This document shows positions 1 through 42,487 of a DNA stretch of 42,487 bases, in pieces. The stretch is from IMG/VR virus record IMGVR_UViG_3300024320_000014, positions 1 through 42,487 of that record. The stretch is one strand, 5' to 3'. Position numbers and translations under genes: made by a program. The stretch is from a virus. Taxonomy: Duplodnaviria > Caudoviricetes. Below the pieces are notes generated by a model that made no database searches, was not told the origin of the DNA, and saw nothing but the letters and a program-made list of their open reading frames with translations. Numbering within the stretch: position 1 is the first letter of the stretch; the number at the start of each line of letters is the position of its first letter.

Positions 1-1217
1 CGGCAACTATTCTCAAAGGAAACTCTGAGAATGTAGTTAACTCTGCGCCATTTATTGCGGCTCATGTTCAAAGTTTACAACCAGATAGACAAAGATTACA
101 AGAACCATTTTTTAATGATGCGGTAAGTGTCAATGAAAGAAAATTTGATTCTACTACAAATGCGTATACTAGTGAACCAGGTAACAAATATAGTGTAAAA
201 CGATTAATGCCAGTTCCTTACTTATTGAACATGCAAGTTGATGTTTGGACTTCTAATACAGACCAAAAACTTCAATTGCTTGAGCAAATGCTAGTATTAT
301 TCAATCCAGCATTAGAAATACAACACAACGATAATCCTGTAGACTGGACTACTATTACAGTAGTAGAAATGACTGACTTACAGTGGACAAGCAGAGGAAT
401 ACCAGCAGGTGTTGAAGACCAAATTGATATCGCAACAATGATATTTCAAATTCCTATTTGGATTAATCCACCAGCACAGGTAACAAGACAAAACGTAATT
501 AGAAATGTTATTAATAACATTTACACGTATTCAGATTTAGATACAATTGATTACGACCCAGATGCATTTGAATTCTTCGCAGACTTACAGGCACAATCAA
601 GTGTCATTGTAACTCCAGGAAACTATGCTTTACGAGTTTATGAAAATGGTAGTGATGTATGGTGTAGTCCATATGCAAATGGAAACTATAATGATAATAT
701 TCCTTGGTCAAAAGTATTAAAAGAATATGGTACATTAGATAGCGGAGTATCAAGGCTTCGATTAAAATATCATGGAGAAGTAGAAGACCTTAATGCCGAT
801 GTTATCGGTACATTATCAACTGTTACTGGTGTAGATAATGCATTACAGTTTACAATAGACCCTGCTACTCTACCAACAAACACAGTAACTTCTGTAGATA
901 GAATTATTAATGCCTCTACAGCAAAACCAGGATTTAATGGTATTCCCGCAGTAGCATCAGGACAAAGATACCTAACTTTAGATTCTGCTAAAGCCACTAG
1001 TGTTTGGGGAATTGAAATTGCGACTGGTGACATCTTAGAATACAATGGAACAGCATGGGTAAAAAGTTTTGATGCAAGTGCTAACGCAACACGTGAGTAT
1101 GTAACAAATACTTTTTCTTCTCAACAATTCAAGTTTGAAAAGGGAGAATGGACGGACACTTATCAAGGAATATATGATGGTGGATACTGGAGAATGGAAC
1201 TAGTAGTGACCCCATAA
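1..1217 (+). CDS. T4 gp15-like tail sheath stabilizer / tail completion protein, 5' truncated by the window edge
   Basis: The frame of ORF 207..1217 is open back to position 3 (ATILKGNSENVVNSAPF...). PVPYLLNMQVDVWTSNTDQKLQLLEQMLVLFNP resembles the gp15 PVPY...QIVEQILPYFQP motif. There is a C-terminal extension with GQRYL...WG...GDILEYNGTAW. Confidence 0.7.
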   Translation, partial: ATILKGNSENVVNSAPFIAAHVQSLQPDRQRLQEPFFNDAVSVNERKFDSTTNAYTSEPGNKYSVKRLMPVPYLLNMQVDVWTSNTDQKLQLLEQMLVLFNPALEIQHNDNPVDWTTITVVEMTDLQWTSRGIPAGVEDQIDIATMIFQIPIWINPPAQVTRQNVIRNVINNIYTYSDLDTIDYDPDAFEFFADLQAQSSVIVTPGNYALRVYENGSDVWCSPYANGNYNDNIPWSKVLKEYGTLDSGVSRLRLKYHGEVEDLNADVIGTLSTVTGVDNALQFTIDPATLPTNTVTSVDRIINASTAKPGFNGIPAVASGQRYLTLDSAKATSVWGIEIATGDILEYNGTAWVKSFDASANATREYVTNTFSSQQFKFEKGEWTDTYQGIYDGGYWRMELVVTP

Positions 1218-1654
1218 TGAAAGAATCAAGAATTAGAGCGGCAGGTGGTTGTATAGTCGCAAAAGACACACATAGAATACTTCTTCAACAAAGAACAATT
1301 GATGGTTCATTTCCAAGAAATTGGGGATTCTTTGGTGGTAAAGTTGAAGAAGATGAAAATATCGCACAAGCACTTTTACGTGAACTGACTGAAGAAATAT
1401 CATTAAGTGTTGAAGACGATGTTATCAAAATATATCCATTAGACCAATATCATGCAAGAACTGGAGAATTCAGTTACTACTCTTTTGTTATATTAGTCAA
1501 CAAAGAATTCATACCAAAAATGAATCACGAATCAGGTGGTTATGCATGGGTAGAAACAAACTATATACCAAAGCCACTACATCCCGGCACAAGACGTACA
1601 CTATTTCGAAAGAAAAAATTAAAAATCATTAAAGACATTATATCGTCACTTTGA
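1217..1654 (+). CDS. Nudix hydrolase
   Basis: Nudix box GGKVEEDENIAQALLRELTEEISL; start overlaps the upstream stop (TAATG). Confidence 0.9.
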   Translation: MKESRIRAAGGCIVAKDTHRILLQQRTIDGSFPRNWGFFGGKVEEDENIAQALLRELTEEISLSVEDDVIKIYPLDQYHARTGEFSYYSFVILVNKEFIPKMNHESGGYAWVETNYIPKPLHPGTRRTLFRKKKLKIIKDIISSL

Positions 1655-1669
1655 GCCACTCCTTTTACT

Positions 1670-1677
1670 CCTAAATA
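1670..1677 (+). promoter_or_regulatory. Putative late promoter (CCTAAATA)
   Basis: TAAATA core in the intergenic gap, upstream of the GAGGAG RBS of 1711..2412. Confidence 0.45.
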
Positions 1678-1710
1678 TTACTGTAAGATGAGAAGTTTTG
1701 AGGAGACATA

Positions 1711-2412
1711 GTGAATCATATTATAAATTTAGAAAGACAACGATTCATCCGTGACTGTAAACAAGTTCTTAAAGGTGAAAGAGTTACGGATAGCCTAAGA
1801 AGAACAATCGTTCATTCAAGCCCTGGCCATGTAGAGTATCTAAAAAGAGATTTAGATAATACAGAGGCTCGTCTTGTTGACATTGTTATTGCGAAAGTTA
1901 AAGAAGAATCAAAGAAGGCATTATCAGCAAGTAGCCAACGTATTAACATACTGGCTATAAGTGTACTTGAAAACTTATCTACTGAAAGTTCAGCATTTGC
2001 TATCGAAGAAATAATGAAAAGGTACAGAGAAAGTATCAATCCCGTAAAAGCGTTGTATTACGATTTACAAGAGATTATGTTTCTATATGATGGTAAACCA
2101 AAGAACAAACATCACCAGTTCCTAATTAACAAATTCAGAGATATCAAATCTTTTGAAAAGATAATTGAAGCCGTTGACCGAGATTTATCAGACTTAAGTG
2201 AATGTAAACTGAGAGTTAACAAACTAAAAAGAGAACACAATTATCCTAATACTAGTGAACATCTAAAGAAGATAGTAGACTTATATAATGAGATGATTCA
2301 GTGGAAAACACTGTTTGAAAAGTTTCCTGAGTGGATTAACGAGAACTCATTGCCCGTGGACCCCAAGGGTTCCAACAACTTCTGTACAACTATCAAAAAA
2401 ATCTTCAAATAA
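1711..2412 (+). CDS. Hypothetical protein, 233 aa, predicted helical and charged
   Basis: Long ORF with GTG start and GAGGAG RBS; no motif recognised. Confidence 0.8.
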   Translation: MNHIINLERQRFIRDCKQVLKGERVTDSLRRTIVHSSPGHVEYLKRDLDNTEARLVDIVIAKVKEESKKALSASSQRINILAISVLENLSTESSAFAIEEIMKRYRESINPVKALYYDLQEIMFLYDGKPKNKHHQFLINKFRDIKSFEKIIEAVDRDLSDLSECKLRVNKLKREHNYPNTSEHLKKIVDLYNEMIQWKTLFEKFPEWINENSLPVDPKGSNNFCTTIKKIFK

Positions 2413-2464
2413 TTAAAAATAATTAAAAAAAGTGGTTGACAAGACGAATCACTTGTGCTATATT
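2411..2464 (+). promoter_or_regulatory. Sigma70-type promoter with A-tract UP element
   Basis: TTGACA (2436-2441), 17-nt spacer ending TGc, TATATT (2459-2464); A-rich tracts at 2411-2431. Confidence 0.85.
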
Positions 2465-2470
2465 AGTATT

Positions 2471-2690
2471 ATAAGTAGCAAAAGTCTAATTAACTTTTGT
2501 TAATAGTGCAAGGAAGAGGCTCCTACCAAAAGAGTCGAACTTGACTGTCCAGGGGTGGTACCCAGGCATTATCCGGAGAACGGAAGGTGTCACATCGAAG
2601 TCACTTTCGGGGATAGGTTGTACGGTTTAGAAATGGTATTTCGGTCCGTACTTGTAGGTGTAACCAAGTCCTACCTATTTTACTTTATAT
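2471..2690 (+). ncRNA. Putative structured ncRNA (~210 nt), family unknown
   Basis: Bounded by a promoter and a terminator, with no credible ORF. GC-richer than flanks. Several helices with G-U pairs that work on the + strand. Confidence 0.7.
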
Positions 2691-2692
2691 AA

Positions 2693-2721
2693 AAAAAGGG
2701 AACCCTAAAGGTTCCCTTTTT
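2693..2721. terminator. Bidirectional intrinsic terminator
   Basis: AAAAAGGGAACC-CTAAA-GGTTCCCTTTTT, between the convergent ncRNA (+) and fibre gene (-). Confidence 0.9.
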
Positions 2722-2751
2722 CATTTTAAATCTTAGTACAAAGTCAGTAAA

Positions 2752-5241
2752 TTACTTACCTACTTTAACTTCAACATAGCCTTCGCCATCAGTAGTCTTG
2801 TCTTCAATAGCAATACCAACATATGCTGTCATACGTGGGTCTACTGAATTTTCAAGCCATACTGTTGCAACACCTGAAATTTCTGATGCTACAAGAATGT
2901 CACCTTTAGAAACTGTACCAGTTACTTTACATGGAACACGTCCTTGTAGAGCAATATATGGATGAGTTTCTGATGAACCTGCTTCTGAGTTCATTGCGAA
3001 TGCTGGCTTAGTAGAAACTACACCTGCAATCTTAGTTGAACCATAACCTTGTGCTGAAGTAACTTCTGCTTCACCGCCAAATGATACAACTGTACCTTCT
3101 TCATATGTTGCGTCAGCCGCATATCTTTCAGCAAGGTCGGCATATTTTGCATATGTCGCCGTACCGTTGAAGTTAGTAAATGTTGCGTCACCGCCACCAG
3201 TGATATCATTACCACCCATTGCGATGTCACCTGACATAGTACCACCTGCTAGTGCTAGTTTAGTAGCAATAGAGTTAGTAACCGTAGTACTAAATGATGC
3301 GTCATCACCTAATGCTGCCGCTAGTTCATTCAACGTATTCATAGCCGCTGGAGAACTGTCAACTAATGCCGCAATTTCTGTATCTGCATAAGTTTTCGCA
3401 TCTGCTTCTGCCGTATCTGCATATGATTGATATGCAGTTGTAATTGCAGTTTCACGTGCGTCTGTGTAAGCCTTAACTGATTGTTGAGTTGGAACTTTAG
3501 TAGCACTATCTGAAGCCATGTTATCTTCATCTACAACAAATGACATTGCTGCCGTTGTTGCATCAGATTCCATAACTGCACCAGCCGCCGCTACGTTAGT
3601 AGCATCTGTAACATCTGCTGTAGCCTCAATAGCGTCTAATTTGCTATGGTCTGCATCAGTGAATACATTTGAGTCTGTTGCCGCTTCAACTGCCGCTCTG
3701 ATTTCTGCATCAGTTTGGTCTGCTGTAGCCGCCGCTTCAATGGCATCTAGTTTAGAATGGTCTGCATCAGTAAAGTTGTTTTTTGATAACTCGCCGTCTT
3801 GTATAGAATACGTAGTATCCGCTGAAACAAGCGTTAGTGTACCAGCCGCATCGTCATAAGTTGCAGTAACATTTGTACCGCCGACGATTAATGTGCCAAC
3901 TCTATCATCTACTCTTTCATTAGTAAAGTATAGGTTTGAACCTTCTGCTAAATCACCAGTATCTGAACTTGCTAGACCTGTTGTTGAAATAACACCAGTT
4001 GATGAGTTATAAGAAATATCACCAGAAACACTAATTGCCGCACGGCTTCTAGCATCTGTGTAATATAAATTTGTTGAACCTTCAGTAATTTCGTCAGAGT
4101 TGTCTTTACCTGCTACTGATGAATCTACATAAGCCTTAACTGATTGCTGTGTAGGAACGTGTGTTGCACTGTCTGAAGCCATGTTGTCTTCATCTTTAAG
4201 ATGGTCCGCGATGCTTGTTACAGTACCAGCAGAACCTGAAGTGTTACCTGTTACGTTACCTGTTACATTACCAACTACATCACCAGTTACACCACCAGTT
4301 ACATCACCAGTTAAGTCACCTTCGAATGTTGCCGCTATAAATGTTTCTGCACCAACTGTCCATTTATCAACTGATTCGTCCCATAGTAATTGCTTACTTA
4401 AAGAAGTACCACGCTGAACGTCAATACCAGCATTCTGTGAAGGAGCGCCAGTTTCGTCAGAGTTAAGTTCAATAATATTGTCACCAATATCTAGTACGTT
4501 TGTGTTAATTGATGTAGTTGTACCATTAACTGTTAAGTTACCACCAATAGTAGCGTTACCTGAAGTAGTTACTGTTGTAAAAGAACCTGCGTTTGAGCCA
4601 CCAGTTACAGCCGTGCCTGACGTAGTATCTACGTATGCTTTGTTTGCCGCATCAGTACTAGAAACCGGAGTTGCTAGTTCTTTAATTAATGATGAATTCA
4701 TATCGATGTGGTCACCGATTTGTAAATCACCAGATACTGCGCCTAATTCACCAGTAAAGTTAATACCATTACCTGAAATGAATTTTAACGTACCAGTACC
4801 AGCAGTAGTTAATTTAAGGTCTTCGTTGTTATCTGTTGTAATATTGATTGAGCCAGAGTCATCTTCAATAACTTTCTTACCGTTAATGTATAATGAACCA
4901 GGACCAATGTAAACATCTTTCCACATCTTTGTTGCTGAACCTAAATCATAAGTAATATTTGCACTTGGCAAAATATGACCCGTCATTGTTAGGTTTCCAC
5001 CCATAGTTGTTGTAGATGTTACTGCTAATGTTCCACCAACTGTTACGTTACTTGAGAACGCACCTGTTGATGTTGATACTGCGGCACCTTCTAGTGCCAG
5101 GGCGTATCCACCCGCTGTTGAACCGTTGTGGACGACAACTGTATTTTTAGTTGTATCTACTGTTACCTCACCTGCTAAGCCAGTGAATGAATTATGTTCA
5201 GTAGTTGTACCACGTCGGAATTGAATTGCATATGCTGCCAT
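2752..5241 (-). CDS. Fibre protein (tail or head) with Mtd_N-like N-terminus and C-terminal intramolecular-chaperone (Peptidase_G2-like) domain
   Basis: N-terminal IQFRRGTTTEH...GEVTVDT motif, GDVTG repeats and EGSTNLYYTDAR repeats. C-terminal YADLAERY...GVVST.PAF.MN...IALQGRVPCKV...KGDILV. AGGAGA RBS. Confidence 0.8.
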   Translation of the reverse strand: MAAYAIQFRRGTTTEHNSFTGLAGEVTVDTTKNTVVVHNGSTAGGYALALEGAAVSTSTGAFSSNVTVGGTLAVTSTTTMGGNLTMTGHILPSANITYDLGSATKMWKDVYIGPGSLYINGKKVIEDDSGSINITTDNNEDLKLTTAGTGTLKFISGNGINFTGELGAVSGDLQIGDHIDMNSSLIKELATPVSSTDAANKAYVDTTSGTAVTGGSNAGSFTTVTTSGNATIGGNLTVNGTTTSINTNVLDIGDNIIELNSDETGAPSQNAGIDVQRGTSLSKQLLWDESVDKWTVGAETFIAATFEGDLTGDVTGGVTGDVVGNVTGNVTGNTSGSAGTVTSIADHLKDEDNMASDSATHVPTQQSVKAYVDSSVAGKDNSDEITEGSTNLYYTDARSRAAISVSGDISYNSSTGVISTTGLASSDTGDLAEGSNLYFTNERVDDRVGTLIVGGTNVTATYDDAAGTLTLVSADTTYSIQDGELSKNNFTDADHSKLDAIEAAATADQTDAEIRAAVEAATDSNVFTDADHSKLDAIEATADVTDATNVAAAGAVMESDATTAAMSFVVDEDNMASDSATKVPTQQSVKAYTDARETAITTAYQSYADTAEADAKTYADTEIAALVDSSPAAMNTLNELAAALGDDASFSTTVTNSIATKLALAGGTMSGDIAMGGNDITGGGDATFTNFNGTATYAKYADLAERYAADATYEEGTVVSFGGEAEVTSAQGYGSTKIAGVVSTKPAFAMNSEAGSSETHPYIALQGRVPCKVTGTVSKGDILVASEISGVATVWLENSVDPRMTAYVGIAIEDKTTDGEGYVEVKVGK

Positions 5242-5477
5242 TTTCGTTTTCTCCTGAGTTTAATTTTGTTCTATTGTAAAATTATAAGACTGTTAGTGAG
5301 TATTATTGTTCTTTCCGATTCCAGAAAAATCAACTTCACAACGGTTACAGGTTACTCAGCAACCACACTCCCCCTTTCGGCTAATATTAAAGGTTAGCCT
5401 AGTAGAAATCTACTTGGGATTCAGCCAACAGGACCCTTTATCTTCCTGTCACACTGTCGTAACAGGATTCCTGTTAC
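5242..5477 (-). promoter_or_regulatory. Long structured 5' leader or ncRNA upstream of the fibre gene
   Basis: ~236 nt between a TATAAATA promoter and the ATG, with several hairpins (GTAACAGG/CCTGTTAC, GACAGGA/TCCTGTT, GTAG/CTAC, GGCTAA/TTAGCC, GGTTGC/GTAACC). Confidence 0.6.
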
Positions 5478-5482
5478 AATAC

Positions 5483-5490
5483 TATTTATA
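5483..5490 (-). promoter_or_regulatory. T4-type late promoter TATAAATA
   Basis: Exact match to the T4 gp55 consensus in intergenic DNA. Confidence 0.75.
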
Positions 5491-5543
5491 TAAATGTGTC
5501 GAAAAGCAATACTTACAGTTAATTTTATTAAGAACTGAGTTAA

Positions 5544-7643
5544 TTATAAAATAACTACTTCAATCAGTTTTTTACCTTCTGTTAAGTCTGTTTCTATTGA
5601 TTTGGCAAACACTGAACGACCTGCGTTCTCTTTGCCTACACTTTGAGCAAAGCCCGGCTCATTGTCTGCTGTTACGATTAGGTCACCTTTAGATACTGGT
5701 CCAATAAAATTACATGGAACTCTTCCTCTTAGTGCAACGTAAGGGTGTGTTTGTGAATTACCAGCATCAGCATTTAGTTTAATCGCTGGATTTGTAGATA
5801 TAACTCCTGCAACCGAAACATCTCTTGCTTCTGTCGTTGTTGTTATCTCTGCCTCGCCACCAAATACTACAACTGTTCCTTTTAAATAAGGAACATCAGT
5901 TGCATATCGTTCTGCTAAGTCGGCATAATGTGCATGAACTGAATGTCCATATATGTTTGCATATTTTTTAGTAGTACTTCCTAAATCATATGTATTATCT
6001 AGTGATGGAATTATAGTTCCAGTAGGATTCATTGCCGCTATTTGATTTGTTATTGTTGTACTAAAGTTGGCATCATCTCCTAATGCCGCGGCTAATTCAT
6101 TTAATGTATCTAATGAACCAGGTGCAGAATCTACTAAAGCATCAATTTTCAATTGTGCCCTTACATCTGCTCTTGCATCTGTGTAATATAAATTTGTTGA
6201 ACCTTCTGCTAAATCATCTGTAGTAGAAGAAGCAAGTCCTTGGGTTGATATAACACCAGTAGATGAATTATAAGTTAAGTCGCCTGCTACAGATATTGCC
6301 GCTCTTGAACGAGCATCTGTATAATATAAATTTGTTGAGCCTTCTGTAATTTCGTCAGTATTGTCTTTAGTTGCAACTGCATTCGAAATTGCTGTTGTAA
6401 CTGCTGATGAAGTCATTGCATCGGTGATACCATAACCTGCAATTGTAGTTGGCTTTCCTGTAAAGTTTGCCCATGCTAAGAAATGTGCTGGAAGATTTCC
6501 ACCCAATGTATTTGCATCGGTTAATGATGTTGCTGTAAATGTTGTACCTAATTTTAAAACACTCATTACAGCACCATTACCCAACGGTGATGTTAATGAT
6601 AGGGTTGTTGAAGACATTAAATAATCTGTTGTTGGATGTTTAACGACTCCATCAATATAAACTAGTATTTGATAATTTTGTCCTATTGTATATGGTAATG
6701 TATACGTACTAGTTGAACCGTTTCCTGTAAAGGTATGATATGTCAATTCATTTATAGGAGAACTTGTATCGATTACAATTTCGTCTCCAGATAAAGCAAC
6801 TGTTAGGTCTCCATGTCCACCTGATGCTATTTTACCTTCGCGGATAGTTCTAAATTTTGCTTGAGTTGTATCTGTTGTATCTAATACTGCAATGGCTGAG
6901 CCTGCATTGATTGGGTCAAATGCTAGAGTGAATTCATTTCCTGCATCATTATAAGTTCCCGTTATTCCGTATGCGTTTGTAAACAACGAATCAATTCGGT
7001 CATCAACTCTTTCATCAGTAAAGTATTTGTTTGTGCCTTCGGTTAAATTAGTAGTTGTATAATTTGTAAGAACATTAGTAATCGCTGTTCCATCACCAGT
7101 TATAGTAGTAAATGTGCCAGAATTTGGAGTCAAGTTGCCGATAATGGTATCATTCATTGTACCAAGCCAGATTCGAACATCTGTAAAATCAGATAGTCCA
7201 GTAGCAATAATATCTGCACCTAGTGTATCTAATCCACCGAAATGCATTCCAGTAGTGTTGCCAGTTACGTTGCCAGTTAAAGCACCTTCAAAACCATTTG
7301 TAGATTTAACTTTTTGATTAAAGTCCCAACTATCTGTTGAGTCAGTCCATAAAATTGTTTTATCAGTAGTACCCTTAAGAGTAATACCGCCGCCATCTGC
7401 TGTAGTATCTGTGGGAGAACCTATTGCACCAAGTTCAATGTTCTTATCATCAATAGTTAATGTAGCAGAATTAACAGTAGTTGTTGTTCCTTGAACTGTT
7501 AAGTCTCCTGTAATTATTGTGGCACCTTCAATCTGAACTGTTCCGTTCTCAGACATGATTGTACCTGCACTTGCACCATTATCTAATACTAATTTCTCAC
7601 CTTTGAGAAATAGTCTGTCACCAAATTTGATTTGTTCTGCCAT
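5544..7643 (-). CDS. Fibre protein (tail or head) with C-terminal intramolecular-chaperone-like domain; paralog of 2752..5241
   Basis: Shares the TVQGTTTTVNS..L.I.D..IEL segment, EGSTNLYYTDAR repeats, LDTLNELAAALGDDANFSTT and the YADLAERY...GRVPC C-terminus with the neighbouring fibre. Confidence 0.8.
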   Translation of the reverse strand: MAEQIKFGDRLFLKGEKLVLDNGASAGTIMSENGTVQIEGATIITGDLTVQGTTTTVNSATLTIDDKNIELGAIGSPTDTTADGGGITLKGTTDKTILWTDSTDSWDFNQKVKSTNGFEGALTGNVTGNTTGMHFGGLDTLGADIIATGLSDFTDVRIWLGTMNDTIIGNLTPNSGTFTTITGDGTAITNVLTNYTTTNLTEGTNKYFTDERVDDRIDSLFTNAYGITGTYNDAGNEFTLAFDPINAGSAIAVLDTTDTTQAKFRTIREGKIASGGHGDLTVALSGDEIVIDTSSPINELTYHTFTGNGSTSTYTLPYTIGQNYQILVYIDGVVKHPTTDYLMSSTTLSLTSPLGNGAVMSVLKLGTTFTATSLTDANTLGGNLPAHFLAWANFTGKPTTIAGYGITDAMTSSAVTTAISNAVATKDNTDEITEGSTNLYYTDARSRAAISVAGDLTYNSSTGVISTQGLASSTTDDLAEGSTNLYYTDARADVRAQLKIDALVDSAPGSLDTLNELAAALGDDANFSTTITNQIAAMNPTGTIIPSLDNTYDLGSTTKKYANIYGHSVHAHYADLAERYATDVPYLKGTVVVFGGEAEITTTTEARDVSVAGVISTNPAIKLNADAGNSQTHPYVALRGRVPCNFIGPVSKGDLIVTADNEPGFAQSVGKENAGRSVFAKSIETDLTEGKKLIEVVIL

Positions 7644-7682
7644 TTTATTATTCCGAAAATACTAATAAGTTATTATTATATG

Positions 7683-7690
7683 TATTTATC
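7683..7690 (-). promoter_or_regulatory. Putative late promoter GATAAATA
   Basis: Lies between the capsid terminator and the fibre start codon. Confidence 0.6.
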
Positions 7691-7713
7691 TTATGGGTTT
7701 GGAATCAGGCAAT

Positions 7714-7738
7714 AAAAAAGGCTCCCGAAGGAGCCTTT
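7714..7738 (-). terminator. Intrinsic terminator after the major capsid gene
   Basis: Minus strand AAAGGCTCC-TTCG-GGAGCCTTTTTT: cUUCGg tetraloop followed by a U-tract. Confidence 0.92.
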
Positions 7739-7762
7739 CTATATTCAATTTGTATAAATTTT

Positions 7763-8920
7763 TTACACGAATGAAAGGTTTGCCATAGCAATTTTTGAAA
7801 CGTAGTCCGCCGCATTACCAAGTGATGATGCAGTGTTGTTTAGTTCAACATAACCATAACGAGTCATGAATGAAACTACTGGCTCAAAAGTGCCTGGGTC
7901 AACCACAACGCCTGAAGACATTAATGGTACGTATGGGCAATAGAACGCAGCCGCGTCAATTTCGCCTTGACCTTTATAGCCTAAAAGAACATCTGTTGTG
8001 TCTGAAGCATATGTATTTACATAGATACGCATAGTACCGTTTAGAGTACCAACAAACTTAGTGTTTGTAGGTGCTTCGAAAGTACCTTCAGTAGTACGAG
8101 CAAATGCTGATGTAGTAGCAGACTGTAGTACAGTCAATGCCGCTGGAGAAACTACTGCCCAGTTTGCCGCGCCTCTACGAGTACGTTGTGCAATTAGGTT
8201 TGCTTCTCTGTTCATCATTGTTGCAAGTACGGCATGTCTGTCACCAACGAAAGTTGGAGTACCAGTAAATGAACCGTTCATATCATATGATGCTGTGCCT
8301 GTAGCAAGAGCGCCTAGTGAACCTAGAACTTCTTGGTCGATTTCAGCAGTGATTTCCATAGCAAGTGCTGCCATGATTTCTGCTTCAACATCTAAGCCGT
8401 GCATTGAGTTAGCATCTTGTGCCGCTTCAAAAGTCCAACGTGCAGATAGTTTACGAGTTTTCGCTTCAACTGTTTGCTTAAGAACTTGAATTGACATTTT
8501 GTTACCAGCATCGCCTTCCATTGATGAAGTAGCCGCCGGAGCGTTTGTACCATCGCCAGAATATGATGTAGCAATATCAAAAGGTGATAATGCTTCTGAA
8601 CCTGCTGTAGTTGAACCTACAGTTTCAGCGTATCTCACACGTAGTGTATGAATTTGTCCTACTGGACCAGTCATTGGTTGAACACCAATAATTTCGTTTG
8701 CAATAACAGTAGGCATTACACGTCTAATGATTGGTAAAATTACTTTGTTTAAAGTAGCAACGTTACCAGCCTGTGATGCACCTGCTGTAGCACTTTCTGT
8801 AAGTGCTGATTTTGTGTTTTCTAAAACTGATGACATTACGTCACGCTTGTTACCTTCTAAACCGTCTAGAAGTGTTTCACGAGTAGTGTCCCAATTTTTT
8901 CCTTCGAAAAGATTTTCCAT
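7763..8920 (-). CDS. Major capsid protein, T4 gp23-like
   Basis: IRRVMPTVIANEIIGVQPMTGPVGQIHTLR, VEAKTRKLSARWTFEAAQD, FYCPYVPL and FMTRYG are hallmark gp23 motifs; strong AAGGAG RBS. Confidence 0.96.
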   Translation of the reverse strand: MENLFEGKNWDTTRETLLDGLEGNKRDVMSSVLENTKSALTESATAGASQAGNVATLNKVILPIIRRVMPTVIANEIIGVQPMTGPVGQIHTLRVRYAETVGSTTAGSEALSPFDIATSYSGDGTNAPAATSSMEGDAGNKMSIQVLKQTVEAKTRKLSARWTFEAAQDANSMHGLDVEAEIMAALAMEITAEIDQEVLGSLGALATGTASYDMNGSFTGTPTFVGDRHAVLATMMNREANLIAQRTRRGAANWAVVSPAALTVLQSATTSAFARTTEGTFEAPTNTKFVGTLNGTMRIYVNTYASDTTDVLLGYKGQGEIDAAAFYCPYVPLMSSGVVVDPGTFEPVVSFMTRYGYVELNNTASSLGNAADYVSKIAMANLSFV

Positions 8921-8943
8921 CTTTCTCTCCTTTTTTTGGTTTC

Positions 8944-10068
8944 TTATTTAAGTCCAGCCAATTTCTTTAACTGGATTATGTTATTGGCATCGCTACCCAA
9001 TGATTCTGGTGTTGAACTAACCATCTGTTCTTCACCTCTGTCACCAGTGTGTTCTGTTACTTTGCCTTCGTTTAACGATTGTTTTGCCTCTGATGAGACT
9101 TTTTCATTCAAAACTGCAGGTAAATATTTCTTAAATGCAGATTTTAAATTAGTTGTTTTTACTGTTTCAAGTAAATCAACCATAACATCACGCTTTTCTT
9201 TGCCTAGAGGCGATAAAAGACCTTCCATGACCTCTTTACGGTCCATTCTGTCTTCTAACACTTTCTGTGCAGTTTCGGCGCTTGTAATGGCTTCTTCTTT
9301 TGCAGTAATAGTTTCTTCCAACTTCGCAATCTTAGTAGCCGATTCTTCTAATTTCTTAGTAATCTTAGCAACTTCAGTTCCTTCACTCAATTGTGAAGTC
9401 ATGAATTCGCCTGCGAATGTTTCAAAAATTTTACGGCCAAATTCGTTTTCTTTAGCCGCTTGAATATCCTCTTTAAGAACATTCAATTCAGAACGTAAAG
9501 CCTTGTCGATAGTCTTTTCTACCAATTCTGCTGAACGTTTGATAAATGAATTCTTAGTTTTAGTAAGAATCTCTTTACCTTCTGCTACCATGCGTACTTT
9601 AGTTTCCACTAAATCACGTTTGTCGTCATGGAATTCTGCTAGTTCACGTGACAATTGCTTAACAACGAATTCTTTAGTTCTATCTAAATGTTCGTTAACT
9701 TTTGTACGGTCTGCTCTCAGTTCCTTGACTTCGTTTGCTAGTTGAGAAGTAATGAATTTTTCAAGGAGTTTTGCATGTTCAGAAATTGCTTTCTTATATG
9801 CAACACGTTCTGCGATTAGGGCTTCACGGTCTGTTTTAAACTCATCCATTTCAGTTTTAATTGCTGTTGAAAGCATGTTATCCATGGCTTCTACAATTAC
9901 TGATTTGTCGTGTTCAAACTTTTGTGCGAACTCTTCACGCAACTCGGCTGTTATCTCCTCTCTTGCTTCATTTATTTGTGCTTCCCAAGCCTCTGAAATT
10001 TGAGTTGAAACTTCTTCACTCAAAACATCTGACTCAAGTAGCCCAGCAAGGATTTCATTTTTTGCCAT
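8944..10068 (-). CDS. Prohead core scaffolding protein, gp22-like
   Basis: Glu/Lys-rich coiled coil between protease and capsid genes; GRKIFETF motif and LKKLAGL C-terminus. Confidence 0.85.
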   Translation of the reverse strand: MAKNEILAGLLESDVLSEEVSTQISEAWEAQINEAREEITAELREEFAQKFEHDKSVIVEAMDNMLSTAIKTEMDEFKTDREALIAERVAYKKAISEHAKLLEKFITSQLANEVKELRADRTKVNEHLDRTKEFVVKQLSRELAEFHDDKRDLVETKVRMVAEGKEILTKTKNSFIKRSAELVEKTIDKALRSELNVLKEDIQAAKENEFGRKIFETFAGEFMTSQLSEGTEVAKITKKLEESATKIAKLEETITAKEEAITSAETAQKVLEDRMDRKEVMEGLLSPLGKEKRDVMVDLLETVKTTNLKSAFKKYLPAVLNEKVSSEAKQSLNEGKVTEHTGDRGEEQMVSSTPESLGSDANNIIQLKKLAGLK

Positions 10069-10088
10069 TGTTACTTCTCCTTCTCTTA

Positions 10089-10718
10089 TTAAAGTTTAAG
10101 TTCTCTAATGAACTTAACTATTTCTTTAGACAAGTACTGTTGTGCAGACTTGTCGTTTTGAACATTTTGTGCTAGTTTCCATGTATCATAACCACCATTC
10201 ATGTTCATTAATCCTTCGTATATTGCTTTTGGATATGCGTCCGGGGCACTTGGCTGTGCCACAATATCGACTGTAATAATTTCATAATTGCTCACGTTAC
10301 CACTGTGGTCAACTTCACCAGAACCACGAGACGAGACACCTAAAGTGGCACCTGATTCGATTAGTGTTCTGATAATGTTACCCATTGGCGTAGGAACAAT
10401 CTTTAGTTTACCAAAGCCGTTTGGACCATCCATCCACATATTTTCAATTATGTGTGAAACACGGTCAACGTTGACTGTCAATTCAGGTGGGTGGTCACAC
10501 TCACCTAGAACTGGAAATCCTTCCTTGATTTTCGCTTGGACTGATTCCACTGCTCTTTTGATTTCTTTCACTGGGTATACTCGTTGGTTAGCATTCTTAA
10601 CGTCACCTTGGACGAAAATGCCTTCCATGAACATACTCTTACTACCATCATCGCTTTCAACAATGCGTGATTGTACATTTGCTTGATTATGTGATAATCT
10701 TTCAATAAGAACTGTCAT
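10089..10718 (-). CDS. Prohead core protease, T4 gp21-like
   Basis: EGIFVQGDVKNANQRVYP, LGECDHP, LGVSSRGSG and DIVAQPSAPDAY motifs. Confidence 0.95.
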   Translation of the reverse strand: MTVLIERLSHNQANVQSRIVESDDGSKSMFMEGIFVQGDVKNANQRVYPVKEIKRAVESVQAKIKEGFPVLGECDHPPELTVNVDRVSHIIENMWMDGPNGFGKLKIVPTPMGNIIRTLIESGATLGVSSRGSGEVDHSGNVSNYEIITVDIVAQPSAPDAYPKAIYEGLMNMNGGYDTWKLAQNVQNDKSAQQYLSKEIVKFIRELKL

Positions 10719-10744
10719 TGGTTTCTCCTAAAAAGAATTGTTAC

Positions 10745-11560
10745 TTAGGCTTTGCTAGGTGCTGGCGCTTTTTTATTGCCAGGTACGTTAACATTACCCG
10801 TTTTCATGTCTTCTGCTTTTGCTGAACCGCCAGATGTGTTACCATCTACTTGTCCAACTGGTCCTGCGTCACTTTCGTCCGCACCACCGTCTTTTGCAAC
10901 TGGTGAATCTTTATCACCATCTGCGCCAGGCTTAGCAGTTGCTGGAATAGAATACTCTTCCAACTTTTCTTCTGATTCTTCGTCTAAATCTTCAGTTGAC
11001 GCTTCTTCTACTGGCTCTTCTTCAGTTTCATCTGCTTCTTCAACAACTTCTTCAACTGTCTCATCTGCTTCTGCTACTGCTTCTTCCATTTCTGGCTCTT
11101 CGATATCTAAATCAATTTCGCCTTCCATGTCGCCTTCTTCGCCTTCTTCTGATTCTGCTTCATCTTCGCCAGACATAATTTTTTCAAATTCTGCTTCTAG
11201 GTCAGATAATGCTGATTCTAAGTCTTCAACTCTGTCTTCAATTTCTTCAGCAGGTGCTTCTTCATCACTCATTTCTAAGTCATCTTCAGCCTCTTCATCT
11301 GAAACATCTTCATCATCAAAGATTTCTTCTGTTTCGATTTCGTCAGAATCTTCTTCGATATCATCGTTTAAAGATTCGACCTCTTCTGTTTCTTCAATTT
11401 CCTCAAGTTCTTCTTCTACAACATTGTCGCTTTCGTTTAAAGAATCCTCGTGGATTTGTCGTGCTTGTTCAACAACAAAGTCATGTAAAAGCGATTCCGC
11501 TTTTGCTGTCTCTTCGTTGATTAACAATTCTAGCACTTGTTCTAGTGTACTTCTTGACAT
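10745..11560 (-). CDS. Highly acidic prohead core / internal head protein (probable start MSRSTLEQ at 11560)
   Basis: Asp/Glu-rich low-complexity protein in the head operon. AAGGAG RBS precedes the ATG at 11560, not the one at 11596. Confidence 0.7.
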   Translation of the reverse strand: MSRSTLEQVLELLINEETAKAESLLHDFVVEQARQIHEDSLNESDNVVEEELEEIEETEEVESLNDDIEEDSDEIETEEIFDDEDVSDEEAEDDLEMSDEEAPAEEIEDRVEDLESALSDLEAEFEKIMSGEDEAESEEGEEGDMEGEIDLDIEEPEMEEAVAEADETVEEVVEEADETEEEPVEEASTEDLDEESEEKLEEYSIPATAKPGADGDKDSPVAKDGGADESDAGPVGQVDGNTSGGSAKAEDMKTGNVNVPGNKKAPAPSKA

Positions 11561-11671
11561 TATAAGTCTCCTTAATAATATTTTCTTCATAGCCACTACA
11601 ATTGCGGCAGGGTTATAGAAACGAACAAACTAATACTACATAAAATAGTAATAGTGGGTTTCATACACAAG

Positions 11672-11679
11672 TATTTATA
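11672..11679 (-). promoter_or_regulatory. T4-type late promoter TATAAATA for the core-protease-scaffold-capsid operon
   Basis: Exact consensus in the intergenic region. Confidence 0.75.
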
Positions 11680-11689
11680 GGGATTAGAT

Positions 11690-11710
11690 GAGTATATTGA
11701 CAATATACTC
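11690..11710. repeat. Perfect 10-bp inverted repeat GAGTATATTG-A-CAATATACTC
   Basis: Seen directly, 10 nt upstream of the late promoter. Confidence 0.85.
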
Positions 11711-11808
11711 GAAAATGAGTGATTTTTACGGTTTTCTCCGTAGAACCTAATTTATTTAGTAAAATTCAAGGTTTGTTAAAACTATACTTAATATTGAAAA
11801 ATATAGAA

Positions 11809-12042
11809 TTATAAGTCTAATTCGCCTGCACCACCTGACGGTGATGCATCATCAGAACCGCCATATTGCTTTTTGACTTGCTCATCTTCTGATGCTTTCT
11901 GAAACTTTCTGTACTCTCTTACCTTTCTAAGTTTAGAAAGGTGGTCAAGAGTCAACCGAATTTTGCGAGTATCTTCTAAATCGATAGCCGTAAAGTCGTC
12001 ATCTTCAGGATTATAATTTTCATTTATTTCAATATATTTCAT
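11809..12042 (-). CDS. Small head-operon protein (77 aa)
   Basis: ORF directly after the portal gene; contains DTRKIRLTLDHLSKLRKVRE...VKKQYG. Confidence 0.8.
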   Translation of the reverse strand: MKYIEINENYNPEDDDFTAIDLEDTRKIRLTLDHLSKLRKVREYRKFQKASEDEQVKKQYGGSDDASPSGGAGELDL

Positions 12043-12050
12043 ACTAGTAT

Positions 12051-13745
12051 TTATGCATCCTCGTCTGTTTCTGGTTCTGCATTCTCATCACCAGAAATTA
12101 CTGAGCCTTCAGCATCTTCGTCTTCTAAGTCATCAAAGTCTTCGCCGCTAGTATCAAAGTCACCACCTGTTGGTCCCGGTGAGGCACCTACGCCTTTAAG
12201 TCCGTCATCACTTCCTTTAAGTGGGTCATCAACATTGTTCTCTTCTTTCCATAGCATTGAGTTTTCTAAGATTTCTTCTTCAGATAATCCTAAGAAACGT
12301 TTCATTGCAAAACGTTTACTGATATAATCAGCCGCTTCTACACTCGTAAATACATTCATTGCTACTTGGTCTACTTCTGCTTGACGATACTTACCGAAGT
12401 TCTGAACAACATTAAATGATAAGTCAAAAGAACTACTTTCAATCGTAACACCACGGTGTTTTAAGAACATCTTAAATTCTTTATCTAGTTCTTCAACAAT
12501 AAGTTGTTGTAGTCTTTCACAATATTTTGTAAATCTAAACTCTTGTATCATTGCTGTGCCAGTTCTACCATCGTTAAATGCAGAACCATTTGCATCCATA
12601 CCACCCAAATAACTTGGTGGAACACGCAAACCTCTTAATAGTTTATCGTTAAAGAACTTCAAGTCATCAATCTGACCTAAGTTCTCACCACCTGGCAGTG
12701 TTTCAACTTTAGAACCACGACCCTCGGCTGTTTGAGCAAAGAAGTAATCTTCCATAATTGATAATGGATTGTATGCACTATCAACAACGTTAGCACCACC
12801 ACCAGTTTTAGATGGGATTCTACGTTGATGAATTTCATTCTTAATACGTTCTAAGTGTTGACGTGCTTTATGAGTTGGCATATCACCAACATCAATATAA
12901 AATACTCTACGTTCTGGCGCACGTTGTACACGATAGATAATGATAGAGTCTTCTAGTAATTCTTTTTGCTTATATACTTTAAATACAGGCTCAAGCATAC
13001 TTGTGCCGAAAGGCCAGTATTGGTCGATACCTTCACTTAAAGATACATGAATAACATGCTTGGCATCAATTGCCGTTGTAGTCACATCATGTGCGAAACG
13101 TGAACCTTCTGGAGCACCAGAAGAATAACTTTGTTGCATACCAGCAGTTGAGTTAGGAATACCCATCTTTTGGTTGCCTGTCTGTGATAATTTAACTGTG
13201 TCTGCTGTAATGTTAAGACTTTGCATATTGATGTCTAAATCTTTAATATAATATGCTTCAATCTTTTTACCTTTGCCTTCATTTACAACAACTTTTTCAA
13301 CTTTTGATGGATTTACCCAATATAGTTTATATGTTTCTGGGTCTCTTACGAATAATTGGTCACCATATTTGACTGTATTTCTAAAAATTCTAAAAATACG
13401 TTGATTCATTTTATTCATTGAACACCACTGACGTAGTGATTTTTGAAGAACTTCGTTTTCAGTAAACGATGGGTCATCATTGTATTGAATGTTAAATGGT
13501 AGTTTAGTAGTTTCACTAAACAACGTGGAAAATTCTGCGATTGTGTCTAACGCCGCATTAACTTCTGAATCCATGTCCATTTGGTCATATTGCCCATATC
13601 TTTGGGCTCTATTGGGTTGTCCCATATAGACTTCTGGTAGCCAACTGCTATATTTTGAACTCGAAGCATTGTTTGATGCTGGTCCAGATTCTACGGATGG
13701 GCGCGGAACACCATCATATGTTTTAAAGTACTTTTTCCAAGTCAT
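12051..13745 (-). CDS. Portal protein, T4 gp20-like
   Basis: LEDSIIIYRVQRAPERRVFYIDVGDMP, SIMEDYFF, GRGSKVETLPGGENLGQIDDLKFF and LRVPPSYL motifs. Confidence 0.96.
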   Translation of the reverse strand: MTWKKYFKTYDGVPRPSVESGPASNNASSSKYSSWLPEVYMGQPNRAQRYGQYDQMDMDSEVNAALDTIAEFSTLFSETTKLPFNIQYNDDPSFTENEVLQKSLRQWCSMNKMNQRIFRIFRNTVKYGDQLFVRDPETYKLYWVNPSKVEKVVVNEGKGKKIEAYYIKDLDINMQSLNITADTVKLSQTGNQKMGIPNSTAGMQQSYSSGAPEGSRFAHDVTTTAIDAKHVIHVSLSEGIDQYWPFGTSMLEPVFKVYKQKELLEDSIIIYRVQRAPERRVFYIDVGDMPTHKARQHLERIKNEIHQRRIPSKTGGGANVVDSAYNPLSIMEDYFFAQTAEGRGSKVETLPGGENLGQIDDLKFFNDKLLRGLRVPPSYLGGMDANGSAFNDGRTGTAMIQEFRFTKYCERLQQLIVEELDKEFKMFLKHRGVTIESSSFDLSFNVVQNFGKYRQAEVDQVAMNVFTSVEAADYISKRFAMKRFLGLSEEEILENSMLWKEENNVDDPLKGSDDGLKGVGASPGPTGGDFDTSGEDFDDLEDEDAEGSVISGDENAEPETDEDA

Positions 13746-13761
13746 AATTTTATCCTAATTC

Positions 13762-13795
13762 TATTTATATTAACATATCCTGTGTTCATTGTCAA
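13762..13795 (-). promoter_or_regulatory. Overlapping sigma70-type and late promoters upstream of the portal gene
   Basis: TTGACA (13795-13790), 17-nt spacer ending TGt, TAATAT (13772-13767), overlapping TATAAATA (13769-13762). Confidence 0.75.
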
Positions 13796-13808
13796 CCCTA
13801 TCCTATAT

Positions 13809-15827
13809 CTAATTCTCACCCAACTGATTTAAAAGTTGTTGAAGTGCGCCCAACGTCTTGTCTAGAGTTAATTTGAGTGAATCATCTAAGGCATTTCTAT
13901 TATCAGGATTAAGCGCCCGAGTATTAAGCAGTGTTTGTACAACTGATTCAAACTCTAATTTTCGTGCTTCAATATCAGTTTTTGTGAGTTTGTCCTTATT
14001 ATCTGTAAGTTGCTTAATCATGGCAGCACTTTTGTTAGCAAATGCATCTACTGAATCTTGATTTTTTGTACGGTTGGTGGTGCCTGCCGATTGATTTGTG
14101 AACTCAGATGCAGTTATTATATCGGCATTATCTGCATTGCCAAGTGATAATATTGTTCCCGAAACCTCAGCAACTTTCAACATCTGTCTTGCAAACCAAC
14201 TTAGTGTTCTATCAGTTGTAGTTCCTACATTATTCATAGTATCGATTAAATTTCCACTTGCTTGTAATGAGTCTGCCGCTTGTTCGGCGAATTTTCTCTG
14301 TGTTTCTGTTAGAAGTTCCATATTTTTAGTAAATCCAGGCATAACATCGTTCATCGCTCTCTCCATCGCATTTGCGGCCTGTAGTTGTGCGTCTCTGAAT
14401 TTTACAACTGCGGAATCTTCTCTACCGCCAGCAGATATACCTTTTGAGATATCAGACATATTTTGTGCTAGTTCATTCATTTGTGCCAACTGAACTAAAA
14501 TTCTTTCATCTGATATTGCTAATCCTCTTGAGGCTCCTCCACTATAACGTTCTAATTCACGTGAAACAAATTCAGGCATGCTTGTTGCCATAAAACTTTG
14601 AAATTGTGAATCACCGCCATTTTGTAATTGTGCCGCGGCTTCATTAACAAATTTTATCATTTCCATTCCTAGTGGAGTCTGTGAAGTATCTTGAAATTGA
14701 CTTGTCAACTGAAACATCTGGTCAGAACCTGCTCCCAATCTTGCGGCTAACAAGTCTGTTAGTGGATTATCAACACCACCCATCATTTGCATTGCATTTC
14801 TAACTGAATCTTGTGTTGCCTTATCAAGCGTTAATAACATACCCTTTTCAGCAAAGCCTAGGCTATCCTTCAACAAGTTCGCCGCGTCTTCCATTGAAAT
14901 TTTTAATACATTTGAAGTTGCTTGAACATTAGACATGAAACTATCCATTCCATCTCTTAATTCTCGGTCAGACCTTCCTTGAAGTTGACCAGCGACACGT
15001 AACGTGTCTAAATAATTTCCTGCAATGCCGGCAACTTGACCGAATTCCATTGCAAATTCTTCCATTAGTCCACCTGGTCCCCTAGCCATACTATTAACAA
15101 AGTCTAACGTACTCTTTACACCCAACACGCCAACAGTTTTTGCAAAATCTTTAGTGAATTCTGCGGCCATACCAAAAGTAAATCCAGTATCACTAACTGT
15201 TTTTGCTACTGAAATGAATCCGTCATTGAGAGAATCTAATCCACCTAATAAACCTGATGTACGAAGTTCTTCTGCAAAATCAAATCTCTGTTCGAATCCG
15301 ACTTTTGTAGCCTCTTGAACAGCCTCTGCCATTCCAAGAACTGAGGCTAATGCCGCCGTCATTTTTTCGTAGCCTCTTGCTTGTTTTTCACCTTCAAGTG
15401 TTTGTACTGCCTCTTCTTTACTAAGACCGGCTTGCATCAGTTGTTTTAACTGCACTTCTGCTTTTCTTTCTTCTCTGGCATTCTTTACTATTTGGTCAGT
15501 CAGTCCATCTACTCCCATTACGATACCTTGAAGACCTTTGAGATGTCTACTTAAAACGCCTTGAGTTTGAGTATTCTGGGCTTGTTCCTGCTTTTGGCCT
15601 CTAGTGACTTTGACTCCATTCTGTCTAAGTTCGTCACCAACTTTCTTAAGTTCTTTTGAAGACAGAGACCCACCACCCTTTACTGCATTGAGTAATTGAA
15701 TGATTGAAGCATTTTGTGTCGAAATTTGTTTTAATGTTCCTGCAATTTTCGATGCAGTAGCCTCAGTAGACCACTGGGCAATACTGCCACTTATGCCCGA
15801 AATAAAAACATCTTGTTCGTCTGCCAT
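13809..15827 (-). CDS. Putative tape measure protein
   Basis: 672-aa Ala/Gly/Gln/Met-rich, apparently helical protein, divergent from the gp26/gp51-like pair. Assignment rests on composition and context. Confidence 0.55.
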   Translation of the reverse strand: MADEQDVFISGISGSIAQWSTEATASKIAGTLKQISTQNASIIQLLNAVKGGGSLSSKELKKVGDELRQNGVKVTRGQKQEQAQNTQTQGVLSRHLKGLQGIVMGVDGLTDQIVKNAREERKAEVQLKQLMQAGLSKEEAVQTLEGEKQARGYEKMTAALASVLGMAEAVQEATKVGFEQRFDFAEELRTSGLLGGLDSLNDGFISVAKTVSDTGFTFGMAAEFTKDFAKTVGVLGVKSTLDFVNSMARGPGGLMEEFAMEFGQVAGIAGNYLDTLRVAGQLQGRSDRELRDGMDSFMSNVQATSNVLKISMEDAANLLKDSLGFAEKGMLLTLDKATQDSVRNAMQMMGGVDNPLTDLLAARLGAGSDQMFQLTSQFQDTSQTPLGMEMIKFVNEAAAQLQNGGDSQFQSFMATSMPEFVSRELERYSGGASRGLAISDERILVQLAQMNELAQNMSDISKGISAGGREDSAVVKFRDAQLQAANAMERAMNDVMPGFTKNMELLTETQRKFAEQAADSLQASGNLIDTMNNVGTTTDRTLSWFARQMLKVAEVSGTILSLGNADNADIITASEFTNQSAGTTNRTKNQDSVDAFANKSAAMIKQLTDNKDKLTKTDIEARKLEFESVVQTLLNTRALNPDNRNALDDSLKLTLDKTLGALQQLLNQLGEN

Positions 15828-15851
15828 GAAAACCCTCTAAATTATGTTATA

Positions 15852-15881
15852 AAACTACGTAGTTATTCTCAAAGATAAATA
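15852..15881 (+). promoter_or_regulatory. Late promoter GATAAATA with upstream AAACTACG element
   Basis: AAACTACG (15852-15859), 14 nt, GATAAATA (15874-15881). Confidence 0.6.
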
Positions 15882-15926
15882 ATTAAGATAGTTATGTATA
15901 TACTTAATTATTAACTTATTATACTG

Positions 15927-15934
15927 TATTTATC
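15927..15934 (-). promoter_or_regulatory. Putative late promoter GATAAATA for the tape-measure-like gene
   Basis: TATTTATC on the + strand, about 100 nt upstream of the 15827 start. Confidence 0.55.
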
Positions 15935-15947
15935 AAAGGACAAACAA

Positions 15948-16796
15948 ATGAACACCAATGAGAACCCATTATCAAAATATTTCCGTAAACCGGGAATATA
16001 TGTACAAATTCCAACCGGTGGCAGATTTAATCCAGAAATAGAAAAAACTGTATTGGACGAGTTGCCTATACTTCCGATGACCGCAATTGATGAGATATCA
16101 ATGCAGAATCCTGATGAACTACTTAACGGCGAGGCACTCGTAAACCTCATCAAAAGTTGTGTTCCAGCGATTCCCAATCCAAGAAATCTATGCAATGTTG
16201 ATGCTGAAATGATATTTCTTGCAATCAAATATGCAACATATGGCAAAGATGTAGAACACACGCACACTTGTTCTGAATGCAAAGAGAAGGCAGATTACAA
16301 CATAGATATCAATCATATTCTTGAAAAGTTTCCAGATATTACTGAAATTCCAGCAATTGAACATGAAGACCTAAAGATATTTGTAACTCCGCCAAAATTA
16401 GACAGTCTAACGAGACTGGCTCTAATTGAAGTAGAACAAGCCCGTATATTAAACAAAATCAAAGAAACAGCAGAAGGCGTTGAAGGTGATGAGGTAGAAA
16501 TGGCAAAACAATTTGCTATTAGTTTCAGAAAAGTATCAAGACAGAACATAGACCTATTAATGAGTTCTATCGATAGAATCGAAACACCTACCGAAGCCAT
16601 TATTGACAAAAATGTCATTATGGAGTTTATGGAAAATGTTCCAACCAACATTGTTTCTAAAGTAAACGAGGCAGTGGGTGTTGCAACACCAAATTTAAAG
16701 GACATATCAACGTTCGAATTTACTTGTGAATCATGTAGTCACAAAGAAAAAGTAACGTTTGAATTGAATCCTGTAAATTTTTCCTCGGCTGGTTAA
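15948..16796 (+). CDS. Baseplate hub assembly protein / tail assembly chaperone, T4 gp26-like
   Basis: NPLSKYFRKP.IYV.IPTGG, PMTAIDEI, DAEMIFLAIK.ATYG, two CxxC motifs (CSEC, CESC) and NPVNF near the C-terminus. Confidence 0.8.
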   Translation: MNTNENPLSKYFRKPGIYVQIPTGGRFNPEIEKTVLDELPILPMTAIDEISMQNPDELLNGEALVNLIKSCVPAIPNPRNLCNVDAEMIFLAIKYATYGKDVEHTHTCSECKEKADYNIDINHILEKFPDITEIPAIEHEDLKIFVTPPKLDSLTRLALIEVEQARILNKIKETAEGVEGDEVEMAKQFAISFRKVSRQNIDLLMSSIDRIETPTEAIIDKNVIMEFMENVPTNIVSKVNEAVGVATPNLKDISTFEFTCESCSHKEKVTFELNPVNFSSAG

Positions 16797-17014
16797 AGAC
16801 TGCCAGCGACACTGAAGTAACAGAGAGACAAGAGTCTTATAAGAAATCACTTGAATCTCTACACAAAAATCTGTACAAACTGTCTTGGTATATGCGAGGT
16901 GGCGTCAGTATATCTGAAATCCATGATATGCCCGCTAATCATATAAAATATCTAAATGAGATAGTAAGTGACAACTTTGAGTTGAGCAAATCTGCTGGCG
17001 TACCTATTTTATAA
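16778..17014 (+). CDS. gp51-like ORF in the -1 frame, probably expressed as a frameshift fusion with the gp26-like protein (not in the ORF track)
   Basis: Open frame FFLGWLKTASDTEVTERQESYKKSLESLHKNLYKLSWYMRGGVSISEIHDMPANHIKYLNEIVSDNFELSKSAGVPIL*. The first ATG (16892) lies inside the WYMRGG motif. Confidence 0.75.
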   Translation, partial: FFLGWLKTASDTEVTERQESYKKSLESLHKNLYKLSWYMRGGVSISEIHDMPANHIKYLNEIVSDNFELSKSAGVPIL

Positions 17015-17021
17015 AAAATAC

Positions 17022-17070
17022 AAAAAAAGTTACAAAAAGGGTTGACATCTCTTTTTCATTATGTTAGTAT
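17022..17070 (+). promoter_or_regulatory. Sigma70-type promoter with UP element AAAAAAAGTTACAAAA
   Basis: UP 17022-17037, TTGACA 17042-17047, 17-nt spacer ending TGt, TAGTAT 17065-17070. Confidence 0.85.
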
Positions 17071-17076
17071 GGTCAA

Positions 17077-17570
17077 CATAACTAATACAAATCGATTCAA
17101 AAACCATTTTTAATTCTAATACAACTCCCCCAAAGGCTAATAATGATTCTAATAAAACAATACATAGTGGAACTGTTAGTCGGGTTGCCGACTCGGGATT
17201 GAGGGCGTATATTATACATACGTTCGGATAAGTTGGGTGAACTCCGACACTGCTTCTCGTAAACCACACAGACTGTTTGTAACATAAAACATTTGTTACT
17301 CTAAAGGTAATGAATGACTAGTATTTACCGTACAGAAATGTACACACCGCTGGTAGATTAAAAATACTACCAACTTTGATTAAGTTTTATTCTATGTGGA
17401 TTAATCAAAGTGCCGTTGGGTCGAAAGACGCAATACTAAGTTAAGAGGGAATCGCCAACCGACCTCGCCGTAACTAGCGGCTAACTTAGACATGGAATCT
17501 GATGAACTTGACAAGTATCAGCGATTGCCCCATGGATGGGCAATTGTGTCTTCCAAACTGACAAGCGAAT
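17077..17570 (+). ncRNA. Putative large structured ncRNA (~400-500 nt), family unknown
   Basis: 670-nt gap with no credible ORF. At least 12 helices between 17165 and 17555, including two GAAA tetraloop hairpins. Confidence 0.7.
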
Positions 17571-17686
17571 AAACAATAAATAATATTTAAATGGAATAAA
17601 CAAATATCAAGGAAATCTTCTTTGAGTGGAACGAAAAGAAATTTCCGAAGATATTAGGTCTTTAGACCTATTAAAATGAGAACACC

Positions 17687-18124
17687 ATGAGTGAATGGAC
17701 ATATAAAAATAAAGTTGTAAATGAATTACCTGAGAATGTTGAGGGATTTGTATATCTTATTACGAATCTTACAAATAACAAAAAGTACGTAGGTAAGAAG
17801 TTAGCACGATTTAAGACTACTAAACCACCTCTTAAAGGAAGAAAGAATAAAAGACGTGGTTATAAAGAAAGTGATTGGAGAACCTATTGGGGTTCTTCTG
17901 ACCATTTAAATGCGGACGTAAAAAAATTAGGTCCCGATAAATTTTCACGTGAAATTCTACACTATTGCCCGAGTCGAGGCGCATTAAGTTACGTAGAAGC
18001 CAAAGAACAGTTTGACCGTAGAGTACTTGAAACAGATGAGTACTATAATGGTATTATCAATGTACGAGTGGGAAGTTCGAAAATTCTTACTGAGTATCTA
18101 AACAGCGTTAAGAAGAAAGTATAG
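17687..18124 (+). CDS. Stand-alone GIY-YIG family endonuclease
   Basis: GFVYLITNLTNNKKYVGKK (GIY...YIG variant), YWGSS, FSREIL, a conserved Glu (YVE) and YYN. Confidence 0.85.
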   Translation: MSEWTYKNKVVNELPENVEGFVYLITNLTNNKKYVGKKLARFKTTKPPLKGRKNKRRGYKESDWRTYWGSSDHLNADVKKLGPDKFSREILHYCPSRGALSYVEAKEQFDRRVLETDEYYNGIINVRVGSSKILTEYLNSVKKKV

Positions 18125-18362
18125 GCGCTAACAGCCACTGATAGATTCCTATCCCATCAATCAATAAGAAAAACATATTCTGTACAATCAGAGGCTTATC
18201 TTTAAGTATCAAAAAAACGTAGATAGCAATTATATGTCCTGTTGCAAATAAAGGAAATGCATATTTGGATTCTGGAATATTCAAAGATATTAAAGTACCA
18301 GCACATACAAACATGAATGTTGCTGACCATTTTATTTTTTCTATTGTTCGTGGGGATAACAT
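18108..18362 (-). CDS. Small membrane protein, 84 aa, about 3 TM helices (probable start MLSPRT at 18362)
   Basis: Hydrophobic segments (WSATFMFVCAGTLISL, FPLFATGHIIAIYVFL, LIVQNMFFLLIDGIGIYQW). The longer 18494 start would run through a terminator. CCTAAATA late motif at 18398-18391. Confidence 0.75.
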   Translation of the reverse strand: MLSPRTIEKIKWSATFMFVCAGTLISLNIPESKYAFPLFATGHIIAIYVFLILKDKPLIVQNMFFLLIDGIGIYQWLLAPILSS

Positions 18363-18400
18363 TATTCTACTCTCTAAACCGTGATATCTATATTTAGGTA

Positions 18401-18435
18401 AAAGAAAAACCCTGCACCATTTCTGATACAGGGTT
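18401..18435 (-). terminator. Intrinsic terminator of the minus-strand small RNA
   Basis: AACCCTGTATCA-GAAA-TGGTGCAGGGTT-TTTCTTT: 12-bp stem with two G-U pairs valid only on the minus strand. Confidence 0.85.
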
Positions 18436-18570
18436 CTCCGCCTTACTCCTTTTTGTGCTTTTTTCAGTGGTACGTTAAGGTCTAACCCACCCACTCTCTT
18501 TAAGAGAGCAAAGCAACAAGTACCAGTGTCGATGAGAGAGGTTTAGAGGAGACATAGGCACCCGTTGATT
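18401..18570 (-). ncRNA. Putative ~170-nt small RNA, rod-shaped with a central bubble
   Basis: Own promoter and terminator. Nested helices GCCT/AGGC, CTCCT/AGGAG, TGGTAC/GTACCA and GCTCTCT/AGAGAGT. Confidence 0.65.
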
Positions 18571-18575
18571 ATATA

Positions 18576-18624
18576 ATATTAACATACTGGACTATCAAAG
18601 TCAAGCGATTTTGTAACTTTTTTT
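18576..18624 (-). promoter_or_regulatory. Sigma70-type promoter with UP element AAAAAAAGTTACAAAA
   Basis: UP 18624-18609, TTGACT 18604-18599, 17-nt spacer ending TGt, TAATAT 18581-18576. Confidence 0.8.
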
Positions 18625-18799
18625 ACATATTGTTCTTTTTTTCTTGGATTTCTGCTCTACGTACCTTTGTAAGTTTTCCAATATCGCCTAGTGCTTTTCT
18701 GGCACGAGCCGCTGAGGCTTTTACACCTTTTTCTTCAAACTTGGCATTTTCTGCCTGATATGTTTCAATTGCTTCCATAATTTGTGCGTCTGTACTCAT
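18623..18799 (-). CDS. Small basic protein, histone H1-like Hc1 family (58 aa, not in the ORF track)
   Basis: MSTDAQIMEAIETYQAENAKFEEKGVKASAARARKALGDIGKLTKVRRAEIQEKKNNM*; AAGGAG RBS; KG.KA.A.RARK motif. Confidence 0.8.
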   Translation of the reverse strand: MSTDAQIMEAIETYQAENAKFEEKGVKASAARARKALGDIGKLTKVRRAEIQEKKNNM

Positions 18800-18803
18800 A
18801 TTA

Positions 18804-20591
18804 TTACTCCTTTATTGTGGTGGTAGTTTCCTCCTCGTGAGAAAAACTTGTAAAACCATTCTCTTTTATTACATTTAGAACGCTTTCGACACGCCCTTGC
18901 AATTCGTCTTTGTGTGAAATCAAATACACACTTCTATTTCCATCCCTTGCCATCTTCTTAAGAACAGCAAGTGATGATTCGACACCATTGGTGTCCATTC
19001 CGCTATCTATCAATTCATCAACAAATAACACGTTAATTGTGCTGTATAATGACTCGAAAATGTCACGGAAACTCCAACTTAAACCTAAAATAAGTCTGTT
19101 TCTTTCACCTCTACTTAGGTTATCAAAGTCTAAATCACGACCTAATTCAGTAATTTCTACTGTTAAATCGCTCTGGAATACAACATCATGTGGTAATCCC
19201 AACTTATCTAAGTAATGTGCTAGGCGAGAATTTAAGTAACTTAAGTTCTGGTCTATAATCTTTTTACGAATAAAACTATCTTTATTAGTTAGTAGTTTCA
19301 ATAAGAATTCTTGGTGTTCCTGTAAAGAAACCAACGAATTCATGTGTCCGTAGTCTACTTCTTCCAAGGCACTATCACGCATATCTTCTATTTGTTCTGC
19401 GTATGGGTCCTCAGTGTTCTTGTTTAGTTCTATTTGTTCTGCTAATTTCTCTACAGAAGATTGATGTTCGTATGCATCAGATAATGTACTATAGAACGTA
19501 GCAGGTTTTTTACCAATATCTCCAATACTTTCGATTAGAGTGTTATGTTCGGTTAACGAAGTTTCATTAGTAGACAGTTGTTCTGTCGCTTCGGTCTTCT
19601 GTGTACTTTTGTTTGTTAGTATCTCACCTTGTTTCTCATCGTGTATTTCTTGACCACACGCATGGCATTTATGTTCTTCGATTAGTTTTATTTCATTATC
19701 TAATCTTTCTATTAGTGCAGTTTGTTTTGTATTGTCAGCCTCGATACTATTAATCCAAGAAGTAGCAGTAGATTTAGCCGCCAAATTTTCATTATATGTA
19801 ACTAACAAAGCATGGTTCTTTAATTCACCTTCAATGTCTACATGCGACAATGATTCAAGTGCGGACTCTAATGTTTCTAAGTCTGTTTGTTGTTTGTTAC
19901 TCCAAACTTTCTGTCTACGTTCGATATCTTTAATACTTTTTAGAATACGAGCATTTGTGTCTTCTTTAGCCTTAAGTGAATATTCTTCTTCTTTGATTTG
20001 TTCTTTTGTGTTCTTTGAAATCTCTTTAAGTGCATCTGCTTTACGAGAGAGTTCTGTAATTCCTAGAAGTTCTTCGATAAGTTCACGTTGGTCACCAGCA
20101 CGTAATGCCAGAAATGGCTCAGTGTATGTATTCAGTGCAACAATGTGTTTGAACATTGCATGAGAAAGACCAATGATACTCTCTACTTCAAATTGGGTCA
20201 TTCGCATTTCACCTTGACCAGCATTCTCTACATCATTATCACCAAGTTCCATGCCATCACGCATGAAATGAAATACATTAGGAGAACGACCACGTTCAAT
20301 GCGATATTCATTTCCGTTGTATGTGAAATCAACAGTAACCATCATGCCTTTGCCGTTAGTCTTGTTAATTAGATTGTTCTGCTTAATGTTTGTAAGTGCT
20401 TTACCATATAGTCCATACGATAACGCATTGATTAAAGTGGTCTTACCAGTTCCATTACGAGAACCATCCCCACCCAAATCGATGTTGTTACCCAAGACTA
20501 AAGTCAGTTCATCTTGGTTTAATGTTACAGCCTGAGTAACATTACCCACACTCATAAAATTTCTTATTGTTATATTCTTAATTATTAACAA
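18804..20591 (-). CDS. Recombination endonuclease ATPase subunit, T4 gp46 / SbcC / Rad50-like
   Basis: Walker A NGTGKTT, zinc hook CHACGQ, signature LSRGE, Walker B LFVDE and ISH loop. Confidence 0.95.
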   Translation of the reverse strand: MLIIKNITIRNFMSVGNVTQAVTLNQDELTLVLGNNIDLGGDGSRNGTGKTTLINALSYGLYGKALTNIKQNNLINKTNGKGMMVTVDFTYNGNEYRIERGRSPNVFHFMRDGMELGDNDVENAGQGEMRMTQFEVESIIGLSHAMFKHIVALNTYTEPFLALRAGDQRELIEELLGITELSRKADALKEISKNTKEQIKEEEYSLKAKEDTNARILKSIKDIERRQKVWSNKQQTDLETLESALESLSHVDIEGELKNHALLVTYNENLAAKSTATSWINSIEADNTKQTALIERLDNEIKLIEEHKCHACGQEIHDEKQGEILTNKSTQKTEATEQLSTNETSLTEHNTLIESIGDIGKKPATFYSTLSDAYEHQSSVEKLAEQIELNKNTEDPYAEQIEDMRDSALEEVDYGHMNSLVSLQEHQEFLLKLLTNKDSFIRKKIIDQNLSYLNSRLAHYLDKLGLPHDVVFQSDLTVEITELGRDLDFDNLSRGERNRLILGLSWSFRDIFESLYSTINVLFVDELIDSGMDTNGVESSLAVLKKMARDGNRSVYLISHKDELQGRVESVLNVIKENGFTSFSHEEETTTTIKE

Positions 20592-20593
20592 AC

Positions 20594-21190
20594 TTATACC
20601 TCTCTTGCGTACGTTCCATATTGTATCGGGTCAATCGACAATTCGTTGACATTGATATACTCTGGTTGATTGATTGTCCATACGACTAACTCTGCAATGT
20701 ATTCGACATCAATCAGTTTTCTATCAGGATGTTTCTTTATCACACTTGGTGTTGTTAAACTTCCTGGTGAAATTAGTGTTGTTTTTATATTACTACCACC
20801 CATTGCTTTATAAGTTAAATCTCTATTGTAAGCCTTGAGTGCTTTCTTCTCTGTTGGGTATCTCCATGTTCTACCCTTTACACCAGTGTCAGCAGTTGAC
20901 CCAATGTTTATAATATGTCCTTTTCTATCTGCTTCTTCCATAGCATTGTATACCGCTTCAACAATCATAACTTGTTGAAACTTCCAGATTGCAGAATTGT
21001 TAATGAAGATATCAAATTCGCCCTCGATATACTTCTCTGCCAATTTTTTCTGACCTTCGCTGGTATCTAATTGATACCCATTACTCCTGCTGGCTGTTTT
21101 ATATTCAATATCAGGCATTGTGTCAAATAGATTACACATAGCCTCACATAAGCCATACTTTCGGCTCCCAGTAATTAGTATCTTTCTCAT
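20594..21190 (-). CDS. Short-chain dehydrogenase/reductase (SDR)
   Basis: KILITGSRKYGL Rossmann loop, DIFINNSA, IINIGS, catalytic YPTEK (YxxxK) and ISPG. Confidence 0.88.
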   Translation of the reverse strand: MRKILITGSRKYGLCEAMCNLFDTMPDIEYKTASRSNGYQLDTSEGQKKLAEKYIEGEFDIFINNSAIWKFQQVMIVEAVYNAMEEADRKGHIINIGSTADTGVKGRTWRYPTEKKALKAYNRDLTYKAMGGSNIKTTLISPGSLTTPSVIKKHPDRKLIDVEYIAELVVWTINQPEYINVNELSIDPIQYGTYAREV

Positions 21191-22206
21191 AAATTATTAT
21201 AAATTTCAATAAGAACGTTCCTGTCAAAACTGCCAGTATCATCTAGTGATGCTAACTGCGAAACGACAATCTCGTCTATTGTTTCGAAATGTATTTCAGC
21301 ACCAGTGTCGTTTTCATGTTCATTACTTTTGACTGGTACTAATGTTACATCTCGCAACTTGTATGTTTCTACAAATGTATCCTTAATAAAATTTGCTTCT
21401 TCGTAAGAAATATCTATATCTAGTGTTATTTTTACGTTTGTTTTTGGTAATAGATATTCGTCTGGTGCATCTAATAACTTTGATAGTGCAATCGTTCTGT
21501 ATTTTGGTGCATCTTTCCAAGTAAAGAACTCTGGTTCTTTATCCCACTCTAAGTACATCCAACCTCTATCATCATCCCAATTGTCTGAGAAGTTATGAGG
21601 GAACGCATTACCAATATAAATTACATTGTCTTTTACTTGACGTTTGTGAAAGTGACCAGTGAATACATAATCTTGATGTTTGAACATACTGCCCTTTAGT
21701 CCACCATGGTCGGGCATTTCTATCATTGCATTGAGTTGAAATGTAGGTAATTCTAAATGAGCAAAAATGTATTTTGATTCTATTTTAGGAACTTTTTTCC
21801 ATTCATCACCGACTAACCATGGAACAATAGCAACATCACCTTGTACGAGTGTGTCTCTCACTAAGACTATATTAGAAAGGTCATCAATGAATTCCATAGA
21901 ATTTACATCACGGGTTTCACGATAGAATAGGTCGTGATTGCCCAAGATGACATAAACTTTTTCGAATGCTTTGCTTAGTCTACGTAGACCAGCAAGACTA
22001 TATTTCATTGTTGATATGTTTAGACTTGACCTGTTGTGGTGCCAATCGCCTAAGAATATACAAGTTTCGCAATCTCTTTTCTTTGCGTCCTCGATAAACC
22101 AATCAACGAAATCTAAACAGTCTTCATTGTGTTGTTTTGCATTGTTCTTTAGACCCCAATGGATATCTGTAAAACAAGCGGCTTTCTTAAATAGGTTATT
22201 AGTCAT
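21187..22206 (-). CDS. Recombination endonuclease nuclease subunit, T4 gp47 / SbcD / Mre11-like (probable start MTNNLF at 22206)
   Basis: Metallophosphoesterase motifs DIHWG, FLGDWHH, GNHD and TGHFH; start coupled to the upstream stop. Confidence 0.93.
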   Translation of the reverse strand: MTNNLFKKAACFTDIHWGLKNNAKQHNEDCLDFVDWFIEDAKKRDCETCIFLGDWHHNRSSLNISTMKYSLAGLRRLSKAFEKVYVILGNHDLFYRETRDVNSMEFIDDLSNIVLVRDTLVQGDVAIVPWLVGDEWKKVPKIESKYIFAHLELPTFQLNAMIEMPDHGGLKGSMFKHQDYVFTGHFHKRQVKDNVIYIGNAFPHNFSDNWDDDRGWMYLEWDKEPEFFTWKDAPKYRTIALSKLLDAPDEYLLPKTNVKITLDIDISYEEANFIKDTFVETYKLRDVTLVPVKSNEHENDTGAEIHFETIDEIVVSQLASLDDTGSFDRNVLIEIYNNL

Positions 22207-23068
22207 TGTCGGCATAAATCTCTTTAATGGTTTCTGTTGGAATAGCATCGTCTGTAATTTTTGTTTTTACGACTTTCTGCCAACGCTCCTGAGATTTCAT
22301 TTCGTGTGCCAGTTGTCTTGTCCAACTTGGCGCCTGCCCTGCTTTTTCGAGCAAGTCATCACGTATGCCTTGATTTTTCTTTTCTATATTAAGTACACGA
22401 GTGAATGAATTGTTCACTACTGTTGTGTAGTAAGCAAAGGGATTATCACTCTTATCTTCGTTAAATTGTAGTCCAATTTGTGCCAATTGTAGCAATGCTT
22501 GACCACGCATTTCATCAATATATGTATATCCACGCCAGTTTGACCTCTGAGAGTATCTTTCTACGAGTTTAATATACATCGTTGCCAACACGGCTGTAAT
22601 TTTACCAGAACTTAAATCAAATTCTTTCTCTTTGTTGTAATGTGAAATTCCTACTTCATTAAGTTTTCCATCTACATATGTGTGATGGGTGAATGCAGGA
22701 AATGGTAATTTTACTTTGTGGTCTGCTGGTGTCTTTGGGTTTGCTTTACGACCCGGTTCATCGGGTATATGGTCAAATCCCATTACACGGAATATAATCT
22801 CGTCTTCCGTAAAAGAAGTAGGGTCAACTTCAAAATCTACCTGTTTCTTCTTTTTATCCTCATTAGCATCCCAAGCCAATTTTTGCAAACGTTTTGCTTT
22901 GTTTTGTCTTGCTTGTTCTACTGCATCAGGGATTTCTTTAGTTGAATACAGTATCATATCATGCTGGTGATGTTTATCTCTATCTTCAAACCAACAATAG
23001 TTTGACTTAGAGATATGTATCTGTTTCAACATATCCTTGTTATTTAAGTAGTTTTGTCGTCTTGCCAT
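22199..23068 (-). CDS. Late-transcription sigma factor, T4 gp55-like
   Basis: NYLNNKDML N-terminus, NWRGYTYIDEM and FNEDKSDNPFAYYT motifs; canonical position upstream of gp47/gp46. Confidence 0.88.
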   Translation of the reverse strand: MARRQNYLNNKDMLKQIHISKSNYCWFEDRDKHHQHDMILYSTKEIPDAVEQARQNKAKRLQKLAWDANEDKKKKQVDFEVDPTSFTEDEIIFRVMGFDHIPDEPGRKANPKTPADHKVKLPFPAFTHHTYVDGKLNEVGISHYNKEKEFDLSSGKITAVLATMYIKLVERYSQRSNWRGYTYIDEMRGQALLQLAQIGLQFNEDKSDNPFAYYTTVVNNSFTRVLNIEKKNQGIRDDLLEKAGQAPSWTRQLAHEMKSQERWQKVVKTKITDDAIPTETIKEIYADND

Positions 23069-23093
23069 AGTCTATTCTCCTAATATTACAACA

Positions 23094-23123
23094 ATTATAA
23101 CATAAAAACCCAACGGTTGTCAA
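23094..23123 (-). promoter_or_regulatory. Sigma70-type promoter for the gp55-gp47-SDR-gp46-Hc1 operon
   Basis: TTGACA (23123-23118), 18-nt spacer ending TGt, TATAAT (23099-23094). Confidence 0.85.
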
Positions 23124-23163
23124 CCATATAAACACTATATATAGTAAAAACTTCCTAGTCCAG

Positions 23164-23192
23164 AAACTTCGCATATAATAGAACGATAAATA
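23164..23192 (+). promoter_or_regulatory. Late promoter GATAAATA with upstream AAACTTCG element
   Basis: AAACTTCG (23164-23171), 13 nt, GATAAATA (23185-23192). Confidence 0.6.
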
Positions 23193-23221
23193 CTGTTATA
23201 AAGATTTAGGAGAAAAGAGTT

Positions 23222-23971
23222 ATGGCAAGTCCATATTATACAAAACAACCAGTATACTTAGAAGACCCTAGTGGTAGATTTGATAACATTTTATCAAATA
23301 AAAGAGATTTAGGCCCAGCCGTTGTAGGTCCATCAATGACCATTCCTGGCGAGTGGGTTGAGGTGCCTGGTAATAATAGTTATAGGGCTCCAGGACAAAC
23401 CTTTGATTTGGGTAGTTCACCGGGAGAGACACGCAGTAACTTAGAAATTCATGGACCTACTAGACTTAATTTTCCGTATACGCCCACTACTTCTATAATC
23501 AATAGTGCAAACTATTCGTCTTATGACTTGACACATAGTAACTTTCAACAACGTGCGTTTGATAGTCATATGAATATGGAAATCAACATAACAGCACCAA
23601 TGATTGTAAGAAGTGAAGAAGAAGCATTGTATGTATATAAGGCGGCAACATGGATTAGAAGTACGATGAAGATGTCTTGGAAGAATGACGTAGACCCTGG
23701 CATGCCACCACCGATATTGCGATTTAACGCACATGGAATATATGAAGATGTGCCTTGTGTTGTTCGTGACTTTACGTGGAACTTAGACTCAGATATAGAT
23801 TATATAGAAATACAAGACCCAACATCAGACAAATTCAAAGTAATGAGAGTGCCAGTTACAAATATGTTTGTATTGACCTTATCAGTTACTTACTCACCTA
23901 AGAGTATAAGAGAGAACTTTAGTGTTAAAGATTATCTTACGGGCAATTTAAAGGACAAAGGCTATGTATAA
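23222..23971 (+). CDS. Baseplate tail-tube cap / initiator protein (gp48/gp54-like)
   Basis: FPYTP...Y....LTHSN and G.PPPILRFNAHG...VPCVV..F motifs; precedes a gp53-like gene. Confidence 0.65.
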   Translation: MASPYYTKQPVYLEDPSGRFDNILSNKRDLGPAVVGPSMTIPGEWVEVPGNNSYRAPGQTFDLGSSPGETRSNLEIHGPTRLNFPYTPTTSIINSANYSSYDLTHSNFQQRAFDSHMNMEINITAPMIVRSEEEALYVYKAATWIRSTMKMSWKNDVDPGMPPPILRFNAHGIYEDVPCVVRDFTWNLDSDIDYIEIQDPTSDKFKVMRVPVTNMFVLTLSVTYSPKSIRENFSVKDYLTGNLKDKGYV

Positions 23972-24254
23972 AGAAGAATCACCATGGAATAGAACAGGAA
24001 TCATAGACGAAACTGTACTAGATATAATGAAAAAGAGATTTATCTATAAAGACCCATTTGATGCATATTACACGATACCTCAAGAATTTGACGAACGTCC
24101 AGATTTGTGCAGTTATAAGATGTATGGTACTGCGAAGTATTGGTGGATATTTGCCACTAGAAATGCAGATATTATAATTGACCCTATTAGAGATTTTTCT
24201 GCAGGAACCGAGATTAGAATCCCAAGCAAAGATAACATAGCAAATATGGTGTAA
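23964..24254 (+). CDS. Baseplate wedge protein, T4 gp53-like (LysM-like)
   Basis: ERPDLCSYKMYGTAKYWWIFATRN...DP...G..IRIP motif. Confidence 0.88.
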   Translation: MYKEESPWNRTGIIDETVLDIMKKRFIYKDPFDAYYTIPQEFDERPDLCSYKMYGTAKYWWIFATRNADIIIDPIRDFSAGTEIRIPSKDNIANMV

Positions 24255-24258
24255 AATA

Positions 24259-27200
24259 ATGGACAATACTATTTCGGCTACGTTAAAAGATGTTGTAGAT
24301 AAGCATGAAGGCTTCTTAGAAAATCCTCTTGATGTCTATGATTCTTACACATACACCCTAGAGTGGTTTGTGTGTGACCGTAAAACAACAAGAGAGTTTC
24401 AAGAACAAGAAGCATTTAATATGGAGACAATCGTCTCCGACGGATGGCCACGTCTAACTGATAATGCTATAACAATAGCAAAAACTGGCGTTACTACCGA
24501 ATTCACAGTGGCAGATTTGACTGTAGAGGCTGTTGGTGTGGGTAATGGAGATTATAGTAAGATTGCTGGAACAGCCGATAAGTTAAGTTTCACTGTTACC
24601 CAAGTTGGCAATACAAGTCTAGCAAACAGTTTACAAACTGTGGTTGCATTGTGTGGATTCAGTTCTATTACTGATGCTGAATATTTTATTAAAATAAATT
24701 TCGTAGGTCACGGCACACATGCGAAAAAAAAGAAACTTTCTCAAACAAAGGTTATACCATTTAAAATCGTAAATTATCAAAACTTAAATACTACAACTGA
24801 TGCAAGAGGAACAACAACGGTCATTAGTGGACAAGTTCCGGCCGATAAAGTTGTAATGGACACTGATGTTGCGAAGACCCAACATGGATTCAGTTACAAA
24901 ATAGCCAATAATTTAGAGGCATCATTGACCAACTTTTTTGCAAAATTAAACAAGTCTATTGAAGATAACGACAAGGCGCTTCTTGAATCTATGAAACACA
25001 CATATGGTTACCAGTTCTCTGACCGAGTTAGAACTTTAGGATGGAACAACAGCGGTATGCCTTCAGAACATTCTCTCAATGTCAACAAAAACATGGTCCC
25101 AGTCGCAGAAGGCAAAAATCAGGCTGAACCTGCAGAGGGAATAGGACCTGGAAATCATATCTATAGTATTGTAGAAGAATTGTGTAGTGTATCTACGTTG
25201 ATTAAAAAAGAAATTGTGTCAGACAATCCAGGATTTACAAAAGTTCTAAAAATAACTCCACATTTGCTGATTAAACCAGATGGATATAATCCTGTCAAAG
25301 GAACAGAAGCATATGATGTTTTATTCTTTATAGACTATGAAGAAAAAGTCGTTGTTCATAATATGCCAGACCAATTAAACAAGATAAGAAATAGTAGAAA
25401 AATGGTTGAAGACATGTTTGCAAACGGACACGTAAACAAGAAATATGAATATCTTTTTACTGGAAGAAATGACCAAATATTAGATTTCAATATTTCATTA
25501 GACGCAGAACTAACAAAAATATTTTCAACACCAGACGATATTTGGGCATATGAGCATTTTAAAAAAGAGGGAAATCAGAGTATAATACTAGACGAACATC
25601 ATCAAGAACTGGTTGACAAAGCGAAAAATAATTTTGAGAAATCAAATAACGAATATTTAAAACATCAAACAAGAGCAGATAGTTTAAAAAAAGAATTAAC
25701 AAATTTAGAAGATGATTATAGAAATAAAATAATAACGGAACTCTCAAACCAGCGAGGTGGTTTATCACCTATGGGAATAGAGCGTGCCTTTGGTGACAAA
25801 TCACTAGAACAATTGATGAATGAATATTCTGTAGTAGATGAGGTACAGGAAACTAAAAAGGGTGGTTTGGTGAATGGGAGCCCTGGCGCTAAGCCTAGAA
25901 CAATCACAACAACAACTACAATGATTGGCGAGTTGAATATTACTCATATGAAATCAAATTTGAGTAAAAAAGAAAAAGCAGTTAACGAAGCACAAGAAAA
26001 AGCGAAGAAATATGAAGGTGTGGCACTTAGAAAAGAAAAATTTGCACAAGATGAATATTCAAACGCTATTGCTTCTAAGTTGAATACGAACAACCTAAAC
26101 TTTCAAGAAGTAGGAAGCAAAGTATTCACTGACATTCGAGATATAAATCCTGACGGCAAAAATCTTATACTTGCTGAAGAACTTGGAGAAGATTTAATAA
26201 ATCGTCTATCCAATTCAGATTATGAAATTATACTTAAAGCACAAGCAAATAATCCAGTCACATTCAGAAGATTAATCCAGGGGATGGAATCAGATTCTAA
26301 ACCAGTCGCTATAAGTCAAGGAGATGAAACAGAGATTGAGTTAGCGAGAGAAAAATATTACGAAGCAAAGGGTGGTAAGTTGAGCATGATATATGCAGAT
26401 ATGACCATCAAGGGCGACCCTTTTTGGTTAGAAGGATATATACCACCAGCAAAAGAAAAAGAAGTTTTTGGCGATAAAGGCAGTGACTTGAAATGGAATA
26501 TACATTCAAAACTTAATGGATTTCCTTATCTAGTATTAAAATCGGGTGTCGCAAAGGGCGTTGACGAAAATGAAAACATTAAGACTAGAACACTTGTCTT
26601 TAGTTTATACGCAGTAAGAAGTATCACAAGTAATTTTACGAATGGCATGTTTACTCAAAACTTAAGCATGGTAAAATGGACTGAAGCAGAACAATTTACA
26701 TCTGAGGCTGCCGAGAAAGTTGGAATGGTTGAAGTTGAAGGGAACACAAATTCGCCAGGACATCCATCTAATCAAGGTGGAGTACCCATCGTTGATACAG
26801 AAGTAAAGTCTAACTATACAGGACCAACATACACTGGTTCAGATGGCGTTGAACGAGACGGCTTTGGACGTGATATAAATGGATATTACTATGTAGAAGG
26901 TCCAGGAAAAATGGAACCGATTGAAGTGACTCAGGAAAGAATGCAAAACGCTATAGCGGCAGAAGGAACTTTACTAGAATGGCTAGATGAACACATCGTA
27001 GTACCATCAAAAGAATATTTAGTAAAGAGAAGTGATGAAGCAGAGGCGAAAGAACTTGACGCTTTAAACAACAAATCAGAGAGTATTAAAAACAATCTCA
27101 ACAAGATTGATACTCCAGTAATTAACTTCGTTAATGATGCACTTATTAGACAAGCAGAAGCGGCACATTATCTTTCGGACTATAAACGTGCGAAAAAAAG

Positions 27201-28902
27201 TTGCAATAGTGGCAACCAATCTTATTGTGACCAAATAAAAAATTCTCAAAATGACATCTTAGCGCCTTTCGGACTAACTACAAACGATGTAGGAAAGTTA
27301 GGAACAGCAACAACAATTAATAATGCGATTAACACATCAATAGCCGGTGGGGCAGTCGTGACTGCACATGAAGTTGCAATGTGGCAACATACTGCTGGAA
27401 TTTCTCTTAACATTACTGGACATGACCCAGCAGATATAGAACGTAAAGTTAGAGAATTAACAAACGAAAGAACACCAACATATCAGTTTAGTTCACTACC
27501 AATGGGAGCAAGCCTAGACAATGCTGTTTTGAATGAAGAAGTGCTACTTAATACTGAAGAAACAGAAGATGTAGTTATTAATGGAACTCCCGACACGTGG
27601 GATGAGAAAAAAGCATATGACGACCAAATAAGATATCCAAATTCAAATAACGATTGGAAAAATACTTTTTGGTTTAAAAAACAAGTTGATGAAATTGTAG
27701 ATGAATCTTGTCCTGAGAAAAAATTTAATCCGAAGACAAGAAGATTAGAGTGTACTGGAATTAAAGAAGGAACACTAATTCCGGATGAAGTAAGTGCAAT
27801 AAATTCTAAAGCAGGCGAACTTAATACCATCTTACAAAACACAGAATTGTCGGCCGAAGATATAGAAAGACAACAAACGTGGACAAGTGATGCATTTGAA
27901 ATGCTTAACACCAAATTAAATAAGAAAGACTTAATTATAGGTAATACAGAAAATAAAGCCATGAAATTTGCTTTAAAAGATACAATTAATTCTTCTGTAG
28001 TGGTAGATTCACTCACTGATGACGAGTATCAAAAAGCCGCTGGTTTAGTTGAAGATATCAATGCTATCAATTCGTCAGCAACAGATGGAAGTCATCGTAG
28101 TGACTTGACCACTGCTGCCTATGTCGGTCAACTTCAACATGAATTAGAGACCTTATCAGCAGACGCAACTACATCCAGTACAAATCTAAATTCATATTAT
28201 TTTGATAATGCATATCGAGATGTAGAAGTTAAAAATCTACAAGAACTTGAATTACAGATGGCAATAAAGGACCTTACTCTTCCAGCAGAAACAATGACTG
28301 GCGTGGCAACTATAGTAAATTCTGGAACTCCAACTTATATTCCAATAAAAAATCCAGTTGACCAAATTGAAGTCGACCAAGCACCAATCTTGGTAAAAAC
28401 AGGCATTAATACTGCGGACATTATATTGCCGGGAAGTTTAAAATCAAGATATTCTAAGAATTATGCTGGTGAAGGTATTGGTTGGGCATATGCAATGCAG
28501 AATCCTGATAAAGTATCTCAATATAATGAGGCTAAAAAAATATACAAAATACTAGTTAGTAGTGATATTGGAGACATGACTACGGTAACTGATGATTTGG
28601 GCAAGGACTTTAAAGTTAAAGACTTTAGTAATATTGCACCAATTACATACACTGATGCAAACGGAGTTTCACAAACAATTAGTAATCCTAGTGCATATTT
28701 TGGTATACACACGACTACATACAATGATATAAATCCATCATATGCAAGTGACTATAATGTTTTAATGGGAAAAGTTGCAGATTTATTTCCAGATATCATA
28801 TCAGGACAAAAGAGCCAACTTATAAATGGCAAACTTCCTAAAGATAATGATGGGTCACTTATGTTAACATTAACAGGCGATAAATTTTATATTGACAAGT
28901 AA
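24259..28902 (+). CDS. Large baseplate hub-like structural protein (1547 aa)
   Basis: NPLDVYDSYTY N-terminus, KKYEYLFTGRNDQILDFNI, MTIKGDPFWL and Y.V.SITSNFTNGMFTQNL (hub-like). Lies between gp53 and gp5. Confidence 0.6.
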   Translation: MDNTISATLKDVVDKHEGFLENPLDVYDSYTYTLEWFVCDRKTTREFQEQEAFNMETIVSDGWPRLTDNAITIAKTGVTTEFTVADLTVEAVGVGNGDYSKIAGTADKLSFTVTQVGNTSLANSLQTVVALCGFSSITDAEYFIKINFVGHGTHAKKKKLSQTKVIPFKIVNYQNLNTTTDARGTTTVISGQVPADKVVMDTDVAKTQHGFSYKIANNLEASLTNFFAKLNKSIEDNDKALLESMKHTYGYQFSDRVRTLGWNNSGMPSEHSLNVNKNMVPVAEGKNQAEPAEGIGPGNHIYSIVEELCSVSTLIKKEIVSDNPGFTKVLKITPHLLIKPDGYNPVKGTEAYDVLFFIDYEEKVVVHNMPDQLNKIRNSRKMVEDMFANGHVNKKYEYLFTGRNDQILDFNISLDAELTKIFSTPDDIWAYEHFKKEGNQSIILDEHHQELVDKAKNNFEKSNNEYLKHQTRADSLKKELTNLEDDYRNKIITELSNQRGGLSPMGIERAFGDKSLEQLMNEYSVVDEVQETKKGGLVNGSPGAKPRTITTTTTMIGELNITHMKSNLSKKEKAVNEAQEKAKKYEGVALRKEKFAQDEYSNAIASKLNTNNLNFQEVGSKVFTDIRDINPDGKNLILAEELGEDLINRLSNSDYEIILKAQANNPVTFRRLIQGMESDSKPVAISQGDETEIELAREKYYEAKGGKLSMIYADMTIKGDPFWLEGYIPPAKEKEVFGDKGSDLKWNIHSKLNGFPYLVLKSGVAKGVDENENIKTRTLVFSLYAVRSITSNFTNGMFTQNLSMVKWTEAEQFTSEAAEKVGMVEVEGNTNSPGHPSNQGGVPIVDTEVKSNYTGPTYTGSDGVERDGFGRDINGYYYVEGPGKMEPIEVTQERMQNAIAAEGTLLEWLDEHIVVPSKEYLVKRSDEAEAKELDALNNKSESIKNNLNKIDTPVINFVNDALIRQAEAAHYLSDYKRAKKSCNSGNQSYCDQIKNSQNDILAPFGLTTNDVGKLGTATTINNAINTSIAGGAVVTAHEVAMWQHTAGISLNITGHDPADIERKVRELTNERTPTYQFSSLPMGASLDNAVLNEEVLLNTEETEDVVINGTPDTWDEKKAYDDQIRYPNSNNDWKNTFWFKKQVDEIVDESCPEKKFNPKTRRLECTGIKEGTLIPDEVSAINSKAGELNTILQNTELSAEDIERQQTWTSDAFEMLNTKLNKKDLIIGNTENKAMKFALKDTINSSVVVDSLTDDEYQKAAGLVEDINAINSSATDGSHRSDLTTAAYVGQLQHELETLSADATTSSTNLNSYYFDNAYRDVEVKNLQELELQMAIKDLTLPAETMTGVATIVNSGTPTYIPIKNPVDQIEVDQAPILVKTGINTADIILPGSLKSRYSKNYAGEGIGWAYAMQNPDKVSQYNEAKKIYKILVSSDIGDMTTVTDDLGKDFKVKDFSNIAPITYTDANGVSQTISNPSAYFGIHTTTYNDINPSYASDYNVLMGKVADLFPDIISGQKSQLINGKLPKDNDGSLMLTLTGDKFYIDK

Positions 28903-28917
28903 TAAAGGAATTTAACT

Positions 28918-30180
28918 ATGGCAAAAGAAGGAAAATTAGTTGGACAGTTTAGGTCTGCCGCGGCAAACGAAGCATCTCCTATTACTAAGAAATTAGGTAA
29001 AGGTATATTTAAAGCCATAACTGTAACAGAAAATTCAAAGGGCGAAAAATTTATTGACCCAACAGGCCAAGGTAGAGTTGCCGCATATATTCCTTCATTA
29101 GGTGAAAATGGAGAAGACCCAAGATTTTTTAGACACGCACAAACTGGTGCATTGTTTAATGTTCCAGACAAAACGGGTATTACACTTCTTGTCTTCTTTG
29201 CTGATAGTGGTAGTTCAACCGAGGGATTTTGGTTTGCAACATCAACTGATGTAGTTGACATAGTTAGTGGTGGTGCTTCTGGAAAAGCAAAACCCGAAGA
29301 AGGTTCTGCAATCGGCACAGGTGTTTTTGCTGATATTCAAACAATGAAAGTTCACAAAACCCAAGATGAGGTAGAACTGGATGATGCAACAATATCAAAC
29401 AGTGCAACAAATAAAACAGTTGCCGACCAAGGAACATATAGTGATTCTCTAAGAGGAACAACAACTACAACTCCTCGTAGAGATGCCGCATATGACAGAA
29501 CACAGCATTCTAAAGTTATGGGAATTAAATCATCAGGTGGGTCTTCTTTCTCTATAGATGATGGAAGTGTCGGTGATGACGGAACAATTCATCCCGAGCA
29601 AATAAGAATAACGACTTCTTCAGGTGCTGGAGTTATATTAGATGGCGGAAACGATTTTATTTACGTTGTTAATAGTTCTGGTTCTGGATGGGTAGAGATT
29701 GGAGCAAGTGGCGAAGTTATGGTATACGCAGAGGGCTCGTTAAATATGAGAACCGAGAAAGACTTCAATGTTAGAGCAGACAAAAATATAAATCTTGAAG
29801 CAAAAGAAAACATTAATATTAAGAGTATTGAAGGCAACACTAAAGTTAATTCAGACAAAGAAATACATCTAAGAAGTAAAGGTAATACAATGTTGCAAAC
29901 TGAAGCAACTCTTAATGTAAATGTTGGAGTTAATGGTTTTGTAACAACTGGTGGTAAATTACACTTGAATGGTCCAACTGCACCAGAGTCAGAACTTATT
30001 TTAGTTACAGAACATCCAGATATGCAAGATTTAGCATGTACAATAGTTAAAGATACTATTGTATCTGAAATGCCAACACACGAACCTTTTGTTAGACCTC
30101 ATTCTAAAAAATTATCAACAAGCCAATTTGCAATAGATTCTGCTAGTAAAGATGGCAAAGATAAAGCGGGAATAAAATAA
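28918..30180 (+). CDS. Baseplate central spike, T4 gp5 / VgrG-like
   Basis: DPTGQGRVAAYIP OB-fold start, beta-helix repeats (LNMRTEKDFNVRADKNINLEA) and HLNGP...PTHEP C-terminus. Confidence 0.8.
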   Translation: MAKEGKLVGQFRSAAANEASPITKKLGKGIFKAITVTENSKGEKFIDPTGQGRVAAYIPSLGENGEDPRFFRHAQTGALFNVPDKTGITLLVFFADSGSSTEGFWFATSTDVVDIVSGGASGKAKPEEGSAIGTGVFADIQTMKVHKTQDEVELDDATISNSATNKTVADQGTYSDSLRGTTTTTPRRDAAYDRTQHSKVMGIKSSGGSSFSIDDGSVGDDGTIHPEQIRITTSSGAGVILDGGNDFIYVVNSSGSGWVEIGASGEVMVYAEGSLNMRTEKDFNVRADKNINLEAKENINIKSIEGNTKVNSDKEIHLRSKGNTMLQTEATLNVNVGVNGFVTTGGKLHLNGPTAPESELILVTEHPDMQDLACTIVKDTIVSEMPTHEPFVRPHSKKLSTSQFAIDSASKDGKDKAGIK

Positions 30181-30812
30181 TGATATACGATAAACGTCCA
30201 GGCTCACTACTAAATTACATTCAGTTACCATTGCATGTTATAACTGAGAATGGAACATTCTTGGGAACAGGCTATGATGAAAATGATAAACCTACATACA
30301 TACTATCACATGTAAAAGTAAATTTAGAAAACGTAAAAGATTTAACATTCTCGACAATGAGCAAAGATGCAATTATATTAGATAATAAACCTACACTCAC
30401 AGTTGAAAATAACGTAGTTGGTTATAATTATAAAATATCTGATACTGAAACAAATTATGGTTATATTACAGTTGCATCTACCCGAATAGATATTACAACT
30501 AATAAAATAACAAAAGGAATGGCAGATTTTATCTTAGAGAAACAATTAAGAAATATTGGTAATGTATTAGAAAAGTTTATTAAAGTTAAAATATCACAAC
30601 CACATTATGATGCACTCTTATATCATTTCTTTAATGAAGGAATTAGTACTATAGAAAATAGTTCGATTGTTGCACTTATAAATGCACAAGACTGGTACTC
30701 AATAACAGACGAAATTCAAAAGAATATAAAAGAGAACGGAAAAGTAAACGAAACACTAGCAAATCAAAAGATAAAAACTGCTAAATTGTTTAGTTTTGTT
30801 CCGGGATTTTAA
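30180..30812 (+). CDS. Degenerate GH24 lysozyme-like protein
   Basis: [19 protein letters not shown] matches the GH24 L.Q.QFDALVSF.FN.G motif; directly follows gp5. Confidence 0.55.
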
Positions 30813-31399
30813 CGACTTGATATAACTTTATCTGCTAGACCAAATGCTACGGTTTGTTCAGCATCCAAGTAGTTATCACGTTCCATCGCCTCAGTCAATT
30901 CATCAAATGTCTTGCCAACCGTATTGTGAGTTACGTAAATTCCAGTTAATCTTTCTTTCATTTTCATAATCTCATCAACTTGAATCTTCATATCAGTTGC
31001 TTGTCCACCTGCACCACCACTTGGTTGATGTATCATTGTACGACTGTTTGGCAATACGTGTCGTTTTCCTTTAGCACCAGCCTGAGCAAGTAATGAACCC
31101 ATTGAACATGCTTGACCCATCACTGTAGTTGCTACTGGACACTTAATAAACTGCATTGTGTCGTAAATTGCCATACCAGATGTCACTGCCCCACCCGGTG
31201 AATTGATGTAAAAGTGTATATCTTTGTCTTGATTTTCTGCTTCTAAGAATAATAACTGGGCACAAATCAAGTCTGCTTGGTAATCATTCACTTCACTAGT
31301 CAGAAATATGACTCTTTCCTTTAATAGACGAGAGAAAATGTCGTAACTACGTTCTCCATTAGTTGATTGGTCAACGACCATTGGTACTAGATTTGGCAT
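30809..31399 (-). CDS. clpP: ATP-dependent Clp protease proteolytic subunit
   Basis: [19 protein letters not shown] and YINSPGG; triad motifs ACSMG (Ser), MIHQP (His) and ERD (Asp). Confidence 0.97.
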
Positions 31400-31442
31400 G
31401 AATTGTTATCCTTTGATATAATTAATAGTATTATTTAGTACT

Positions 31443-31471
31443 ATAATAACAGAATTGCATCCATTTGTCAA
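31443..31471 (-). promoter_or_regulatory. Sigma70-type promoter for clpP
   Basis: TTGACA (31471-31466), 17-nt spacer ending TGt, TATTAT (31448-31443). An additional ACTAAATA lies at 31439-31432. Confidence 0.8.
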
Positions 31472-31475
31472 TCTA

Positions 31476-31504
31476 AAACTACGAATATTAAGTGGAGATA
31501 AATA
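31476..31504 (+). promoter_or_regulatory. Late promoter GATAAATA with upstream AAACTACG element
   Basis: AAACTACG (31476-31483), 13 nt, GATAAATA (31497-31504). Confidence 0.6.
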
Positions 31505-31536
31505 CATGTGTAATAAACTACAGAGAAAACAAAGTT

Positions 31537-31893
31537 ATGCCATTATTTACAGGTTTTAGTACCAAAAATGCAAATGCGATAAATCACGAGTTACAAGATA
31601 AAGACTTGGTGATTGAAGACCTTATGAATCATATCATGACCCGTAGAGGGGAACGTGTGATGTTGCCTACTTATGGGTCAATTATACACGAAATGATATT
31701 TGAGCCACTGACTGAAGAAACAACTGAGTTGATTGAAGAAGATTTAACAGACATTATAAATGATGACCCGAGATGCAGTTTTGTTAGCGTTGACATTACT
31801 GAATCAGACCATACAGTAAATGCTATATTACGACTTGAAATATTGCCATCAGGCGAACCAGTAGAGTTGAGTATAGACTTAGCAAGAGAATAA
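31537..31893 (+). CDS. Baseplate wedge protein, T4 gp25-like (probable start MPLFTGFST at 31537)
   Basis: DLMNHIMTRRGERVMLPTYGSIIHEMIFEP...DPR motif. The 31492 GTG overlaps the promoter. Confidence 0.92.
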   Translation: MPLFTGFSTKNANAINHELQDKDLVIEDLMNHIMTRRGERVMLPTYGSIIHEMIFEPLTEETTELIEEDLTDIINDDPRCSFVSVDITESDHTVNAILRLEILPSGEPVELSIDLARE

Positions 31894-31906
31894 AAGAGAG
31901 AATATT

Positions 31907-34900
31907 ATGAGCCAAGAACGTACAGATAATTTATTCGCAAGTGAGAGTTGGACAACAGTCTACACTGCTTTCACTAACGTTAGTCTTAAGGCATATGACT
32001 TTGACACAATTAGAGCGGCCCTACTAGACTATACAGCCCAGACTTATCCTGAGAAATTTAATGACTTCATAGCAAGTTCAGAATTCATAGCAATTTTAGA
32101 TTTAGTTGCATATCTAGGACACAGTTTAGCATTTAGACTAGACATGAACACTAGAGAAAACTTTATGGATACTGCTGAACGTAGAGCAAGTATTCTTCAG
32201 ATGGCTAAAACTTTAGGATATAATAAGACACGCCCAATTAACGCAAAGGGCTTTATGAAGATTTCAAGTGTCACAACTAACGAAGATGTATTAGACAACG
32301 AGGGTGTCAGTCTTGCTGGAAAAATTATCAATTGGAACGACAGTAATAATATAGACTGGTATGAAAACTTTATTAGTATCTTAAATTCTTCTTTCTCTGG
32401 AACTACCAAAATTCAAAATCCCACATCTAAACTAACAATCGCAGATGTAGAACATTCTTTGTATGAAATTAACGAAGACACAAGTTCAAAGAATATAACC
32501 TACCCATTTTCTTCTAATGTAAGTGGAAAATCTAGACAGTTTGAAGCAGTTCGTGTAAAGATTGATTCTGCAACTTCGAACATCTTTGAAGACGAACCAA
32601 ATTTAAACAATAATTTTACAATTATAAATCGTAATGATAATCTCGGCTCTGCTAGTGATAGAACAGGGTTCTTTGTTTATGCATGTGCTGGACAATTAGG
32701 GTTTCAAGATGAAAACTATACTACGACAATTTCAAACAGAACACAATCGATTACAGATATTAATATATCAAACTCGGATGTATGGGTACAAAAACTAGAT
32801 TCACAAAGAGCATATGTTTCAAGTGTAGTAAAAGCAGACAATGATACACGTGAAACTGCAATTTATAATGCTTTACGAACTGGCTCTGGAGACATTGTAA
32901 GTGTCAACTCAATAGAGAACAACCGAATTGAACTGCATTATCCTGATGGTGTGTTTGGTAATGCCGCAACTGGTGTATACAGAACGTGGTATAGAACAGT
33001 AGACAATGAAAACTTTACCGTAAACGCAGATGATATTACAAACGAAGTAATAACAATTCCATATACATCTAGTGACAACAGAACATATAGAATAACTTTA
33101 ACACTAACAAGTACTAGAGATTTCAGTGAGAACTATTCGGGTGAAACTTATGCAAGTATACGCAGAACTGCTCCAAGAAGTTACTACTCACAAGATAGAA
33201 TGGTCAACGCACAAGATTATAACGTATATCCATTATCTCTTGGAACTAATATTGTTAGAAAAGTCAAAGCAGTAAATACTTCTTTTGCAGGCAATTCTCG
33301 TTTTTACGAGATGGATGATGTTCTCGGACATCACTCAAACTTAAGTGTTACTGGTTCAGACGGCTCATTATTTGTTGAAAATGAAACAATAAAGATTCCA
33401 TTAAGTTACAATAAACTACAAGGTAACAGTGACAACTTTATAAGAAACGAACTTACTAAAGCAATAAAACATCCAAGTTTTTTAAATTCCTTTTTCCACA
33501 AATATAGAGGACTTAGTAGTATTTTAGTTTCTATTGCAAAAAATTACACATATGATTCTAGCAATCATATGAAGATTTCAGCATCAACAGTAACAACAGT
33601 TATAAATGAAGGCGACATCTTTGAATTGTCTTCGTTGTCTGGAACTACATATGCAAAAGTCATTGCAGTCTCAGGAACTACTTATACCTTAGACAAAGCA
33701 ATCAAAGAAAATGGAACCATTGTAAACGTAATAAGAGGACTAAGAACTAAATTTACAGAAGCAGAAGTAACATCAATAAAAACCAAGGTTAATAGTTCAG
33801 TCGAAGAAACATTTACAATAAAATATGCAATAAAAACAGGTGAAACAAATATATGGGAATGGCAATTACATACAGTAGCAGGCACTCCATCAGAATGTCA
33901 CGTAGTGTTCAACTATAGTTCTGGTATTAGAGATAATGAATCAGAATATGTAGCAACATTCACAGGCAAAAAGATAGCATTTGAGAGTAGAGACCAAGTC
34001 AAGTTCTTCTATGGCAACACCACAGACGTAATTGATAATGAAACTAACTTATCAACAAGAGATGCAATATATCTAAACTATTTAACAACTGGTGGCTCTA
34101 CAACTAGTGGATATGGTTCTACTGTGGGCGATGTTGTGACTATTGGACAAGCACCAATATCAAACTCAGCAGTATATAATACAACTGGTGCATCGTTTGA
34201 TGCAATATTCCAATATACAGGAGCAAGAGAATCATACGAGTTTGCTAACAGTAATCCAGCAGTTTCAGGAACAACATACACTCATTCTTTGATATCACCA
34301 AATGGTATTGAATATCCATTAGCACCAAGTAATATAATTGCGCCAACGACAGCATCAGGTAAAATTATTGGTGATGCTACAGATTTAGGAAACGGCATAG
34401 ACAAACTTCAACTAAGAATTGATGACTTATCAGTAATAACAGGATTATCCACAACTGTAGGGTTAGATAGTCCAGTTACAGCATCTTCGGAAACCAATAC
34501 TTCTCTTTCAAATGTTACTATAAACTATGAAGGTGAACCAGGAGATATAAAAACTTTAGCAAACGCAGACAGTTCTTTTACAACCATCAGTACTAGTAAT
34601 CTTAATTCTCTTGGCTTTAAAGGAAAAACATCTTTAAGTTATTTTAATGCGGCTTCAACGAGTAGCAATTTTGTTTTTAGAGACAACTCAGACAGTGCTG
34701 AACAAAATGATATGGTAATAACTTACCATGCGGGATTTGACGAATATACGTTTGTGTTGCCTTGGCAAACATCATTCCAAATCAACACACTTGATTCAGA
34801 TATAGATTTCAAACAATATGCTTACGGAGAATTTTCAATAACAAGTGCAACAGCACTTACAACTAGCAATATACTACTTAGAACTGAAACTGGAGCATTT

Positions 34901-36130
34901 ATTGATAATGACCATATCACAGTTACAAACACTTCGGGCACTACATATAAAGTTGTTTTCTGGACATATGCAGTTACGGTTGGCGCCCTAATTGACGTGT
35001 TTATTGGTTCGGCACCAACGTTGTCTGATATTGCAGATTACTCAGTGAGAGTCAAAGCATCATTTGATTTAGCAACACAAACAAATACAACAACAGCAAC
35101 GTACAAATCTATGGCATCATATGTATATGATGATTACTTGACGGGTGCTGGCTATAAAGATAATACAAAAGTTAAACTATTCGCATCAAATACTGATGAC
35201 CATCCATATAGTATATTCGATATTACTGCTAGTCAGAAGATTGTATTAGAAAGTTATACAAAAGATAACATAGCATACGAAAGAGCATCAAAGGTCGCAA
35301 TAGCAGCCGCACAAGATTCGGGACCAACAGACCCAGATTCTTCAGTGCCATCGACTGCTACATTGTGGTTTAATACAACAAACAATACATGGTACAAACG
35401 TATCGGTGGTGTATGGAATCCATCGTTTACGTACACTAGTGCGGGTGGAAATGATATAGTATACAACACCATTACTTACTCAGTAAAAGAAGGAATAACT
35501 TTCGTTGAAGATAACTTTTCAAGTTTCAGATGGGAACATTATGCAGATGTAGACAAACGAATAGACCCTAGTACAAGTAACATTGTTGACATGTATGTAT
35601 TAAGTTCAGACTACGTAAGAAACGTTGAGAAATGGATAGCAAACAACTTTACAACTACGGTGCCAGTTGCTCCTAATAATTTTGAATTATCAAAAATAAT
35701 GAACACAATTGAGCCTAAGGCTGCCATTGCAGACCACGTGGCTTATATTCCAGTAGAGTTTAAATACTTGTTCGGTTCTTATGCTGAAAACGAGAATCAA
35801 GCAATATTCAAAGTTATTAAAAGATTAGGTGTAGGATATACTGACAGTGAAATAAAAACAGAAGTATCTAAAAAAGTAAACGAGTACTTCTCGATTGACA
35901 ATTGGGATTTTGGTGCTACGTTCTACTTCTCAGAACTTGCGGCATACTTACATAAAGAATTAGGAGATTATATCTCAAGTGTAGTAATTACACCAAAATA
36001 TGCTTCAAATGAATTTACAAACTTATTAAGCATCTCATGTGCCTTAAACGAAGTGTTCATGGCAGTAACAACATCAAACGATGTAAAAATAATAACACAA
36101 TTAGCACAATCTGAATTAGTAGGCGGATAA
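31907..36130 (+). CDS. Baseplate wedge protein, T4 gp6-like, enlarged (1407 aa)
   Basis: DFDTIRAAL...FNDF..SSEFIAILDLVAY, ENFMDTAERRASILQMAKTLGY, DGVFGN and SQDRMVNAQDY motifs; follows gp25. Confidence 0.88.
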   Translation: MSQERTDNLFASESWTTVYTAFTNVSLKAYDFDTIRAALLDYTAQTYPEKFNDFIASSEFIAILDLVAYLGHSLAFRLDMNTRENFMDTAERRASILQMAKTLGYNKTRPINAKGFMKISSVTTNEDVLDNEGVSLAGKIINWNDSNNIDWYENFISILNSSFSGTTKIQNPTSKLTIADVEHSLYEINEDTSSKNITYPFSSNVSGKSRQFEAVRVKIDSATSNIFEDEPNLNNNFTIINRNDNLGSASDRTGFFVYACAGQLGFQDENYTTTISNRTQSITDINISNSDVWVQKLDSQRAYVSSVVKADNDTRETAIYNALRTGSGDIVSVNSIENNRIELHYPDGVFGNAATGVYRTWYRTVDNENFTVNADDITNEVITIPYTSSDNRTYRITLTLTSTRDFSENYSGETYASIRRTAPRSYYSQDRMVNAQDYNVYPLSLGTNIVRKVKAVNTSFAGNSRFYEMDDVLGHHSNLSVTGSDGSLFVENETIKIPLSYNKLQGNSDNFIRNELTKAIKHPSFLNSFFHKYRGLSSILVSIAKNYTYDSSNHMKISASTVTTVINEGDIFELSSLSGTTYAKVIAVSGTTYTLDKAIKENGTIVNVIRGLRTKFTEAEVTSIKTKVNSSVEETFTIKYAIKTGETNIWEWQLHTVAGTPSECHVVFNYSSGIRDNESEYVATFTGKKIAFESRDQVKFFYGNTTDVIDNETNLSTRDAIYLNYLTTGGSTTSGYGSTVGDVVTIGQAPISNSAVYNTTGASFDAIFQYTGARESYEFANSNPAVSGTTYTHSLISPNGIEYPLAPSNIIAPTTASGKIIGDATDLGNGIDKLQLRIDDLSVITGLSTTVGLDSPVTASSETNTSLSNVTINYEGEPGDIKTLANADSSFTTISTSNLNSLGFKGKTSLSYFNAASTSSNFVFRDNSDSAEQNDMVITYHAGFDEYTFVLPWQTSFQINTLDSDIDFKQYAYGEFSITSATALTTSNILLRTETGAFIDNDHITVTNTSGTTYKVVFWTYAVTVGALIDVFIGSAPTLSDIADYSVRVKASFDLATQTNTTTATYKSMASYVYDDYLTGAGYKDNTKVKLFASNTDDHPYSIFDITASQKIVLESYTKDNIAYERASKVAIAAAQDSGPTDPDSSVPSTATLWFNTTNNTWYKRIGGVWNPSFTYTSAGGNDIVYNTITYSVKEGITFVEDNFSSFRWEHYADVDKRIDPSTSNIVDMYVLSSDYVRNVEKWIANNFTTTVPVAPNNFELSKIMNTIEPKAAIADHVAYIPVEFKYLFGSYAENENQAIFKVIKRLGVGYTDSEIKTEVSKKVNEYFSIDNWDFGATFYFSELAAYLHKELGDYISSVVITPKYASNEFTNLLSISCALNEVFMAVTTSNDVKIITQLAQSELVGG

Positions 36131-36131
36131 C

Positions 36132-39100
36132 ATGGCAAAGAAGATTTATGACTTTTTACCAGGGCACCTGAAGAACAGCGAGTTAGAAACAATATTCGAC
36201 ACGACACTTGACCGCGCCTTTTCTTCTGGTAAGATGGAGAAAACAAAAGCGTTCGTTGGTAGAAAAGAAAAAGGAATATTCAAAAGTAGTGATATATATC
36301 TTTCTTTTCCATCTACATCATATGCAAGAGACAATTACGGTTTAGAACCAACATTCACAAACAGAGATGCATCTGATAGTGTATTCTATGATGACTTACT
36401 GAATGCGACTTATAATAAAGGTGCATTAACAAACGACCACAGACGATTATTTAATAGCACTCTAAACACTGTTGCTCTTCCAATAGACCTAGACAAGTTT
36501 GTCAACTACAGTATGTATTACTGGGTATCTCCTGGATTTGACGCTTCAATTCCTGGCTCAAACGATAAACATTATGTCACAATAGAATATAGTGTAGGTT
36601 CGTGGTGGAGTGGTAGCAACTCTTGGTATCATTACGATGATATCAAAGCATTGATTACAGATGCAAACTTTACAAAAATATCACAAGCACTAAGACCAAT
36701 TATTGAATTCGATAAAGATATTGAGTTGAGTACTACATCAGTCGCAGTGTCAACTTCTGGAGAAATACCAACATTCAAATCATACGATTCAAGTAACGCA
36801 TATGTAAAAGATATAAACATATTTCATTATGTAATTGGTGCTAATTATATAACAGACACAGAATTAGGATTTAAACCTAAACTAAAAGCAGGCGACTATC
36901 AAAGTGAATTTGTATTTAATATTGACTTAGATGAATCGTCAACATACAAATATAATACAGATTATAAAAAGTTGATGGTAACTTCAACATTTGACTACAG
37001 AAATCTAAGACAAGAAGTAGGTGATAAAATATCAGTTTCAGAAATCGAACTGCTTCAATCACCAAAGAACACAAATGGACAAAATCAAATAGATTTATAT
37101 GTAAATGGCGATAAGCAAATAGGAAATCACGTATACAACAGCACTACAAAGAAAATCACATTAACCGAAGCAGTTTCTGGAAACATATATGTAGATTATT
37201 GTACTGATACTCCAGTAGTTTTTGATGGCGAAACCGTGTTTCAAAGACTTAATCCAGCACTAGAATATAATGTAGACAACACAACATATTATAATACAGA
37301 GATGACATATTCTCTTGTTTACGAACACTGTGTTCGTATAATTGAAACGGTCTTCGAATTAACAGGAAGTGCAAATGCGGCCAACAACTACAGAGCAACA
37401 GGAACAAACTCAGATAAACTAAGGTTTGCTGATAAAGGTAGTGTTCTTATTAGAAACTCAATAGATATTAAAGAGGCATACTTTGCATTAACACGAGAAG
37501 ATTATAATCCAATTAAAGCAACTGAATTCTTATCAGGCGCATATAATGGTTACAAAAACAAATTTCTTACAACAGTTCAATCTATAATAGATTCAACTGC
37601 AAGTGGAAGCAAGACAGATTTACAGATACTAGAAGAAGCAATTACTACTATTTCTCTTGGAAAACATAAGAGTGTAAGTATTTTTAGAGACAGTATTATG
37701 GTGAACTTTGGCGAAGCAAACGCTCACTATCAAGCACTCGATGTTTCTGTTATTAATGGCGCAACTGAACAAGTTATGCCAACGTTTACTAACTCGATAT
37801 TAAATGACAAAGATATAACTGTTATTTTAAATAATGTTATTCAGAGATTAAATGTAGATTATACATTATCTTCTGGTGCAACAGAAATAAACTTTACAAC
37901 AGCAAGGTCAACAGGTGATGTAATAACTGTTAGACATTATAGTAGTATAAAAGAAACTTATGTACCGCCAAGTGCAACTTCATTATCAATTGCTCCAGCA
38001 TACAAACCAGAATCAATTACAGACTCAAGATATAGTCCCTCAGTAGACTTTATTAGAGGCCACGATGGCTCATTAGTTCCAAAATATGGAACAAGAATTG
38101 ATGACATACTTCTTGCATTTGAAACTTTAATATTCAATAACCTAACAGATAATACAGGTTCTAAATATAATATCATTGATAGTATGAATTATGGAATATA
38201 CAATAGTGCTTCTAATGATTATACAAATGCTGAAAAGAAATATATTATGTATCCGTTCTTTAAGAAATGGATGATGCGTAATAACATTGACAATCTAAAC
38301 AATGATGATTTTGATGCAACTGATTATAAGACTTGGAATTATCGTTCTAAGGACGAGAACTCAGCAGGTCATTGGAGAGGACAATTAATATATACATATG
38401 GCACAGATAGACCTCTACAAGAGCCATGGAAAGTGCTAAAATATTCACAAAAGCCCACGGGATTCGATACTTGGTATGGAAGTGCAAATTACACATCATC
38501 GACCTGGTGGAATCAACTTATAACACAAGAATCATTAACTATTCCTAATCCGGTTGACGGTTCAGGAAATCTAAAAATACCGAAAGATTTATTCTTTGGC
38601 GGGGCAATTGATTCATCAGAGATTGCATTGATGGACCAAGCATGGGAATTTGGAGACAATTCTCCAGTTGAACTTGCGTGGACTCGTAGTAGTGAATTTC
38701 TCTTTGCTGAATTTGTAGTAATGCTATTAACAAAACCATTTCAGGTTTTATACGATTATAGTACTGAAATGAAAAACATCATTCGCTACTCAAATAAAAA
38801 CGATGGCATCGACACTGATGTAGTAATTGCAGATAAAGCCAATTATTCATTTAAGTTAGGTTCAAAACTAGGTGGCTTTGTTAACAACTTTAAATTACAA
38901 ACAGAAAACAACTCATTATCAAATAGTAGATTTACTGATTTGCCAGCAGATAACTTTGATTTATTTGTTCATGCTGGTGTGCCAAATAGAAGTGAATTCT
39001 TTAGTGCTATTGTATTAGAAAAGGTATCACTAGATGCTAAACATCCAACATACTCTTTTGGAGATTTATCAACTTACATAAAGGGTGACATCGTTCTGAA

Positions 39101-42100
39101 TTTAAATGATGGTAAATATTATAAAAGAAAAGTTTCATCACTAACAACAAAAGAGACATCCCCTCCTAGTGGAACGTTCTTTGACTATAGTGGGTGGACA
39201 TTAGTATCACAACCCAAAACTAATAAGTTTGGTTTTAGAGTACATGGATATGATGAGATTAATCCTACATTCTATGCAATGGGATGGGACAAAGCAAGTG
39301 GAGAAAAAGCATTCTCAACATCAGGTGACAAACTTACACTACAACAGTGGCAACCTGGTGAATACTATAGAATGGATTCATATATATTATGGAATGATAC
39401 TCCGTATGTTTGTCTTGCAAATCATACATCTACTTCAATTTTTGATGACAACATTAAAGACTGGAAGCCAGTAACAGAATGGCCTAGAGTTAATAAAGTT
39501 CAAGCAGTTGGATATAAAGAATTAGCAAACGACACAGTAAAGAATTATAACTACGGTGACATTTTAGAATCAGTAGACGATGTTGCTCATTTGATAATGG
39601 GTTATGAACATTATCTTAAATTAGTAGGATGGGAATTCACCGACACAAGTGAATTTGGTGATGTGATAGATTGGGAAAATCTATTATATAAGTTCCTAGA
39701 ATGGCAATCAGAAATACACGAGATTGGTGATTTTATCACTCTTACTCCGCTATTAACAGGTGGCAGTTTTGATGCAAACTATGGCGTTGCAAGTGTGACT
39801 ACTGAAACATTTAAAAACTATTATCGTGTAATAGATTCAGCAGGCAGACTTATACCAAATTCTGAACTTGAGTTTCGCACAGATGGTTCTAAGTTGATAT
39901 TCAAAAGCACTGTTCCTATCTACGGAATGAAGATGGATATCAGAGATATTGAACATGCATTTGTCGTTGACAGAACTGATAGTTATGAAGATATCATATA
40001 CGACCCACACACGCATACTAGAAATCTTAGAATGCAAGTAGACTGCAATAGAACTATCGATTGGGATGGAACTATGGCAGTAGATGGTTATATTGTTAAC
40101 GATAATCAATTAATACCAAACTTCGACACAATGATTGAAGACACACGTTATTATAGAGACACTCTTGTTGACCAAAGTCTTTCAGTTATTAATAATTTAA
40201 AATCAAATCACTATGGATATACTACAAGAGCATATCTAACAAATCATGGTGTTGAAAGAGAATCACAATTAGAATTTTATAAAGGATTTTTATCTCACAA
40301 AGGAACTAATTCTAGTATTAACAAAATTGTTAATAACAATAGTAACTTTGAGAATATAACACATGCTGATATTTGGGCAGTTAAACTAAGTGACTACGGC
40401 CACGAGTCTAATAAATTTACAATGACAAAAGATATTACGGTATCTGATATGATTAAAGCCCCATATCTAGTAGATTATGCAGACCCAACTAAACAACTTT
40501 TAGAAGTTTCTGGCAAAAAGAACATAGCACTAAAAACAACAGGATATGTAGATGAAGCAGATGTAAACTACATCACATCAACACACGAATCACTAGTTAA
40601 CCTAACAGACAGCACATTATATGAGGGAGATGTATCTTGGGTACAAGCAGATATAGATAGAGATTGGGATGTTGTGCGACTAAGTGAAGTAGCAGAAATA
40701 AGTTATGTTGGTGAAACATCAGATAACCAATTGTACATTGGAACTACAAATGCAATCGATGGCCAATTTATTAATAAGCCAATTTATTTAAAAATTTCAG
40801 CCGCTGAAATAAGTCCAACAATAGGTGGATACTATCTTTTGTCTACTAACGGAACAAAAACAGTAAACGGAAGCACAGTACATGAATATCTAGTATTTGA
40901 AGAAGATTTTGAACCTTTAATTGTTGAGATAGACTCAACAACTACTAACAGTGTATTTGTTCCAACTAATGCAGATTCTGGTGTAGAAGCAATCGGCTCA
41001 GTGAGCAACCCAGTATTTGCTAGTGGCGAATCGATTTCGATTGATGGTACAACATTCACTTACGCACCGTCGGGGACTACTAGTACTGGAATTACAATTC
41101 TAGGTACAGTTGCAAACCCAATTGTGTCTGAGGGCGAACAAGCACGATTTGTCGTTTACAATTCTGGTGGTACAGTTGAAAACGGAACAAACACAACAGT
41201 CACATTCTCTGGAACTGTTGCAAGAACAACGGGCGCATTTAGTTCAACTCAAGGCGACCAAATAACAATTGATGGTACGTCATTGACTGTTGATTATAGT
41301 TCAACTGACAGTATATCACAGACTACGACAGCAACAAGAAGTTCGACATTAACGACAGGAAACACCGTTGTTATCGATAGCATTACAAAGACAGTTGCAG
41401 ATTTATCAGTTACAGGCACAGTTACATCGCCAGTGATGACATCGACAAAGCCACTAACAATTAATGGCGACACAGTTACATTAACAAACGGAGATGATTT
41501 AGCCGCAATTATAATTGCGATTAACTCGGGAACAACTGAAGTTATAGCATCACAAACATCAAATCAATTGGTTCTCACAACAACAGTTCCACAACTAACT
41601 ATGACTGGCGGTGTATTGACTGATTTAGGACTTTCATCTACTAACTCATATACAAATTCAAAACTAGACCAGTTAAGAGACGAATTAGATACAATAACTA
41701 ATATTACTGCCACTATCGATGCAAACAATCGTATGACTATAGCAAGTTCAGGAAGTCAAATGATTATTTCTGGAACAGCATTAAGTGAATTAGGAATAAC
41801 AGCAGGAACTTATCTTTCTAATTCTAATCCAACACAGGCAAGTGTTGTTCAACAAATAAACGCACTATCTATTTTAGGTGTTACTGCTGAAGTTATAACA
41901 GGCACAATAAAAATTACAAGTACAAATCATAATTTAGATATAGTTGAAGTAACATCGGGTGCTATGAGTAGATTAGGGTATGCAACTACTACAGTTGCAA
42001 TTGATGCCACAGACACAATAGTATCTGACTTAAATACTCAAGTATTCTCGGGTGCAACAGTTTCCGCAGTCAAATCTGATAGACAAGTGAAAATAACAAG

Positions 42101-42487
42101 TACAGAAAAGAGTATAGTTACAAGCAATCTTTCTGGTGACCCTCTGGCAGACATGGGCATAACAGCAGGCACATATAGTAACACTGTATCATCAAGTCCT
42201 ACAGCACTAGAGTTTGCAAGTCAAATCACTGCCGCATCTGATATTTCGGTCGGAGTTTCAAGTGATGGTAGAATGATATTCACTAACGATACTGTACAGA
42301 TGACATTCTCTGGAACTTCTACTGCAATGTTGACTAAGATAGGACTCTCGTTGATATATTCTAATGTCACATCAAGTGCTAATTTCAAAGCAATGATTTG
42401 GAAATCAATAAGACACACGATTGGAGTTAACGGCGCCACACTTACAGAATTCAATAATAGTCTAGGACTAAACAGTGCAAGTAAGTT
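36132..42487 (+). CDS. Giant virion structural protein (gp7-like position), >2100 aa, 3' truncated by the window edge
   Basis: ATG at 36132, 1 nt after the gp6 stop (MAKKIYDFLPGHLKNSELETIFDTTLDRAFS...IDLDKFVNYSMYYW). Missing from the ORF track, which fits having no stop before the window end; the segments I translated near both ends are open. Confidence 0.8.
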   Translation, partial: MAKKIYDFLPGHLKNSELETIFDTTLDRAFSSGKMEKTKAFVGRKEKGIFKSSDIYLSFPSTSYARDNYGLEPTFTNRDASDSVFYDDLLNATYNKGALTNDHRRLFNSTLNTVALPIDLDKFVNYSMYYWVSPGFDASIPGSNDKHYVTIEYSVGSWWSGSNSWYHYDDIKALITDANFTKISQALRPIIEFDKDIELSTTSVAVSTSGEIPTFKSYDSSNAYVKDINIFHYVIGANYITDTELGFKPKLKAGDYQSEFVFNIDLDESSTYKYNTDYKKLMVTSTFDYRNLRQEVGDKISVSEIELLQSPKNTNGQNQIDLYVNGDKQIGNHVYNSTTKKITLTEAVSGNIYVDYCTDTPVVFDGETVFQRLNPALEYNVDNTTYYNTEMTYSLVYEHCVRIIETVFELTGSANAANNYRATGTNSDKLRFADKGSVLIRNSIDIKEAYFALTREDYNPIKATEFLSGAYNGYKNKFLTTVQSIIDSTASGSKTDLQILEEAITTISLGKHKSVSIFRDSIMVNFGEANAHYQALDVSVINGATEQVMPTFTNSILNDKDITVILNNVIQRLNVDYTLSSGATEINFTTARSTGDVITVRHYSSIKETYVPPSATSLSIAPAYKPESITDSRYSPSVDFIRGHDGSLVPKYGTRIDDILLAFETLIFNNLTDNTGSKYNIIDSMNYGIYNSASNDYTNAEKKYIMYPFFKKWMMRNNIDNLNNDDFDATDYKTWNYRSKDENSAGHWRGQLIYTYGTDRPLQEPWKVLKYSQKPTGFDTWYGSANYTSSTWWNQLITQESLTIPNPVDGSGNLKIPKDLFFGGAIDSSEIALMDQAWEFGDNSPVELAWTRSSEFLFAEFVVMLLTKPFQVLYDYSTEMKNIIRYSNKNDGIDTDVVIADKANYSFKLGSKLGGFVNNFKLQTENNSLSNSRFTDLPADNFDLFVHAGVPNRSEFFSAIVLEKVSLDAKHPTYSFGDLSTYIKGDIVLNLNDGKYYKRKVSSLTTKETSPPSGTFFDYSGWTLVSQPKTNKFGFRVHGYDEINPTFYAMGWDKASGEKAFSTSGDKLTLQQWQPGEYYRMDSYILWNDTPYVCLANHTSTSIFDDNIKDWKPVTEWPRVNKVQAVGYKELANDTVKNYNYGDILESVDDVAHLIMGYEHYLKLVGWEFTDTSEFGDVIDWENLLYKFLEWQSEIHEIGDFITLTPLLTGGSFDANYGVASVTTETFKNYYRVIDSAGRLIPNSELEFRTDGSKLIFKSTVPIYGMKMDIRDIEHAFVVDRTDSYEDIIYDPHTHTRNLRMQVDCNRTIDWDGTMAVDGYIVNDNQLIPNFDTMIEDTRYYRDTLVDQSLSVINNLKSNHYGYTTRAYLTNHGVERESQLEFYKGFLSHKGTNSSINKIVNNNSNFENITHADIWAVKLSDYGHESNKFTMTKDITVSDMIKAPYLVDYADPTKQLLEVSGKKNIALKTTGYVDEADVNYITSTHESLVNLTDSTLYEGDVSWVQADIDRDWDVVRLSEVAEISYVGETSDNQLYIGTTNAIDGQFINKPIYLKISAAEISPTIGGYYLLSTNGTKTVNGSTVHEYLVFEEDFEPLIVEIDSTTTNSVFVPTNADSGVEAIGSVSNPVFASGESISIDGTTFTYAPSGTTSTGITILGTVANPIVSEGEQARFVVYNSGGTVENGTNTTVTFSGTVARTTGAFSSTQGDQITIDGTSLTVDYSSTDSISQTTTATRSSTLTTGNTVVIDSITKTVADLSVTGTVTSPVMTSTKPLTINGDTVTLTNGDDLAAIIIAINSGTTEVIASQTSNQLVLTTTVPQLTMTGGVLTDLGLSSTNSYTNSKLDQLRDELDTITNITATIDANNRMTIASSGSQMIISGTALSELGITAGTYLSNSNPTQASVVQQINALSILGVTAEVITGTIKITSTNHNLDIVEVTSGAMSRLGYATTTVAIDATDTIVSDLNTQVFSGATVSAVKSDRQVKITSTEKSIVTSNLSGDPLADMGITAGTYSNTVSSSPTALEFASQITAASDISVGVSSDGRMIFTNDTVQMTFSGTSTAMLTKIGLSLIYSNVTSSANFKAMIWKSIRHTIGVNGATLTEFNNSLGLNSASK

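Follow-up and report, generated by a model that had tools for sequence, protein, structure and literature searches.

A conserved RNA with three pseudoknots in T4-like jumbo phages and its possible role in an R-loop replication origin

We describe a structured RNA of about 400 nt, here called type A, that is encoded in a marine phage genome fragment and in many relatives. Judged by covariation among homologues, it is a real, conserved structured RNA with three pseudoknots, and it is uncatalogued, belonging to no known RNA family. We give about even credence to the reading that it is a cis-acting, ColE1-like pre-primer of an R-loop replication origin in T4-like jumbo phages, in which case it would work like a known kind of origin. 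The stand-alone GIY-YIG nuclease gene that follows it is a neighbour rather than a partner of the RNA.

The window (the whole stretch of 42,487 nt that was analysed, IMG/VR record IMGVR_UViG_3300024320_000014) is a fragment of a T4-like jumbo phage of marine origin, and among the best 40 matches to its portal protein, the proteins of PA5oct, Atu_ph07 and Rak2-like phages showed 46-53% identity. The RNA locus is flanked by a gp26/gp51-like gene and by a GIY-YIG gene of 145 aa, and it adjoins gp46/gp47 (Table 1). An earlier note, made from the letters of the window, had described a 670-nt gap behind a near-consensus sigma70 promoter, and both were found again, the gene-free gap measuring 672 nt (17015-17686). 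A crude promoter pattern matched 29 of 47 distinct upstream regions. The promoter appears to be optional, being missing where the gap between gp51 and the RNA is short, and at loci lacking it the RNA is presumably transcribed by read-through. CTAAYA copies, three to seven in number, were present in 46 of the 47 upstream regions, the sole exception being a truncated contig, and from their arrangement the CTAATA repeats may be iteron-like. The gp51 gene stood immediately 5' of the RNA in 64 of the 66 distinct loci having room for it. It was also noted that the gp51-like frame of the window (16770-17014) is open from 16784 with its first ATG only at 16892, and that it overlaps the end of the gp26-like ORF at a slippery-looking A/T run, a candidate -1 frameshift.

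Table 1. Features of the RNA locus and its flanks (window positions)
Feature	Positions	Strand	Basis
gp26-like baseplate hub gene and gp51-like frame	15948..17014	+	usual upstream neighbour of the RNA
sigma70-type promoter, extended -10 (TTGACA-17-TG-TAGTAT)	17042..17070	+	sequence pattern, alignment
four CTAATA direct repeats, variable spacers	17082..17154	+	repeats in upstream regions
conserved structured RNA core, type A, ~400 nt	17164..17565	+	36-sequence alignment, covariation
domain I: closing helix GTGG/CCAC, hairpin 17178-17193, CGGGA/TCTCG around two hairpins	17167..17267	+	pairing test
hairpin with conserved CTAAA loop	17290..17316	+	alignment
pseudoknot PK2: 17318-17321 with hairpin loop 17474-17477	17318..17477	+	covariation
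pseudoknot PK3: hairpin loop 17389-17397 with 17490-17498	17389..17498	+	covariation
pseudoknot PK1: GTTGR 17415-17419 with loop YCAAC 17455-17459 of the GAGG/CCTC hairpin	17415..17459	+	covariation
X1, first copy of the co-varying word, TGACAAG	17509..17515	+	permutation test
3' hairpin between X1 and X2	17523..17545	+	wobble changes
X2, second copy of the word, TGACAAG	17559..17565	+	permutation test
AT-rich tract, 76% AT (no genome-average comparison)	17567..17655	.	composition
perfect hairpin AGGTC-TTTA-GACCT	17656..17669	+	conservation
stand-alone GIY-YIG nuclease, PF19835; phrog_447	17687..18124	+	profile match, fold

The type A core was found to be kept in 68 distinct phage sequences with enough flank, pooled from motif scans that gathered 74 viral and 114 metagenome loci. 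Among 80 loci retrieved by the nuclease, 45 carried the RNA core upstream of it, and two more are cut short and hold the downstream flank only. Thirty-six chosen cores were aligned (mean column identity 74%), and RNAalifold predicted 76 pairs from this alignment, 34 of them with two-sided changes. When structures were drawn by hand, 93.6% of the cells of the core were paired and 18 of its 46 pairs had two-sided changes (18 sequences), and the corresponding values for domain I were 95.4% and 11 of 29 (21 sequences). Slid controls for these structures were 31-49% paired; the paired fraction was reached in 0 of 500 shuffles and the domain I pair count in 20 of 500, in tests that ignore kinship and on structures derived from these same sequences. 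The folding energy of 17077-17600 on the + strand was better than that of shuffled controls, as the earlier note had expected (z -3.04, 0/100); the - strand gave a weak signal (z -1.64, 6/100), and the core alone gave z -2.53 (1/100). One-sided, wobble-type changes in the 3' hairpin indicate that the + strand is the folded strand. The proposal of a new class of large structured RNA was thereby upheld by conservation and compensatory changes in homologues, with its size reduced from about 500 nt to a conserved core of about 400 nt.

The same note had called the gap packed with helices, and all 16 of its listed helix pairs are present as sequence. Among the 36 homologues, AGTCGG/CCGACT, CGGGA/TCTCG, GAGG/CCTC, GCCG/CGGC and ATTGCCC/GGGCAAT had 100% of their cells paired, and TGGTAG/CTACCA (95%), CTAAGTTA/TAACTTAG (92%) and CGTAT/ATACG (86%) were also kept, as was GTC-GAAA-GAC (100%, in the 18-sequence core alignment). 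The helices of ACTTTGATTAA (71%), GTACA (67%) and CTGAT/ATCAG (76%) are present but variable, while GTAACA/TGTTAC (49%), GGTAA/TTACC (57%), TCGGA/TCCGA (78%) and AGACA/TGTCT (81%) are poorly kept or clash with better-supported helices. A suggested pseudoknot between AATCGC and GCGATT, paired in 79% of cells with two-sided changes in one of six columns, is not among the three that were supported. Of these three, PK1 contains the top-ranked covarying pair of the alignment (G-C in 21 sequences, A-T in 15) and is a core motif of the whole family. All four positions of PK2 were paired in 36 of 36 sequences, one of them as T-A in 23 and C-G in 13, and locus L447 showed an additional compensatory change at a second position. 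PK3 was 97.3% paired, with two-sided changes in five of its nine pairs.

We looked for this RNA among known families. No Rfam match was obtained on either strand at the gathering score or at E values up to 10, which agrees with the earlier failure to place the sequence in a known class; ARAGORN called nothing, and neither its search nor the family models matched a group I or group II intron, RNase P or tmRNA. Compared by blastn with cultured phages, the gap gave only chance matches of 32-37 nt, and the type A motif had two matches in GTDB, both bare 18-20-mers without the RNA. Two candidates were set aside: an Rfam patAB match that sits over the promoter and falls far below the cut-off, and a likeness by eye to motifs of RNase P, group I/II introns and HEARO that received no support from the models. 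A search of the literature returned no description of this RNA. Six motif terms were absent from six supplementary files of PMC10690425, and the RNA may be among the unnamed candidates of that paper.

Sister RNA types that resemble type A are found on the opposite side of the nuclease gene or at a distance from it. Of 50 type B loci, 43 had a GIY-YIG gene upstream, two a resolvase-like gene and four unrelated genes, and one was truncated. Type C was encountered in about 820 stored stretches, with GIY-YIG upstream in 68 of the 70 loci having room. A Rak2-type element is a further form. By eye, types A, B, C and the Rak2 type share a start with a CTGTT hairpin, a purine-rich hairpin ending in CC(C)G(A)CYY, a U-rich stretch with a 3' hairpin, and perfect hairpins downstream. 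Sequence profiles of the subtypes did not cross-match, and type A covariance models with default filters found nothing in four genomes. Run unfiltered, the core model pointed to the expected position in only 5 of 15 type B loci (E 0.5-10), and the domain I model did so in 4 of 14 type C and 3 of 15 type B loci (E 0.005-6.5). A descriptor, written after the sequences had been seen, matched the window, two type B copies, four of the five copies in phage fHe-Yen9-04 and a copy on an E. coli island; there was no other match in these records and a single one in 45 shuffles, and the descriptor missed type C, PA5oct, one type B and one Rak2 copy. The homology of the subtypes thus appears to stand at the limit of detection, with modest objective support. 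A fourth subtype was also observed after a GIY-YIG gene (L072:3426-3800), with a core loop that mixes features of types B and C.

Several genomes carry more than one copy. Phage fHe-Yen9-04 has five co-oriented copies at about 24, 93, 174, 260 and 335 kb, 44-86 kb apart and 69-75% identical to one another, and its element matched 62 cultured phage records, with four or five places each in the best 40 of the 62. In each of two near-complete genomes (G010 and G011), type C occupies the core slot and a type B copy in the same orientation lies at a distance of 174-181 kb. An element particular to PA5oct occurs in three copies in that phage; it is syntenic and would be related to type A on the grounds of synteny and motifs seen by eye. 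One of these coincides with the annotated ncRNA004, a low-level transcript at 0.02-0.08% of phage reads (PMC7318152, Table 1). In the PA5oct locus L161:9705-10517, four small ORFs annotated as hypothetical, which may be spurious, lie across or next to the RNA-like element. One E. coli genome was seen to carry a Rak2-type copy at ffs, within an integrase island, and a search of 5426 genomes matched two; this island of about 10 kb (L412:4959-15303) appears satellite-like and carries a tyrosine integrase, a recombinase and DUF488, DUF4326 and dual-OB genes. Type A itself was sampled from genome fragments.

The 3' end of the RNA has a feature common to types A, B and C: a word of 5-9 nt occurs twice, with X1 before the 3' hairpin and X2 49-71 nt further on. 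The word varies between relatives and is matched within each locus, a match reached in 0 of 5000 permutations in each of the three subtypes (40, 23 and 64 loci for A, B and C, two of 66 type C loci having been dropped for want of an anchor), a result that is inflated by related loci. The longest shared word averaged 6.97, 7.09 and 7.41 nt within loci and 5.63, 4.68 and 6.02 nt across loci (A, B and C), and the covariation by identity surfaced unprompted in type C. No co-varying complement of X was found inside the RNA (609, 1716 and 134 of 2000 permutations), so that any pairing partner must lie outside it. Among 92 distinct X1/X2 pairs, 16 of the 23 internal mismatches had G in X1 and A in X2 and none the reverse, although the 16 are not independent events and the stem of X1 may itself fix the G. 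This is the direction that an rG-dT wobble allows, and the bias is as predicted for X1 in RNA paired with the DNA template strand at X2. X1 often lies in a hairpin loop, and X2 is probably the 3' end of the RNA as well as the predicted DNA target of X1.

Beyond X2, the AT-rich tract is a candidate unwinding element, and the hairpin that follows was present in 66 of the 68 distinct type A loci; in locus L447 the stem differs and the C-TTTA-G loop is kept. Downstream hairpins with GNA, GNNA or TTTA loops were found in 26 of 40, 22 of 23 and 50 of 64 loci (A, B and C), those of type A being mostly C-TTTA-G rather than GNA. Sense-strand occurrences of GCG(N1-2)AGC were counted in 11, 19 and 44 loci and antisense occurrences in 0, 0 and 12, and in type C 26 downstream hairpins have a DNA-type loop on the antisense strand. 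A GAGCG..AGCG pattern had no match in four cultured genomes. In the portion of PMC13037366 available, such mini-hairpins are described as far more stable as DNA than as RNA and as occurring at the priming sites of G4 and RSF1010. The downstream hairpin likely acts as single-stranded DNA. The order of promoter, CTAATA repeats, RNA, AT-rich tract and small perfect hairpins forms a module that moves as a unit.

Transcription was assessed in public sequencing runs. Fourteen runs recorded as RNA contain part of the stretch, and we examined seven of these together with one run of unrecorded kind. All seven RNA runs, from seawater metatranscriptomes, held contigs on the RNA, some of them identical to the window; these contigs carry neither strand nor level, and DNA carry-over is possible. 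RNA contigs from two studies end at 17563 and 17566 with no loose end, and the run of unrecorded kind continues past both positions, so these ends give a weak hint of the RNA 3' end. A single RNA-run contig (17538-17878) spans X2 and reaches into the GIY-YIG gene. Run X12 covers 17096-17563 only, and 18228-18421 is without an RNA-run contig in four runs, although such holes prove nothing. Further downstream, many RNA-run contigs lie over a 58-aa histone-H1-like Hc1 gene (18623-18799 on the - strand, PF07432), and in four runs contigs also cover a pyrimidine-rich stretch behind a terminator-like hairpin (18440-18620).

The nuclease gene was the partner first suspected for this RNA. Its ORF is a full member of PF19835 (E 2e-35) and of phrog_447 (E 1e-36), a lone catalytic domain as originally described, and its model aligned with the I-TevI catalytic domain at a middling Z of 6.7 (rmsd 3.2, 80 aligned). 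Matching by sequence yielded no solved structure, and at E <= 0.001 Foldseek returned no match; the matches listed contained no Slx1-type chains, which excludes nothing. The phrog_447 label of NAD synthetase does not fit, the protein being a GIY-YIG nuclease by Pfam and fold, and relatives were detected by tblastn in 833 phage records. Immediately after the 68 type A cores, the next gene was GIY-YIG in 52 and a PD-(D/E)XK resolvase-like gene in 12 (PF24608, unrelated to GIY-YIG); in two others GIY-YIG lay behind an inserted gene, and two had neither. At L045:1796-3004 the RNA module and the GIY-YIG gene are separated by an inserted radical-SAM gene of 402 aa. The RNA was without a nearby nuclease at L445 and L447 and at L203, L236, L241 and L246, and L447 presents the complete module amid unrelated genes (model score 134.6 bits). 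The complete phage Melnitz has a nuclease 81% identical, and no RNA match was obtained in its genome with five RNA profiles and the descriptor. Sister phages carry other structured RNAs downstream of GIY-YIG genes that are about 80% identical, and in a tree of 46 nucleases the RNA types were clustered but intermixed. Since the RNA stands beside different nucleases or none, and the nuclease also occurs without the RNA, the link is not specific, and the idea of a nuclease partner or guide is not supported. The frequent adjacency is real and is explained by synteny; the earlier remark that it might be incidental appears correct. The slot holds a GIY-YIG, PD-(D/E)XK or EndoVII-annotated gene depending on the phage, and because it alternates with these genes, the GIY-YIG protein is likely the branched-DNA resolvase of the phage in a syntenic slot. 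GIY-YIG was found in none of five resolvase-bearing records and the resolvase in none of ten GIY-bearing ones, a search in which 14 of the 15 records are fragments (3-60% complete) and no positive control was available.

The reading of an R-loop origin was chosen because of the covariation of X1 and X2, the features downstream and the precedents of ColE1 and T4. Under this proposal, host RNA polymerase would transcribe the RNA, and the folded RNA would present X1, whose pairing target would be the template strand some 50 nt further downstream, at X2. A lasting RNA-DNA hybrid would thereby form and anchor the 3' end of the RNA. Opening of the AT-rich tract would follow, a helicase or primase might be recruited by hairpins on the strands left single, and leading-strand synthesis would start from the RNA 3' end. 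Dispersed co-oriented copies in G010, G011, fHe-Yen9-04 and PA5oct argue for an origin, as do the whole module in the unrelated context of L447 and the Rak2-type copy on the E. coli island. An R-loop primer had already been among the suggestions of the earlier note; the anatomy fits it best, and its GC-skew check lent no support: in four complete or almost complete genomes neither GC skew nor fourfold-site skew switches at any of the copies, and skew follows the coding strand. This absence argues against a classical bidirectional origin and not against a unidirectional one. Also counting against the origin reading are the weak homology among subtypes, the antisense-strand hairpin loops of type C and the contig that runs from X2 into the GIY-YIG gene. 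T4 origins are not known to need an elaborate RNA fold, and two similar loops, X1 and X2, could be protein sites.

That last point leads to a trans-acting role, in which the RNA would be a scaffold, sponge or decoy with X1 and X2 as twin protein-binding loops and the copies serving dosage. Its size and three pseudoknots do resemble GOLLD and ROOL, contigs of seven RNA runs cover parts of it, and X1 often sits in a hairpin loop. We nevertheless consider this role plausible but less likely than the origin, as X changes freely yet stays matched in relatives, which suits base pairing over recognition by protein, and as the DNA-type hairpins past the RNA end are left unexplained; the PA5oct transcript ncRNA004, weakly homologous, amounts in the part of PMC7318152 available to the low read share given above. 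A very different view is that of a leader regulating the downstream gene in cis, for which type A is suitably co-oriented: there is no terminator-like site on the + strand before the GIY-YIG gene, as first reported, and the bridging contig runs into that gene. The RNA of types B and C follows the nuclease gene instead, and the genes after it share no relationship from one locus to another, which makes a leader highly improbable.

An RNA acting as partner, guide or preferred site of the nuclease, with an R-loop or branch cut for recombination or packaging, would account for a nuclease adjacent to 64 of 68 type A cores and upstream in 45 of 50 type B and 68 of 70 type C loci. Three unrelated nuclease folds occupy the slot, however, with the gene downstream, upstream or divergent; a radical-SAM gene can intervene, some loci lack the nuclease, and Melnitz has it without an RNA match. 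RNA subtypes that cannot be aligned with one another accompany nucleases that are about 80% identical and intermixed on the tree, and we saw no segment of the guide type, variable within a constant scaffold, so we regard this function as improbable. Slightly more doubtful still is a selfish or domesticated mobile element or ribozyme with X1 recognising its own end. Such an element would suit the dispersed copies, the movement of the module as a unit and the copy on the E. coli island, but same-genome copies are old (69-75% identity) with their structure kept, and one copy occupies a fixed core-gene slot across marine and cultured phages. Nor was there an Rfam ribozyme or intron match, or an adjacent transposase or reverse transcriptase at the loci whose ORFs were listed.

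The R-loop origin reading bears on a wider question, as the literature searched gave no account of the initiation of DNA replication in T4-like jumbo phages, and the available parts of two reviews (PMC7824862 and PMC13282480, from 2021 and 2026) contained no passage on R-loops or replication origins. The element is specific, conserved and mutable, and an X1/X2 swap is testable in cultured coliphages. Should the origin reading fail, there is still an uncatalogued family of large, multiply pseudoknotted RNAs on hundreds of marine phage contigs, suited to structure determination. The present work adds the type A RNA and its three pseudoknots, a link between the subtypes and the comparison across nuclease swaps. 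A joint reading, offered tentatively and with more doubt than belief, is that the T4-like jumbo clade, from abundant marine phages to cultured Rak2-like coliphages and PA5oct, uses several RNA-programmed origins with a re-programmable 7-nt address that finds its own DNA, that islands captured the module for copying by a helper phage, and that the 'NAD synthetase' GIY-YIG protein is a third kind of phage Holliday-junction resolvase.

Several known systems can be compared with this element. GOLLD, ROOL and OLE are large ornate RNAs of bacteria and phages, of a similar size class, with pseudoknots and phage association. They differ in that their family models gave no match here (gathering score, E up to 10), and in that type A has a 3' word matched by a second copy, with DNA-type hairpins beyond the RNA. 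HEARO and the omega RNAs of IscB and TnpB are likewise large RNAs beside a nuclease gene, and the CTAAA-loop hairpin followed by TGACYAG presumably recalls the 5' part of HEARO; here no model matched, the nuclease is exchangeable and missing at some loci, and no guide segment was seen. The nuclease of the window shares family membership with the SegE-like GIY-YIG proteins of PF19835 and phrog_447, and it departs from a mobile homing endonuclease in being highly conserved and in alternating with resolvase genes. To our knowledge, T4 origin transcripts are not conserved ornate folds. The locus is like T4 oriF and oriG in belonging to a T4-like phage, in its promoter and AT-rich tract and in its several copies, and it differs in having a promoter that is sigma70-type and optional and in having downstream hairpins. 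In the portion of PMC4412123 available, oriF and oriG are described as a promoter with a downstream unwinding element, with several origins per genome; for ColE1, the rG stretch of RNA II pairs with a template dC stretch and holds the priming hybrid, and the displaced strand is proposed to load a helicase or primase. The likeness to ColE1 RNA II lies in a long folded transcript from an upstream promoter, with a segment that would be able to match the downstream template strand. The differences are that there is no sequence similarity, that no counterpart of the antisense RNA I was identified (no Rfam RNA I match on either strand), that the word is freely variable where ColE1 has a G run, and that the present RNA has three pseudoknots and lies in several copies on a phage chromosome, with a hybrid that is only predicted.
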